Assembly: GCA_004211595.1 (NCBI GenBank)
Contig: SEDO01000008.1
Location: 41,835 to 105,834, forward strand
Length of the DNA stretch: 64,000 nt
Source of the DNA: Pedobacter sp.
Lineage (GTDB): Bacteria; Bacteroidota; Bacteroidia; Sphingobacteriales; Sphingobacteriaceae
Direction of reading: 5' to 3'
Positions within the stretch are counted from its first letter, which is position 1. Each line of letters starts with the position of its first letter. The position numbers were made by a program, and so were the translations under genes. This document shows positions 1 through 64,000 of the stretch, in pieces. A model generated the notes under the pieces. The model searched no databases, was not told where the DNA came from, and saw only the letters and a list, made by a program, of their open reading frames with translations.

Positions 1-110
1 TTTTTTGAGATCGGGATTTATGCCAGGTTAATTGGGGATAAATCAATTTTAAAAAGGATGGACTCTTCGCTAGGTACATGCTCAAAAATACAAAAGAGGA
101 ATAAGAATTT

Positions 111-1472
111 ATGAAAAAAGGGAATTATCCAAAATTATTTAAACAAGTTACCACTTTGCTGGGGATTATTGCCTTAGGTATCACTAGTAATGAAGTGGTT
201 GCTCAAGAAGTGATTACTGTTCAACAGGCTATTGAGAAAACCTTGGAAAATAATTTACAGGTTAAGAATGCAAAATTAAATGAGCGGTTAGCCGAGGTAA
301 ATTTTGAGCAATCTAAATTTGCCTTATATCCATCCTTAAATTTTGGAAATAATAATAGTATGAACTGGGGTCGTAACCAAAGTGCCTCAGGTTTATTTGA
401 AAACACTCAACGTTTTAGTATGAGTGCTAATTTAAGTTCAGGGGTTGATCTATTCAATGGATTTTCAAAAATAAACCAAATCAAACAAAACAAAACTTTA
501 GTATCTGCGAGTGAAACTTCTACAGATAAAGTAAAGAATGATTTGATCTTGCAAGTTTTTACATCTTATTTGCAGATTCTCTTCAACAAAGATTTATTGG
601 TTGCTGCTCAAGATCAATTAAAGGTGGCGCAAGCCCAGTTTAATCAGCAGGATATTTTGATGCAAGAGGGAAATAAAACCCTGGCAGATGTGTCACAAGC
701 TAAGTCTCAGGTTGCTACTGCTGAATTAAATGTAACGAATGCTCAGAATAATTTGGCTATATCTTACTTAACTTTAGCACAATTAATGGACATCCCATCT
801 TCTACAGTTTACGAAGTACAGGTACCTAATATTGCAGATTTTTCCTATAATCAAGGAAATTTAAATCCGGAGGAAATCTTTAATTCCGCTTTAAATACCT
901 TTCCAGACATTAAATTAGCCCAATTGAATACAGAAGCATCTCGGATTGGAATTTCTGTAGCAAAAGGCAATATGATGCCTAGAATTTCAATGAATGGATC
1001 TTTTGGCTCGAGTTACTTTTATAGTTATCATGCCAACATTCCCAATGCTACTTTTGCTGAGCAGTTTAAGAATAACCAAGGAAAAGGGGTAGGAATAAGT
1101 TTACAAATACCAATTTTCAATGGGCTACAAGCTCGTTCTTCGGTGACACGTGCCAGAATCAATTTGATGCAAAATGAAACGCAGGAGCAATTGGCAAAGA
1201 ATAATTTAAATAAGGTAATTTATCAAGCAATTGCTGACTTAAAAGCGGCAGAAGCTCGATTCGAATCTACAACCAAAGCCTTTTTAGCTCAAAAAGATGC
1301 ATTCTTTGCTATTTCAGAGCGTTATAATGTGGGCTTAGTAAATTCAGTAGAATTCAATACGTCACAAACCAATCGAAACAAAGCCGAATTGGATATGATT
1401 CAGGCGAAATATGACTTGTTATTCAGAGCTAAAGTAATTGATTATTACCTTGGTAAACCTATTAATTTTTAA
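111..1472 (+). CDS. TolC-family outer-membrane efflux protein
   Basis: 453-aa ORF with an N-terminal signal peptide and two internally similar coiled halves typical of OEP/TolC proteins. A membrane-fusion protein gene follows 22 nt downstream. Confidence 0.85.
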   Translation: MKKGNYPKLFKQVTTLLGIIALGITSNEVVAQEVITVQQAIEKTLENNLQVKNAKLNERLAEVNFEQSKFALYPSLNFGNNNSMNWGRNQSASGLFENTQRFSMSANLSSGVDLFNGFSKINQIKQNKTLVSASETSTDKVKNDLILQVFTSYLQILFNKDLLVAAQDQLKVAQAQFNQQDILMQEGNKTLADVSQAKSQVATAELNVTNAQNNLAISYLTLAQLMDIPSSTVYEVQVPNIADFSYNQGNLNPEEIFNSALNTFPDIKLAQLNTEASRIGISVAKGNMMPRISMNGSFGSSYFYSYHANIPNATFAEQFKNNQGKGVGISLQIPIFNGLQARSSVTRARINLMQNETQEQLAKNNLNKVIYQAIADLKAAEARFESTTKAFLAQKDAFFAISERYNVGLVNSVEFNTSQTNRNKAELDMIQAKYDLLFRAKVIDYYLGKPINF

Positions 1473-1494
1473 TCTAATTTTTTAAATCAAACAT

Positions 1495-2838
1495 ATGAAA
1501 CTAAAGCACATTTTAATTGTAATTGGTGTCTTAATTGGAGCAGCTGTTATTGCCAAAATGACTGGCTTAATTGGGGGAGATTCAATTGAAAAAGTTACTA
1601 TTGATAAAGTAGCAGAAAAGAAAATTGTGGAAACTGTAACGGCGAGTGGGAAGTTACAACCAGAAACAGAAGTGAAATTGAGTTCTGAAGTTTCTGGGGA
1701 GGTTACTGAATTATTAGTTAAAGAAGGTGATGTGGTAAAAAAAGGTCAACTTTTATGTAAAGTTAGACCTGATGTTTTACAATCAGGATATGAAAGAGCA
1801 GTGGCATCTTATAATTCCCAAAGAGCTTCTGTGGCATCTTCACAACAACAATTAGCACAAGCTCAAGCCAATTTTGATAATGCGGAGGCTACTTACGAAA
1901 GAAATGTTGCCTTATATAATAAAAAAGTTATTTCAGCTGCAGAATTTGATGCCGCTAAAGCTGCTTATTTAACATCCAAAGCAACGCTTGCTAGCGCTAA
2001 AGAAAATGTAACTGCTGCAAAATTTGGCTTAGAACAATCAGGTGCAAATGTTAAAGAAGCCGGAGCAAATTTAGCTAAAACCACTATTTACTCGCCTGTT
2101 GATGGCGTTGTATCTAAATTATCTATTGAACTTGGCGATAGAATTTTAGGTACTTCTCAAATGGCAGGTACGGAGATAATGAGAATCTCTAACTTAACCA
2201 GTATGGAAGTAAATGTGGAAGTAAATGAGAATGATATTAACCGCGTAAATGTAGGTGATAGTGCTTCCATAGAGATTGATGCATTTTCTGATAAGAAATT
2301 TAAAGGCGTGGTAACTGAAATCGCTAGTTCATCTACTAATATTGGAGCGGCTACTGCTTCTGTAGATCAAGTAACAAATTTTTCAGTAAAAGTTCGCATC
2401 CTTGCCGACTCTTATGAAAATGTCAAAGGGGCTAAAGATTTACCTTCGCCATTCAGACCAGGTTTATCTGCCACTGTAGATATCGATAGTCAAACTGAAA
2501 AGGGTTTAGCTATTCCAATTCAAGCGGTCTTTACTTCTGATGTAAGAGATGTGAAAGCTACAAATCAATCGCAAGATGAGGACAAAAAGAAAACCACGGC
2601 TAAAAAAGAAGTGAAACAATATGTTTATACTTTTGATGCTAAGGCTAGTACAGTGAAAAAGGTGGAAGTTACTACCGGAATTCAAGATGATCAGTTCATT
2701 ATCTTAAAAACAGGATTAAAAGTAGGTCAAGAAATTGTGAGTGGTCCGTATTCAGCTATTCAAAATAAACTGAAAGATGGTGCTAAAGTAGAAGTAACAA
2801 CTAAAGATAAATTGTTTACCGTAGATAAGAAAAACTAA
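1495..2838 (+). CDS. HlyD/membrane-fusion-protein family efflux adaptor subunit
   Basis: 447 aa with an N-terminal TM anchor, a lipoyl-like motif (VKEGDVVKKGQLL), a long Ala/Gln-rich coiled-coil hairpin and a beta-barrel C-terminal part. It is adjacent to the TolC-like gene. Confidence 0.85.
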   Translation: MKLKHILIVIGVLIGAAVIAKMTGLIGGDSIEKVTIDKVAEKKIVETVTASGKLQPETEVKLSSEVSGEVTELLVKEGDVVKKGQLLCKVRPDVLQSGYERAVASYNSQRASVASSQQQLAQAQANFDNAEATYERNVALYNKKVISAAEFDAAKAAYLTSKATLASAKENVTAAKFGLEQSGANVKEAGANLAKTTIYSPVDGVVSKLSIELGDRILGTSQMAGTEIMRISNLTSMEVNVEVNENDINRVNVGDSASIEIDAFSDKKFKGVVTEIASSSTNIGAATASVDQVTNFSVKVRILADSYENVKGAKDLPSPFRPGLSATVDIDSQTEKGLAIPIQAVFTSDVRDVKATNQSQDEDKKKTTAKKEVKQYVYTFDAKASTVKKVEVTTGIQDDQFIILKTGLKVGQEIVSGPYSAIQNKLKDGAKVEVTTKDKLFTVDKKN

Positions 2839-2881
2839 GTTATGTAGTTTATTAACTTATATTCTTTACTTTTGAATATAA

Positions 2882-2917
2882 AAGGTTTAAGTGAGCATTC
2901 ACTTAAACCTTTTTTTT
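2882..2917 (+). terminator. Rho-independent terminator after the TolC/MFP pair
   Basis: 13-bp perfect stem AAGGTTTAAGTGA / TCACTTAAACCTT with loop GCAT, followed by a T-run. Confidence 0.8.
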
Positions 2918-2939
2918 ATGATTAGTCAAATTAAAAGTG

Positions 2940-3938
2940 ATGCAAGATAAGATAGCCATGATCGGAGGAGGTAGCTGGGCAACAGCTATCATCAAAATGT
3001 TAAACGATAATAATACTTCAAAAGAGATATTTTGGTGGATGCGTAATGAAAGTGCCATTCATCATATTCAAACCTATAAACACAATCCTAATTACCTCAG
3101 TTCAGTCGAAATTAAACTACCTCCAGAGAATGTTTCATTGGATATGAAGTATATTGTCCAGGCGGTGGATTATTTAATTCTAAATGTTCCGGCGGCTTTC
3201 TTAAAAGAAACATTAAAAGAAATTACCGCCTCAGATTTAAAGGGTAAAAAAATTATCTCAGCTATCAAGGGAATTGTACCCGATGAGAATTTAATTGTCG
3301 GAGATTATTTACAACAGGCTTATCAAATACCTGCAGAGGATATATTAGTAATTAGTGGACCTTGTCATTCAGAAGAGGTGGCTTTAGAAAAGCTGTCCTA
3401 CCTCACAATTGCCTGTAAAGATTTAGTTTTAGCGGAGCGATTTGCCAATATGTTAAGTACACGTTATATTAAAACTAATATTTCAGATGATATTTATGGG
3501 ACAGAATATGCCGCAGTATTAAAAAATATTTATGCAGTAGCTTCGGGAATCTGTCATGGTTTAGGATATGGTGATAACTTTCAAGCTGTTTTAATATCTA
3601 ATGCAATTCGTGAAATGGAATCTTTCGTCGAGAAAATTTATCCAATTCATAGGGATATTAAAGAATCAGCTTATCTAGGAGATTTGTTAGTTACTGCTTA
3701 TTCTCAGTTTTCAAGAAATAGAACTTTTGGGAATATGATTGGGAAAGGCTATACAGTAAAATCTGCTCAATTGGAGATGAATATGGTCGCAGAAGGCTAT
3801 TATGCAACTCAATGTATGCACTTTATCCGTGAAAAATATGATGTTACTATGCCTATTTTGGAAGCTGTTTATCATATTTTATATAAGCAGGAATCACCTC
3901 AATACTCGATAAAATCATTAGAAAATATTCTGAATTAA
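2940..3938 (+). CDS. gpsA: NAD(P)H-dependent glycerol-3-phosphate dehydrogenase
   Basis: N-terminal Rossmann motif IAMIGGGSWATA and full-length GpsA-like sequence. The ATG at 2940 is preferred over the GTG at 2937. Confidence 0.9.
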   Translation: MQDKIAMIGGGSWATAIIKMLNDNNTSKEIFWWMRNESAIHHIQTYKHNPNYLSSVEIKLPPENVSLDMKYIVQAVDYLILNVPAAFLKETLKEITASDLKGKKIISAIKGIVPDENLIVGDYLQQAYQIPAEDILVISGPCHSEEVALEKLSYLTIACKDLVLAERFANMLSTRYIKTNISDDIYGTEYAAVLKNIYAVASGICHGLGYGDNFQAVLISNAIREMESFVEKIYPIHRDIKESAYLGDLLVTAYSQFSRNRTFGNMIGKGYTVKSAQLEMNMVAEGYYATQCMHFIREKYDVTMPILEAVYHILYKQESPQYSIKSLENILN

Positions 3939-3948
3939 TATAAAAAAA

Positions 3949-3974
3949 AAGGCTGTATTGTAAAATACAGCCTT
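3949..3974. terminator. Bidirectional terminator between convergent gpsA and the helicase gene
   Basis: Stem AAGGCTGTATT / AATACAGCCTT with loop GTAA, flanked by an A-run on the left. Confidence 0.7.
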
Positions 3975-3996
3975 CCATTGAAAAGGGGGTAAATCC

Positions 3997-5850
3997 TTAT
4001 CTTCTGTTTCTATTTTCTCTTCGGCCCGAACCTCTATCTTCTCTTGGTTTCCCGGAGAAGTCTCTGAAGCCGCCTGAAGCTGAACTAGACTGATTATCTC
4101 TACGGCCACTTGAACGTCTATCTGAACCACCTGATCTACCGCCATCCCTGCGTGATCCTGAAGATCGTCTACGGTCGGCACCACCTTCGTAGCCACGACT
4201 AACCGGTGCTTCTCCACTTACTTCAATTCTAACTTCACGTCCGTTATATTTTACGTTTTTGAAATTAGTAAACAAGCTATCTACAGTTGAGTTTTCAACT
4301 TCGATAAATGAATAAACACCTTTTAAATCTATTTTACCAACGGCTTTTCCATTGATTTTGCCATTATTACAAACAAAACCTAATAAATCACCTCTGGTAA
4401 AATCATCTACAGAACCGACATTAATAAATAGGCGGGTAAAATCACCATTACTAGCATGACGACTACCGCGTTCTCCTCTATCTCCTCTTTCCCCACGTTC
4501 TCCTCTGCCAGATCTTTCATCCGGAGCATTTAAGTCAGGAGCGTTTTGGTAATAAGATAAGAATCTGTTAAATTCTAAAGATGCAAATCGTTTAATTACT
4601 TCTTCTTTGCTTAATTCCGCAAACTCATCCATTATACGTGGAATATATTGATCAATTTGATCTGTATTTACTTCTACGTTTTGAACTTTATGAATTAAAC
4701 TAAACAATTGTTTTTCACATACATCAAATCCTGTTGGTAATTCAGCTTTAGTAAAGGACTTACCAATTATTTTTTCGATTTGACGGATTTTTCCAGTTTC
4801 TTTTGAGTTTACTATACAAATAGAAACACCCGTTTTGCCGGCTCTACCGGTACGGCCACTTCGGTGAGTGTATGACTCAATTTCGTCTGGAAGAGAGTAG
4901 TTAATAACGTGTGTAACATTATTTACATCAATTCCACGAGCAGCTACGTCGGTTGCAATTAATAATTGCATATGACGCTCTCTGAAACGTTGCATAACTT
5001 TATCTCTTTGTTGTTGAGATAAATCTCCATGTAAAGAATCAGCATTATAACCATCCTTAATTAGATGGTCAGCAATTTCTTGGGTGTCCATTTTGGTTTT
5101 ACAGAAAACCACGCCAAAAATATCTGGGTTAAAATCTACGATACGTTTTAAAGCAGCATATTTATCACGCGCTTTAACCACATAATATTCGTGTTCGATA
5201 TTTACATTCCCGGTATTTTTGGTGCCCATGGTTAATTCCACTGGGTTGTCCATGTAATTTTTAGCTATTCTACGCACTTCTGGTGGCATAGTTGCTGAAA
5301 ATAACCAAGTTTTTTTATCGTCTGGAGTAGTTGATAATATGTCGTTTATGTCTTCTTGGAAGCCCATATTTAACATTTCATCTGCTTCATCCAATACTAC
5401 GTAATTTACATTAGAGAAATCTATGGCTTTACGGCCAATAATATCTAACATACGGCCGGGCGTGGCCACTACGATTTGCACACCATTACGTATTTCACGT
5501 AATTGTTGCATAATGTTTGCACCGCCATAAACTGCAACTACATGTGCGTTAGGGGTGTTTTTTGAGAAATTTCGAAGGTCGTTAGCTATTTGTAAACATA
5601 ATTCCCGAGTTGGGCATAAGATTAAAGCCTGTGGCTTGTTTACATTGAAATCGATTAATTCTAACAGCGGCAATCCGAATGCGGCTGTTTTTCCTGTTCC
5701 TGTTTGGGCCAAACCAACAAAGTCGTTACTACCTTCTAACAGTACAGGAATAGATTGCTCCTGAATAGGCGTAGGGTTTTCAAATCCTAAGGCCTTTATG
5801 GCACTAACAACGTCATCATTTATCCCCAATTTACTAAATGGGTTTATCAT
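3997..5850 (-). CDS. deaD: DEAD-box ATP-dependent RNA helicase with DbpA-type RNA-binding domain and Arg/Gly/Ser-rich tail
   Basis: Q-motif (GFENPTPIQ), Walker A AQTGTGKT, DEAD box (VLDEADEM), SAT, HRSGRTGRAG, a DbpA-like domain (FINVGSVDDFTRGDLLGF...) and a GERGERGDRGERG / RRSSGSRRDGGRSGG tail. Confidence 0.9.
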   Translation of the reverse strand: MINPFSKLGINDDVVSAIKALGFENPTPIQEQSIPVLLEGSNDFVGLAQTGTGKTAAFGLPLLELIDFNVNKPQALILCPTRELCLQIANDLRNFSKNTPNAHVVAVYGGANIMQQLREIRNGVQIVVATPGRMLDIIGRKAIDFSNVNYVVLDEADEMLNMGFQEDINDILSTTPDDKKTWLFSATMPPEVRRIAKNYMDNPVELTMGTKNTGNVNIEHEYYVVKARDKYAALKRIVDFNPDIFGVVFCKTKMDTQEIADHLIKDGYNADSLHGDLSQQQRDKVMQRFRERHMQLLIATDVAARGIDVNNVTHVINYSLPDEIESYTHRSGRTGRAGKTGVSICIVNSKETGKIRQIEKIIGKSFTKAELPTGFDVCEKQLFSLIHKVQNVEVNTDQIDQYIPRIMDEFAELSKEEVIKRFASLEFNRFLSYYQNAPDLNAPDERSGRGERGERGDRGERGSRHASNGDFTRLFINVGSVDDFTRGDLLGFVCNNGKINGKAVGKIDLKGVYSFIEVENSTVDSLFTNFKNVKYNGREVRIEVSGEAPVSRGYEGGADRRRSSGSRRDGGRSGGSDRRSSGRRDNQSSSASGGFRDFSGKPREDRGSGRRENRNRR

Positions 5851-5915
5851 TTTATGATTTTTAATTGAGGCGCAAAGGTACGGAAAAAAATTGGTATTTT
5901 AAGTGTATCAGCTAA

Positions 5916-6374
5916 TTAACGTAAACGATCTGCACTTTTTAGTAATTTTTCATCTTGTTTTATAGCTCTAATAGCTAATAGACAGAACACTATAGCCATA
6001 GCTGGAATAAATAATCCTGGCTCAATAGTGCGACTTTCTATAGATCCAGGTATGGTTTTGGCTAATTGAGAACTCCAATAAGCAATACCTAAGGCAAAGA
6101 AGTTGGCAAGTAAACCAATCATTTTTTGAAGCTTTCTATTTTTATATTGAAAAATAGCAAATAAATAGAAGGCTATTAAGATCCCAATAGCTAATATAAA
6201 AGTCGAATTGGAAGCTAACTTATTACTTTGATCTCCTACAACTTCAAACAATCCTAAACCATTGATGTAAAAGCTCTTTTCAGGACTTTGGTTCGTTACA
6301 AAAGGAACGAAAAAAAGAGTTGAAGTAGTGATGGCGGCCAATAAAAACCAAATGGATTGAATTCTTTGTATCAT
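5916..6374 (-). CDS. Small polytopic membrane protein (DUF4293-like)
   Basis: About four predicted TM helices. The N-terminus MIQRIQSIWFLLAAI from the internal ATG at 6374 resembles DUF4293 starts, whereas the track ORF begins at an upstream GTG (6398). Confidence 0.55.
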   Translation of the reverse strand: MIQRIQSIWFLLAAITTSTLFFVPFVTNQSPEKSFYINGLGLFEVVGDQSNKLASNSTFILAIGILIAFYLFAIFQYKNRKLQKMIGLLANFFALGIAYWSSQLAKTIPGSIESRTIEPGLFIPAMAIVFCLLAIRAIKQDEKLLKSADRLR

Positions 6375-6452
6375 GATTAGTCTGAATTGTTTAAACACAA
6401 AAATAGAAAAAGATTCTTTATTTGCAGGCCTTTGAAAAGCTTTTAATATAAA

Positions 6453-7229
6453 ATGGTTAAATTTGCTGAAGTGGAAAAGAAGCGATATTTCATAGAATTA
6501 AGTTACGACGGGACGTTGTTTCATGGTTGGCAAACCCAACCAAATGCCGAAACTGTACAGGCACGAATCGATGCTGCTTTAAGTATTTATTTTAGACAAA
6601 CTATCGAGAGTCTGGGTTGTGGAAGAACAGACACAGGTGTACATGCCCATCAATTTTTTGCTCACTTTGATTTAGATCAAACTTTAGCTAAACCTCCTCA
6701 AGCTTGGGTATCCGGTTTAAATGCCTTATTGCCTAGAAGTATAGCGATTAAGCAAGTTTTTGAAGTAAGTTCAAATGCTCATGCAAGATTTGATGCAGCA
6801 TCCAGAACTTATGATTATCATATTCATTTTCATAAAGATCCCTTTAAGCAGCAACGATCTTGGCAATATAAAGGTCACTTGAATGTGCCGTTAATGCAAG
6901 AAGCAGCCAATACTTTAGCTGATTATGAAGATTTTACAAGTTTTTCTAAATTGCACACCCAAACTTTCACTAATAATTGTAAAATCTATCAAGCTGTTTT
7001 TAAAGAAAAAAAAGATGGTTCCTTAGTTTTTACCATTTCGGCGGATCGGTTTCTTAGAAATATGGTGAGAGCCATTGTGGGGACCTTGGTGGAAGTAGGA
7101 AAAGGGCAAATTGATGTAACTCAATTTAGAGAAATAATAAAAAGTAAAAGTAGAAGTAATGCAGGGCAATCTGTACCTGCTTGTGGTTTATATTTAGTGA
7201 ATGTAACTTATCCGTATGTCAAACATTAG
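6453..7229 (+). CDS. truA: tRNA pseudouridine(38-40) synthase
   Basis: TruA hallmarks: YFIELSYDGTLFHGWQ.QPN and the catalytic GCGRTDTGVHA motif. Confidence 0.92.
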   Translation: MVKFAEVEKKRYFIELSYDGTLFHGWQTQPNAETVQARIDAALSIYFRQTIESLGCGRTDTGVHAHQFFAHFDLDQTLAKPPQAWVSGLNALLPRSIAIKQVFEVSSNAHARFDAASRTYDYHIHFHKDPFKQQRSWQYKGHLNVPLMQEAANTLADYEDFTSFSKLHTQTFTNNCKIYQAVFKEKKDGSLVFTISADRFLRNMVRAIVGTLVEVGKGQIDVTQFREIIKSKSRSNAGQSVPACGLYLVNVTYPYVKH

Positions 7230-9003
7230 TGGAGATTCCTTTAATTTTAATTTGTTAAAACGAGTTTTCGCTTATGTTAAGCCTTATCGTGGGCTTTTTA
7301 TTTGGTCGGTGTTTTTAACATTTGCTTTAGCCGCCATAAGTCCGGTTAGGCCATGGCTAATAGGGTATACCTTAGATAATTTTATATTAAAATCGAATTA
7401 TCCTGGGCTAGTTAAGATGACCATCTTGATGCTGGTTTTACTCATTCTTCAAGCCTTAATACAATATTTTCAAACCTTATTAACTAATAGCATTGGACAA
7501 TCGGCAATACGGGATTTACGAATAAAAGTATTTAATCATATTTCTAAACTTCGCTTAAAGTACTTTGATAATACGCCTATTGGTCAGTTAATTACTCGTA
7601 CGGTATCAGATTTAGAAACCATCGCGGATATCTTTTCAGAAGGCTTAATTGCTATGATTGGCGATTTACTGCAGGTGATTGTGATTATCGGGGTGATGTT
7701 TTATATCGATTGGGAACTCTCATTGATGGTATTATTACCCATTCCATTACTACTTATTGCTACTCGGATATTTCAACGTGCCATTAAAGTGGCCTTTCAA
7801 GAAGTTCGTACGGAAGTTTCCAATTTGAATACATTTTTACAAGAACATATTTCAGGGATAGCTATTATTCAATACTTTGCGCGCGAAAAACAGGAATATG
7901 ATAAATTCAGGCGTATTAATAAGCGTTATCGGGATGCCAATATTAGATCTAATTGGTATTATTCTATTTTCTTTCCAGTTGTAGAGCTTATCTCGGCATT
8001 GTCCTTAGGTATTTTGATTTGGTATGGATCAAAAAGTATTTTAGATAAACCATTGGCTGTACAGCCGGGTACAATAACAGCATTTATTTTGTTTTTAAAT
8101 ATGCTTTTTAGACCTATTCGTGAATTAGCGGATAAATTTAATACCCTGCAAATGGGTATGGTCGGAGCAGAACGTGTTTTTAAAGTATTAGATACAGCAG
8201 AGCTTACGCCAAATTTAGGATCAATCAAAAAAGGGAAGTTAGCCGGGAATATAGTTTTTGATAAAGTCTGGTTTAGTTACGATCAAGATGCCCTGCCGCA
8301 GGATGCTAAATATGTTCTAAAAGATTTGAGTTTTCAGGTGAATGCAGGTCAAACTGTAGCTTTTGTAGGAGCAACCGGAGCGGGAAAATCAACCATAATA
8401 AATATTTTAAGCAGGCTCTATGAAATTCAAAAGGGGAGCATTCTCATTGATGGTGTAGCCTTAACAGATTATGATTTAGGGTTCTTGCGTTCCAAAATAG
8501 CTACTGTTTTGCAAGATGTATTTCTATTTTCTGACAGTATCTATCATAATATTACCTTGCACCATCCAGATATCACGATGGAACAAGTTATAGCAGCGGC
8601 TAAACAAGTTGGTGCGCATGATTTTATCATGCGTTTACCTGGCGGTTATCAATATAATGTACAAGAACGTGGGGCTACGCTTTCTGTAGGACAAGCTCAA
8701 TTAATTTCCTTTATCAGAGCATTGGTTTATAACCCCGATATTTTAGTTTTAGATGAAGCTACTTCTTCCGTAGATACGGAGACTGAAATGTTAATTCAAG
8801 GCGCCATTGAAACTCTGATGCAAAATAGAACGGCCATTGTGATAGCGCATCGCTTATCTACCATTCAGCATGCCGATTTAATTATCGTTTTAGATAAAGG
8901 AGAAATTATGGAACATGGTACCCATCAAGAATTGTTGAAAATTAATGGTTACTATAAAAAGTTGTATGATTTACAGTTTAGTTCAAAAGGAATTCAAGCC
9001 TGA
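7216..9003 (+). CDS. Fused permease/ATPase ABC exporter (MsbA/ABCB-like)
   Basis: Six-TM N-terminal domain followed by Walker A GATGAGKST, signature LSVGQAQ and Walker B LVLDEATS. Confidence 0.88.
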   Translation: MSNISGDSFNFNLLKRVFAYVKPYRGLFIWSVFLTFALAAISPVRPWLIGYTLDNFILKSNYPGLVKMTILMLVLLILQALIQYFQTLLTNSIGQSAIRDLRIKVFNHISKLRLKYFDNTPIGQLITRTVSDLETIADIFSEGLIAMIGDLLQVIVIIGVMFYIDWELSLMVLLPIPLLLIATRIFQRAIKVAFQEVRTEVSNLNTFLQEHISGIAIIQYFAREKQEYDKFRRINKRYRDANIRSNWYYSIFFPVVELISALSLGILIWYGSKSILDKPLAVQPGTITAFILFLNMLFRPIRELADKFNTLQMGMVGAERVFKVLDTAELTPNLGSIKKGKLAGNIVFDKVWFSYDQDALPQDAKYVLKDLSFQVNAGQTVAFVGATGAGKSTIINILSRLYEIQKGSILIDGVALTDYDLGFLRSKIATVLQDVFLFSDSIYHNITLHHPDITMEQVIAAAKQVGAHDFIMRLPGGYQYNVQERGATLSVGQAQLISFIRALVYNPDILVLDEATSSVDTETEMLIQGAIETLMQNRTAIVIAHRLSTIQHADLIIVLDKGEIMEHGTHQELLKINGYYKKLYDLQFSSKGIQA

Positions 9004-9011
9004 GTATAATA

Positions 9012-9467
9012 TTATTTTCGCGTAAACAATTCAATTACTGTTTTACTCTGTGATGTTGTACCGTTTCCACTTAAACGGGTTTGTTGCAATAGCATCGTTC
9101 TCATTTTTAAGGAAGGTAAATTCCATATACCTAAAGTGTCTGCAAAATCAATATGTTCAGCTTCCTGATCTAAAGTGTAATTTCCAATGGGACCGTTATT
9201 GCGACTATATTGCCGATCCTCAAAAAATTTCAAGGTATCTCTAGCAATTGAATCAGGTAAATCTGCTGCTCTAAATCGAGTAGTATCTCGAGAAATCACA
9301 TTCCCATTTCTTTCTGTGAGGATAATCCGTTCGGTAAGCCACCAAGAGCCCTGGAGATGTTTTTCAGTAAATTGAATGGTATCCAGATTTTCCTTTTCAC
9401 AACTATTTAAAAAGAAAAGCAAAAAGGTGCCAAAAAAGATTAATCCAAAGAAGTACTGTTTACTCAT
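9012..9467 (-). CDS. Hypothetical lipoprotein
   Basis: Signal peptide with lipobox-like FLNSC. No recognisable catalytic motif. The ATG at 9467 is preferred over the TTG at 9476. Confidence 0.5.
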   Translation of the reverse strand: MSKQYFFGLIFFGTFLLFFLNSCEKENLDTIQFTEKHLQGSWWLTERIILTERNGNVISRDTTRFRAADLPDSIARDTLKFFEDRQYSRNNGPIGNYTLDQEAEHIDFADTLGIWNLPSLKMRTMLLQQTRLSGNGTTSQSKTVIELFTRK

Positions 9468-9586
9468 GCTAGGCAAATTTACTTATATTTTATTATCTAA
9501 TAATAATGCTTTTTTGGAATTATCAGGTCAGACTCTAGATTTTTTTTAAATTCAACCCCATAAACCAACCAAAAAACAAACTCAAT

Positions 9587-10858
9587 ATGCAAAAATTAAT
9601 CCAAAACCTAACTTTTCAGGTTTTGTTGGCCATAACCATTGGGATATTAGTAGGTGCCTTTTTTCCTCAATTCTCATCCTATGCAGAGCTCTTAAGTAAG
9701 AGTTTTATCAATATGATTAGTATGTTAATTGCACCTATCATATTTTTTACAATTGTATTAGGGATTGCGCATATGGGGGATATGAAGAAAGTGGGTAGAG
9801 TAGGTGGGAAAGCCTTATTATATTTTGAAATTGTAACCACTTTGGCTATAGTAATCGGATTAATAGTGGCCAATGTAATACGTCCGGGAGATAATGTTCA
9901 GGTGCCTCCTGGGGATATTGATAAAATTACCTCTTATACATCCCAAGCTGGTAAAATAAATTGGTTAGAGTTTATTGCTCATATCATCCCTAAAAACGTG
10001 TTTGAATCCTTTTCTAAAGGAGAGATTTTACAAATTTTATTCTTCGCCATTTTCTTTGGATACGGCTTGAGTCGTTTGGGGGAAGCTGGGCACTCCTTAA
10101 TTTCTACTTTTGATAAACTAACCAAAGTGCTTTTCAATGTAATGAAAATCGTTATGCGTTTAGCGCCTGTTGGCGCTTTTGGGGGAATGGCTTATAGTGT
10201 AGGGAAGTATGGATTAGGAACCCTTTTACCAATGATGAAATTGATGGGTGCTGTATATTTAACATGTTTCTGTTTTATATTTATCGTATTAAACGCGATC
10301 TGTCGATACTATAAATTTTCCTTATGGAAATATCTCAAGTTTATAAGGCAGGAAATATTAATTGTATTAGGAACATCCTCTTCAGAATCGGTTTTACCTA
10401 GTATGATGAAAAAAATGGAAGATATAGGATGTAATAAATCCGTAGTGGGCTTAGTTATTCCAACAGGTTATTCATTTAATTTAGATGGCACTTCAATTTA
10501 TCTGGCCATGTCAGTTATCTTTTTAACTCAAGTTTTTCAAATAGAATTAAGCCTGGGTGAGCAATTAAGTATATTAGCTGTACTTATGGTAACTTCTAAA
10601 GGAGCAGCGGGGGTAACAGGATCTGGGTTTATTGTACTAGCCTCCACGTTGACTGCTCTCAAAATTATGCCTGTGGAACATATTGCTATATTACTTGGTG
10701 TAGATCGCTTTATGTCCGAAGCCAGGGCTATAACCAATATGATTGGGAATGGTATTGCAACCATTGTGATTGCCAAAAGTGAAAATGAGTTCGATGAAGC
10801 CAAATATCAATTGGCTACCAACCCTGTTGCAATTGAAAGGGCTGAAGAAGATTTTTAA
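9587..10858 (+). CDS. dctA: C4-dicarboxylate/cation symporter (DAACS family)
   Basis: DAACS-family motifs including PTGYSFNLDGTSIY and KGAAGVTGSGFIVLA. It lies next to sucD. Confidence 0.8.
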   Translation: MQKLIQNLTFQVLLAITIGILVGAFFPQFSSYAELLSKSFINMISMLIAPIIFFTIVLGIAHMGDMKKVGRVGGKALLYFEIVTTLAIVIGLIVANVIRPGDNVQVPPGDIDKITSYTSQAGKINWLEFIAHIIPKNVFESFSKGEILQILFFAIFFGYGLSRLGEAGHSLISTFDKLTKVLFNVMKIVMRLAPVGAFGGMAYSVGKYGLGTLLPMMKLMGAVYLTCFCFIFIVLNAICRYYKFSLWKYLKFIRQEILIVLGTSSSESVLPSMMKKMEDIGCNKSVVGLVIPTGYSFNLDGTSIYLAMSVIFLTQVFQIELSLGEQLSILAVLMVTSKGAAGVTGSGFIVLASTLTALKIMPVEHIAILLGVDRFMSEARAITNMIGNGIATIVIAKSENEFDEAKYQLATNPVAIERAEEDF

Positions 10859-10914
10859 TATAACATTTGATTTTCCATCTCATTTAGCTTAAGTTTGCAC
10901 AAAAAATAGATATA

Positions 10915-11787
10915 ATGAGTGTTTTAGTAAATAAAGATTCAAAAGTTATTGTTCAAGGTTTTACCGGAAATGAAGGTACTTACCATGCCGAGCAAATGAT
11001 TGCCTATGGAACGCAAGTTGTAGGTGGAGTTACTCCTGGAAAAGGTGGTCAAACGCATCTTGGAAAGCCTGTTTTTAATACGGTTAAAGATGCTGTTGAT
11101 AAAGCTGGTGCTAACGTTTCTATTATTTTTGTACCTCCAGCATTTGCTGCAGATGCTATTATGGAAGCTGCAGAAGCTGGTATTAAAGTGATTGTGTGTA
11201 TTACAGAAGGTATCCCAACAAAGGATATGATTGCTGTTAAATCATATATTTCTGACAAAGATTGTCGCGTAATTGGTCCTAATTGCCCAGGTGTTATTAC
11301 TGCAGACGAAGCGAAAGTTGGAATTATGCCAGGTTTTATCTTCAAAAAAGGTAATATCGGGGTGGTTTCGAAATCAGGAACTTTAACTTATGAGGCAGTA
11401 GATCAAGTAGTGAAAGCTGGCTTAGGAATTACTACGGCGATTGGTATTGGTGGAGACCCTATCATTGGTACAACCACTAAAGAGGCGGTTGAACTTTTAA
11501 TGAATGATCCAGAAACCGAAGGTATTATTATGATTGGTGAGATTGGCGGAGGTATGGAAGCTGAAGCGGCTCGTTGGATCAAAGAGCATGGTACTAAACC
11601 TGTCGTTGGTTTTATTGCTGGCCAAACAGCGCCTGCCGGTCGTAGAATGGGGCATGCTGGGGCTATTGTTGGAGGAGCTGAAGATACAGCTGCTGCCAAA
11701 ATGAAAATTATGGCTGAGTGTGGTATTACTGTGGTAGAAAGTCCTGCTGAAATAGGCGAAACTATGGCTAACTTATTGAAAAAATAA
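10915..11787 (+). CDS. sucD: Succinyl-CoA synthetase alpha subunit
   Basis: [23 protein letters not shown], and the phosphohistidine loop GHAGAIV. Confidence 0.95.
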
Positions 11788-11804
11788 TTTTAATAATATA
11801 TACG

Positions 11805-11838
11805 AGAAAGGCATTCGAAAGGATGCCTTTCTTTTTTT
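11805..11838 (+). terminator. Rho-independent terminator after sucD
   Basis: Stem AGAAAGGCAT / ATGCCTTTCT with a GAAA-containing loop, followed by T7. Confidence 0.85.
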
Positions 11839-11867
11839 ATGTATATTTGTAAAGCCAATTCAATAAG

Positions 11868-12389
11868 ATGATTAAAAAGTTATTCATTTACGGAAATATT
11901 GTAGGTTTAATTTTGTTATTAAATTTAGTTGCCTGTGCGCAGCAGAGTAAACAAGCAGATACCTCGGCAGGAACAAAATCTCAACTTGATAAAAAATTTA
12001 AGAAAACATCTAAAATCGATACTATGGCGTGGAATAAGTTAACAAAGGAAGAAGAAGATGTAATTGTGCGTAAAGGTACGGAGTATCCTGGAACTGGTAA
12101 GTATGATAAGTTTTATGAAAAGGGAACTTATATTTGTAAGCGTTGTGAGGCACCTTTATACGAGTCGGATGCTAAATTTGATTCAGGCTGTGGATGGCCC
12201 TCTTTTGATGAAGAAATTAATGGTGCAGTGCTACGTGTAAAGGATGCAGATGGGTATAGAATTGAAATTATTTGTGCTAACTGTAAAGGTCATTTAGGTC
12301 ATGTTTTTGAAGGTGAAGGCTTTACTAAAAAAGACGTACGCCATTGTGTGAATTCTATTTCAATGGTTTTTGTACCAGCGAAAAAATAA
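11868..12389 (+). CDS. msrB: Peptide-methionine (R)-S-oxide reductase, exported/lipoprotein form
   Basis: SelR domain with CxxC...CxxC zinc ligands ([18 protein letters not shown]) and GCGWPSF. The N-terminal lipobox is LVAC. Confidence 0.9.
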
Positions 12390-12409
12390 GTTTACCTCAT
12401 TTTTTGCCT

Positions 12410-12850
12410 ATGCTTAAGTTAGGGAGTTTATGTTTAATATTAATTTTAGGTTATGCTGGTTTTTGTCAGCAAATAAGTTCTTTCAGGCCTTTTCCTACAA
12501 GTCCATTGGAATTTCAGAAGCAATCCGATAGTATACCTCTTACCGATACCATTACAAAAGAAATTTTTGCGACTTATTATGCTAAAAAATTTGAAGGTAG
12601 AAGAACGACGAGTGGTCAAATTTACAGGGCATCTAAATTTACAGCTGCACATCGTACTTTACCGTTTGGAACTTTGGTTTTAGTGAAGAATTTACACACG
12701 GGGAAAGTTGTCGAAGTCCGTATTAATGATCGAGGTCCTTTTAGTAAAAAGTTTGAACTGGATATTTCAGAATCAGCTGCAAAAGCCCTTGGAATCTATC
12801 GTTTGGGCTATGCTAAGGTGGAAGTGAAATATGTCTTGAAAAAGTCTTAA
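12410..12850 (+). CDS. RlpA-family septal-ring lytic transglycosylase-like (DPBB) protein
   Basis: DPBB core ...AAHRTLPFGTLVLVKNLHTGKVVEVRINDRGPF. The internal ATG at 12410 yields a signal peptide and removes the 46-nt overlap with msrB produced by the track start at 12344. Confidence 0.8.
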   Translation: MLKLGSLCLILILGYAGFCQQISSFRPFPTSPLEFQKQSDSIPLTDTITKEIFATYYAKKFEGRRTTSGQIYRASKFTAAHRTLPFGTLVLVKNLHTGKVVEVRINDRGPFSKKFELDISESAAKALGIYRLGYAKVEVKYVLKKS

Positions 12851-13241
12851 TATTTAATTCGGAGATCCAAATTCAGGGCAAAAAAAAACTTATTAACACT
12901 CTATAATTTTTATTTAACTTATTGCTTTTTAATGTTTTATGATATTTTCGTATAAAATATTAAAGCTTTAAAATCTCAGTGGGATGCTTTTCTGATTTAG
13001 ATGTTTAAAACTTTGTAACATCTTCTACCCACCTTCTTTTATATTTGTTTTAAGAAGTTCTTTTGACAAAACCAACATCTTCATTCCTTAAGTGGTTAGT
13101 GAATAACTGCTTGTAAACATGTCGCACACAACATGCGGATTTCTATGTCCGGAACTACAAGCTTGAAGAGATTTTTTGTCAGAAAATGGAAGGGTTTTAT
13201 TATAAAACTAAATGTTCTAAACGTTAAAAAATTTATTTATT

Positions 13242-14219
13242 ATGCCGCAAGAAGAAGAATTATTGCTTAGGGAAAATAAGGATCGATTTGTGATTTTACC
13301 TATCAAGTATCCAGCAATTTGGGAAATGTATAAAAAAACTGAAGCAAGTTTTTGGACGGCAGAAGAAATTGATTTGTCAGATGATTTAAAGCATTGGGAA
13401 AATTTAAACGAAGGCGAAAGACATTTCATTTCTCATGTGTTAGCATTTTTCGCTGCCAGTGATGGTATTGTAAACGAAAACCTGGCTGTGAATTTTATGA
13501 GCGAAGTCCAACTTCCCGAAGCGAGATGTTTCTATGGATTTCAAATTATGATGGAGAATATCCATGCAGAAACTTATGCACTTTTAATTGATACCTATGT
13601 AAAAGATGCAGTAGAAAAAGATAGGCTATTTCATGCTATTGACACCGTACCTGCGGTTGGCAAAAAAGCAGAATGGGCATTAAGATGGATCGAAAATGGA
13701 ACCTTTGCCGAGCGATTAGTGGCCTTTGCAGCTGTAGAAGGAATTTTCTTTAGCGGCAGTTTTTGCTCTATCTTTTGGTTAAAGAAAAGAGGATTGATGC
13801 CGGGGTTGACATTCAGTAATGAATTGATTTCTAGAGATGAAGGTATGCACTGTGAATTTGCATGTTTACTTTATTCTATGTTAGAGAACAAATTATCTCA
13901 AGAACAGGTGCATGGAATTATTAGCGATGCTGTGGAAATTGAAAAGGAATTTGTAACTGATGCACTACCCGTAGCCTTAATCGGTATGAATGCAAAAATG
14001 ATGAGCCAGTATATCGAGTTTGTTGCCGATAGATGGTTGGTGGAATTAGGTTATGATAAAATTTACAATGCTACCAATCCTTTCGACTTCATGGAAATGA
14101 TTTCTTTACAAGGTAAAACCAATTTCTTCGAGAAGCGTGTTGGGGATTATCAGAAAAGCGGTGTATTAACAGCTTCTGATGATAAACAAAATGCGTTCTC
14201 ATTAGATGATGACTTTTAA
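13242..14219 (+). CDS. nrdB: Class Ia ribonucleotide reductase beta (R2) subunit
   Basis: Eukaryote-like R2 with di-iron ligands (E..H motifs, e.g. MENIHAETY and [10 protein letters not shown]) and a C-terminal acidic tail ...FSLDDDF. Confidence 0.92.
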
Positions 14220-14252
14220 TTTGACTATTTAGCCTGATTGGCTATAGTCAAA
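14220..14252 (+). promoter_or_regulatory. Intercistronic stem-loop between nrdB and nrdA (no T-tract)
   Basis: TTTGACTAT(T)TAGCC TGAT TGGCTATAGTCAAA forms about 13 bp of stem with one bulge/mismatch. It starts directly after the nrdB stop codon. Confidence 0.5.
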
Positions 14253-14319
14253 CCCTAATAAACAAAAACTAAAAACCCAGTGCCGCTGGTAAAACTAAGC
14301 ACTAAAAATTATTTTAAGG

Positions 14320-16704
14320 ATGTTTGTAATTAAAAGAGATGGCCGCAAAGAGGCGGTAAAATTCGACAAAATAACAGCTCGTATTGAGAAGTTATGTTAT
14401 GGCTTCAATGCTGAATTGGTAGATCCAATTGATGTTGCTAAAAAAGTAATTGAAGGCTTATACGATGGTGTAAGTACTTCCGAACTTGATAACTTGGCAG
14501 CAGAAACGGCGGCTTCTCTCACCACTAAACATCCTGATTACGCCCTTTTAGCATCTCGTATTGCGGTTTCTAATTTGCACAAAAATACCATCAAGTCATT
14601 TTCTAAAACTATGGAAATGCTATATGAGTATGTAGATCCTAAAACAGATAAAAAAGCCTCTTTGATTGCGGATGATGTGTGGGAAGTTATTCAAAAGAAT
14701 GCCGACATCTTAGATTCTACCATTATTTACGATAGAGATTTCGGGTTCGATTACTTTGGCTTTAAAACTCTAGAAAAATCCTATTTACTAAAAATAAATG
14801 GAGAAATAGTAGAGAGACCACAGCATTTATTTATGCGTGTTTCTGTAGGTATTCACAAAGAAGACATAGAATCGGCAATTAAAACCTATAATTTAATGTC
14901 CGAGCGTTGGTTTACCCATGCTACACCTACATTATTTAATGCAGCTACGCCGAAACCTCAAATGTCCTCATGCTTTTTATTAACCATGCAAGATGATAGT
15001 ATTGAGGGTATTTATGATACGCTTAAGCAAACTGCAAAAATTTCACAAAGCGCTGGAGGAATTGGCCTAAGTATTCACAATATTAGAGCTACAGGTGCTT
15101 ATATTGGTGGTACCAATGGAACAAGTAATGGGATTGTGCCGATGCTGAGAGTTTTTAACGATACCGCTCGCTATGTAGATCAAGGTGGTGGTAAGCGTAA
15201 AGGAGCCTTTGCTATTTATTTAGAACCATGGCATGCCGATGTGTTTGCTTTCTTAGATTTGAGAAAAAACCATGGTAAAGAAGAATTGCGTGCAAGAGAT
15301 TTATTCTATGCCCTTTGGATTTGTGATTTATTTATGCAACGTGTAGAGGAAAATGGGGATTGGAGTTTATTTTCCCCAGATGAGGCTCCTGGTTTAGCAG
15401 ATTGCTTTGGAGAAGAATTCAATGCCTTGTATACACGTTATGAGCAAGAAGGAAGAGCCCGTAAAACTATTAAGGCTCAAGAATTATGGTTTGCCATATT
15501 AGACTCTCAAATTGAAACTGGAACACCGTATTTACTTTATAAAGATGCTGCCAATAGCAAGTCTAATCAGCAAAATTTAGGTACTATTAAGAGTTCTAAC
15601 TTATGTACTGAAATCATAGAATATACTTCTAAAGATGAAGTTGCCGTATGTAATTTAGCTTCTTTAGCCTTACCGCGATATGTAATCAACGGGGAGTTTG
15701 ATCATCAAAAGTTATATGAAGTTACTTATCAAGTAACCTTGAATTTAAATAAAATTATTGATCACAATTACTATCCTGTAATCGAAGCGCAAAATTCTAA
15801 CTTTAAACATCGCCCAATTGGATTAGGTGTTCAAGGGTTAGCTGATGCATTTATATTATTGAAATTACCATTTGAAAGTGATGCTGCAAAGCAATTGAAC
15901 AAGGAAATTTTTGAAACTATCTATTTTGCTGCTATGACTGCATCTGCAGATTTAGCTAAACAAAATGGACCATACCAAACATTCAAAGGTTCCCCATTAT
16001 CGAAAGGTCAATTCCAATTTGATTTATGGGGTGTTACACCTGATAGTAATCGTTGGGATTGGGAAAGCTTGAGAAAAAGAGTTGTGAAAACAGGTGTATA
16101 TAATTCGTTGTTAGTGGCACCTATGCCTACCGCGTCTACTTCTCAAATATTAGGTAACAATGAGTGTTTTGAGCCATATACCTCGAATATTTATACTAGA
16201 AGAGTATTAAGTGGCGAATTTATTGTCGTGAACAAACATTTATTAAAGGATTTGGTATCCCTAGGCTTATGGTCTCCAGCCATGAAAGATAGAATTATAT
16301 TGGCCAATGGATCTATTCAAGATATTCCTGAAATTCCGGATTATATTAAAGAATTATATAAAACTGTTTGGGAAATAAAAATGAGAAATATTATAGATAT
16401 GGCAGCTGATAGAGGTGCATATATCTGTCAATCTCAATCTTTAAACTTATTTATTAATGCTCCTAATTCTTCAAAACTAACATCTATGCATTTCTATGCT
16501 TGGAAAAAAGGATTGAAAACAGGTATGTATTACTTGAGAACTCAAGCAGCTTCTCAAGCAGTTAAATTCACTGTAGAAAATCAAGCAGGCAAAGCTATGG
16601 AGGCTGTGATACCAGCTGTTATTTCCGATGATAAAGTAGCTGAGGAAATTATAGATGGACCAGTATGCACCATGGAAGAAGGATGTATTAGTTGTTCAGG
16701 ATAA
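14320..16704 (+). CDS. nrdA: Class Ia ribonucleotide reductase alpha (R1) subunit
   Basis: N-terminal ATP-cone ([16 protein letters not shown]), active-site SNLCTEI and [15 protein letters not shown] motifs, and a C-terminal CxxC tail (CISCSG). Confidence 0.93.
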
Positions 16705-16736
16705 TTTATATTCCGGATAATAAACCAAAAAAAACT

Positions 16737-16762
16737 AGCGGCCATAAGAGCCGCTTTTTTTT
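16737..16762 (+). terminator. Rho-independent terminator after nrdA
   Basis: Stem AGCGGC / GCCGCT with a 7-nt loop, followed by T8 and preceded by an A-run. Confidence 0.8.
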
Positions 16763-16828
16763 ATATTTTGCGTACCTTTGAGGTTTATTCTTTGGATATA
16801 AAAACATAGTTTTTAAATATTGATTTGT

Positions 16829-17704
16829 ATGCGTGATGTAAAAGTGGGCTTGGTCCAAATGACTTGTAGCCGTGATAAACAAGAAAATTTAAATAAAGCC
16901 ATTGAAAAGGTAAAAGAGGCCGCTGCAAAAGGCGCTCAAATTGTGTGTCTTCAAGAGTTATTTACATCCCTCTATTTCTGCGATGTTGAAGATTATGATA
17001 ATTTTGATTTAGCTGAAGCTATTCCTGGCCCCTCTACAGATGCTTTGTCTGCTGTTGCTAAAGCTTGTAATGTTGTAATTATTGCTTCTTTATTTGAAAA
17101 GCGTACAGAAGGGTTGTACCATAACACTACGGCGGTTTTAGATGCCGATGGGTCTTATTTAGGGAAGTACAGAAAAATGCATATTCCAGATGATCCCGCT
17201 TATTATGAAAAATTTTATTTTACACCTGGAGATTTAGGCTATAAAGTTTTTCAAACTAAATTCGCGAAAATAGGCATTTTAATTTGTTGGGATCAGTGGT
17301 ATCCGGAAGCCTCTAGAATAACTGCTTTAATGGGGGCTGAGATTTTGTTTTATCCTACGGCTATAGGTTGGGCAACAGATCAAGATGAAGAGACTAATAC
17401 CGATCAATATCAAGCTTGGCAAACTATCCAACGGTCACATGCCGTGGCAAATGGTGTACCTGTGGTGAGCGTAAATAGAGTTGGTTTTGAACAAGACGGA
17501 GCCATGAAATTTTGGGGTGGTAGTTTTGTAGCAAATGCTCAAGGTAAATTACTTTATTTAGCCTCACACGATCAAGAGGAAACCTCTGTCATAGATTTAG
17601 ATTTGAGACAATCAGATTATTTTAGAAAGCATTGGCCATTTTTACGTGATCGTAGGATTGATTCATATCAGCCTATTAATAAGCGATTTATCGACGAAGA
17701 CTAA
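16829..17704 (+). CDS. aguB: N-carbamoylputrescine amidase (nitrilase-superfamily C-N hydrolase)
   Basis: CN-hydrolase Glu/Lys/Cys triad context (CLQELF, YRKMHIP, ILICWDQWYPE). It lies immediately upstream of an agmatine deiminase gene. The ATG at 16829 is preferred over the TTG at 16820. Confidence 0.82.
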   Translation: MRDVKVGLVQMTCSRDKQENLNKAIEKVKEAAAKGAQIVCLQELFTSLYFCDVEDYDNFDLAEAIPGPSTDALSAVAKACNVVIIASLFEKRTEGLYHNTTAVLDADGSYLGKYRKMHIPDDPAYYEKFYFTPGDLGYKVFQTKFAKIGILICWDQWYPEASRITALMGAEILFYPTAIGWATDQDEETNTDQYQAWQTIQRSHAVANGVPVVSVNRVGFEQDGAMKFWGGSFVANAQGKLLYLASHDQEETSVIDLDLRQSDYFRKHWPFLRDRRIDSYQPINKRFIDED

Positions 17705-17733
17705 TTTATTTAACATCATAAACACACACTAAA

Positions 17734-18816
17734 ATGATTGAAGGTAATTTAGTAAATACTTTATTAGCCGATCCAAATACGCCTAAAAAGCAAGGATATG
17801 TTTTTCCAGCTGAATGGGTGCCTCATGAAGCTACTTGGCTTTCTTGGCCACATAAAGAAGCCTCCTGGCCAGGTAAGATAGAAACTATATATAAACCCTA
17901 TGCTGAATTTATAAAAATTGTTGCGAGTGGTGAAAAAGTTAGAATTAATGTAAAAAATGAAGCTATGCAAAAAATAGCTGGTTCTTATATTCAGGCTGCT
18001 GGCACTAATATGGCTCAGATAGAGTTCTATTATTTTGAATCAAATGATGCCTGGTGTCGTGATCATGGCCCTGCTTTTCTCATCAATTCCAATCATGGTA
18101 GAGCTAAAAAAGTAATTGTAGATTGGGGATATAATGCATGGGGTGATAAATATCCTCCCTATGACTTAGATGATGTTATTCCAACCAAAATAGCTAATCA
18201 TTTTAATTTGCCCGTATTTCACCCGGGAATTGTAATGGAAGGTGGTTCAGTTGAATTTAATGGAGCAGGAACATTACTTACTAGTACAGCTTGCCTACTT
18301 AATGAGAATAGAAATCCACACCTTAATAAAGAAGAGATTGAAACCTATTTAAAGGAATATTATGGGGTGGAACAAATTTTATGGGTTGGAGATGGCATTG
18401 TAGGGGATGATACGGATGGCCACATTGATGACATTACACGATTTGTTAATGAAGATACAGTCATCACCGTAGTAGAGGAAAATCCAGCCGATGAAAACTA
18501 TACAATCTTACAAGAAAATTTGTCTCTCTTAAAACAAATGCGCTTATTAGATGGGCGAGCATTAAATATTATTGAATTGCCAATGCCAGCTCCGGTTATT
18601 TATGAAGATACACGTTTGCCTGCTTCTTATGCAAATTTTTATATTGCTAATGCAGCCGTAATTGTACCTACATTCCAAGATCCAAAAGATCAAGTTGCTT
18701 TGGATATTATCTCGATGGCCTTTCCGGATCGTGCTGTAGTTGGAGTAGACTCTAAAGATATCATCTGGGGTTTAGGTAGTTTTCATTGTTTGAGTCAACA
18801 AGAGCCCGCCATATAG
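17734..18816 (+). CDS. aguA: Agmatine deiminase
   Basis: PAD_porph family with DAWCRDHGP, GDDTDGHIDD, and the catalytic Cys near the C-terminus (GSFHCLSQQ). Confidence 0.87.
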   Translation: MIEGNLVNTLLADPNTPKKQGYVFPAEWVPHEATWLSWPHKEASWPGKIETIYKPYAEFIKIVASGEKVRINVKNEAMQKIAGSYIQAAGTNMAQIEFYYFESNDAWCRDHGPAFLINSNHGRAKKVIVDWGYNAWGDKYPPYDLDDVIPTKIANHFNLPVFHPGIVMEGGSVEFNGAGTLLTSTACLLNENRNPHLNKEEIETYLKEYYGVEQILWVGDGIVGDDTDGHIDDITRFVNEDTVITVVEENPADENYTILQENLSLLKQMRLLDGRALNIIELPMPAPVIYEDTRLPASYANFYIANAAVIVPTFQDPKDQVALDIISMAFPDRAVVGVDSKDIIWGLGSFHCLSQQEPAI

Positions 18817-18880
18817 ATTTTTTATTACTTTTAGTATATTTATTTTTTAATTTAATAAGCACAATATTCATCATATATAT

Positions 18881-19624
18881 ATGAAATTATTAGCAGGAAA
18901 AACAGCCATCATTACGGGGGCATCTAAAGGAATTGGACGTAAAATAGCAGAGAAGTTTGCTGAACAAGGCGCTAATGTCGCTTTTACCTATTTATCATCC
19001 GTTGAAAAGGGCCAAGCTTTAGAAACTGAATTACAAGTTTTTGGAACACAAATTAAGGGTTATCGTTCGGATGCCTCAAAATTTGCGGAAGCTGAGAAGT
19101 TAGTAAATGATGTATTAGCTGATTTTGGTCAAATTGATATCATTGTAAATAATGCAGGTATAACCAAAGATAATTTGCTTATGCGTATGACGGAAGAGCA
19201 ATGGGATGAAGTTTTAGATGTTAATCTAAAATCTATTTTCAATATCACAAAAGCTGCTGTTAAGCCTATGATGAAAGCTAGATCAGGGGTGTTTATTAAT
19301 TTGAGTTCAGTGGTGGGCATCAATGGAAATGCTGGACAATCTAATTATTCTGCCTCTAAAGCAGGTATCATTGGATTTACTAAATCTGTTGCTAAAGAGT
19401 TAGGATCTCGTAATATTCGTGCCAATGTAGTTGCGCCAGGATTCATTAGGACAGAAATGACAGATGTTTTAGATCCTAAAGTAGTAGAAGGTTGGGAAGC
19501 TGCTATTCCTCTGAAAAGAGCAGGAGAGACTGAAGATGTTGCTAACGTATGTTTGTTTTTAGCTTCTGACATGAGTGCTTACGTGACTGGACAAACCTTA
19601 ACTGTTTGCGGAGGAATGCTATAA
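18881..19624 (+). CDS. fabG: 3-oxoacyl-ACP reductase (SDR)
   Basis: TGASKGIG cofactor motif, NNAG, and catalytic YSASKAG. The length and sequence are FabG-like. Confidence 0.85.
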   Translation: MKLLAGKTAIITGASKGIGRKIAEKFAEQGANVAFTYLSSVEKGQALETELQVFGTQIKGYRSDASKFAEAEKLVNDVLADFGQIDIIVNNAGITKDNLLMRMTEEQWDEVLDVNLKSIFNITKAAVKPMMKARSGVFINLSSVVGINGNAGQSNYSASKAGIIGFTKSVAKELGSRNIRANVVAPGFIRTEMTDVLDPKVVEGWEAAIPLKRAGETEDVANVCLFLASDMSAYVTGQTLTVCGGML

Positions 19625-19645
19625 CATATTAAAAATATATAAATT

Positions 19646-19676
19646 AAAGTCCTCTGCATGCAGAGGACTTTTTTTT
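19646..19676 (+). terminator. Rho-independent terminator after fabG
   Basis: Palindromic stem AAAGTCCTCTG / CAGAGGACTTT around CATG, followed by a T-run. Confidence 0.85.
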
Positions 19677-19720
19677 GTGAAAATAATTTGCATCTTTAAT
19701 AGTAAAAAAGGGGAAATAAT

Positions 19721-20326
19721 TTGGAAATAACAACCACATATGCCATTGAAACCTTAGGCACCATAGCCTTTGCGATTGCAGGATCCTTTGCAGCCTTACA
19801 ACGTAGGTTAGATCCATTTGGAGTATTAATTATCGCCTTTGTAACCTCAATAGGTGGTGGTACAGTGAGGGACTTATTATTAGGGGACACGCCTGTAGCA
19901 TGGATGAGAAATGTGAATTATTGTTTGCTTATATTAGTAACATCCATCATTACTATTTTCTTTAAAAATCACATAAAAAAATTTAAAGTCACTTTGTTCT
20001 TATTCGACTCCTTAGGCTTAGGCTTATTTACCCTAGTTGGAATACAAAAAGGTTTGGATTTTGGATTAGGCCCAGGTATTTGCATTGCTTTAGGAACTAT
20101 AACAGCTTGTTTTGGTGGTGTGATTAGGGATACCTTACTTAATACGATCCCATTAATTTTTAGAAAAGAAATATACGCTACTACATGTATTGTAGGTGGA
20201 ATCCTTTTTTTTACTTTAAATTACTTTAAAGTACCCTCCCAAATAACTCAAATCTCGGTTATAAGTACAATTTTCTTATTGAGAGTTATTGTAGTGCGAT
20301 ATAAACTAAGTTTACCGAAATATTAA
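19721..20326 (+). CDS. TRIC/UPF0126-family trimeric cation channel-like membrane protein
   Basis: Two internal repeats, each with a glycine-rich GGG(T/V)(V/I)RD motif (GGGTVRDLLLG and FGGVIRDTLLN). The start codon is TTG. Confidence 0.7.
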   Translation: MEITTTYAIETLGTIAFAIAGSFAALQRRLDPFGVLIIAFVTSIGGGTVRDLLLGDTPVAWMRNVNYCLLILVTSIITIFFKNHIKKFKVTLFLFDSLGLGLFTLVGIQKGLDFGLGPGICIALGTITACFGGVIRDTLLNTIPLIFRKEIYATTCIVGGILFFTLNYFKVPSQITQISVISTIFLLRVIVVRYKLSLPKY

Positions 20327-20829
20327 TCTATATAATTCTTAGCGATGTAATCGGCTAATTGATTATTGTCAAATTGATACATGAGCTCTTCTAATTCCCT
20401 TGACCTATCTTTGGGTGTAGTAAATTTTTGTAAATAGGGGAGAACCAATTCTAGAGCGCCAATAAATTTGGATTGTCTAGGTAAATCTGGGTGCGCCAGG
20501 CTATATTGAGTTAAAGCCGCCATGAAACTTAATATATAATCGGTATTATTCTCAAAATAACGAATGTCTTGTTTTTCTAAATAAAATGTATGATGTGGCG
20601 TGCCATTCATCCATTTTATTAAAAATTGACCAGCTTTTCGACGATCAACTTTTTTAAGTTCTAAATCTTGAGTAAGTAAATATTGGGTGGTTTTTAAGAC
20701 CAAGGCTTCGGCATCTTTATATTGAGAGGCTTTATTAAGTTTGATTTTATTTACTTCTGGAAGTTCTTGAGCATAACTCGCAGAAAAAGTAAGGAGATTA
20801 AATAAGCAAAATAAAAGAAGTTTTTTCAC
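20323..20829 (-). CDS. Hypothetical secreted protein
   Basis: 168 aa with a clear signal peptide (...FSASYAQE). No recognisable motif. The start abuts the upstream ftsB-like gene, overlapping its stop codon by 1 nt. Confidence 0.5.
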   Translation of the reverse strand: MKKLLLFCLFNLLTFSASYAQELPEVNKIKLNKASQYKDAEALVLKTTQYLLTQDLELKKVDRRKAGQFLIKWMNGTPHHTFYLEKQDIRYFENNTDYILSFMAALTQYSLAHPDLPRQSKFIGALELVLPYLQKFTTPKDRSRELEELMYQFDNNQLADYIAKNYID

Positions 20830-21134
20830 TATTTTTCTTCTTTTGGTCCTTGATTAACAATTACAAAAACATCTTCATTATCTTTTTTCATGAAGTATTT
20901 TTCTCGTGCAAATTTTTCAGCACTTTGCAAATTACTATCCAGTTCTTTGAGGTCTTGTTTTACTTGTGCAGTTTCTTTCAAATAAAATTCTTTCTCTTCT
21001 TTTAGTTTTTTAACCTTATTACTGTAGCCATATTGCGAAATCATATCGTTACTATCAAAAAACATCATCCACACTCCAAAAATGAGGAGGCTTAGGAAGT
21101 ATTTATTCTTGAAAATTCCAATAATATTTTTCAT
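20829..21134 (-). CDS. Septum-formation initiator (FtsB/DivIC-like) protein
   Basis: 101 aa with a single N-terminal TM helix followed by a coiled coil (KKLKEEKEFYLKETAQVKQDLKEL). It lies downstream of eno, as is common for ftsB. Confidence 0.6.
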   Translation of the reverse strand: MKNIIGIFKNKYFLSLLIFGVWMMFFDSNDMISQYGYSNKVKKLKEEKEFYLKETAQVKQDLKELDSNLQSAEKFAREKYFMKKDNEDVFVIVNQGPKEEK

Positions 21135-21180
21135 TGCTTTTAAATTTAAGGACTTCTATCCACAAAGTTAGGATTAAATT

Positions 21181-21217
21181 AAAAAAAAACACCTGAAGTT
21201 TAAAATCCTCAGGTGTT
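21181..21217 (-). terminator. Rho-independent terminator after eno
   Basis: On the minus strand: AACACCTGAGG...CTTCAGGTGTT stem followed by T9. Confidence 0.8.
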
Positions 21218-21240
21218 AATCAGCTTAAAATAATAAAATA

Positions 21241-22563
<1,323 letters not shown>

Positions 22564-22614
22564 TTAGTGTATAATATACAATTAGTGTCACTAATCAAAG
22601 ATACTCTTTTTCTT

Positions 22615-23169
22615 TTAATTCGATGAACTTCGGGTAATCCAAAAGAAGAATTCTTCTATAAAGGCATGAGCTCTCTTGTGCGTACTTTCAGGATTGATGG
22701 CCTCGCCGTCGGTCGTATATTCCTTGGTGACATTGGGAACCGGGAAATGAGAAGGGATAACCATGGCGCCAATTTTCCATAAACTGAATAGGAGTGAGGT
22801 AATTACTTGGGCGCCTCCAAAATTCCCTCCTGAGACCGTAGCAATCGCTATAGGCTTACGTTTCCACTCGTCATATAGTAAATCCACCACATTTTTTAAG
22901 CTCGCTGGATATCCACCATTATATTCAGGTGTCACTAGTATAATCCCATCCGCATTTTTAATCTGATTAGAAAAATCAATAATATCAGAGGATGGATTTT
23001 CCAAAAACTTCAATCTTTCTTGAAAAATTGGAAAATTATAGGTCATCAAGTCAATCATAATAACTTGACAGTCGGGCTGTGATTTTAATAATTTTTCAAA
23101 AAATAAGGCAACACGATGGCTGGCCCTTCCTTTACGTACGCTGGAAGATAAAATGACGATGTTTTTCAT
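22615..23169 (-). CDS. NADPH-dependent FMN reductase family oxidoreductase
   Basis: Flavodoxin-like fold: SSSVRKGRAS phosphate loop and TPEYNGGYP motif. Confidence 0.75.
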   Translation of the reverse strand: MKNIVILSSSVRKGRASHRVALFFEKLLKSQPDCQVIMIDLMTYNFPIFQERLKFLENPSSDIIDFSNQIKNADGIILVTPEYNGGYPASLKNVVDLLYDEWKRKPIAIATVSGGNFGGAQVITSLLFSLWKIGAMVIPSHFPVPNVTKEYTTDGEAINPESTHKRAHAFIEEFFFWITRSSSN

Positions 23170-23223
23170 AAATTGTATATTGTTTTAAAAATAGCGCTAA
23201 AGCCAAGATAAACAATAAAACAA

Positions 23224-24324
23224 TTATTCCCATTTAAAGGTTTTCACCGCTATGGCATAGATTAGTATTCCCCATAATAAGATGATGCCGATTTGCATTC
23301 TCACGTCCCATAAAGCGGCACCTTCAAATGCAATTTTTCGCATAGCATCATTTAAATAAGTTAAAGGAAGTGCTTTACTAATAGGTTGTAGCCATTTAGG
23401 AAAGGCTTCAATACTAAAAAATGTACCTGATAATAAAAATTGGGGTAAAGTGATAATATTAGATATTGGCGGAATGGTACTTTCAGATTTCGCTAATCCC
23501 GAGACCACAAATCCAAATCCCATAAAAACAATTAAACCTAGAAAGGCTAAAAATAACATGTTGAGCACCGTAATTGCTCCATTTACTAAAGTAAAATTAA
23601 ATAAATAGTGTCCGATTAATATGATAAATAATGCACCACTTAAAGCAAATCCAATTCTGGCGATAGCTTCTCCTAAGATAATACTGGAGCGTCTTACTGG
23701 AGTTGCAAAAAAGCGTTTAATAACCAGATTTTGACGTAAACTAAAAAATACAAAAGCAGTCCCAAAAACTCCTGTACTCAACAATGAAAATCCTAATTGA
23801 CCAGGTAAAATGAAGTCTATAGTTCTATACTCTCTCCCTTTCACCGTGGTACCTCTGATTTCCATGACCTGAGCTTTTTGAGTATCCGAATTTAAGGAAT
23901 AGCTAAGTTCATTTAATAAGGATTTTAATACTTGGCCATAATCTAATGACGCGGTAGTATACTGTACATGTGCAATATACTTCGGCATGGAATCAGTATT
24001 CACCTCAACCCTTAACAAAGCATCAATATTGCCTTTTTCTAGTTTCTTTTGAACATCAATGGCATCAGTATAGGGTACCGTCCGAACAACTTCTGACTTC
24101 TTCAAGCTAGTGATGATTGGGTTTTGTATATCGGATTTAGGATCAACTGAAATGGAGATTTTCATGCCGCCTCCCCCAATAAATCCAAAAACTAGAATAA
24201 AAATTAATGGAAATGCCAAGGTGAATACCACAGCAGAGGGACTCCTCGAAATGGATCTCAAACTGGCTTTTGCAATGGCTAAGGTTGCTTTTAAATGATT
24301 ATATTTTTTTAACTCTCTCGCCAT
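23224..24324 (-). CDS. ABC-2 type exporter permease
   Basis: N-terminal TM helix, a large external loop, then five C-terminal TM helices. It overlaps the upstream ATPase gene by 16 nt. Confidence 0.8.
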   Translation of the reverse strand: MARELKKYNHLKATLAIAKASLRSISRSPSAVVFTLAFPLIFILVFGFIGGGGMKISISVDPKSDIQNPIITSLKKSEVVRTVPYTDAIDVQKKLEKGNIDALLRVEVNTDSMPKYIAHVQYTTASLDYGQVLKSLLNELSYSLNSDTQKAQVMEIRGTTVKGREYRTIDFILPGQLGFSLLSTGVFGTAFVFFSLRQNLVIKRFFATPVRRSSIILGEAIARIGFALSGALFIILIGHYLFNFTLVNGAITVLNMLFLAFLGLIVFMGFGFVVSGLAKSESTIPPISNIITLPQFLLSGTFFSIEAFPKWLQPISKALPLTYLNDAMRKIAFEGAALWDVRMQIGIILLWGILIYAIAVKTFKWE

Positions 24325-25073
24325 TCTTTTCCTGTTAAGTTGATGAATACGTCTTCTAGGTTTGCTTTTTTAACTTCTTTTTTGCGTTCAAATCCACTTG
24401 CAACTAATTGATCAATAAGATTATCAGGAGTATCTAAGGCAATAATTTTTCCATGTTCAATAAACGCAACGCGATCACATAATTGTTCTGCCTCGTCCAT
24501 GTAATGTGTTGTAATTACTACAGTGGTACCCGAATTTCTGATGTCATTAATTAAATCCCACAAGTTGCGACGCGCTTGTGGATCTAAACCCGTTGTAGGT
24601 TCATCTAAAAAGATTATTTTAGGGGAGTTAATTAAAGTGGTCGCAATAGAAAAGCGCTGCTTTTGCCCGCCTGATAATGACTTATATTGGGCCTTAGCTT
24701 TATCTTGTAAATTTACCTTCTGTAGCATTTCTAAAGGATTTATTTTTACCCCATATAACCCTGAAAAAAGATCTAAAAGTTCTGTTAAATTTAAATTAGG
24801 ATAATAGCCAGCAGATTGCAACTGAACACCTATTATTTGCTTAATGGCATTGGCGTCCGAATCGATTGAATATCCATCTACGGTAATATCTCCAGCAGTT
24901 TTGGTACGAAGTGACTCAATTATTTCTAGCGTAGTAGTTTTTCCGGCACCATTTGGACCTAAAAGACCAAATATTTCATTTTCGAACACCTCAAAGCTAA
25001 TCCCATTTACGGCTTTAAAATCCTCGTAATGCTTTACTAAATTTACTACTTGAATAATAGGTTTAGAAGTCAT
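24309..25073 (-). CDS. ABC transporter ATP-binding protein (DrrA/CcmA-like)
   Basis: Walker A GPNGAGKTT, signature LSGGQKQR and Walker B IFLDEPTTGLD. Confidence 0.9.
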   Translation of the reverse strand: MTSKPIIQVVNLVKHYEDFKAVNGISFEVFENEIFGLLGPNGAGKTTTLEIIESLRTKTAGDITVDGYSIDSDANAIKQIIGVQLQSAGYYPNLNLTELLDLFSGLYGVKINPLEMLQKVNLQDKAKAQYKSLSGGQKQRFSIATTLINSPKIIFLDEPTTGLDPQARRNLWDLINDIRNSGTTVVITTHYMDEAEQLCDRVAFIEHGKIIALDTPDNLIDQLVASGFERKKEVKKANLEDVFINLTGKEWRES

Positions 25074-25082
25074 AAGAATATA

Positions 25083-26195
25083 CTACCAAACTAATTTACC
25101 ATCAATCAAATCCACAAAGTCATCGAATAAGTAACGAGAATCATGGGGGCCTGGGGAAGATTCTGGATGATATTGCACAGAAAATGCTTTTTTCCCTTTA
25201 ACACGGATACCTTCAATAGATTCGTCATTTAAATTCACGTGGGTAATTTCCACGCGATCCGATTTTTTAACTTCTTCAGGAATTACACCAAATCCGTGGT
25301 TCTGAGAAGTAACCTCACAGTGATTTTTAATGATATTTTTAACAGGATGGTTTAAGCCTCGGTGCCCATTAAACATTTTCATAGTGCCAATCTCATTCGC
25401 TTCGGCTAATAACTGATGGCCTAAACAAATTCCGAATAATGGTTTGTCTGCAGCTAAAATTTCTTTTACAGTATCGATTGCATAAGGCATCGCTGAAGGA
25501 TCTCCAGGGCCATTAGAAATAAAATATCCATTTGCTCCCCACGCATCCATCGTTTGAAAAGAGGTTTTTGCAGGAAAAACTTTTACAAAAATGTCTCTAT
25601 CCTGAAAATTTCTGAGAATATTTTTTTTAATACCTAAATCTAAGGCAGCCACTTTTAATCGAGCTTTTGGATCCCCAAATTCATAGGCCTCTTTTGTGGT
25701 AACTTGTGAAGAAAGCTCTAAACCTGACATGGATGGCACAGCATCTAATTTAGCTTTGAGTTCTTTTAAATCCGAAATTTCTGATGAAATGATTGCATTC
25801 ATAGCCCCCTTGTTGCGAATATGTTGAACTAATGCACGCGTATCTACTTCGCATATACCTACAATATTTTCATTTTGAAAATTATCTTGGATTGATTCTT
25901 TAGCTTCTTTTCGGGAATATTGTATATTGAAATTTTTACAGACTAATCCAGCAATTTGAATTACTTCTGATTCAATTTCATCCGTATGCATACCATAGTT
26001 TCCGATATGAGCATTTGTGGTCACCATAATTTGCCCAAAATAAGAAGGGTCGGTAAATACTTCTTGATAACCAGTCATACCTGTGTTAAAACAGATCTCA
26101 CCGGTTGTAGTGCCAATTTTTCCGGCAGCTTTACCATAAAATACAGTGCCATCAGCAAGTAACAAAATTGCAGGCAACTTGGTGTAATTAGTCAT
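25083..26195 (-). CDS. carA: Carbamoyl-phosphate synthase small (glutaminase) subunit
   Basis: CPSase small-chain N-domain plus a class-I GATase with the catalytic GICLGHQLL and HPE motifs. Confidence 0.93.
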   Translation of the reverse strand: MTNYTKLPAILLLADGTVFYGKAAGKIGTTTGEICFNTGMTGYQEVFTDPSYFGQIMVTTNAHIGNYGMHTDEIESEVIQIAGLVCKNFNIQYSRKEAKESIQDNFQNENIVGICEVDTRALVQHIRNKGAMNAIISSEISDLKELKAKLDAVPSMSGLELSSQVTTKEAYEFGDPKARLKVAALDLGIKKNILRNFQDRDIFVKVFPAKTSFQTMDAWGANGYFISNGPGDPSAMPYAIDTVKEILAADKPLFGICLGHQLLAEANEIGTMKMFNGHRGLNHPVKNIIKNHCEVTSQNHGFGVIPEEVKKSDRVEITHVNLNDESIEGIRVKGKKAFSVQYHPESSPGPHDSRYLFDDFVDLIDGKLVW

Positions 26196-26399
26196 TTGGA
26201 ATCAAATAGGGGTTAAACGAAAAATTTTCCTGAATGCGGAAAATTTGGGAGTTAAAAAAAATAAAAAAAAGAGTGTTTTGAACGGGAATCCCGTTTAAAA
26301 AGGATAAAACTTCATTCTGTTTGAACGCACTCATTTCGGGTTACAAAGATAGCTATTTAAATATTATTTTTTATTTTAATTTTGTTTAAAAATTAAGAC

Positions 26400-27215
26400 A
26401 TGTCAGTAAATAAAGAAATAAAACGCATCACCACGCACATTTTGCAAGAAATGAAGAATCGTGGGGAGAAGATTGCAATGTTAACAGCCTATGATTTTTC
26501 AATGGCTACCATATTGGATGATGCTGGTTTAGATGTACTATTAGTAGGGGATTCTGCCTCTAATGTTATGGCTGGACATGAAACTACCTTGCCAATTACG
26601 TTAGATCAAATGATTTATCATGCACAATCCGTGGTAAGAGGTGCTTCTAGAGCATTTGTAGTGGTGGATTTGCCATTCGGGTCATATCAAGGCAACTCCT
26701 TAGAAGCATTAAATTCGGCAATTCGGATAATGAAAGAATCAGGTGCTCATGGTGTAAAATTAGAAGGCGGAGCAGAAGTGGTCGAATCCATTCAACGTAT
26801 TATAACAGCTGGTATACCAGTAATGGGCCACTTGGGGTTAACTCCCCAATCTATTTATAAGTTTGGTACCTATACAGTAAGAGCAAAAGATGAAGCGGAA
26901 GCTGCAAAATTAAAAACCGATATAATAGCGTTACAAGAAGCTGGTTGTTTTGCGGTGGTCTTGGAAAAAATACCTGCAAAACTCGCTAAAGAAGTCAGCC
27001 AATTAATTCAAATTCCTACCATAGGAATTGGTGCTGGTCCTGATTGTGACGGCCAAGTATTAGTGGTAAATGACATGATTGGATTAACTAAAGGATTTAG
27101 ACCTCGTTTTCTAAGACAATATTTAGATTTATATGCAGGCATTAAAGATGCCGCTCAAAGCTATATTCAAGATGTGAAATCTAAAGATTTTCCTAACGAA
27201 AAAGAACAATACTAA
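26400..27215 (+). CDS. panB: 3-methyl-2-oxobutanoate hydroxymethyltransferase
   Basis: PanB motifs LTAYD, LVGDS and KLEGG. Confidence 0.93.
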
Positions 27216-27245
27216 CCCTAGCTAAAATTCGAGAAAGAGAAAGAA

Positions 27246-27941
27246 ATGCCAATAACGGAGCAGGATGTCTTATATGAAGACAATCATTTAATAGCCATTA
27301 ATAAAAGAGCAGGTGATATTGTACAAGTCGATGAAACAGGAGATGAACCATTAGATGAACAAGTAAAAAAGTATTTAGTAAAAAAGTACAATAAGCCAAA
27401 CGCTGCTTTTCTAGGCGTAGTACATCGTTTAGATAGACCTGTTAGTGGAGTAATATTATTTGCTAAAACTTCTAAAGCTTTGGAACGTATGAATTTGCAG
27501 TTTAAAACGAGAGAAGTGCAAAAAACTTATTTTGCTGTAGTAAAGAAGAAACCATTGGTGCATGCTGGCAAATTAGTACACTGGTTAATTAAAAATCCCC
27601 AGAAAAATGTGGTAACTGCTTACGACAAGGAAGTACCAAATGCACAACGTTCTGAATTAGATTATCAATTATTAGGAGAATTAGGTGGATATTATTTAAT
27701 ACAAGTGAATCCCTTAACCGGTAGATCCCATCAAATTCGAGTACAACTTTCTACATTAAATTGTCCCATTGTGGGGGATAATAAATATGGTTATCCAAGA
27801 GGGAGTAGAAAAGGGAGTATTTGTTTGCATGCTAGGCAATTGGAATTTATTCATCCGATTCAAAAAATACATGTAAAAATATTTGCCAAACTTCCTAAAG
27901 ATGGCTTTTGGGAGAGGTTTGAGGAGTTTAAAATTATTTAA
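27246..27941 (+). CDS. RluA-family RNA pseudouridine synthase
   Basis: Catalytic HRLDRPVSG motif and TGRSHQIRVQ motif. At 231 aa there is no S4 domain. Confidence 0.85.
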   Translation: MPITEQDVLYEDNHLIAINKRAGDIVQVDETGDEPLDEQVKKYLVKKYNKPNAAFLGVVHRLDRPVSGVILFAKTSKALERMNLQFKTREVQKTYFAVVKKKPLVHAGKLVHWLIKNPQKNVVTAYDKEVPNAQRSELDYQLLGELGGYYLIQVNPLTGRSHQIRVQLSTLNCPIVGDNKYGYPRGSRKGSICLHARQLEFIHPIQKIHVKIFAKLPKDGFWERFEEFKII

Positions 27942-28036
27942 TATTTTTATTTAACAATTTTTAACAGCTAAATTATATTCTAAGTTGTTGAATATGTAAT
28001 CTTATAGCTAATTTTGGATAAAAAAATAATATAAAT

Positions 28037-28501
28037 ATGAAACGAAAAATTTTTTCAGTTTTAACGCTAGCAGCAGTCATTAGTTTAACCTTTGCTTGTA
28101 AAAGTGATAAGAAAGCTGACACAGACAATCAAACCGATTCTTTAGCCATGGTTAATGAGGCAGATTCGGCTGGATTATTTGCAAAAGTAGATTCTGCAAA
28201 AGTTGGAAGTGGAGCTGCGATAATTAATGTAGAGCATACTAGACCGGTTGTGTTGCCTATATTTTCTAGTGAAACTGTAAATACTGGATTAGCTAAGTTT
28301 GAGCCACTTCGTAAAGAATTGGAGGCGGCCATTGCAGCTAATGACGAAACCAAAATTTCAGCTTTATCAAAAAGCTTTACAGCATGGGTAATGGAAGCCT
28401 CAACTTATGGTGAAAAATTAACTAAAGATGAAAACCAAATTTACATTGATACCTATAGTAAAATGGTATTACAATGGGAAAAATTGATGGCTTCTAAATA
28501 A
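28037..28501 (+). CDS. Hypothetical lipoprotein
   Basis: Signal peptide with lipobox LTFAC. Function unknown. Confidence 0.5.
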   Translation: MKRKIFSVLTLAAVISLTFACKSDKKADTDNQTDSLAMVNEADSAGLFAKVDSAKVGSGAAIINVEHTRPVVLPIFSSETVNTGLAKFEPLRKELEAAIAANDETKISALSKSFTAWVMEASTYGEKLTKDENQIYIDTYSKMVLQWEKLMASK

Positions 28502-28530
28502 GACTTTACTTATAAAGTGAAAATATAGCA

Positions 28531-28560
28531 AAGACGTAATCTCATAATTACGTCTTTTTT
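28531..28560 (+). terminator. Rho-independent terminator
   Basis: Stem AAGACGTAAT / ATTACGTCTT with a 6-nt loop, followed by a T-run. Confidence 0.8.
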
Positions 28561-28689
28561 AATGCCTAATATTTATAAGATATACAATAAGTAATTGATA
28601 GCAAGATACTTATTTTTTCTTAACTATTTAAAACCTTTCTAAATTGTTCCAAATTACAGCTTAATGACAGTACATATACCTCGTCTTGT

Positions 28690-28697
28690 TACTTTTG
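28690..28697 (+). promoter_or_regulatory. Candidate Bacteroidota sigma-A -7 box upstream of hemA
   Basis: TACTTTTG matches the TAnnTTTG -7 consensus, 29 nt upstream of the hemA TTG start. No clean -33 TTTG was seen. Confidence 0.35.
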
Positions 28698-28725
28698 TAC
28701 ATTAAAAATAAACAAGATTTATCCA

Positions 28726-29955
28726 TTGGAATATTTAAAGGTAATTGCATTTACGCATAAACACATTGATCTAAAAGCCTTAGGGCGATTAGTTATTTGT
28801 GAAGAATCGCTTGATGAGAGATTAAAATGTATCCAAGCCGAGTTAAATATTAAAGAAATATTTTATGTCGGCACATGTAATCGGGTCGAGTTTATTTTTA
28901 CTGCAGATCAATCAATAAATCGGGCATTCATTGAAAAATTTCTGAATACCCTTAATATGGGTTTACCTTCAGAACATTTACAGCAGTTCATAGATAATGT
29001 TTCAATTTATGAACAAATAGATGCTTTTAATCACTTACTTCGTACCTCTTGTTCCTTAGAAAGTTTAGTAGTAGGCGAAAAGGAAATTTTAGCTCAATTA
29101 AGAAAAGCCTATGAGGCATGTCGAAAGGCTGGATTTACAGGGGATTACATGAGAATGATTATGAATAGGGTGGTAAAAACAGCGAAAGAAGTTTATACAT
29201 TAACTAAAATATCTAAGAATCCAGTTTCTGTAGTATCTTTAGCTTATCGCAAATTAAAAGCACTTAATTTAAATCCCCAAGCTCGAATTTTAATTATAGG
29301 TGCTGGAGAAACAAATCAAAATATAGCGCAATATTTAAAGAAACATAAATATGCCAATTTCTCCGTGTTTAATAGAAGCTTATCAAAAGCTCAGACGCTA
29401 GCTGCATCATTAAACTCCAATCAAGCTTTTACACTTCCAGAATTAGCTAGTTATAAAAATGGTTTCGATGTAATCATAACATGTACTGGGGCTACAAACC
29501 ACATTTTAACCGAAGAACTTTATGTTAAATTGCTAAACGGAGATAACACCAAAAAGGTTATTGTCGATTTAGCGGTTCCAAACGATGTTGATCCAACTGT
29601 AATTGCTAAATATCCAATAAGTTATATCGAAGTTGAGTCTTTAAAAGAAACTGCCCGAAAAAATATCGAAGAGCGCTACAAAGAACTAATTCATGCTGAG
29701 CAAATTATTGCTGAAAATATAGAAGAATTCAAATCAGTCTTAAAGCAACGTCAAATAGAATTGGCGATGAGTGACGTCCCTAAAAAGATTAAGGAAATTA
29801 AAAATACTGCTCTTCATGGCGTGTTTGCAGATGATATCAATAATTTAGATGAAAATGCAAAAGCAGTACTCGCAAAAGTTATGGATTACATGGAGAAAAA
29901 GTGCATAAGCGTACCAATGGTAATGGCCAAAGAAATTCTAGTTAAGAATAGTTAA
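28726..29955 (+). CDS. hemA: Glutamyl-tRNA reductase
   Basis: Active-site region GTCNRVEF, LVVGEKEILAQL, and the NADPH-binding IIGAGETN motif. TTG start. It is the first gene of a heme cluster. Confidence 0.85.
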   Translation: MEYLKVIAFTHKHIDLKALGRLVICEESLDERLKCIQAELNIKEIFYVGTCNRVEFIFTADQSINRAFIEKFLNTLNMGLPSEHLQQFIDNVSIYEQIDAFNHLLRTSCSLESLVVGEKEILAQLRKAYEACRKAGFTGDYMRMIMNRVVKTAKEVYTLTKISKNPVSVVSLAYRKLKALNLNPQARILIIGAGETNQNIAQYLKKHKYANFSVFNRSLSKAQTLAASLNSNQAFTLPELASYKNGFDVIITCTGATNHILTEELYVKLLNGDNTKKVIVDLAVPNDVDPTVIAKYPISYIEVESLKETARKNIEERYKELIHAEQIIAENIEEFKSVLKQRQIELAMSDVPKKIKEIKNTALHGVFADDINNLDENAKAVLAKVMDYMEKKCISVPMVMAKEILVKNS

Positions 29956-30023
29956 GCTAGACAGGTATTTTCATCGCTTCTTTACTTAAAATAAGTTAAA
30001 TTTGCTCAAAATCAGAATATACG

Positions 30024-31601
30024 GTGAAGAAAATTATAATCGGCACACGAGGAAGTGATTTGGCTTTATGGCAAGCCAATTATACAAAAGATTTACTTGC
30101 TCAAATCGGTATTGAATCCGAGTTAAAAATTATTAAAACTCAAGGAGATAAAATCCTTAACTTAAGATTAGACAAATTAGAAGGAAAAGGATTTTTCACC
30201 AAGGAGTTGGAAGAAGAACTAATGAATGGGAACATTGATTTAGCTGTTCATTCCCATAAGGATTTGCCAACTGAGCATCCTCCAGGCTTAATTATTGCTG
30301 CAGTACCTGAAAGAGAAGATCCCTCGGAATTATTATTGATTTTGAAAGATTGCGTCCATATAGGACAAAAATTATCGCTTAAAACTGGCGCCATGGTAGG
30401 CACTTCATCCAATCGTCGTAAAGCCCAATTATTAGCCTTAAGACCAGATTTAAATATTGAAGATTTACGTGGAAATGTACCTACCAGAATTCAAAAATTA
30501 AGAGATGAAGATTATGATGCTATCGTATTAGCTAAAGCAGGGGTAAATCGGTTGCAGATAGATTTATCTGAATTTCATGTAGAAGTTTTAGATCCTACTG
30601 AATTGGTGCCTGCGCCTGCTCAAGGTGCTTTAGCTATCCAAATTAGAGAAACTGATACAGCCTTGTTTAATGCCTTGCAAGCTATTCATCATTTAGAAAC
30701 AGCAGAAACTATTGCCGTAGAAAGAAAGGTGCTTAATTTGTTCCAAGGAGGCTGTCATATGCCCCTGGGATGTTACTGTAAACGTGAAAATGGAAAGATA
30801 GAAGTTTGGACTGCAAAAGCAGAAGATGCAGAAGATTTTCCAGATCGTTTATTTTTAAGAGTAGATACTACGGATAATTTAGCCGAGAATATTGTTACTA
30901 AATTTAGTAAAGAACGAAAGCGACCTGCAAAAGTATTTATTTCGCGTGATATAAGTGAAAATTCATATTTCCGGAAAGCATTGGAAAAGCATCAAATAGA
31001 AATTGAAGATCGCTCTTTAATTCGAACTTTTCCCATTGTAAATCATATTGATCCATTCTTTTTGAAAAATCTTAATTGGATTGTTTTTAGCAGTCGTAAT
31101 GGAGTAGAATATTTCTTTAAGCTAAATCCAGTACTTCCTAAAAAAATACAATTTGCCGTAGTGGGAAGAGGATCTGAAGACTCACTTCGTCGCTGTGGTT
31201 ATAAAGCAGACTTTGTAGGTGAAGGAGGAGATATTGAAGGCATAGCCGTGGAGCTTGCTAAGCAAGTGGAGGGTAGTACAGTATTATTCCCTAGAGCACA
31301 AGATTCCTTATTAACCATGCAAAAGTTTTTAACTCCAAGCACTAAAGTAGTAGATTTTCCTATTTACGAAACGGTTATTGAAGAAGCAGTAGATAGAAGT
31401 TCAGCGGATGTGTTGATTTTTACAAGTCCATCTAATGTTGACGCCTATTTTGCAGAGAATTTATTAGAGCCCGAGCAAAAAGTTATTGCTATTGGGAATT
31501 CTACAGGGAGAAAATTTGAAGAGATGGGTGTAAGCTATACATTACCATATTCTCCAGATGAAATTGGGTTAGCCGAAGCTGTATTTGGGCTTAACCATTA
31601 A
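30024..31601 (+). CDS. hemC: Fused hydroxymethylbilane synthase / uroporphyrinogen-III synthase
   Basis: The N-terminal ~300 aa are HemC (IGTRGSDLALWQA, GNVPTRIQKL, and the cofactor Cys in GGCHMPLG). The C-terminal ~220 aa are HemD-like (two Rossmann-like halves, FTSPSNV). GTG start. Confidence 0.85.
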   Translation: MKKIIIGTRGSDLALWQANYTKDLLAQIGIESELKIIKTQGDKILNLRLDKLEGKGFFTKELEEELMNGNIDLAVHSHKDLPTEHPPGLIIAAVPEREDPSELLLILKDCVHIGQKLSLKTGAMVGTSSNRRKAQLLALRPDLNIEDLRGNVPTRIQKLRDEDYDAIVLAKAGVNRLQIDLSEFHVEVLDPTELVPAPAQGALAIQIRETDTALFNALQAIHHLETAETIAVERKVLNLFQGGCHMPLGCYCKRENGKIEVWTAKAEDAEDFPDRLFLRVDTTDNLAENIVTKFSKERKRPAKVFISRDISENSYFRKALEKHQIEIEDRSLIRTFPIVNHIDPFFLKNLNWIVFSSRNGVEYFFKLNPVLPKKIQFAVVGRGSEDSLRRCGYKADFVGEGGDIEGIAVELAKQVEGSTVLFPRAQDSLLTMQKFLTPSTKVVDFPIYETVIEEAVDRSSADVLIFTSPSNVDAYFAENLLEPEQKVIAIGNSTGRKFEEMGVSYTLPYSPDEIGLAEAVFGLNH

Positions 31602-31611
31602 AAAATAAATC

Positions 31612-32577
31612 ATGATAAGACCTCGACGTTTACGCAAAAATCAATTGGTTAGAGATATGATTGCTGAAACCAAATTGAGCAAGGACATGTTTGTGTATCC
31701 TTATTTTGTAGTTCCGGGAACACAAATTGCCCATCCTATTGAGGCTATGCCCGGTATATCTCATTTCTCCATCGATTTATTAATCAAAGATGTTGAAAGA
31801 GGATTACAATTAGGGGTGAATAAAATTATGCTATTTGGTGTCGGTGATGAAAAATCTGCTGATGCTAAATCGGCCTACGATCCGAATTCTATTGTTCCTC
31901 AAGCTGTACGAGAATTAAAAAAGACATTTGGAGATGACCTTTATATCATCACTGATGTATGTGTATGTTCATATACCAATCATGGACACTGTGGTATTAT
32001 GCACAATGATTATATTGATAATGATTTATCGGTGGATTTAATCTCAAGGATGGCTCTTACCCATGCAGAAGCTGGAGCTGATATGTTAGCACCTTCGGAT
32101 ATGATGGATGGTCGAGTAGCTGCGATAAGAGCACGATTAGACGCACAAAATTTTGTAAATACCGGTATAATGTCACATACTACAAAATTTGCTTCTGCTT
32201 ATTACGGACCATTCCGCGAAGCAGCCGATTGTGCCCCCAATAAAGGAGATCGTAAAGCCTATCAAATGGATTTTCGAAACATAGCTGAAAGTAGGAGAGA
32301 AGCTTTTTTAGATGAGCAAGAAGGAGCTGATATTTTGATGGTGAAACCTGGTTTGGCTTATTTGGATGTAATAGCTGCGCTCAAAGCACAAAGTGATTTG
32401 CCTATAGCCTGTTATAATGTGTCGGGTGAATATTCGATGATTAAAGCCGCTGCACAACGAAATTGGATAGATGAACAAAAAGTGGTCATGGAAACCATGT
32501 ATGCTTTTGCACGTGCAGGTGCCAGTGTTATTACAACCTACCATTTACGTGATATGGTGGAAAATAAATGGATTTAA
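31612..32577 (+). CDS. hemB: Porphobilinogen synthase (ALA dehydratase)
   Basis: RPRRLR N-terminus, a Cys-rich zinc site DVCVCSYTNHGHCG, and active-site lysines (MVKPG). Confidence 0.93.
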   Translation: MIRPRRLRKNQLVRDMIAETKLSKDMFVYPYFVVPGTQIAHPIEAMPGISHFSIDLLIKDVERGLQLGVNKIMLFGVGDEKSADAKSAYDPNSIVPQAVRELKKTFGDDLYIITDVCVCSYTNHGHCGIMHNDYIDNDLSVDLISRMALTHAEAGADMLAPSDMMDGRVAAIRARLDAQNFVNTGIMSHTTKFASAYYGPFREAADCAPNKGDRKAYQMDFRNIAESRREAFLDEQEGADILMVKPGLAYLDVIAALKAQSDLPIACYNVSGEYSMIKAAAQRNWIDEQKVVMETMYAFARAGASVITTYHLRDMVENKWI

Positions 32578-32594
32578 GAAAAAAATAGCGAAAG

Positions 32595-33968
32595 ATGATG
32601 TTGAATTCAATTAAAAAAATTTTTACTTCAGAAGAGGATTATCCTTTAAATGATAAAAGTAAGGCCGATATCAGTCGTGATAAATCAGCTCAACTTTACG
32701 AGAAGGCCAAGAGGTTTTTTCCAGGAGGGGTAAATTCACCAGTGAGAGCATTTAAATCAGTTTATGGAACGCCACTTTTTATTGAAAAAGGAGAAGGATG
32801 TTATATAACAGATGCAGACGGTAATACATTTATTGATTTTTGTGGAAGTTGGGGTCCGTTAATTTTAGGCCATGCTCATCCAAAAGTTATAGAAAAAGTG
32901 AGTGAAACCATTACTCAAGGGATGAGTTTTGGAGCACCTACTGCTTTAGAAAATGAATTAGCAGAACTCATTATATCCAATAATCGTTTCGTAGAGAAAA
33001 TTAGATTCACTAGTTCCGGTACGGAGGCAGTTATGTCGGCTATTCGATTAGCAAGAGGCTATACCAAAAGGGATAAAATTATAAAATTTGAAGGTTGTTA
33101 TCACGGGCATTCCGATTCTTTATTGGTAAAGGCTGGCTCTGGATTAGTTACCTTTGGGGAAACTTCTTCAGCAGGTGTACCTACCCCCTTTGCAGCCGAA
33201 ACATTAGTATTACCCTTAGATGATAAAGAAGCATTAGAACAAGCATTCGAGCAGTTTCCTGATCAAATAGCCGCTGTTATTATAGAAGGCGTACCTGCTA
33301 ATAATGGATTATTATTGCAATCTCCGGAATACATTGAGTTTTTACGTCAAATCTGTACTACAAATGGTAGTTTATTAATATTTGACGAAGTTATAACTGG
33401 GTTTAGATTAGGTTTTGAAGGGGCTGCAGCTCACTACGGTATTACACCGGATATTGTAACTTATGGAAAGATAATAGGAGGAGGTTTACCTGTAGGGATG
33501 TATGGAGCATCTGCCGAAATTATGTCTCACATTTCTCCTGATGGTGGAGTTTACCAAGCAGGTACTTTATCAGGTAATCCTGTAGCTATGGCAGCAGGAA
33601 TAGCTACTTTAACTGAATTATTGAAGTCAGGTTTTTATAAGGATTTAAATAATAAAACGGAAGAATTTAGAGCGAGTATTCAACGCTTTGCAGATGCTCG
33701 TAATTATAAATTTAAAGTATTCGGTATAGGTTCTATTTTTTGGTTTGCTTTTACTCAACAGGAAGCTATTACAAAAGCAAGTGATATAGCTCATGAAAGC
33801 ATGGAGAAATTCAAAATCCTACATCGTGAACTTTTAAATCGAGGAATATATTTCGGTCCTTCAGGTTATGAAGTTGGATTCGTTTCTGGCGCTCATACCA
33901 AGGTGGAATTGGAAAAAGCCAAGCGGGCAATTTTTGAATCACTCGATTTAGTGTTTCAACAAAAATAA
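32595..33968 (+). CDS. hemL: Glutamate-1-semialdehyde 2,1-aminomutase
   Basis: Class-III aminotransferase with PGGVNSPVRAF and the PLP-lysine region YGKIIGGGLP. Confidence 0.93.
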   Translation: MMLNSIKKIFTSEEDYPLNDKSKADISRDKSAQLYEKAKRFFPGGVNSPVRAFKSVYGTPLFIEKGEGCYITDADGNTFIDFCGSWGPLILGHAHPKVIEKVSETITQGMSFGAPTALENELAELIISNNRFVEKIRFTSSGTEAVMSAIRLARGYTKRDKIIKFEGCYHGHSDSLLVKAGSGLVTFGETSSAGVPTPFAAETLVLPLDDKEALEQAFEQFPDQIAAVIIEGVPANNGLLLQSPEYIEFLRQICTTNGSLLIFDEVITGFRLGFEGAAAHYGITPDIVTYGKIIGGGLPVGMYGASAEIMSHISPDGGVYQAGTLSGNPVAMAAGIATLTELLKSGFYKDLNNKTEEFRASIQRFADARNYKFKVFGIGSIFWFAFTQQEAITKASDIAHESMEKFKILHRELLNRGIYFGPSGYEVGFVSGAHTKVELEKAKRAIFESLDLVFQQK

Positions 33969-33979
33969 TATTAAAAGCT

Positions 33980-34846
33980 ATGAAAAAATCACTGCTAATA
34001 TTCTATTTTCTCTTATTGTATGCTGTATTTGAAATGTTCTGGTGGGGAAAGGTTGTTATAGAGCTAGAACCCAGTAGGATGGCTATGATACTGGGAGAAG
34101 GGGCAGTGTTTTTATTTTTATTAGGTGTGGGGGCATATTTTATTCACGACTCTATTCGCCGGGAGGAACGATTTAAAGAAAGACAACAAAATTTTTTAAT
34201 GTCGGTTACCCATGAATTAAAGTCTCCTTTAGCCGCCATTAAATTGTCAGTTCAAACGATTATGAAACGAGACTTGGAAAAGTCTATGCAATTATCCCTT
34301 TTAGGAAACTCCCTGAAGGATATTGAACGATTGGATGATTTAGTTGAGAATATGTTATTAGCCACTAAAATTGAAAGCAGAACTTATTCCTTTCCAAAGG
34401 AAGATTTTGATTTTTCAGACTTAGTGAATCGGGTGACTGAAAGGTTACAAGTTCACTCCTGTGGTGATCAACAATTAATAAAGGTAGATGTAGAACCAGG
34501 CATCTCCATTCACGGCGATAAATTTGCTTTATCCTCTGTAGTGACTAACTTAGTAGAAAATGCGGTAAAATACTCTGGCCCTTGTGCCGAAGTATCAGTT
34601 AAACTTTGTCAAATTGACAGTCATCCTGTTTTAGTCGTTTCTGATAAAGGAATGGGTATTCCAGATAAAGAAAAGATGCTAATTTTTGATAAATTTTACC
34701 GTGTGGGTGATGAAAATGTGAGAAAATCAAAGGGTACAGGACTTGGCTTGTTTATTGTTAAAGAAGTATTACAAAGTCACAATGCTGATATCAGCGTGAA
34801 AGATAATGTACCTCATGGTGCTATTTTTGAAGTAACATTTAATTAA
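33980..34846 (+). CDS. Sensor histidine kinase (two TM helices, minimal external loop)
   Basis: H-box SVTHELKSPLAAI, N-box NLVENAVKYS and G-boxes DKGMGI / GTGLGL. It starts 12 nt after hemL. Confidence 0.87.
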   Translation: MKKSLLIFYFLLLYAVFEMFWWGKVVIELEPSRMAMILGEGAVFLFLLGVGAYFIHDSIRREERFKERQQNFLMSVTHELKSPLAAIKLSVQTIMKRDLEKSMQLSLLGNSLKDIERLDDLVENMLLATKIESRTYSFPKEDFDFSDLVNRVTERLQVHSCGDQQLIKVDVEPGISIHGDKFALSSVVTNLVENAVKYSGPCAEVSVKLCQIDSHPVLVVSDKGMGIPDKEKMLIFDKFYRVGDENVRKSKGTGLGLFIVKEVLQSHNADISVKDNVPHGAIFEVTFN

Positions 34847-34848
34847 GT

Positions 34849-35556
34849 ATGTCACAAAAAGTAAGAGTATTATTGGTCGAAGATGAAGACCATTTATTAG
34901 ACGCCATCAAATTAAATCTAGAGCTCGAAGGATATAAAGTGCACGCTGTAAAAGATGGAAAAACAGCCTTAAAAGTTTTTAAAGAAGAACGTTTCAATTT
35001 AATCATATTAGATGTCATGTTACCAGAAATGGATGGCTTTCAGGTATGCGAAACTATTCGTTTAGAAAATACAGAAGTGCCAATATTATTTTTAACCGCT
35101 AAAAACACCTCGGAAGATAGGGTAATGGGTTTAAAAAAGGGGGCCGATGATTATTTGGTAAAACCTTTTAACCTAGAAGAATTGATTTTGAGAGTGGGTA
35201 TTTTAGTTAAGCGAAGTTTAAAACCCGACGATTTAAAAGAATTAAATTCTTATAAAATTGGCGATAAAACTATTTATTTCAATTCTTTTGAATTGAAACA
35301 AGATGATGGAACTGTAGTGCCGTTAACTAAAAAGGAAACGATGCTTTTAAAACTCTTAATTGAGCGTAAAAATGAAGCCGTATCGAGAGAACAAATATTA
35401 GAAACGGTATGGAATTATGATGTATATCCATCTACCCGAACCATCGATAATTTTATCCTCACCTTTAGAAAATACTTTGAGCCTGATCAAAAAAATCCTG
35501 TTTATTTTCATTCAATTAGAGGGGTTGGGTATAAATTTACAGATATCCAAGGGTAA
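34849..35556 (+). CDS. OmpR/PhoB-family response regulator
   Basis: Receiver domain (LLVEDE, phospho-acceptor ILDVMLP, conserved K in LVKPF) plus a winged-helix output domain (RGVGYKF). Confidence 0.9.
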   Translation: MSQKVRVLLVEDEDHLLDAIKLNLELEGYKVHAVKDGKTALKVFKEERFNLIILDVMLPEMDGFQVCETIRLENTEVPILFLTAKNTSEDRVMGLKKGADDYLVKPFNLEELILRVGILVKRSLKPDDLKELNSYKIGDKTIYFNSFELKQDDGTVVPLTKKETMLLKLLIERKNEAVSREQILETVWNYDVYPSTRTIDNFILTFRKYFEPDQKNPVYFHSIRGVGYKFTDIQG

Positions 35557-36074
35557 TGTTTAGCGCAAAAGGAAGATATATTTTTATGGGCCTCTTTGTG
35601 CTGGCGATTGTGGTTTGTCTTTATTACAGACAATATCAGCTTGCAAGTATTGGGGTTTTATTTTTGGGCTTTATTGTGTGGGCACACTATAAGCATAGCT
35701 CGGTATTATTAGCTTCCAAGTATTTTAAAAATCAGGAATATGAATATACGGCCTATTATTTAAATGAGGTGCCTAACCCTAATCTATTAGCTGCAAGTCG
35801 TAGAGGCTACTATGAGTTTATGCTAGCTAATATCGCCTTGAAGGAGGAAGATTTTAATAAGGCAGAATATCATTTTCAAATTGCATCTAGATTTCCATTA
35901 GGAGGGAAAAATGATAAGGCCTTCGTGTTAATTCATCTTGCTAATATTGCCTTACGTAATAAGGATGCTGAAAGAGCGAGAGCCTATATAGAAAAAGCCA
36001 AAGAATTAGCGGTTAGTAACCGTGCTCAAGATATTATTAAAATTATAGAGAAAGAAGTCAATCAATTGACTTAA
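35556..36074 (+). CDS. Membrane-anchored TPR-like protein
   Basis: Two N-terminal TM helices followed by TPR-like repeats (KAEYHFQIA..., ARAYIEKAKEL). Its ATG shares 1 nt with the response-regulator stop codon. Confidence 0.5.
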   Translation: MFSAKGRYIFMGLFVLAIVVCLYYRQYQLASIGVLFLGFIVWAHYKHSSVLLASKYFKNQEYEYTAYYLNEVPNPNLLAASRRGYYEFMLANIALKEEDFNKAEYHFQIASRFPLGGKNDKAFVLIHLANIALRNKDAERARAYIEKAKELAVSNRAQDIIKIIEKEVNQLT

Positions 36075-36080
36075 CGTATT

Positions 36081-37106
36081 ATGGAGAACAATTTATTTTT
36101 AGACGCTGCCTTTTCAAAACCTACCCAACGCCCACCAGTATGGATGATGCGACAAGCCGGAAGGTTTATGCCTGAATACTGGGAAATCAAAAACAAATAT
36201 TCCTTTTTGGAAATGTGCAAAACTCCTGAAATAGCGGCAGATGTAACGATGTTACCTGTGGACTTATTAGGAATAGATGCAGCCATCTTATTTAGCGATA
36301 TTCTGGTAACAGGAGAAGCTATGGGTGGAGATTTAAGTTTTACTCAAGGGGTAGGACCTAAATTTGCAAACCCCGTGCGTACAGCTGCTGATATAGACCG
36401 TTTAGAAACTAATGTTTTAGATCGTTTGCAATATGTTGCTGATGCTATAAAAGTTATCCAACAACGTTTAAATGGCAGCATTCCCTTAATAGGTTTTGCT
36501 GGTGCTCCATTTACGGTGATGAGCTATTTGATTGAAGGGGGATCTTCAAAAGACTTTAAACTCACTAAATTATTTATACATAATCAACCAGCATTAGCAC
36601 ATCGTTTATTAAGTAAAATAGCCACTGTAACTACAGCCTATTTAAATATGCAAATAGAAGCTGGAGTTAATGCAATTCAACTTTTTGATTCATGGGCTTT
36701 AGCCTTGTCTTGGAATGATTATAGAGATTTTTCACACCAATATAATCAACAAATTTTAGCAGGCTTAAACCGTGAAAATGTGCCATTAATATCTTTCTGT
36801 AAAGGAAGCTCTGTCTTTGCACCTTTAATGGCCGAGGCTAAACCAGACGTAATTTCAATTGATTGGAATGCCGATTTAAAGAATATTAAACAAAGCTTAC
36901 CAGCAGGAATAGCCGTGCAAGGCAACTTAGATCCATTTATTCTATATGCAGAAAAACCTGTTATTAAAAAATACATTCTAGACTTATTCGAAAGAATGCG
37001 TGGAGAACAAGGATTTATTTTTAACTTAGGCCATGGCATTATGCCTGATATTCCATTCAGTAACGTAAAATACGCAATTGAAGTGGTAAAAGATTTTAAA
37101 TATTAG
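36081..37106 (+). CDS. hemE: Uroporphyrinogen decarboxylase
   Basis: PPVWMMRQAGRFMPEY signature at the N-terminus, and full-length URO-D. Confidence 0.93.
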   Translation: MENNLFLDAAFSKPTQRPPVWMMRQAGRFMPEYWEIKNKYSFLEMCKTPEIAADVTMLPVDLLGIDAAILFSDILVTGEAMGGDLSFTQGVGPKFANPVRTAADIDRLETNVLDRLQYVADAIKVIQQRLNGSIPLIGFAGAPFTVMSYLIEGGSSKDFKLTKLFIHNQPALAHRLLSKIATVTTAYLNMQIEAGVNAIQLFDSWALALSWNDYRDFSHQYNQQILAGLNRENVPLISFCKGSSVFAPLMAEAKPDVISIDWNADLKNIKQSLPAGIAVQGNLDPFILYAEKPVIKKYILDLFERMRGEQGFIFNLGHGIMPDIPFSNVKYAIEVVKDFKY

Positions 37107-37133
37107 GATAAACTCAACCTAAGTAAAAGGCAT

Positions 37134-37682
37134 ATGGAAGCCTATTATAGCTACGTACTTGCTGTACACATTATATTTGTTGTCAGTTGGATGGCCGGAC
37201 TCTTTTATGGGGTGCGGCTTTTCATCTATCATACTGAATCTAATTTAAAGCCTGAACCTGAACGCAGTATTCTACTCAAAGAATATGCTAAAATTACGGC
37301 TCGCCTTTGGAATATTATCACCATTCCAGCCATGGTATTAACCCTATTGGCTGGCCTTACCATGCTCTATATCATGCCTAATTGGTTAAACCAAAGTTGG
37401 ATGCATGTAAAGTTGGCCTTTGTAATAGGTTTAGTGGTTTATCACTTTATTTGTCAAAGAATACTCAAACAGCTTCGAGCGGGCGTATTTAAATGGAGCT
37501 CTAATCAATTGCGCTTATGGAATGAAGTAGCTACCATTATATTAGTAGCCATCGTGTTTACGGTAGTTTTAAAATCAGCTATGCATTGGATTTATGGTTT
37601 AGTCGGATTATTAATGTTTTCCATCCTTATAATGACAGCTGTAAAAATCTATAAAAGATATCGCGAAAAAAATGAAAATTAA
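37134..37682 (+). CDS. hemJ: HemJ-type protoporphyrinogen IX oxidase (UPF0093 family)
   Basis: The N-terminus ...HIIFVVSWMAGLFYGVRLFIYH resembles the HemJ/slr1790-family signature. It has about 4-5 TM helices and follows hemE. Confidence 0.72.
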   Translation: MEAYYSYVLAVHIIFVVSWMAGLFYGVRLFIYHTESNLKPEPERSILLKEYAKITARLWNIITIPAMVLTLLAGLTMLYIMPNWLNQSWMHVKLAFVIGLVVYHFICQRILKQLRAGVFKWSSNQLRLWNEVATIILVAIVFTVVLKSAMHWIYGLVGLLMFSILIMTAVKIYKRYREKNEN

Positions 37683-38838
37683 AAAGTTGCAGTTTTTTTT
37701 AAGCTTCATATTGGGATGTTTCGGCAACTCGCTTTGGGCTCAAGAAGCTGTAAATTTTAATCCGAACACTTATTCCATAAACCATTATTTTAATCATATA
37801 TCAAGGCCTGCTGATAGTTTAACTGGCCGCTTAGATCTGGGCATTCATAGCTTTAATTATTTTAGGAATTACGAATATTCCAATAAATTTCATGATGGTT
37901 ATACCTTATATGGATCCCAACTTGAAGCAAATTTAAATTATTACGCACATGCCAATTTATTACTCACTATTGGCGTTAATGCGCAAAAAGATTTTGGTCA
38001 AAGGGGATTTCATGAAATACTTCCCATCATAAAACTCACTTATACCAGAAAAGATTTAAGCTTAATATTTGGCCAAATTGAAGGAAATGTGGCGCAAGGT
38101 TATATAGAACCCCTACAAAATTTAGAGTCTAAAATTAATCAGCCAGTACAATATGGTACGCAACTCAAAATCCAAAAACCAAGCTATAGTTTAGATGCCT
38201 GGATTTCATGGCAAAAAATGATATACCCCAGAGATTCCCTGAAAGAGGAAATATTAGGAGGAATATTATTTGAACCCCTCATCATTAAACAGGGGCGCCA
38301 TCAACTGAGTATACCACTTCAAATTATTGCTTATCATAAAGGGGGACAAATTGATGTTATTAAAGATGTTCCCTTAAGTACCTTGAGTAATTCAACGATT
38401 GGTTTTAAATATCATTATTTAATGCCAGGACGGATTAAAAGGCTATACACTGAAAATTATGGCGTGTTTTTTAAAGATTTCTCGCCTCAGAAGCAATTAG
38501 CTTATAAGGCGGGTACAGGTATATATTTAAATGCTGGCTTACAGGCAACATGGGGTAACCTACAAGCATCCTATTGGCACGCTAACAGTTATTTGAGTAT
38601 TCAAGGCATGCCTTTATTTCAATCTTATTCTAATACCGTCCATAATGCAGGCTATACTGAAAAAAACAGAGAATTATTGTTACTTCAATACAGTTATCAA
38701 AAGCAACTATTACCTAATTTCTATTTAGACCTCAGATTTGAACCCTTTTTTGACTTTAATAATAAGGCGAAAAATTTACAATTTAATCATTCTGTTTTTA
38801 TCAGTTATAAAACGAATTTCAAACTACATCAGAAGTAA
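37672..38838 (+). CDS. Hypothetical secreted, probably outer-membrane beta-rich protein
   Basis: Signal peptide (...GNSLWAQE) and a Tyr/Asn/Gly-rich alternating pattern. It overlaps hemJ by 11 nt. Confidence 0.55.
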   Translation: MKIKKLQFFLSFILGCFGNSLWAQEAVNFNPNTYSINHYFNHISRPADSLTGRLDLGIHSFNYFRNYEYSNKFHDGYTLYGSQLEANLNYYAHANLLLTIGVNAQKDFGQRGFHEILPIIKLTYTRKDLSLIFGQIEGNVAQGYIEPLQNLESKINQPVQYGTQLKIQKPSYSLDAWISWQKMIYPRDSLKEEILGGILFEPLIIKQGRHQLSIPLQIIAYHKGGQIDVIKDVPLSTLSNSTIGFKYHYLMPGRIKRLYTENYGVFFKDFSPQKQLAYKAGTGIYLNAGLQATWGNLQASYWHANSYLSIQGMPLFQSYSNTVHNAGYTEKNRELLLLQYSYQKQLLPNFYLDLRFEPFFDFNNKAKNLQFNHSVFISYKTNFKLHQK

Positions 38839-38951
38839 CCATTAAGTGTAGATTTCGGCGGTTTTCATCGAAGGCAAAAAAAAATAAAAAAAGTTACATT
38901 CAGGTGCAACCTTTTTTACAAAAGCTTCATCTACCTAATACAAACAAACAA

Positions 38952-39518
38952 ATGGGGAAAGCAACGTTTACAATAGAAGATTTATTGCCAGGCTGTAAAG
39001 CCGGTAAACGGGAGGCGCAAGAAATGCTTTATAGAGCAACCGCTTCCAAAATGATGGCTGTTTGTATGCGCTATGCTAAAGATCAAATGGAAGCAGAGGA
39101 TGTTTTACAAGTAGCCTATATAAAAATATTTCAAAAGGTATCGGAATATAGAGGCGAAGGTTCCTTTGAAGGTTGGATTCGTAGAATAGTGGTTAATACA
39201 GCGATTGAAAGCTATCGTAAGAATTTGAGAATGTTAAATGTAGTAAATATTGAGGATGCCCCAGAAGTAGCAGCTACTTCTGCAGATTACAGTAGTTTAG
39301 GCATGAAAGATTTGTTACGCATCATTCAAAAACTTGCTGATGGATATAGAATGGTATTTAATATGTATGTAATTGAAGGCTACTCCCATAAAGAAATAGC
39401 CGCTACATTAGGCATCACAGAAGGTGCGAGTAAATCCCAATTATCAAGAGCAAGAGCAATATTGCAACAAGAAATTATTAAAATGGAGAGCTATCAATAT
39501 GGTACCAATGTCGGATAA
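38952..39518 (+). CDS. ECF-type RNA polymerase sigma-70 factor
   Basis: Region 2 (EDVLQVAYIKIF..., GSFEGWIRRIVVNTAIESYR) and region 4 HTH (GYSHKEIAATLGITEGASKSQLSRAR). The ATG at 38952 is preferred over the GTG at 38904. Confidence 0.87.
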   Translation: MGKATFTIEDLLPGCKAGKREAQEMLYRATASKMMAVCMRYAKDQMEAEDVLQVAYIKIFQKVSEYRGEGSFEGWIRRIVVNTAIESYRKNLRMLNVVNIEDAPEVAATSADYSSLGMKDLLRIIQKLADGYRMVFNMYVIEGYSHKEIAATLGITEGASKSQLSRARAILQQEIIKMESYQYGTNVG

Positions 39519-40290
39519 AGAATTAGATAATTTGTTTAAAAGCAAATTTGAGGATGCAGAATTTGCACCTTCCGAGGCCCTATGGGGAAAAATTGAAAAG
39601 CAGTTGGAAAAACCTAAAAAGCGCACCTACCCCATATTTTGGATGGCAGCTGCCAGTGTTACCCTGACTGTGGGAAGTTTCTTTATGTTGGAGAAAACAG
39701 ATAAAATGCAACTCTATGCCGAAACCCAAAATGTGAAAAGGATAAAAGAGATCGTTTCAAATGTAGAAGAGCCAGTAAAATATAATAGTTCACCAATGCA
39801 AGCTCCTGACGAAATGGACGAAACTACTACAAAAGTTACTCCAGTGGTTTTAGCTAAGCAAAGCTCAACATCTGCTACGATTGATAAAACGAATGCTAAA
39901 AGAGCAGGTTTAACGGAAGCTTTAAATGCTGAACCAACCATGCAAATAGCGAAAAATGAAAATATTTCAAATAGCGTGCAACCAATCGAAAACACTCGCC
40001 GTCTAGATAATACAAACCCAGAGGTAATTAATAATAATTCAAGACCTACGCAATTGGGATTAACCGATGAACAACCTAATGCTATTAAAACAGAATTTGC
40101 TTTAGCTGCTCATGATGCCGACGGGGAGGATAGAAAGGTTATTAAAAATGTGGGAGACTTAGTCAATTTTGTAGTTGATAAAGTAGATAAGAGAGACCAA
40201 AAGTTTTTAAAGTTTTCTCCGGATGATGATGATAGCATGCGATTAGTAGGAATTAACATCGGCCTGCTCAAATGGAATAAAAAGAAATAG
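39499..40290 (+). CDS. Putative anti-sigma/membrane protein partnered with the ECF sigma
   Basis: Short cytoplasmic N-terminus, one TM helix (IFWMAAASVTLTVGSFFML) and a low-complexity exterior. Its start (39499 or 39508) overlaps the sigma gene end. Confidence 0.5.
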   Translation: MVPMSDKELDNLFKSKFEDAEFAPSEALWGKIEKQLEKPKKRTYPIFWMAAASVTLTVGSFFMLEKTDKMQLYAETQNVKRIKEIVSNVEEPVKYNSSPMQAPDEMDETTTKVTPVVLAKQSSTSATIDKTNAKRAGLTEALNAEPTMQIAKNENISNSVQPIENTRRLDNTNPEVINNNSRPTQLGLTDEQPNAIKTEFALAAHDADGEDRKVIKNVGDLVNFVVDKVDKRDQKFLKFSPDDDDSMRLVGINIGLLKWNKKK

Positions 40291-40320
40291 TTTAAACAAA
40301 TAAATAGTTACTCAATAGAA

Positions 40321-40378
40321 AATTAACACACCTAAACCTAATTAACACACCTAAACCTAATTAACACACAATAAACCA
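40321..40378. repeat. 19-bp direct tandem repeat x3 (two perfect copies, third degenerate)
   Basis: AATTAACACACCTAAACCT occurs at 40321-40339 and 40340-40358, followed by AATTAACACACAATAAACC. The repeat ends 16 nt before the OMP gene ATG. Confidence 0.9.
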
Positions 40379-40393
40379 ATAATAATTAAGAAG

Positions 40394-41188
40394 ATGAAAG
40401 CGCAAATATTTAAATCAACCCTAGTTTTAGCAGTTAGTCTATTAAGTTTTTCAGCTGTTAAAGCTCAAGATGCCTATGTAAATGATAAACCGGTTAAGGA
40501 GGAATCTTCAACAATTCGTATCCGATTTAGTTCTAATAATGATACGGCCAGTTCAGAATTTAAGCCAAAATTTGTAGGGGGTATTTCCTTTACGCGCTTT
40601 GACTTAGGGTTCACAAAATTAGTAGACAATGGGTCTTATGATTTATCAGCAACCAACAACTTTTTAAAATATCAAGGTGGAAAATCTAGTCACTTATCCT
40701 TTGATGTAGTAGATTTCGGTTACCGTTTTTCACAAAACTTTAAAGTCTATGTTGCGGGAGGATTTGATTGGACATTAATTCGTTTGAAAAACAATATAAC
40801 GATGGATAAAAATAGCCCAACCTTAAGTTATACCCAAGAAACTATTGATTTTAAGAAGAACAGATTTTCTAGTAGCTATTTACATGTTCCTTTAAACTTT
40901 GAGTTTAGAACAAACAAAGATAAAAAAGGAAATAGATTCTATTTTGTCGTAGGTCCTGAAGTGGCCTTCCTATTAAATGGAAAAGTTAAACAAGTAAGTA
41001 ATGAACATGGAAAAGTGAAATTCAAAGATGATTATAATTTTTCAACTCTTAGATATGGAGCCAGTGCACGTATCGGATGGAAAGATGTAGCAGCTTTTGT
41101 AAAAGTATACAACTCAGATATGTTTAATACAGACGCTCAAAAAGGTTTAAAAAATATGGCTTTTGGCCTAACCTTCGGAATAAACTAA
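40394..41188 (+). CDS. Outer-membrane beta-barrel protein (PorT/OprF-N-like small barrel)
   Basis: Signal peptide (...SAVKAQD), alternating beta-strand pattern, and C-terminal ...AFGLTFGIN. Confidence 0.7.
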   Translation: MKAQIFKSTLVLAVSLLSFSAVKAQDAYVNDKPVKEESSTIRIRFSSNNDTASSEFKPKFVGGISFTRFDLGFTKLVDNGSYDLSATNNFLKYQGGKSSHLSFDVVDFGYRFSQNFKVYVAGGFDWTLIRLKNNITMDKNSPTLSYTQETIDFKKNRFSSSYLHVPLNFEFRTNKDKKGNRFYFVVGPEVAFLLNGKVKQVSNEHGKVKFKDDYNFSTLRYGASARIGWKDVAAFVKVYNSDMFNTDAQKGLKNMAFGLTFGIN

Positions 41189-41285
41189 TAGGCTCCAAAA
41201 TTCATCATAACATACGCATCTACCTATAATAAACATCTATAAATTAATAAAACTAAAGATTCTTACTACACACAAATGAATCTGC

Positions 41286-41319
41286 ATCCTGGGGAGCTTG
41301 CCTCCCCAGGATTTTTTTT
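41286..41319 (+). terminator. Rho-independent terminator after the OMP gene
   Basis: 11-bp perfect stem ATCCTGGGGAG / CTCCCCAGGAT with loop CTTGC, followed by T8. It lies inside the 5' part of the track ORF that starts at 41276. Confidence 0.85.
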
Positions 41320-41329
41320 ATCTTTGAAA

Positions 41330-42343
41330 GTGCATTCCGTAATACTACAAGTTCAACAACTTAGCAAACATTATCCTGATTCCCCGCAAGCGGGTTTAGA
41401 ACCCTTAAGTTTTCAAGTTAAAGCTGGAGAAATACTCGCTATCATTGGAGAAAGTGGTAGTGGGAAGTCGACACTCCTAAAGTGTATTTATGGCCTACTT
41501 ACACCAGATACGGGTGAAATTCTTTTTGAAGGTAAACATGTTAAAGGCCCCACCGAACAATTAGTACCCGGACATCTTGAAATGAAAATGGTGGCTCAAG
41601 ACTTTGCCTTAAACACTTATGCTAAAGTGTATGATAATGTAGCCTCTATGTTATCCAATACAAATGTAGCCGCTAAAGAAAGCAACACCTTAAAGATGTT
41701 AGCAAATTTGCATTTAATGCACGTAAAGGATAAAAGAGCCATAGAATTGAGTGGAGGTGAACAACAAAGAGTGGCTATAGCAAAAGCCCTTATCAGTAAG
41801 GCAAAAATGCTACTATTTGACGAACCATTTAGTCAAATAGATACCTTGCTAAAAAATCAACTTCGCAGCGAAATTAAGCAGATTGCCAAAGCCCAAGGCA
41901 AAAGTGTTATCCTCGTGTCTCATGATCCAGCTGATGGATTAAGTTTGGCCGATAAGGTATTAATCTTAAAAAAAGGCCAACTAATGGCTTATGGATCGAA
42001 AGATAGTTTGTATGAGAATCCCCCAAATTTATATACTGCCCAAATGCTCGGACATGCACAATCCCTACCTCAGAATCAAGCCTTAGCGCTAGGTATTGAC
42101 AGTTCAAGGGGTATTTATTTTTATCCAGAATGGGTGAAGCTTTTTACCACCGCTGAAAGTCATCAGATTAACCCTCAGAAAAGGCGATCCTTTGAAATTA
42201 CCTACATGGCCTTTAAAGGACATTATTCAGAACTTACCTTAGTAAGTGGTGATATTCGTATTCGTGCCTATGATTATTTTCCTCAAAGGCACAAAAAAAG
42301 CGACTTAGTTTATATTGAACTAAATCGCTTCTTTCAAATATGA
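41330..42343 (+). CDS. Stand-alone ABC transporter ATP-binding protein with C-terminal extension
   Basis: Walker A GESGSGKST, signature LSGGEQQR, Walker B LLFDEPFS, plus a ~110-aa C-terminal domain. The GTG at 41330 is chosen because the upstream ATG would read through a terminator hairpin. Confidence 0.78.
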   Translation: MHSVILQVQQLSKHYPDSPQAGLEPLSFQVKAGEILAIIGESGSGKSTLLKCIYGLLTPDTGEILFEGKHVKGPTEQLVPGHLEMKMVAQDFALNTYAKVYDNVASMLSNTNVAAKESNTLKMLANLHLMHVKDKRAIELSGGEQQRVAIAKALISKAKMLLFDEPFSQIDTLLKNQLRSEIKQIAKAQGKSVILVSHDPADGLSLADKVLILKKGQLMAYGSKDSLYENPPNLYTAQMLGHAQSLPQNQALALGIDSSRGIYFYPEWVKLFTTAESHQINPQKRRSFEITYMAFKGHYSELTLVSGDIRIRAYDYFPQRHKKSDLVYIELNRFFQI

Positions 42344-42383
42344 TTTTTCAACGGTAGATGAAAATATTTAATAGAGTTTTTAT

Positions 42384-42797
42384 TTAGGTAACATTTTGGG
42401 CGGCAATAATTACCACTTTTACCCGAATAGTCTGAGTAGGTTTAATCGGTTGAGTATCTTGATTATCCGAACTTTGAATATCAATTTCTACTTTACCTTT
42501 ACTAATAACCGTACTATAAGCATCCACATTATATACAAAAGGTAATTGTAAATAAGACGCCCCTTGATCATAGGAAATGTAAACTAAAACAGCTTCATTA
42601 TCCATGGTATATTGATCAATTTCAGGAACATCTAAAACCGTATAATATGTAAAGCCATTACTGGATAGTGTCCATGCATTTGCTGCCACATTTAAAACGA
42701 TGGTTCTGTTTGCCGGAGCATTCACATAAGTGTCTTTTTCGCAAGACGCCAAACCTAGTGAGGCGATGCAAAGGAGGAGGTAGGTAAGTTTTTTCAT
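42384..42797 (-). CDS. Hypothetical lipoprotein
   Basis: Lipobox LGLASC. The rest is a beta-rich small protein of unknown function. Confidence 0.5.
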   Translation of the reverse strand: MKKLTYLLLCIASLGLASCEKDTYVNAPANRTIVLNVAANAWTLSSNGFTYYTVLDVPEIDQYTMDNEAVLVYISYDQGASYLQLPFVYNVDAYSTVISKGKVEIDIQSSDNQDTQPIKPTQTIRVKVVIIAAQNVT

Positions 42798-42866
42798 GCT
42801 GTTTGTGTGTTTTTAAACAACATGCAAATTTGCTGCCAAAAAAATTAAATGATTTTCAATGCTCTT

Positions 42867-44030
42867 TCATGCTCTTCGCTGTGCTTTCATCATTTGATGT
42901 AAATCAAAATCATTAATCCCTTGTTTTTGATCGGCTAACATCAAAAAATTCTGGTATGCATTATCTAAATGATTCTTTTCTAATACATATCCCAACCTGT
43001 CTAAATGGTGTTTTAATGCAGCTCTTCCGCTTCGGGCAGTTAATACGATAGCAGCCGCCGGATAGCCTACATCTTCGGGTTTAATAATTTCATAATTTTC
43101 ACGATTTTTTAGATAGCCATCCTGATGGATACCCGAACTATGAGAAAATGCATTCCCTCCAATAATAGCTTTATTGGGTTGCACAGGCATGTTCATTTCT
43201 GAACTTATTACTTTACTTAAATTATAAATACCCTGACTTCTGATATTGCAATTGAGTCCTAAACTTTGATGGGTTTTAATAATCATTACCACTTCTTCCA
43301 TAGCCGTATTTCCAGCTCTCTCGCCAATGCCATTAATGGTGCACTCCACCTGTCGGGCACCGTGCTGTAAACCAGCTATCGCATTAGCCGTCGCTAAACC
43401 TAAATCGTTATGACAATGGACAGATAGTATAGCCTGATCTATATTTTGGACATGGGTTTTCAAATGCTTAATTTTCTCGCCATATTGATGTGGTAAGCAG
43501 TAACCATTCGTGTCTGGGATATTGACTACTGTTGCCCCTGCAGCTATAACAGCTTCTACCATTTGGGTTAAAAACTCAATATCCGCACGACCTGCATCTT
43601 CAGCATAAAATTCAACATCTTCCACATAGCGTTTAGCATATTTTACAGCCTCCACCGCTCGAACCAAGATTTCTGCTCGGGTACTATTGAATTTAGTTTT
43701 AATATGCATATCTGAAGCTCCTATGCCCGTATGTATACGAGGCCTTTGTGCATTTTTTAAAGCCTCTGCCGCCACTTCAATATCTTTTTTATTAGCTCTG
43801 GTTAAAGCGCAAACAATGGGTCTTTTAATATGCTTAGCTATCTGTACAACTGATTGATAATCACCAGGACTTGAAATAGGAAAGCCAGCCTCTATCACAT
43901 CCACCCCCAAATCTTCTAAAGCCAAAGCTATCTCAATTTTTTGTGCGGTATTTAATTGGCAACCTGGCACTTGTTCTCCATCTCGGAGAGTGGTGTCAAA
44001 AATAAAAACTTGGTTAGGATCATGTAACAT
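42867..44030 (-). CDS. leuA: 2-isopropylmalate synthase-like enzyme, short form (catalytic TIM-barrel only)
   Basis: DRE-TIM metallolyase motifs ([22 protein letters not shown]). It is the last gene of the ilvE-leuCDB cluster. At 387 aa there is no room for the C-terminal LeuA regulatory domain. Confidence 0.78.
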
Positions 44031-44035
44031 GGTTC

Positions 44036-45124
44036 TTATGATTTAGGGTTAGTAAATTCATTAAATATCATTTCACCCATTGCAGAGGTTCCTAAAACCT
44101 TTGAAGTGGGCGTTTTGGGAGAAGCAATATCGATGGTTCGATAACCTGCCTTTAAAACTTTTTTAATAGTTTCTGTAATGGCATTGGCGTGTTTATAAAG
44201 CCCAAAACTGTGGCTTAATAATAATCCTGCAGATAGGATAGAAGCTAGTGGATTTGCCTTATTTTTACCCGCTATATCATGAGCCGAACCATGGATAGGT
44301 TCATAGAACCCGGGGCCATCGCCTAAAGAGGCAGAGGCAAGCATCCCCATAGAACCTGCTATTTGGGAAGCTTCATCTGTTAAAATGTCTCCGAATAAAT
44401 TTGCCGTTAATACGACATCAAATTGGGTAGGGTTTTTTATCAATTGCATAGCCGCATTATCCACAAACATATGCTCACAACGTACATTTGGATATTGCTT
44501 GGCTACTTCCTGTACAGTTCTTCGCCATAAACGGGAACTTTCTAAGACATTAGCCTTATCCACAGAACACACATAGCCCTTTCGGTTTTGAGCAGCTTGA
44601 AAGGCTTTATGGGCCACTCGTTCAATTTCATAACGCGAATAAATCATCAGATCAGAAGCCGTCAAACCATCTGCTGATAACTGTTTTTCTCCGAAATACA
44701 CATCTCCTGTGAGTTCTCTAAAAAATAAAATATCGGTGCCTTTTAATATTTCCTCTTTGAGTGAGCTTGCCCCTAATAATTCATCAAATAATTGAATAGG
44801 ACGCAGATTGGCATATAAACCTAAGGCTTTCCGAATGGATAACAAACCTTGTTCAGGTCGTACTTTTAAATTAGGATCTGCATCATATTTCGCATGCCCA
44901 ATTGCCCCAAATAATATAGCATCTGCTTGCTTTGCCTTTTGGAGTGTTTGTTCAGGTAAGGGGCTTCCTGTAGCTTCGATGGCAGCATGTCCCATCAAGG
45001 CCTCTTGAAAATGCCAATCATACCCATTCAAATTGGCAATCTTTTCTAATATGGCCTTTCCCCATAAAGTCACTTCTGGACCAATACCATCCCCCGGTAT
45101 AATTAAAATATGTTTAGTAGACAT
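44036..45124 (-). CDS. leuB: 3-isopropylmalate dehydrogenase
   Basis: [14 protein letters not shown]-terminus and the [12 protein letters not shown] signature. The ATG at 45124 is preferred over the TTG at 45139. Confidence 0.93.
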
Positions 45125-45707
45125 AAGTTTCTTTCTCAAAGGCTTCGATTAACTCCTGATGGCTTAAAATAAAATCAATGTCATCAAAGCCATTTAATAA
45201 ACATGATTTTTTATAAGGATTTATTTCAAAGTTTTCTGTTTCTCCTGTGGCTATTAAACTTATCTGTTGGGTTTCTAAATTTATAGCTACGATAGTTTCT
45301 GGATTCTTTTCTACAGCCCTGAATAATTTAGCTAAAAAACCTTCCGAAACCTGAACGGGTAATAAACCATTATTCAGCGCATTACCTTTGAATATATCCG
45401 CAAAAAAGCTACTTACCACCACCTCAAAACCAGCGTCTTGAATAGCCCAGGCGGCATGTTCTCTACTCGATCCACAGCCAAAGTTTTTGCCTGCCAATAA
45501 TGTCTTTCCTTCATAACGCGGGTTATTGAGTACAAAATCAAGTTTAGGATTACCTTGGGCATCATATCGCCAATCACAAAATAAATTTTCACCAAATCCT
45601 TCTCGGGTAGTAGCTTTTAAAAAGCGAGCAGGAATAATCTGATCGGTATCAATATTCTCAACGTGTATAGGAACTAGCCTAGAGCTTAAGGATTTAAACT
45701 TTTTCAT
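45114..45707 (-). CDS. leuD: 3-isopropylmalate dehydratase small subunit
   Basis: Aconitase swivel domain with the [13 protein letters not shown] motif. Confidence 0.92.
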
Positions 45708-47106
45708 ATGTAGTAAGTTGACGTATATCTGTAATTTTACCAGTAATAGCGGCAGCAGCGGCAGTAAGAGGGCTAGCTAATAAGGTGCGTGCTCCAGGTC
45801 CCTGTCTACCTTCAAAATTTCGGTTAGATGTAGAAATGCAATATTTTCCCGCAGGTATTTTATCTTCATTCATGCCTAGGCATGCCGAACAACCTGGTTC
45901 CCTCAATTGAAAACCAGCAGTTTCGAAAATTTTATCCAAACCCTCTGCTTTAGCCTGAGATTCTACTTGCTTAGAGCCTGGTACAATCCAAACCTCTACT
46001 TGTTCCGACTTTTGTTTCCCTTTTACAAAAGTGGCTACCTCTCTTAAATCTTCGATTCTGGAATTAGTACATGAACCTATAAATACATAGTCGATAGCTT
46101 GCCCAATTAAACTTGAGCCTTCTTGAAAGCCCATATAGGCAAGTGCCTTTTGATAGGAGGCTTGTTCGGCAGCGGCTTGCGAAGATATTAAGGGTATTTG
46201 CCCTGATATGGGCATCCCCATGCCAGGATTAGTTCCATAAGTAATCATGGGACTGATATCCTCTGCTTGAAAATGGAGGGTTTTATCAAAAGAAGCCTCA
46301 TAATCGGAATACAAATTTTTCCAAGTCTGGAGAGATTCTTCCCAAGCTTTTCCCGATGGGGAAAAAGGTTTACCCTTTAGATAAGCAAAAGTTATTTCAT
46401 CCGGAGCAATCAAGCCTCCTCTTGCACCCATTTCGATACTCATATTGCAAATAGTCATGCGGGCCTCCATACTTAATCTACGGATAGCTTCACCTGTATA
46501 TTCAATAAAGTAACCTGTTCCCCCCGCTGCCGATATTTTCGAAATAATGTATAAAATTATATCCTTCGCCCCAACAGCCCTTGAAAGCACCCCATCAATA
46601 TTAATTTTCATAGTTTTAGGCTTTTGTAAAAGTAGGCATTGGCTGGCCAATACCTGTTCTACCTGCGAGGTGCCAATACCAAAGGCAATACAGCCAAAGG
46701 CTCCATGTGTAGAAGTGTGAGAATCACCACATACGATTGTCTTACCTGGAAGGGTAAAACCTAACTCCGGACCAATTACATGTACAATACCTTGATAAGG
46801 GTGACCTAAGCCATATAATTCAATCCCAAATTCAGTACAATTCCGACTTAATTCAGCTACCTGGAAACGAGATAATTCTTCTTTTATCGGTAAATGCTGA
46901 TTTAGCGTAGGGACATTGTGATCGGCCGTAGCGATTGTTTGCTCTGGTCGAAAAACTTTTAAATTTTTTTTTCTTAAGCCATCAAAGGCTTGAGGACTGG
47001 TAACTTCATGTATAAAATGCGTATCAATATAAAGCAAATCAGGGAAACCCGATTGACGTTTAACAACATGCGCATCCCAAATTTTTTCAACTAAGGTTCT
47101 GCTCAT
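45694..47106 (-). CDS. leuC: 3-isopropylmalate dehydratase large subunit
   Basis: Aconitase family with Fe-S cysteines (VCGDSHT, GSCTNSR, GCSACLG). Confidence 0.94.
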
Positions 47107-47146
47107 ATGAATAAGGATGAAATGAATTTTAGCGGCTAAATAATTA

Positions 47147-48037
47147 TTAAATAATCACTTCGAAATTTTCTTTTTCGAGTACTAGGTTTTTATAAGCAGA
47201 AGCAATAGTAGCTCCTAAAGTATCTGCCCATCTTGCTTTAAATACATGATCATCAATGGTGTGAATGCCTATTATTTCAACAGCAGTACCACAAAAGAAA
47301 GCGGCATCTGCAGCTTTTAATTCGGCTGGCGTAATGGCTGCCTCAAACACCGGAATATCTAATCTATGGGCAATATCCATAATGGTTGATCGGGTTATAC
47401 CAGGCAGAATATTCCCTAAAGCTGGGGTAAATAACTTTCCGTCTTTTTCCATAAATATATTAGCCCCAGGAGCTTCTGCAACAAAGCCATTAGCATCTAA
47501 TAATAACGCTTCATCATATCCATGCCTTTTGGCATGTGTGGTTGCAAGAATCGAATTGACATAGTGCCCTGAAATTTTAGCCTCTATAAAAGTAGATTTA
47601 GGATTAGGTCGTTGAAAGGGTGAAATTCCCACTTTAATTTGCTTATTACCTAAATAGGCCCCCCATTCCCAGGCTGCAATCATCAATTTGCTCTCCTGTG
47701 GAGCAATTAAAGTCATATTAGCATCGGCATAAACAAGTGGGCGAATGTAGGCGTCTTTCAGTTTATTAACTTGCAATAATTCATAACTGGCATTTATTAA
47801 ATCCTGTGTATCATAGGGATAAGGTAAACCCACAAGTTCACATGATTTTTGTAATCGCAGATAGTGTTCTTTTGCTTTAAAGATGCGGGTTCCATTATCG
47901 GTTTGATAAGCTCGTATGCCTTCAAAGGCAGCAAATCCATAATGCAAAGATTGTCCAAATAGATCAATCTGTGTAGCGGAAGCGCTTACAAATTTACCAT
48001 CATGATAAATAAGGGTCTGTGGTTGATAATATTGCAT
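47147..48037 (-). CDS. ilvE: Branched-chain amino-acid aminotransferase (class IV)
   Basis: Class-IV fold with GLHYG-like [15 protein letters not shown], a PLP-lysine context, and LPGITR. Confidence 0.9.
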
Positions 48038-48145
48038 TTTAGCTATAGTGGGTCTAGGTGTTTTTGTTTAAACCCAATTTACCAGATGTAACATAGTTGT
48101 GCAATAGGTAAAAATAATATTTTAAAAAAGAATTTAATTTCTTTT

Positions 48146-48186
48146 AATACATGTTTATAAAAATTTTATTTTTATAAACATGTATT
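48146..48186. promoter_or_regulatory. Perfect 19-bp inverted repeat (3-nt spacer), almost entirely A/T
   Basis: AATACATGTTTATAAAAAT ttt ATTTTTATAAACATGTATT, located 109-149 nt upstream of the ilvE start codon on the minus strand. Confidence 0.85.
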
Positions 48187-48208
48187 TTATAAATTTAAAA
48201 TATTAACA

Positions 48209-48245
48209 AACTATACTAAATATGAAATCGGTATTTAGTATAGTT
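48209..48245 (-). terminator. Stem-loop downstream of the antiporter gene (possible terminator)
   Basis: 14-bp perfect stem AACTATACTAAATA / TATTTAGTATAGTT with a 9-nt loop, 80 nt after the antiporter stop. On the minus strand it is followed by TGTTAATATTTT, which is only a weak T-tract. Confidence 0.45.
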
Positions 48246-48324
48246 GCTATGCATGCAGAGTAATATTGTCAATTTCCTGCCTAAAATTGCTAAAATACCC
48301 GCTATTCTTGTACGAGATAAGACA

Positions 48325-49572
48325 TTATTCTTCCACTTTAGAAAGCGCTTTATTAGCCACTTTCCCAACTGTTAAACCTTGTACAATGATAGAAAATACG
48401 ACTACAAAATAAGTAGCTGCTATTAGTGGGGCTTTATACGGTCCTTCAGCCATAGAAAGGGCTAAAGCAATGGAAACCCCACCTCGTAATCCACCCCATA
48501 CTAATACCTTAATGGTACCTTTACTAAATTTATTTTTAAATGGAATAAGTAATACCGGTATATAAATGGATACAAATCGAGCAAATAAAACTAATACGAT
48601 GCTAGCTAATCCAATTTGCCAGAATTCTGATAGATTAGAAATAATTAATAACTCAAAACCGATAAATAAGAATAATACGGCATTTAAAATTTCATCAATA
48701 AGTTCCCAAAATTTATTTAAATAATCTTTTGTAGTAGCCGACATAGCCGTACGCTTTCCATAATTACCAATCACTAAACCTGCAGCTACCATAGTTAATG
48801 GGCCAGAAATATGCACAGCATGCGCAATTAAATAACCGCCCATAACAACCGATAATGTAATTAAAACAGAAACCTTATAATCATCTATTTTGCGCATCGC
48901 ATTTGAAGCCCCAATACCTAAAGCAATCCCTAATATAAATCCGCCTACTGCTTCTTTAATCAATAGCCAGGAAATATTGGCAAAGGATAAATCCATCTCT
49001 TTACCTTGGGTTAATTGTAATATTACAGCAAAAACTACTACCGCTACCCCGTCATTGAAAAGCGATTCACCCGCGACTTTAGTTTCCAGTGACTTTTTAA
49101 CTTTTGCCTCTTTCAATACTCCTAAAACCGCAATCGGGTCGGTAGGTGAGATTAAAGCTCCAAAGAGTAAACAAAAAATAAAAGGGATTTCTAAACCTAA
49201 AAAAGGCGTAATAAGGAATAATAGGTAACCGACAGCAAAGGTAGATATGACTACAGAAACGGTCGAGAAAATAATTACTGGCCCGCGCTGTTCTTTCAGA
49301 TCAACTAAATTAATATGGATCGCACCAGCAAAGAGTAAAAAATTAAGCATGGCGCCCATTAATACTTCTGTAAAATCTACATCCTTTAATAAGATAGATA
49401 AATGATTAAAAGAATTTGGAAATAAGCGACCAGCGACTACCAATAGCATAGAAGTGACCAAGGCAATAATCATGATGCCAATGGTCGAAGGCAGTTTGAG
49501 ATAACGATGATTTAAATAGGCAAAAAAAGATGCCAAAACGATGAGTACTGAGAATGAATAATATAACTCCAT
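48325..49572 (-). CDS. CPA1-family Na+/H+ (cation:proton) antiporter, NhaP-like
   Basis: About 11-12 TM helices with the conserved FGALISPTDP and ESLFNDG motifs. The ATG at 49572 is preferred over the TTG at 49599. Confidence 0.82.
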   Translation of the reverse strand: MELYYSFSVLIVLASFFAYLNHRYLKLPSTIGIMIIALVTSMLLVVAGRLFPNSFNHLSILLKDVDFTEVLMGAMLNFLLFAGAIHINLVDLKEQRGPVIIFSTVSVVISTFAVGYLLFLITPFLGLEIPFIFCLLFGALISPTDPIAVLGVLKEAKVKKSLETKVAGESLFNDGVAVVVFAVILQLTQGKEMDLSFANISWLLIKEAVGGFILGIALGIGASNAMRKIDDYKVSVLITLSVVMGGYLIAHAVHISGPLTMVAAGLVIGNYGKRTAMSATTKDYLNKFWELIDEILNAVLFLFIGFELLIISNLSEFWQIGLASIVLVLFARFVSIYIPVLLIPFKNKFSKGTIKVLVWGGLRGGVSIALALSMAEGPYKAPLIAATYFVVVFSIIVQGLTVGKVANKALSKVEE

Positions 49573-49607
49573 TTTATAATATTGCTTGTTTAGAGGCAAT
49601 AAAATAC

Positions 49608-49640
49608 AAAAAAAAAGCCGTTTTCAACGAAAACGGCTTT
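49608..49640 (-). terminator. Rho-independent terminator after atpC
   Basis: On the minus strand: AAAGCCGTTTTC GTTG AAAACGGCTTT followed by a T-run. Confidence 0.85.
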
Positions 49641-49659
49641 CTATTTTTTATAAAAATTA

Positions 49660-49905
49660 TTAAGCTATTACAGCTTCTGCAAGCACAATAATTTTATCAT
49701 CTAAAACTTCAACAACTCCACCTTTGATTTTAAAGGTTTCTTCTCCTTTACTGTTTTGAACCTTCAAAGGTCCATCTTCTAAGGTAGAAATAATAGGGGC
49801 GTGGCCTTTTAATATTTGAAAAGAACCTAAAGTACCCGGTACAGTTACCGCGCTAACTTCGCCTTCGAAAACCTTTTTATCTGGAGTTAATATTTCTAAG
49901 TTCAT
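49660..49905 (-). CDS. atpC: F0F1 ATP synthase epsilon subunit (short form)
   Basis: 81-aa N-terminal beta-sandwich domain (LEILTP...VSAVTVPGTLGSFQILKGHAP), directly downstream of atpD. Confidence 0.9.
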   Translation of the reverse strand: MNLEILTPDKKVFEGEVSAVTVPGTLGSFQILKGHAPIISTLEDGPLKVQNSKGEETFKIKGGVVEVLDDKIIVLAEAVIA

Positions 49906-49943
49906 GCTTTAAATATATATTACCGGAGCTAAGCTCCTGTAAA

Positions 49944-51464
<1,521 letters not shown>

Positions 51465-51864
51465 TTATATAAATCAAAATGTTACGGTCTTTTTATAAAA
51501 CCTACAATTTCGGTTTGCAAAGTTAAGATTTTTAAGTGTAATTTTTAAATTTAATGCTAAAGTTTTTTTAAAGTATTTTTTGACTGTTAAAATCTATGTA
51601 ACTATTTCTTCTTAGGAGCGCTCTTTGCATCCTATTCCTGCTCGATTTCAAGAAGATTTAAATTCAATTTGAGCCCAATTTTTTCCTCAATTGTTCGGCT
51701 ATTGTTCGACTATTGTTCGGCAGTTGTTCGGAAAGTTACTATACTAACTATACTATAACACTAGTCTTCCTTCGGGTAACCTTCGGAAAGGGTTCGTCTG
51801 ATGTTCAGCTGTAATTCAGAAGCTTTTCGAAACGCTTTCGAAAAATACCCGAACGTTTTCCAAA

Positions 51865-51897
51865 GAATTTCCGAAGATTTTCCGAAGCTTTTCCGAA
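51865..51897. repeat. Sub-block: three tandem 11-bp units G(A/C)(A/T)TTTCCGAA
   Basis: TTTCCGAAG at 51868-51876, 51879-51887 and 51890-51898, which is the exact reverse complement of CTTCGGAAA at 51781-51789. Confidence 0.9.
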
Positions 51898-51952
51898 GTT
51901 TCCCGGTATTCTTCCTGAATTTTTCCCGAATTTAGACATAATTTAGACATAA

Positions 51953-52007
51953 GAAAGTCCCTATAAGGTCCCTATAAGGTCTCTATAAGGTCCCTATAAG
52001 GTCCCTT
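51953..52007. repeat. Sub-block: five tandem 11-bp units (T/G)AA(G/A)GTCCCTA
   Basis: GTCCCTATAAG starts at 51957, 51968, 51979 (GTCTC variant), 51990 and 52001 (truncated). Confidence 0.92.
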
Positions 52008-52184
52008 TGATGTCAGGGTAAAAATGGATGATTTAAAAAGGCATTTAATGAAGGAGTTGCCTGTAGGAATATGGAATAAAAATCTAAAATAAGTATTTTG
52101 GGAGACTATTTAAAACCTTATTTTTAGACCTCCTAAGGATAGAAAAGCCCCGTGGAAAAAAACGAGTAAGCAGCTAATAAAAAG

Positions 52185-53096
52185 ATGAAAAAAATAGTAG
52201 TGACGGGAAGTAATGGGTTATTGGGTCAAAAAATAACTGAAAGGGTTTTAAAGCTTAATGATTTCGAATTGATTGCAACAGCAAAAGGCCCCAATCGATT
52301 TCCGCAAACAGCAGGGTATGTGTATCAGGAGATGGATATATGCGATGTTGCACAAATGCAAGCGGTGCTGAAGCACTATATGCCCGATGCAGTAATTCAT
52401 ACAGCAGCCATGACCAATGTGGATGTCTGTGAAAGTAGCCAAGAAGAGGCTTATAACTTAAATGTAAAGGCCACCGCAGATTTAGCAAAAATTTGTACGG
52501 AATTGGATATACAATTAGTGCATTTATCAACCGATTTTATTTTCGATGGTGCTGAGGGCCCCTATACAGAAGAAGCTTCCCCAAATCCCTTGAGTTATTA
52601 TGGCAAAACAAAACTCTGGGCTGAACAAGCAGTTCAAAATAATGCTACCAAATGGACGATTCTTCGAACAATTATCGTCTATGGGATTGTAGCAGATATG
52701 AGTCGGAGTAATATTATTTTATGGGCCAAGGGAGCTTTAGAGCAAGGTCAAAAAATAAATGTAGTGAATGATCAATGGCGGATGCCTACATTAGCCGAAG
52801 ACCTCGCCGAAATTTGTTTGCTTGCGGTGCAAAAAGAAGCCCAAGGTGTGTTTAATGCCAGCGGCCAAGATATGATGCGGATAGTGGATATCGTTTATGC
52901 AGTGGCAGATTTTTGGCAATTAGATAAGTCCTTAATTACCGAGATTTCGGCAGAATCCTTAAATCAAGCGGCTAAACGGCCCATAAAAACAGGTTTTGAT
53001 TTGAGTAAGAGCCGTCAGGACTTAGGCTATCAACCCCATACGTTTATGCAGGGACTGGCTATTGTAGATGCACAGTTGAAAACCAGTATTATATGA
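52185..53096 (+). CDS. RmlD-like NAD(P)-dependent sugar-nucleotide reductase (SDR)
   Basis: N-terminal VVTGSNGLLG Rossmann motif and the YGKTK catalytic motif. The length and layout match dTDP-4-dehydrorhamnose reductase-type proteins. Confidence 0.75.
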   Translation: MKKIVVTGSNGLLGQKITERVLKLNDFELIATAKGPNRFPQTAGYVYQEMDICDVAQMQAVLKHYMPDAVIHTAAMTNVDVCESSQEEAYNLNVKATADLAKICTELDIQLVHLSTDFIFDGAEGPYTEEASPNPLSYYGKTKLWAEQAVQNNATKWTILRTIIVYGIVADMSRSNIILWAKGALEQGQKINVVNDQWRMPTLAEDLAEICLLAVQKEAQGVFNASGQDMMRIVDIVYAVADFWQLDKSLITEISAESLNQAAKRPIKTGFDLSKSRQDLGYQPHTFMQGLAIVDAQLKTSII

Positions 53097-54811
53097 AACA
53101 TCTCTTTCTTATTCTCTTTTTGCTTTGCAGGTTAAATGCGTGGTCGCAAAAAGGGGAATTTGATTTGAGATTCAGGCATATAGATTCCTTAATTTTTAAC
53201 CAGAAGTATGAACTTGTTCAGCTTAAACTGGATAGTTTGAAGGCTTATTTAGCCAATAACAAGCATTTAAGTAGCTATAAGGAGATCGGATTAGAGATTA
53301 GATATCGGGAAGTTTTGATGATGGATAATCTAAATCAAACGCCTTCAAAGATGCTTCCGTCGATGTTTAAGCTGTTGGATGAGTCAGAAAGCTTAGCATT
53401 ACCGCAAATAACTTTTCGGGTTTATCTGCTAATTGCACTTTGCTACGAGAAGACAAGTTTTGTGCCTCAGGATTATGAGTTAGGAAAGCAATATTTAGAC
53501 AAGGCATACGCGGTATTTAAAAAGCACAATTTGGATGAAATGTACAGTGCTTATTGTATACGAGTTGCCTCTTATTACAGATATGCGAGAAATGTAGATT
53601 CATTGGTTTATTTCGCCAATCAGGCAAGTAAATATGCCAGGAAGTACAATCAGCCTAAAGAGCTGGAAGACTCCTATACTTTGTTGATTTCGGCCTCAAA
53701 TGCAAAACAAGATTATAAATCAGCACTTAGGTATTCCAATGAATTATTAAGTATTCGATTAAAACACCAGAATGAATTAGGGCCAAGCTACTATAATGTG
53801 GCTAATGCTTATCTTTTGATGAAAGATTATCCCAAAGCGCTTATATATATGGAATCTGCTTACTTGTATTTCGATCAGATGGGGCCGTTATATAAACCAA
53901 TTTTCAGTGAAAAAAAGTCTAATATTTACGAGGGAATGGGGAAAATGGATTCTGCGCTTCATTATTATAAGTTGTTTTCGGAGTATTCCCAACAATCTAT
54001 TGAAGAACAGAATCTGGTTAAAACCAGAGAACTCGAGGAGAAATATCAAAACGATAAAAAGGAGCAATCTATAAAGAACAGAGAGCGGTTGTTGCTTTTA
54101 GTTGGATGTTTGATGACCGCTATTTTTGTAGCCTGGTTACTCGTAGTTAGAAAGAACAGGCAGATTAGTGAGAAGAATAAAATTATTAGTTCACAGTTAC
54201 TGGAACTAACTAAAACCTTAGAACAAAAGCAAGTCCTCCTATCCGAATTGCAGCATCGGGTAAAAAATAATTTGCAACATGTAATCAGTATTCTGGAAAT
54301 TCAGAAGGAAAGTGTTGATTTTAATAATATCGACGAGTTAATTCGGGGAAACCAAAACAGAATTCATTCCATGGCTTTGCTGCATAAAAAGCTAAGCGTG
54401 TCTGAAAATGTGAATGAGGTTGATTTGGAAAAATATATTAGCGAACTGGCGAAGTTGGTCAAAGACTCTTATGCTTCAGACAAAAAGCGAATCCAATTAG
54501 AGGTGAAATGTGAAGTAGAAAAGATATCTTTGGAAAAGGCACTTCCTGTAGGCTTGATTATTACCGAGCTGATTAGTAATAGCATGAAGCACGCTTTTAA
54601 AAGGCGCAGTACTGGAAGGATTCAGGTTGTGATTACTGAAAGTGGGTCCGGAAAAGCGTTATTCTATGCTGATAGCGGGGTTGGGTTTGACTTCAATGCG
54701 TTATATGAAAAGGGCTTAGGGCAAGAAATTATAAATGGTTTGATTGATCAATTGGGTGAAAAAGTAGAGTCAAGCGGGGATAATGGCTTTGAATTGAGGG
54801 TAGGATTTTAA
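53093..54811 (+). CDS. TPR-repeat sensor histidine kinase (HisKA_2/HWE-like phospho-acceptor), orphan
   Basis: Signal peptide, about 300 aa of TPR-like repeats, one TM helix (LLLLVGCLMTAIFVAWLLVV), H-box LQHRVKNNLQ, N-box ELISNSMKHAF and G-box DSGVGF. An ATGA overlap links it to the upstream gene. Confidence 0.82.
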   Translation: MKHLFLILFLLCRLNAWSQKGEFDLRFRHIDSLIFNQKYELVQLKLDSLKAYLANNKHLSSYKEIGLEIRYREVLMMDNLNQTPSKMLPSMFKLLDESESLALPQITFRVYLLIALCYEKTSFVPQDYELGKQYLDKAYAVFKKHNLDEMYSAYCIRVASYYRYARNVDSLVYFANQASKYARKYNQPKELEDSYTLLISASNAKQDYKSALRYSNELLSIRLKHQNELGPSYYNVANAYLLMKDYPKALIYMESAYLYFDQMGPLYKPIFSEKKSNIYEGMGKMDSALHYYKLFSEYSQQSIEEQNLVKTRELEEKYQNDKKEQSIKNRERLLLLVGCLMTAIFVAWLLVVRKNRQISEKNKIISSQLLELTKTLEQKQVLLSELQHRVKNNLQHVISILEIQKESVDFNNIDELIRGNQNRIHSMALLHKKLSVSENVNEVDLEKYISELAKLVKDSYASDKKRIQLEVKCEVEKISLEKALPVGLIITELISNSMKHAFKRRSTGRIQVVITESGSGKALFYADSGVGFDFNALYEKGLGQEIINGLIDQLGEKVESSGDNGFELRVGF

Positions 54812-54890
54812 GCAGACTTTGAGATTTTGATTATTTGTTTTGTTTTGCTATTTTAAAGCTAAAATTAATTTAAAAATCAAAAATAGACTT

Positions 54891-55733
54891 ATGGATTCAA
54901 CAAGAAGAAATTTTTTAAAATCAGCATCAATTCTTACAATTTGTGTTATTGGCTTCAAAGATGTATATGCTTTAGCTGGAGGAAAGAAAAAGTTGCTAGG
55001 AAGTTCTTCAGTTCCAATTAGGAGATCGCCAGAACTTGAAGCTTTTTTGTCTCAATTGTTTGGTGTACCAGTTACCATCACTAAAGTAGGGGGGAATGAT
55101 GTTTTAAATATTCCTGGCTATGACCCCATAGTTTTAGGTATTCAACTAGACACAGTAGTCATTACAGGCACAGGTAAAGTTATTAGTACAATAGATAATA
55201 GTGAACTTTATTCTGGCCCAAGTATGTGGGCTCCAGAATTAGTTGCTGTATTTGGAGGTATAGCTATGAATATGCCATCGTCTGCAATCTCTGGAGCTTA
55301 TAATATAGCAACACATAATATAACCCCAGTAGCTAGTGGGTGGGATGGAATTTCTACATTTGATGCAGTATCTACAGCAGTTACAAGCATGGGTATAGCT
55401 ATGAGTTATACTGATATGGTTACATATGCAACAACCGCTCAAACTTATAAGGCTGTTTCTAGTGCTGGTACATTTATAGGCTACATAGGGATTGGAGGAA
55501 ACTTATTAGAAATTTTTGATGATAATCCAGATACATCGGCAGAGAGATTGGAGGACATGGCTCAAATAATACTAGCAGCAATAATTCTTACAACTCCGGT
55601 AGGTATGGTAGGTGCAATTGCTGGAGGGATCTTACTGGGAGCTTGGGAAATTTGGGAAGTTAAAAGAAATATACCTAACAAAAAAAATGCACCAGTAATA
55701 AGAAGGTTACCAGGAAATAGGAAACAATCATGA
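54891..55733 (+). CDS. Hypothetical Tat-signal protein with Gly/Ala/Ser/Thr-rich hydrophobic C-terminal half
   Basis: The ATG at 54891 gives MDSTRRNFLKSASIL, a consensus twin-arginine motif. The C-terminal region contains a glycine-zipper-like VGMVGAIAGGILLGAW followed by a basic tail. Composition is AT-rich relative to neighbours. Confidence 0.6.
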   Translation: MDSTRRNFLKSASILTICVIGFKDVYALAGGKKKLLGSSSVPIRRSPELEAFLSQLFGVPVTITKVGGNDVLNIPGYDPIVLGIQLDTVVITGTGKVISTIDNSELYSGPSMWAPELVAVFGGIAMNMPSSAISGAYNIATHNITPVASGWDGISTFDAVSTAVTSMGIAMSYTDMVTYATTAQTYKAVSSAGTFIGYIGIGGNLLEIFDDNPDTSAERLEDMAQIILAAIILTTPVGMVGAIAGGILLGAWEIWEVKRNIPNKKNAPVIRRLPGNRKQS

Positions 55734-56155
55734 GATTTTTTTTAAAAAACCTATATATATATTGGTACATAACTTTTTTTGAGATTAAGAAACGCGAAGA
55801 GTATAATAAGATTTTAAATAAAAAGGAGCTAGATACTGAGGATTATAATAATGATGGTCATATTAGTTTTGTAGCTGTAATTATGATATCATTTTTCTTT
55901 TTAGTTTTATTGTTAGACTTATTTTTTATCTATAGGACGTTAACTGATACTCCACTTTCCATTAATAAGGGTTTAGTATATTTAATTTGTACGCTGGTAT
56001 TAATTTTTTCATATATATTGTTGTTCAAAGTCCTTAAAATTGAAAAGTTAAATTACGTTCTGCCAGAATATCAGCCTAGTAAAAAGTCTTTAGATATAGC
56101 TGTTTATATCTATTGGTTTGTTATAATAGTTGGAATGGCTATAGGATTTTCTTAA
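55730..56155 (+). CDS. Hypothetical small polytopic membrane protein
   Basis: 141 aa with about 3-4 TM helices and very AT-rich codons. Its ATG overlaps the upstream stop (ATGA at 55730-55733). Confidence 0.5.
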   Translation: MRFFLKNLYIYWYITFFEIKKREEYNKILNKKELDTEDYNNDGHISFVAVIMISFFFLVLLLDLFFIYRTLTDTPLSINKGLVYLICTLVLIFSYILLFKVLKIEKLNYVLPEYQPSKKSLDIAVYIYWFVIIVGMAIGFS

Positions 56156-56240
56156 CCTTGTTTGAAGAGGAGTTAGTTGAAAAACCTTATCTTTGATTTT
56201 CAGGTTAAGGATAATTTTAAATTTTAATAATATATAGGTT

Positions 56241-56705
56241 ATGGCATTACAAGTAGGCGATAAAGCGCCATCATTTCAATTATACGGAGCTGATTTAAAA
56301 GAGCATAAATTAGCAGATTTTCAAGGTAAAAAAGTTGTATTACATTTTTTTCCAATGGCTTTTACAGGTGTTTGTACCACTCAACTTTGCACTATGCGTG
56401 ATAACTTTGGGTTTTACGAGGGTTTGAATGCTCAGGTTTTAGGTGTATCGGTAGATTCTCCTTTTACTTTGGCTAAATTCAAAGAAGATCAAAACTATCA
56501 GTTCCCTTTATTGTCTGATTTTAATAAAGAAATTTCGGCTGCTTATGGCGCATTATATGAGGAGTTTGCATTCGGTTTAAAAGGAGTTTCTAAAAGAGCT
56601 GCTTTTGTAATTGATGAAAATGGTAAAATTGCTTATGCTGAAGTGTTAGAAAATGCAGGTGATTTACCTGATTTTGCGGCAATAGATGCTGTGGTAAAGG
56701 CGTAA
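56241..56705 (+). CDS. Peroxiredoxin (AhpC/TSA-redoxin family)
   Basis: Thioredoxin fold with the peroxidatic Cys motif [12 protein letters not shown]. Confidence 0.85.
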
Positions 56706-56758
56706 TAAGCTGAACGCAAAGCTGTTTTAGAAATAAACAATAAATAAATGATAATTTA

Positions 56759-56789
56759 TTGTGAAATTAATTTTGAAACGTTAATTTTG
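56759..56789 (+). promoter_or_regulatory. Candidate Bacteroidota-type promoter for tRNA-Arg
   Basis: TAATTTTG (56782-56789) fits the TAnnTTTG -7 consensus. A TTG at 56759-56761 lies 20 nt upstream, and the tRNA starts 25 nt downstream. Confidence 0.45.
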
Positions 56790-56813
56790 CAGTCCCTAAC
56801 AAGGGGACCATAC

Positions 56814-56890
56814 GCACTCGTAGCTCAATTGGATAGAGCATCTGACTACGGATCAGAAGGTTTGGGGTTCGAATCCCTACGAGTGCACCA
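56814..56890 (+). tRNA. tRNA-Arg (anticodon ACG), CCA encoded
   Basis: Hand-folded cloverleaf: acceptor GCACTCG/CGAGTGC, D-arm GCTC..GAGC, anticodon stem TCTGA/TCAGA with loop CTACGGA (ACG), T-arm TGGGG TTCGAAT CCCTA, and 3' ACCA. Confidence 0.92.
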
Positions 56891-56899
56891 TTTTTGAAG

Positions 56900-56953
56900 A
56901 AGCCTTACAGCCAATTCGGGAGGAGGCCTCCAGTGAATAGGTGCAAGGCTTTT
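56900..56953 (+). terminator. Compound stem-loop after the tRNA (possible terminator)
   Basis: Outer stem AAGCCTT / AAGGCTT enclosing a GC-rich inner hairpin GGAGG-AGG-CCTCC, followed by TTTAAATTTT. Confidence 0.45.
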
Positions 56954-56972
56954 AAATTTTAAAGCCAATTAA

Positions 56973-57542
56973 ATGCTGAACTTAATCCTCTTCGGCCCTC
57001 CAGGTGCAGGTAAAGGCACCCAATCTCAAAAATTGATTGAAAAATATCAATTGGTTCACATTTCAACTGGCGATCTATTCAGAGCCCATATTAAAAATCA
57101 AACTGAATTAGGTAAGCAAGTAAGTTCTTTGATTGCTAACGGAGAATTAGTTCCGGATCAAATTACCATTGCCATGTTGGAAGAAGAAATTGACAAAAAT
57201 CCTGATGCAAAAGGATTTGTTTTTGATGGTTTTCCAAGAACCATTCCGCAAGCAGAAGAATTAGATAAATTTTTGGAAAGTAAAGGTTCAGAAATTTGTG
57301 GGGTTATTGCCTTGGATGTAGATCAAGATGAACTTTTAAAGCGAATTGCTATTCGTCAAAAAGAGAGTGGACGCGCAGATGATGAGGCGGATAAGTCTAA
57401 AAAGCGCATCGACGAATATTTCAATAAAATTATTTTAGTATTGCCTTATTACGAAGCACAACAAAAATTGACAAAAATCAATGGTATCGGGGATATCGAA
57501 GATATATTTGGTCAAATTTGTGGTGTGATGGATCAATACTAA
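56973..57542 (+). CDS. adk: Adenylate kinase (short-lid type)
   Basis: P-loop GPPGAGKGTQ, the GDLFR motif, and DGFPRT. Confidence 0.93.
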   Translation: MLNLILFGPPGAGKGTQSQKLIEKYQLVHISTGDLFRAHIKNQTELGKQVSSLIANGELVPDQITIAMLEEEIDKNPDAKGFVFDGFPRTIPQAEELDKFLESKGSEICGVIALDVDQDELLKRIAIRQKESGRADDEADKSKKRIDEYFNKIILVLPYYEAQQKLTKINGIGDIEDIFGQICGVMDQY

Positions 57543-57614
57543 TATTCAAATAAAACCTTTTTAAGTGCTATGCTTTTAGGAGCTTAGCATTTTGTATTTA
57601 TTACCTATTTAATT

Positions 57615-58610
57615 ATGTCCCAAGGTTCAAACTTTGTAGATTATGTAAAGATTTGTTGTCGATCTGGTAAAGGGGGAGCGGGTTCTGCGCATCTACATCG
57701 CGACAAATTTACCATGACCGGTGGCCCTGATGGGGGAGACGGTGGTCGGGGAGGACATATTATTTTAAAAGGTAATGCCCAATTTTGGACCTTATTACAC
57801 CTTAAATACAGAAAACATATTATTGCGGGTGATGGGGATAGTGGGGGTTCTAGTCATAAATCCGGTAAAACAGGACGAGATGAAATATTAGAAGTGCCTT
57901 TAGGCACAATCGCTCGGGATGCTGAAACTGGGGATGTTATTTTTGAAATTACCGAAGATGGCGAAACCCGAATCTTAACTCCAGGTGGACGCGGAGGCTT
58001 AGGGAATGCTCATTTTAAAACGCCTACTTTACAAACACCTCGCTTTGCACAACCAGGAGAGCCTGGAAGAGAAGAGTGGATGATTTTGGAATTAAAGGTA
58101 TTGGCGGATGTGGGTTTAGTCGGCTTTCCAAATGCTGGAAAATCAACTTTACTTTCTGTATTATCTGCTGCAAAGCCTGAAATCGCCGATTATCCCTTTA
58201 CTACGATTGTACCTAATTTAGGAATGGTTTCTTACCGGGATGGCCGCTCCTTTGTGATGGCTGATATACCAGGTATTATTGAAGGCGCATCAAAAGGAAA
58301 GGGCTTAGGCTTTCGCTTCTTACGTCATATTGAAAGAAACTCGGTTTTGTTATTCATGATACCGGCCGATACCAGTCGCTCGATTCGGGAAGAATATGAA
58401 ATCTTGAAAAATGAGTTACGTGAATTCAATCCTGAATTAATGCATAAGCCTCATTTATTAGCCATTACCAAGGCTGATTTGTTAGATGAAGAATTAGAAG
58501 CTGAAATGGCTTTAGAATGTCCTAAAATACCTTATTTATTTATTTCATCGGTCGCTCAAAAAGGTATTCCAGCATTAAAAGATTTAATCTGGAAAACCAT
58601 TAATAGCTAA
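57615..58610 (+). CDS. obg: GTPase Obg/CgtA
   Basis: Glycine-rich Obg fold ([18 protein letters not shown]) plus G-domain motifs [13 protein letters not shown] and TKAD. Confidence 0.94.
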
Positions 58611-58666
58611 AGCTAGGCTAATCCTTAAAAATTTTTCAATAGCTGGGTGTTATCCCAGCCATCATA

Positions 58667-60394
58667 TTAAGATCTTCGGATAACCACATTTTCCATCACG
58701 AGCATATCCATTTTAGTGCGTAAATAACAAGCTAAGGCTTCTTCTGGTTTATTAACAATGGGCTCATTTTCATTAAAAGAAGTATTTAACAAAATGGGAA
58801 CGCCCGACTTTTGATGAAAGGCAGCAATTAATCCGTAATATTTGGGTTCTATATTAGCATCCACGGTTTGTAATCTACCAGTACCATCCACATGCGTGAC
58901 AGCAGGGATAGAGGCCCTCATTTCAGGCTTTATAACAAATACTTTCTCCATAAATGGCACATCATCCACTCTTTCGAAATAAGTGGCTGTATGCTCCTTT
59001 AAAATAGATGGAGCAAAAGGTCTGAAGGATTCTCTACGTTTGATTTTAGCGTTTAGGATTTCTTTAGCATCGGTGCGTCTTGGATCAGCTAAAATAGAAC
59101 GATGCCCTAAGGCTCTTGGACCAAACTCTGCTCTGCCTTGAAACCAACCTACCACACCGCCATCTATTAAACATTGAGAAACTTCGTCAAATAATTCGCT
59201 ATCATTTAATACGCGATAGTCTATATTTTGTGCCTTCAAAACGGCTTCAACTTCAGCGTTGGTAAATTTAGCCCCAAAATATCCATGCCACATCACCTCT
59301 TCTCGGTTATTTTTTAACTCTTGATGATAAACCCATAAGGCAGCGCCAATTGCAGTTCCAGCATCATGTCCAGCGGGTGGAATATATAATTTTTTGAAAG
59401 GGGTGTTTTGTATGATTTTACCATTGGCTACAGAATTTTGTGCTACTCCCCCTGCAATACATACCGAATCTAACCCGGTGCGCGCATGGAGGCCATTTAA
59501 TATATGATAAATTAATTCTTCTGTAAATCGTTGTACCGAAGCAGCCATATCATAATGGTATTGCTCCAATTTATCTTCAGCCTTGCGTACAGGTCCAAAT
59601 TCTGCTATTAATTTGTCGGAATAGATACTATCCACTGCTGGAATGCCACCTTCCCAAACCATATTAACCCCTTTTTTTGCATGGTTGAAGTAATCTAGGT
59701 TTAATTCAAACAAGCCATTGGGTAAGAACTTCAATACTTGGCGGAGTTTATCGACATATTTGGCTTCTCCATAAGGGGCGAGTCCCATTACTTTATATTC
59801 ATCGCCATAATGCGGAAAGCCGAGCCATTGCGTAAATGTGGTATAGAAAATGCCCACAGAATGCGGATAGGATACGGAGTCTAATACACTTATTTGAGTG
59901 CCCTCTCCAGTCCCAATCATCGTGGAGGTAAAATCACCCATTCCATCGATCGATAATAAGGCAGATTTTTCAAAAGGAGACGGGAAAAAGGCAGAAGCTA
60001 AATGTGCTCGATGGTGTTCTACATTCACAATTTTAGCTTTCAGTTCGCCGCTTTGTAATTTGAAAAGGGATATGAACTCATCTTCAATACTAGCAGCTTT
60101 TTTTAAATTAGATACTCGATCGATGATATTTTTAATACTTAGTTTTTGCTTGAGGGCTGTCACTACTTTTTTTCCAAAATTAGCTTTAGGGTCGCGTGAA
60201 ATGGCGATATAATCTAAATCTTGAACTTTTATACCAGCCTCCTTTAAACAAAATTCAATGGCCTGAGACGGAAATCCAGCCCAGTGTTTAATCCGTCTAA
60301 ATCTTTCTTCTTCGGTAGCTGCTATTAAGGTTCCGTTTTTGTAAACGCAAGCTGATGAATCGCCATGGTAGGCATTAACTCCTAAAATATACAT
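58667..60394 (-). CDS. NodU/CmcH-family carbamoyltransferase
   Basis: MYILGVNAYHGDSSA N-terminus, the HH..AH metal motifs (EHHRAHLASAF), and a C-terminal YrdC-like/Kae1-like arrangement typical of O-carbamoyltransferases. Confidence 0.87.
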   Translation of the reverse strand: MYILGVNAYHGDSSACVYKNGTLIAATEEERFRRIKHWAGFPSQAIEFCLKEAGIKVQDLDYIAISRDPKANFGKKVVTALKQKLSIKNIIDRVSNLKKAASIEDEFISLFKLQSGELKAKIVNVEHHRAHLASAFFPSPFEKSALLSIDGMGDFTSTMIGTGEGTQISVLDSVSYPHSVGIFYTTFTQWLGFPHYGDEYKVMGLAPYGEAKYVDKLRQVLKFLPNGLFELNLDYFNHAKKGVNMVWEGGIPAVDSIYSDKLIAEFGPVRKAEDKLEQYHYDMAASVQRFTEELIYHILNGLHARTGLDSVCIAGGVAQNSVANGKIIQNTPFKKLYIPPAGHDAGTAIGAALWVYHQELKNNREEVMWHGYFGAKFTNAEVEAVLKAQNIDYRVLNDSELFDEVSQCLIDGGVVGWFQGRAEFGPRALGHRSILADPRRTDAKEILNAKIKRRESFRPFAPSILKEHTATYFERVDDVPFMEKVFVIKPEMRASIPAVTHVDGTGRLQTVDANIEPKYYGLIAAFHQKSGVPILLNTSFNENEPIVNKPEEALACYLRTKMDMLVMENVVIRRS

Positions 60395-60412
60395 ATATGT
60401 GTTTCGAATTTT

Positions 60413-61075
60413 CTATTGGGTAATCTGATCCGGATTTGAGTTATTATTAACTGAGGTTTCCGGTTGATTTTGCGAAGGTGCAACCGATTTGCTGTTCGTT
60501 TGTTTTTTTATCCAAAAATAGATAACTATAAAAATGCATAAATACACGATGATATTAAATATCTCGTGATGGTATTCAAACAATTCTCTTTGTGATTTAA
60601 ATGTACCTAAAAGGATGCCTAAACCAGCAATTCTCATCACATTAAGCACATAAATCATTATTGTGCCGAATATAAATAACTTAAGTTTTGCATTTAGTTT
60701 AGCTGGAAAAGCTATTATAAAAGCTATTAAAAAGCTCCAAACGCCTAAACCTAAACAAGAGTAACCGACTACTAGGGTAGGACCATCTACAATTAATAAC
60801 TGAGTTTCATTATAGATAACATGAAAGCCAAATATCCTAATTAAAGCTGTAGAACAAACAATTAATGAGGTTTTGAGCCATTGTATGTAATTTAAATTTT
60901 CAGCAAACCAAGGATGATGGTAAGTTCCACCTACGTTTGTCACTGAATTCATAAATAAATGTCCTTGACTGAGCAAGAAATAACCAATGAGCATTAAAAT
61001 AACAAATTTAATGGCCTTTTGATTGGCGGATTTATTAGGATTTGGAATGGATTTAGTTTCCATGGGCGTGTACAT
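60413..61075 (-). CDS. Exosortase/archaeosortase-superfamily membrane protein (XrtF-like)
   Basis: Polytopic protein with the family's ordered Cys / Arg / His motifs: GYSCLGLG, NVMRIAGL and EYHHEIF. It sits in a glycosyltransferase cluster. The assignment is from motif memory only. Confidence 0.5.
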   Translation of the reverse strand: MYTPMETKSIPNPNKSANQKAIKFVILMLIGYFLLSQGHLFMNSVTNVGGTYHHPWFAENLNYIQWLKTSLIVCSTALIRIFGFHVIYNETQLLIVDGPTLVVGYSCLGLGVWSFLIAFIIAFPAKLNAKLKLFIFGTIMIYVLNVMRIAGLGILLGTFKSQRELFEYHHEIFNIIVYLCIFIVIYFWIKKQTNSKSVAPSQNQPETSVNNNSNPDQITQ

Positions 61076-61124
61076 TGGTTTTATATTAATCGGCCGCTTA
61101 GCGGCTTTGAAATGCTTTAAATAG

Positions 61125-61994
61125 CTATTGCATGTTATGTTGTGCCTGTTCTTTTAAAAGTTCCTTTAACTTTTTATCAATTAATTTTCTAAACCATAAA
61201 GCATGTAAATAATGAAATTTTCGGCCGGTTTTTCCATCTAATATACCCAATTTAAAAAACATCCGATAGGAAAAATACAAATACGGACGAAGACCTAGAG
61301 GGAGCTTCCACCACATTCTTTTTAACCAGGCTGTGCGTTGATCAGGATTGCCAAAAAAAATAGCTTGGAGTGTTTGGTTTCTTAACCCTTGAAGTCTTTC
61401 AAACTCCTCATGTGCAACACGTTCGGCATATTTTTCATGTTTTTCAATCCAAAATTGAGTGTCATTTTCTTTTAAATTTTCTTCAATTAAATAAGCCTGA
61501 TCCCAAATGGTTGTGTTGCCTTCTACTATAAAGCGGTGATCCATATTTTCATTTAAATCTGAATAACCTTTACTCGTACGGAACATTTTTAATAGATAAA
61601 AAGGAAAATACCCTCCGTATTTTAACCATTTGCCCTGAAATATATTTTTTCGATTAAAATAGATGCCATCTATATTTTCATATTGCTTAGGATCGAAATT
61701 TTGAAGTTTCGCTAGAAGTTCTGGACTTAAAGTTTGATCAGCATCTAAGCCTATAATCCAAGGAGTTTTTACAGGGCAATTTTGAAGTGCAAAATCCCAT
61801 TGTAAGGGATGATTAATGAATTTATTATATTTTACTTCCGCTTTGTAAGCTGCCGCAATTTCTAAGGTGTGATCTGTACTTCCACTATCAATAATAAAGG
61901 TTTTAGCTTGGACCGGAGCAATTGATTGCAAAATACGAGGTAAATGCAGCTCTTCGTTAAAGGTGAGTATGATAAATGTGAAGTGGGGGTTCAT
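61125..61994 (-). CDS. Family-2 glycosyltransferase
   Basis: N-terminal FTFIILTFNEE, DSGSTD, and a DAD (DxD) motif. Confidence 0.82.
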   Translation of the reverse strand: MNPHFTFIILTFNEELHLPRILQSIAPVQAKTFIIDSGSTDHTLEIAAAYKAEVKYNKFINHPLQWDFALQNCPVKTPWIIGLDADQTLSPELLAKLQNFDPKQYENIDGIYFNRKNIFQGKWLKYGGYFPFYLLKMFRTSKGYSDLNENMDHRFIVEGNTTIWDQAYLIEENLKENDTQFWIEKHEKYAERVAHEEFERLQGLRNQTLQAIFFGNPDQRTAWLKRMWWKLPLGLRPYLYFSYRMFFKLGILDGKTGRKFHYLHALWFRKLIDKKLKELLKEQAQHNMQ

Positions 61995-62009
61995 GGGGTA
62001 TTCAGAATT

Positions 62010-63209
62010 TTATTGTGGTTGAGCCAATATTTTTCGGTATGCTTGAACATATTGAGCAGCCAAGGTCGAGATCTCAAAATCCTGCTTAATCAAATTGGGA
62101 GATTTTTGACTTATTTGATTTCTAATCGTCTTATTTTCAAAGGCTTGTGTGAGGCTTTCAGAAATAGCATCTACATCTAATTTACACACAAATCCTAATT
62201 CATTTTTTTCTACATAATCTGCTAAGCCCACTTGTTCACTAAGTAGTACTGGAGTGCCAACGGCAAGGGATTCTATCACTACATTGGCAAAATTTTCATT
62301 ATAGGAAGTTAAGCATAAGAGGTCATGAGCAGCAATAGTTTGATATTTTTGTTCATTGGTTTGATGCCCTAACCAGTGGACTTTTGTATATAAACCTAAT
62401 TCTTTGATCTGTGATTTTAATTGATTTATATAAATTTCTGAGCCCGTACCTGCGATACTTAAACTCCATGAAAATTCAACTTTAGCTAAGGCTTCCAATA
62501 ATAGATTTAAGCCTTTTTTTTCCTCCACCCTGGATAAAAATAAAAGTTTAAAAAGGGGTCCGTCAATTGTTGATTTTTGAGGAAGTAAGCTAGGTAACTC
62601 TACTATATTCGGAATAACGTGAATGGATTTTGGTTGACAAACTTTCGTATAATCATTAACTTCTTGTTTGCTGGTTGCCATTAAATGCACATTTTTTAAT
62701 AAATATTTACCAAATAGTTTATGTATAAATGTTTTAGCCAAACTATTTTTATTAGTTTGGGTATACGATGTTATCATACCTCTAGGAGATAATGCTATGG
62801 GAACGTTTTGCAGCTTTGCAATCAATGCACCAAAAATCACCACTAAATTCCACCAAGAATGGATATGAATGATTAACTGACCGGGATTTTGGGCTTTATC
62901 AGTTTTTATTTTCTTCCATAAGGCCCAAAGTAGAGCAGGGGAGAAATGTGTATGATCTTTGGTGAGTCTATTAAAATAGGTAACCTTCACACCATCGATA
63001 TTTTGAGCATCTCCGTTGCGGAATGCAAGCTCAGTATGGCCATTAGCCCGCGTACAAAAAACTTCAATTTCAAGGGGAGAGGTGGTTTGATTATCAGTAT
63101 TGTATTCCTGATATTGTTGCAAGCCTTCGCACAATCGGGCAACAGACATGGTTGGCCCTCCATAAATAAAGGCAGGTTTATAAGCGGGTGTTAAGTGAAG
63201 GACTTTCAA
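62010..63209 (-). CDS. Family-4 (GT-B, GT1-type) glycosyltransferase
   Basis: KVLHLTPAY...GG N-terminus and the C-terminal E(x7)E region (SYNENFANVVIESLAVGTPVL). The TTG at 63209 forms a TTGA start/stop overlap with the upstream gene, so it is preferred over the ATG at 63278. Confidence 0.8.
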   Translation of the reverse strand: MKVLHLTPAYKPAFIYGGPTMSVARLCEGLQQYQEYNTDNQTTSPLEIEVFCTRANGHTELAFRNGDAQNIDGVKVTYFNRLTKDHTHFSPALLWALWKKIKTDKAQNPGQLIIHIHSWWNLVVIFGALIAKLQNVPIALSPRGMITSYTQTNKNSLAKTFIHKLFGKYLLKNVHLMATSKQEVNDYTKVCQPKSIHVIPNIVELPSLLPQKSTIDGPLFKLLFLSRVEEKKGLNLLLEALAKVEFSWSLSIAGTGSEIYINQLKSQIKELGLYTKVHWLGHQTNEQKYQTIAAHDLLCLTSYNENFANVVIESLAVGTPVLLSEQVGLADYVEKNELGFVCKLDVDAISESLTQAFENKTIRNQISQKSPNLIKQDFEISTLAAQYVQAYRKILAQPQ

Positions 63210-64000
63210 TATTTTTGTACTATAATACCGCGGGCTTTTAAAAATTGGAATACAATCAACATCGTAATATAACTCCAAAAAACCGCATTAAACATAAATT
63301 CAAAACTATTTCCTCTCCAAAATATTTGAAATAAGCCCGCAAACATAACAGCTGAGCCTAAAAAATAACCCCCAAATAAATGTTCGGCTTTGTTAGATAT
63401 TTTTTGGGCAAAATAACCGTATAGAAACAAAGCTATAATAATTCCAATAGCGCCATAAGATAAATAGGCATCTACAACGTAGGCTGGTTTGGCAGATACA
63501 AGCATTCGGTGGTCTACAACCCCAGCAGCATATACTCTTTCCATTACTTGTCGCTCCATGTCTGGTTTACTTGGCCAAAGAACTCTGGGTATTGGTGTAT
63601 ATAAAGCTTGGTTGACTAAATCGAATTTATAATAATTTTTAAACTGTGGAGTAGAGTGTGAAAATTGAATAAACATATCCATTTCAGAAAGTCGGTGAGT
63701 TAAGAATAACCAATTTTCATTTTGTATTCGAGAATTAAATACACCACCTTCTAAAATTACATTTAAACTTTGGTCTCGGGCTTCCTCAGCTGATAAGCCA
63801 GCTCCACTTAATGATCTGAAATTCCCCACAAATGTAGGGAGTAATAGAAAAAGCATGATTAAAATGGCTCCAAATACGGGAATTACTTTTTTACCGAAAA
63901 TGGGTAATAGATAAATGCCGAGTAACAGGAAGGAAATAATTATAGGTTCTTTAAATCCACCCCCCAAAAATTCGATTAAATTGATAACAAATAAACCCGC
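63206..64000 (-). CDS. Polytopic membrane protein, putative Wzy-like polysaccharide polymerase (5' end outside the window)
   Basis: The frame stays open to the window edge. It has multiple TM helices flanking a ~110-aa hydrophilic loop, and sits in a polysaccharide locus. Confidence 0.4.
   Translation of the reverse strand, partial: AGLFVINLIEFLGGGFKEPIIISFLLLGIYLLPIFGKKVIPVFGAILIMLFLLLPTFVGNFRSLSGAGLSAEEARDQSLNVILEGGVFNSRIQNENWLFLTHRLSEMDMFIQFSHSTPQFKNYYKFDLVNQALYTPIPRVLWPSKPDMERQVMERVYAAGVVDHRMLVSAKPAYVVDAYLSYGAIGIIIALFLYGYFAQKISNKAEHLFGGYFLGSAVMFAGLFQIFWRGNSFEFMFNAVFWSYITMLIVFQFLKARGIIVQKY

Follow-up and report, generated by a model that had tools for sequence, protein, structure and literature searches.

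The divergent atpD/RmlD-like locus

The window, by which we mean the whole 64-kb stretch of Pedobacter DNA analysed here, contains the gene for the F1 beta subunit of ATP synthase (atpD) and the gene for an RmlD-like SDR reductase in divergent orientation, separated by a gap of 738 bp. The RmlD-like protein scores slightly under the cut-off of TIGR01214, and the stop codon of its gene overlaps the start of a HisKA_2/TPR kinase gene (53093-54811); a 3.1-kb kinase cassette is present at the locus in this genome. Other neighbours include a Na/H exchanger and two unknown membrane/secreted-type proteins, and homology to contig L082 of a sister genome also places ORFs matching AhpC, adk and obg nearby. 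The features of the locus are:

49660-49905: atpC, after atpD
49944-51446, minus strand: atpD (Pfam ATP-synt_ab, E = 3e-63; 91-95% amino acid identity to Pedobacter atpD)
51447-51590: ancestral divergent promoter block, aligning to positions 1-131/141 of the ~150-bp intergenic regions of relatives L002-L011
51558-51579: 11-bp tandem duplication TAAAGTTTTTT / TAAAGTATTTT, identified by TRF and by comparison with L082
51571-51617, plus strand: left copy of a ~48-bp imperfect direct repeat, from local alignment with 52091-52139
51634-51688: weakly periodic lead-in of five rows starting ATT(T/C), in phase with the array (identity to other blocks 0.19-0.38)
51689-51732: block A, four units nnTTGTTCG(G/A)n, the outer left (TTCG) arm (within-block identity 0.80)
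51733-51765: 33-bp segment foreign to the 11-bp family, rows 5-7 (TRF period 9)
51766-51820: block B, five units with TTCGG, TTCG or TTCAG cores, the inner left arm (identity to block A 0.58-0.59)
51821-51842: hinge, two units with the palindromic core TTTCGAAA (inverted repeat)
51843-51930: right (CGAA) arm, eight units of T-tract plus YCCGAA(G), forming inverted-repeat pairs with the left arm
51931-51952: block E, two identical copies of TTTAGACATAA (TRF 100% match)
51953-52007: block F, five copies of TAAGGTCCCTA (TRF 94% match, score 93)
52008-52184, plus strand: unique 177-bp tail up to the RmlD-like ATG, alignable to no relative
52185-53096, plus strand: RmlD-like SDR reductase gene (Pfam RmlD_sub_bind, E = 9e-66)

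A motif scan finds the sole exact Bacteroidota -7 box of the gap, TAACTTTG, on the minus strand at 51518-51525, 72 nt ahead of the atpD ATG. The promoter block is 89.8% identical to L082 up to 51570; homology stops at the TAAAGTTTTTT / TAAAGTATTTT duplication, which is single-copy in the sister genome and lies 1 base out of phase with the array register. Within the tail lie a 22-codon ORF at 52024-52092 and, at 52091-52139, the second (right) copy of the direct repeat; a near-consensus -7 box, TATTTTTAG, is found there too, at 52119. Homology of tail positions 52020-52184 to the RmlD-proximal promoter of the relatives looks plausible by eye and was rejected, the alignment scores being at null level.

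Periodicity and block structure of the array

The original prediction, made from this DNA alone, had described an 11-bp array at 51689-52007 in the 738-bp gap, and both the sequence and the gap length are as it gave them. Comparison with shuffled sequences establishes the periodicity as significant: identity at lag 11 across the array is 0.64, whereas dinucleotide shuffles give 0.26 (z = 15.1); harmonics appear at lags 22 (z = 10.3), 33 (z = 6.8) and 44 (z = 5.2), and lag 7 is depleted (z = -3.8). In sliding windows of 150 nt, for which the window-wide background has a mean of 0.27 and a standard deviation of 0.05, the lag-11 signal peaks at 0.75 at position 51846, the top value for lags 5 to 30 in the whole 64-kb window. 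TRF recovers the array in pieces only.

The prediction had further read the array as 29 rows held in one register. The common register stands: column information summed over the 15 distinct units amounts to 6.43 bits in the observed phase and to 2.31 +/- 0.52 bits when the blocks are rotated at random, a value of 6.43 being reached in 0 of 20,000 rotations (p < 5e-5). Rows 5-7, however, are not 11-bp units; they contain a 9-bp repeat, ACTATACTA x2, at 51738-51755, and their identity to the other rows is at chance level (0.14-0.29 against 0.26). That this unrelated 33-bp segment keeps the register would be a 1-in-11 coincidence under pure neutrality, an observation that speaks against a minisatellite. 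Column 8 carries C in 21 of the 29 rows, as had been noted, and most rows have a YC dinucleotide at columns 7-8. Phased T-tracts run through rows 13-22, and rows 20-21 show 1-nt internal shifts. The array was also correctly described as crossed by no ORF of 60 aa or more; three 44-aa ORFs do cross it. No second array of the same unit motifs occurs within the 64-kb window, in which isolated single 8-mer copies are found, and no tandem pair of any array unit was recovered in the fetched loci at biologically convincing identity.

Identity within blocks is 0.80-1.0 for A, D, E and F and 0.42-0.73 for other row groups. Between blocks it ranges from 0.14 to 0.67 overall and from 0.34 to 0.67 for A through D2 (chance 0.26), and it is mostly higher for neighbours, with the exception that A-D (0.52) exceeds B-D (0.37). 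Block D has an internal identity of 0.88 and an identity of 0.61 to block C, and the right arm includes three near-identical TTTTCCGAAG units at 51865-51897. Rows 23-29, comprising blocks E and F, show weak kinship to the rest (0.15-0.45). Block F is the most homogeneous of all and is therefore probably the newest expansion. The internal dyad holds as first reported: CTTCGGAAA at 51781 is the reverse complement of the three copies of TTTCCGAAG, and two TTTCGAAA palindromes lie at 51825-51832 and 51836-51843. The inverted-repeat pairs between the left and right arms are 73-82% complementary.

Distribution of the array in related genomes

Synteny comparison shows that the array is missing from relatives that keep the same flanking genes. 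In ten Pedobacter/Sphingobacteriaceae relatives the atpD/RmlD-like gene order is retained with gaps of 149-240 bp that lack any lag-11 signal, and in four further relatives wider gaps are filled with extra ORFs and not with repeats. The sister genome (L082/L083) has flanks that are 87.5-89.8% identical to those of the window, and the 189 bp that it carries at the array position are unalignable to the window. These include a ~100-bp mini-array with a period of ~10.5 bp (lag 11, z = 3.5; lag 21, z = 4.8), which is present in two assemblies and has its TTCG units on the left and its CGAA units on the right, as in the window array. The unit number thus differs between the two genomes, with ~9 units in the sister versus ~30 in the window. 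An exact-protein look-up of atpD for closer strains returned no record. Arrays of short period are common in this group and occur in neighbouring intergenic regions of several relatives: heptamer arrays lie near atpD in L014 and L015 and near the RmlD-like gene in L011, and L011 additionally has an 11-bp CCGAAS array of 4-6 units.

The source of the sequence is a metagenome-assembled genome, and the one other assembly of the strain breaks inside the array: among the Logan contigs of run SRR6998484, L001 starts inside block F and L085 ends inside atpD, short of the array. This might suggest that the array is an assembly artefact, which we find scarcely credible. L001, an independent assembly, matches the window without a difference over 51966-52184, which covers the array's final 42 nt and the whole 177-bp tail; the blocks differ enough to provide unique k-mer paths; a chimeric join would not hold one register over 13 blocks; and a related tract lies at the same site in the two assemblies of the sister genome.

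Tests for constraint on the units and the possibility of protein binding

Information content is unevenly spread over the unit, with 0.84-1.0 bit at columns 6-8 and 11 and 0.43 bit or less at columns 1-5. Mismatches between adjacent rows are nevertheless evenly distributed over the 11 columns (chi-square p = 0.48), and a neutral star-tree simulation at matched divergence yields a column heterogeneity at least as great as that observed in 37-58% of runs. As neutral simulation reproduces the column conservation, selection on the core is unsupported. The information in the core, together with the identical core and order of the sister mini-array, could reflect constraint, the tests being low-powered.

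These features bear on the possibility that the array works as a curved-DNA module, or as a set of phased protein-binding sites, on the divergent atpDC and RmlD-like/kinase promoters. An oligomerising or bent-DNA-preferring nucleoid protein would then occupy YYCG(R)A cores on one helix face, with opposite orientations in the two arms, and would set the activity of the promoters or insulate them. The exact 11-bp phasing of ~30 units, the contiguity of the best-kept columns (6-8), the phased T-tracts of rows 13-22, the TTCG and CGAA arms on either side of the two palindromes and the same core and order in the sister genome are all consistent with such a module. Precedents are known in R1 parC/ParR (PMC2241845), Streptomyces PhoP (PMC2275107) and phage initiator iterons, and conserved-core 11-bp arrays are maintained in Bacteroidota (L137, L201 and L126, see below). 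Several observations argue against it. The array is missing in all other species with the same promoters, and the sister has ~9 units that cannot be aligned; column conservation is within the neutral expectation; rows 5-7 and blocks E and F lack the core; the sole exact -7 box lies outside the array; and control scans show no enrichment of the 11-bp period or the TTCG core. No gene for a DNA-binding protein, and hence no candidate binder, was found among all the neighbours with Pfam and NCBIfam. Taken together, these observations make a binding module unlikely.

More specific candidates of this kind were examined and rejected. The absence of par, rep or RHH genes that had been stated for the vicinity is confirmed among the neighbours by Pfam and NCBIfam. 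A ParR/parC-type partition centromere is not supported, as the neighbours encode neither an RHH ParR nor an actin-like ParM, the ~30 units are heterogeneous, chromosomal synteny is conserved across Pedobacter, and BLAST detects no plasmid or phage homology of the array. Replication-origin iterons are likewise rejected: no initiator gene lies near the array, a search of 50000-53500 that allowed up to one mismatch gave no DnaA box, and GC skew does not turn at the locus. An operator array of the OmpR/PhoB type does not fit either, because the relatives keep the promoter block without the repeats.

Possible mobile-element and RNA readings

The array might alternatively be the expanded remnant of a MITE-like palindromic element, with subterminal 11-bp repeats and two inverted arms, that was inserted and then degenerated. 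Two-arm hairpin elements with an 11-nt period do occur in Bacteroidota contigs (L142 versus L195, L158 versus L183, L094 versus L175), where the element is common to the contigs and the flanks differ. They fold strongly (z = -5 to -9.4), in contrast to the window array (z = -2.8) and L082 (z = -2.0). Terminal inverted repeats are found on some elements in other organisms (L087, L127); at our locus they are absent, the left flank scoring 18 against the reverse complement of the right flank with a null of 17.8 +/- 2.5. The ~48-bp direct repeat that brackets the array segment, which includes a 9-bp exact repeat, could represent a target-site duplication; its score of 29 versus 18.5 +/- 3.2 in shuffles (p about 0.007) is moderately significant and was found post hoc. 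Extra ORFs in relatives and the kinase cassette here mark the locus as an insertion hot spot, and BrickBuilt (PMC4596501) provides a Bacteroidota precedent for a MITE that contains a minisatellite. Given the weak folding, and as neither the 64-kb window nor the fetched loci contain these units in a second array, we regard this origin as rather unlikely.

A different possibility is that the array acts as RNA. It would be either a 5' leader of ~600 nt, with transcription starting in the ancestral promoter region of the RmlD-like gene (around 51574), or a separate ncRNA; its YC/UUCG/CCGAAG motifs would bind a protein (Rho, Csp- or S1-like), or it would form a long imperfect hairpin, with the RmlD-like/kinase operon as the proposed target of control. 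All of the ancestral intergenic sequence that the relatives carry, as far as ~10-20 nt ahead of their start codon, maps to the left of the array, which accordingly sits at the position of a 5' leader; the YC dinucleotides and the partial complementarity of the two arms are also compatible with this reading. Folding relative to shuffles is, however, modest (z = -2.1 on the plus strand and -3.2 on the minus strand), the array is missing in relatives, and the plus strand has no exact -7 box. The near-consensus box at 52119, 3' of the array, could be the real promoter. An Rfam E-value scan of 51300-52300 gave no credible match, with none above about 25 bits, and a scan of ten other array loci at the gathering thresholds gave no match. 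With the weak fold z-scores this argues against a structured ncRNA, and we consider an RNA role very improbable.

Arrays of similar periodicity elsewhere

Scans for four successive TTCGR-N6 units returned at least 120 stretches in a metagenome collection and at least 120 in a viral collection. Many of the matches have a conserved core, variable spacers, Bacteroidota contexts and the TTCG-then-CGAA order; under strict criteria this arm order prevails by 7 against 2, which is not significant. The matches are heterogeneous and include phage origin iterons, a mitochondrial genome (L150) and TIR-bearing transposon-like elements (L087, L127). In viral contigs, six consecutive units were found in 30 stretches for TTCGR and in 41, 55 and 56 for scrambled cores, and the TTCGR core gave 22 stretches at period 10 and 18 at period 13. 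Neither the core nor the period is thus enriched in these controls, and a special class of TTCG-core 11-bp arrays was rejected. The core TGTTCGG is common to block A and the phage contigs L241, L312 and L238; we judged this sharing to be due to chance and not to kinship with phage iterons, as the loci had been selected on TTCGR.

Some arrays of similar style elsewhere are clearly maintained, an observation that weighs against reading such arrays simply as minisatellites. Upstream of TlpA-like/SusC/SusD genes, L137, L201 and L126 share one order of 11 units in which the CGAA core is invariant while the spacers vary. Together with the phage iterons inside initiator genes, these arrays indicate that the 11-bp geometry can be functional. 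A wider proposal would unite the window array, the sister mini-array and the two-arm hairpin arrays (L094, L104, L124, L142/L195, L158/L183, L171, L178) in one undescribed, dispersed Bacteroidota family, built of 11-nt units with a (S)TTCG(R) core in a TTCG arm followed by a CGAA arm. The family would be recognised by a host protein and would influence promoters such as those of atpD, gyrA and groES. As 11 bp also corresponds to one turn of A-form RNA, the protein might read either phased DNA sites on one face or a periodically marked RNA hairpin. We consider this proposal, in all its parts, quite improbable.

Comparison with described repeat systems

The array matches no named element, in agreement with the original prediction, and our literature search found no description of an 11-bp array in Bacteroidota. 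With bacterial intergenic minisatellites or VNTRs it shares head-to-tail units of constant length, blocks of near-identical neighbouring units, rapid gain and loss between close lineages, a non-coding nature and assemblies that break at the locus. It differs from them in being unusually long and degenerate, with ~30 units in 6-7 variant families, and in possessing a palindromic core that gives it left/right polarity. A further parallel is provided by the long multi-family arrays of heptamer direct repeats (TAACTGA and related) in intergenic regions of Bacteroidetes (MacGregor 2015, PMC4679880). These lie in expanded gaps, close relatives with the same gene neighbourhood having short gaps without repeats, and contigs often end in them. 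The two kinds of array have in common the phylum, side-by-side repeat families and an expanded gap absent from relatives, whereas the window array has a period of 11 and not 7, unrelated motifs and an internal dyad.

The BrickBuilt MITE of Porphyromonas gingivalis consists of a 23-nt minisatellite of a single family between leader and tail subunits, with small inverted-repeat ends, and is present in 19 copies in strain ATCC 33277 (PMC4596501). Like the window array it is a Bacteroidota intergenic element with tandem short units, unique flanking segments and adjoining promoters; the window array differs in its 11-bp unit, its many variants, and its lack of inverted ends and of a second copy in the 64-kb window and fetched loci.

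Among the systems with an 11-bp period, the iteron unit of plasmid R1 parC is 11 bp long. Two sets of five iterons flank the parMR promoter, beside parM and parR (PMC2241845). Direct repeats in two separate sets are common to parC and the window array, which is however chromosomal, lacks a parM, parR or RHH gene, and consists of ~30 heterogeneous units in opposed arms. The OmpR/PhoB-type regulator PhoP of Streptomyces uses 11-nt direct repeat units as operators (PMC2275107). Such operators, and the phage iterons of DnaD-like/O-like initiator genes, share with the array the 11-bp period, a 5-7-bp core and a variable spacer, but they comprise 2-9 units within or beside the cognate gene or a conserved promoter. 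The window array, in contrast, has no adjacent initiator or regulator gene and is unconserved at orthologous promoters.

Origin of the array

We propose that the array is a lineage-specific, degenerate and expanding minisatellite, a passive spacer with fast turnover, and assign this reading a probability of roughly 0.6. It fits best because the array is absent from relatives, the sister has ~9 unalignable units, the blocks are amplified, and no column-specific constraint beyond the neutral expectation is seen. Of the alternatives offered in the original prediction, a decaying minisatellite is thus the best fit, and the others drew no support from our tests. The similarity of neighbouring blocks fits growth by unit-length slippage, and their shared register is as common descent predicts.

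The seed was probably a short run of 11-bp units built around a palindromic core of the TTCGAA type. It would have arisen, or been inserted, in the interval that separates the ancestral promoter block from the RmlD-like start codon, before the present lineage and its sister diverged. Growth may then have proceeded in whole-unit steps via replication slippage or unequal recombination; as each duplication would be a multiple of 11 bp, all descendants would stay in one register. Point mutations presumably created the variants, namely left-hand TTCGG and right-hand TCCGAA, followed by TTTAGACATAA and TAAGGTCCCTA, and local re-amplification of some of these would have produced the present blocks. 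The array would thereby place the RmlD-like/kinase operon about 590 bp further from the ancestral promoter block and have no dedicated function, although its roughly ten phased T-tracts may bend DNA. The original prediction had taken the exact 11-bp phasing as suggestive of a filament-forming binder. Whole-unit duplication around a palindromic TTCGAA core would lead one to expect both the register and the polarity, so that neither is evidence for such a protein.

Implications

A protein-binding or curved-DNA role of the array is unsupported and unlikely. Were this minority reading true, Bacteroidota would possess an undescribed phased system of DNA or RNA binding that lies beside core housekeeping promoters. 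If the array is only a minisatellite, strains of this Pedobacter lineage could be typed with it as a hypervariable marker. The array would also be a clean case of unit-length slippage giving rise to a seemingly designed register and polarity, and a warning not to infer a binding protein from phase-locked repeats until controls have been run.

Organization of the array and its genomic setting

The array of 11-bp units (window 51689-52007) occupies the divergent gap between the first two of the following features:

49660-51446, minus strand, atpD/atpC, left flank of the array gap
52185-53096, plus strand, RmlD-like SDR gene, right flank of the array gap
Overlapping the stop of the RmlD-like gene, HisKA_2/TPR kinase gene, next downstream

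Gene calls return the 738 bp originally given for this gap, the sequence of 51689-52007 reads as first reported, and an ORF scan agrees that every ORF spanning the array is shorter than 60 aa. The array is real and statistically striking: the proposed 11-bp periodicity is borne out by a lag-11 identity of 0.64 where dinucleotide-preserving shuffles give 0.26 (z = 15.1); autocorrelation harmonics appear at lags 22, 33 and 44. In a 150-nt sliding frame, the lag-11 peak (0.75 at 51846) exceeds every other value at lags 5-30 across the 64 kb. The register was assessed by cutting the array into 15 distinct units in 13 blocks and rotating each block at random; none of 20,000 rotations reached the observed in-phase column information (6.43 bits versus 2.31 +/- 0.52 under rotation), and the sub-families of the array therefore lie in one common register. 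The original description of 29 rows in a single register needs some correction: rows 5-7 consist of a duplicated 9-bp sequence with no relation to the remaining rows, blocks E (rows 23-24) and F (rows 25-29) are only weakly related to the others, and there are 1-nt shifts in rows 20-21. Column 8 is indeed C in 21 of the 29 rows, and the reverse-complement pairs and two TTTCGAAA palindromes are present as described. A faint pattern in phase with the array reaches left to ~51634.

Identity within blocks is high (A 0.80, D 0.88, E 1.0, F 0.85), and between blocks A through D2, that is, from the left TTCG arm through the hinge to the right CGAA arm, it ranges from 0.34 to 0.67 (chance 0.26). Similarity mostly drops the farther apart two blocks lie, though not always: A-D (0.52), for one, exceeds B-D (0.37). 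This pattern is what duplication of whole units combined with point mutations would leave. The core is the palindrome TTCGAA in columns 6-11, from which the left-arm variants (TTCGG) differ by G at column 10 and the right-arm variants (TCCGAA) by C at column 7. These mirror-image transitions, each amplified locally, would have generated the polarity of the arms; whole-unit slippage around a palindromic core would thus account for both the exact register and the polarity.

Phyletic distribution and turnover

Ten relatives with the divergent atpD/RmlD-like arrangement have gaps of 149-240 bp in which no lag-11 signal is found; the original prediction had named such array-free relatives with the same flanks as telling against it. 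Four other relatives have a larger gap containing an extra ORF, which marks the site as prone to insertion. Tandem-repeat finder detected no comparable non-coding array in the atpD surroundings of other Bacteroidota, 766 kb in all; atpD itself is here 91-95% identical to those of Pedobacter species, and the RmlD-like protein is identical to one annotated in a Pedobacter sp. MAG. As the full intergenic sequence of the relatives aligns to window 51447-51580/51590, the extra ~590 bp sits between this ancestral promoter block and the RmlD-like ATG. A motif scan places the only exact Bacteroidota -7 box of the gap, TAACTTTG, in the same block, where it serves atpD. An 11-bp tandem duplication, TAAAGTTTTTT / TAAAGTATTTT (51558-51579), lies inside this otherwise conserved block, one base off the main array phase, and is single-copy in the sister genome described below. 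The 177-bp tail 3' of the array aligns to none of the sequences compared. A 22-codon ORF, MDDLKRHLMKELPVGIWNKNLK (52024-52092), begins 17 nt past the last unit and has no counterpart in the sister genome.

In a collection of 5.8 billion proteins the only close relative is P0002 (82% protein identity), from a sister genome represented by contig L082 (GCA_964592575.1) and, assembled independently, by L083. Both match the window at 89.8% identity through atpD to 51570 and at 87.5% across the ORFs that follow the RmlD-like gene and that in L082 have AhpC, adk and obg Pfam domains, whereas the RmlD-like gene itself is unusually diverged (76% nucleotide identity versus 88-90% in the flanks). The sister gap is 313 bp, of which 189 bp stand in for 614 bp of the window and cannot be aligned with them. 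This stretch comprises ~9 units repeating every ~10.5 bp (z = 3.5 at lag 11 and 4.8 at lag 21); those on the left are of TTCG type, those on the right (G/C)CGAA(G). Thus, the common ancestor probably already had a short tract of this type, whose turnover since then has far outpaced that of the flanks. An assembly artefact is very improbable for an array whose type recurs in the sister genome.

The 3.1-kb kinase cassette (53093-56155) is absent from L082/L083; in L082, AhpC, adk and obg come immediately after the RmlD-like gene. The cassette encodes the HisKA_2/TPR kinase, a membrane protein of 141 aa, and a 297-aa protein that matches no family and has a twin-arginine-like signal.

Constraint, RNA folding and associated machinery

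Mismatches between adjacent rows are spread evenly across columns (chi-square p = 0.48), column information peaks in columns 6-8 and 11, and neutral star-tree simulations of matched divergence give heterogeneity at least as great as observed in 37-58% of runs. Hence the array sequence gives no sign of column-specific constraint. As originally noted, no par or rep gene is nearby, and the neighbors include no recognizable DNA-binding, partition or replication protein; DnaA boxes or a GC-skew turn at the array locus, and plasmid or phage homology of the array, were likewise not found. Although the common register would suit a phased binding or curved-DNA module, these results leave such a module unlikely. 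The array folds only slightly better than shuffles (z = -2.1, -3.2, -2.8) and matches no Rfam family; we consider a transcribed leader or ncRNA improbable.

Elsewhere in the window, two perfect DnaA-box 9-mers, TTATCCACA, occur on the plus strand at 44457 and 44556, 99 bp apart, inside an ORF on the minus strand (44036-45139). The short gap that separates ORF 39424-40290 from ORF 40394-41188 contains 2.6 copies of a perfect tandem repeat of 19 bp, AATTAACACACCTAAACCT (40321-40369).

Comparable arrays in other genomes

Scanning metagenome and viral collections for four TTCGR cores spaced 11 bp apart gave at least 120 stretches in each, and almost all of the matches listed are true periodic arrays. 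Some combine conserved cores, variable spacers and many units, and neighbor genes typical of Bacteroidota (SusC/SusD, hybrid two-component system, T9SS cargo, gyrA, groES). On three metagenome contigs (L137, 3277-3397; L201; L126), orthologous 11-unit arrays of CGAA[G/C]-N5-T, each with a GC-rich hairpin after it, are located ~65 nt upstream of a TlpA-like gene; SusC-like and SusD-like genes come next in L137. Unit order and copy number are kept in the three samples and substitutions fall nearly all in spacers; these arrays look as if maintained by selection.

A second type is shared by contigs with otherwise unrelated flanks.

Two-arm hairpin elements of 11-nt units with inverted arms
L142 11657-11862 versus L195 5941-6157
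L158 11685-11800 versus L183 3596-3711

They fold strongly (z = -5 to -9.4) and are, judging from these comparisons, dispersed small repeat elements in Bacteroidota-like contigs. The window array might be a degenerated mobile palindromic element of some kind: an imperfect direct repeat of ~48 bp (51571-51617 and 52091-52139), which begins with an exactly repeated 9-mer, AAGTATTTT, flanks the array segment on both sides and may record a past duplication or insertion (alignment score 29 versus 18.5 +/- 3.2 in shuffles; p ~0.007, spotted post hoc). Terminal inverted repeats around the array and a second array of these units within the window were not found, and both the window array and the L082 tract are poor hairpins beside the two-arm elements; this origin is unlikely, slightly more so than a binding module. 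A two-arm 11-bp array with a core other than TTCG, ATAACCCATAT x5 then ATATGGGTTAT x4, occurs in Chitinophaga filiformis (L045, 1098-1205) directly upstream of a small ORF, with a second array, AGAGAACTAGC x4, 550 bp away.

The arrays of phage contigs lie within DnaD-like/O-like initiator genes, and are therefore origin iterons. Three of them (L241, 2677-2725; L312, 11664-11712; L238, 6333-6381) have five 11-bp iterons nnnTGTTCGGn, placed as in lambda-type origins. Their 7-bp core is that of window block A, a match judged coincidental, as the loci were selected on TTCGR. The idea of a single special TTCG 11-bp class including the window array was likewise given up: in the viral collection six-unit controls gave 30 stretches for TTCGR versus 41, 55 and 56 for scrambled cores, the TTCGR core at periods 10 and 13 gave 22 and 18, the match set also holds a mitochondrial genome and TIR-bearing transposon-like elements, TTCG-then-CGAA arm order prevails by only 7 to 2 under strict criteria, and the window and L082 tracts are poor hairpins.

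Precedents and nature of the array

Short-period arrays are common in neighboring gaps of related genomes. Two Sphingobacteriales MAGs (L014, ~225-290; L015, ~195-265) have two adjoining 7-bp families upstream of atpD, TGGTTCT-like x4-5 then ACTCAAT x5, and Pedobacter aquatilis (L011) has CTTTCTA x5-6 beside the RmlD-like gene (~2893-2935). The latter also carries an intergenic 11-bp array of 4-6 units with variable spacers (1934-1990), ~1 kb beyond the RmlD-like/AhpC genes, whose CCGAA(G/C) core is that of the window right arm. Another Bacteroidota analogue is the Porphyromonas gingivalis BrickBuilt element, a MITE with a 23-nt minisatellite inside it (PMC4596501), although the inverted ends and multiple copies that define BrickBuilt were not seen for the window array.

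Taken together, lineage specificity, fast turnover, the lack of detectable constraint and of associated machinery lead us to regard the array, with a probability of about 60%, as a degenerate, expanding minisatellite. A precedent in Bacteroidetes is provided by MacGregor 2015 (PMC4679880), which describes long arrays of TAACTGA together with other heptamers in Gramella and Aequorivita, where the intergenic regions holding them are expanded, shorter, repeat-free gaps in close relatives with the same neighborhood, and Elizabethkingia contigs that end in heptamer repeats. The window array is a case of this same phenomenon, with a unit of 11 bp.
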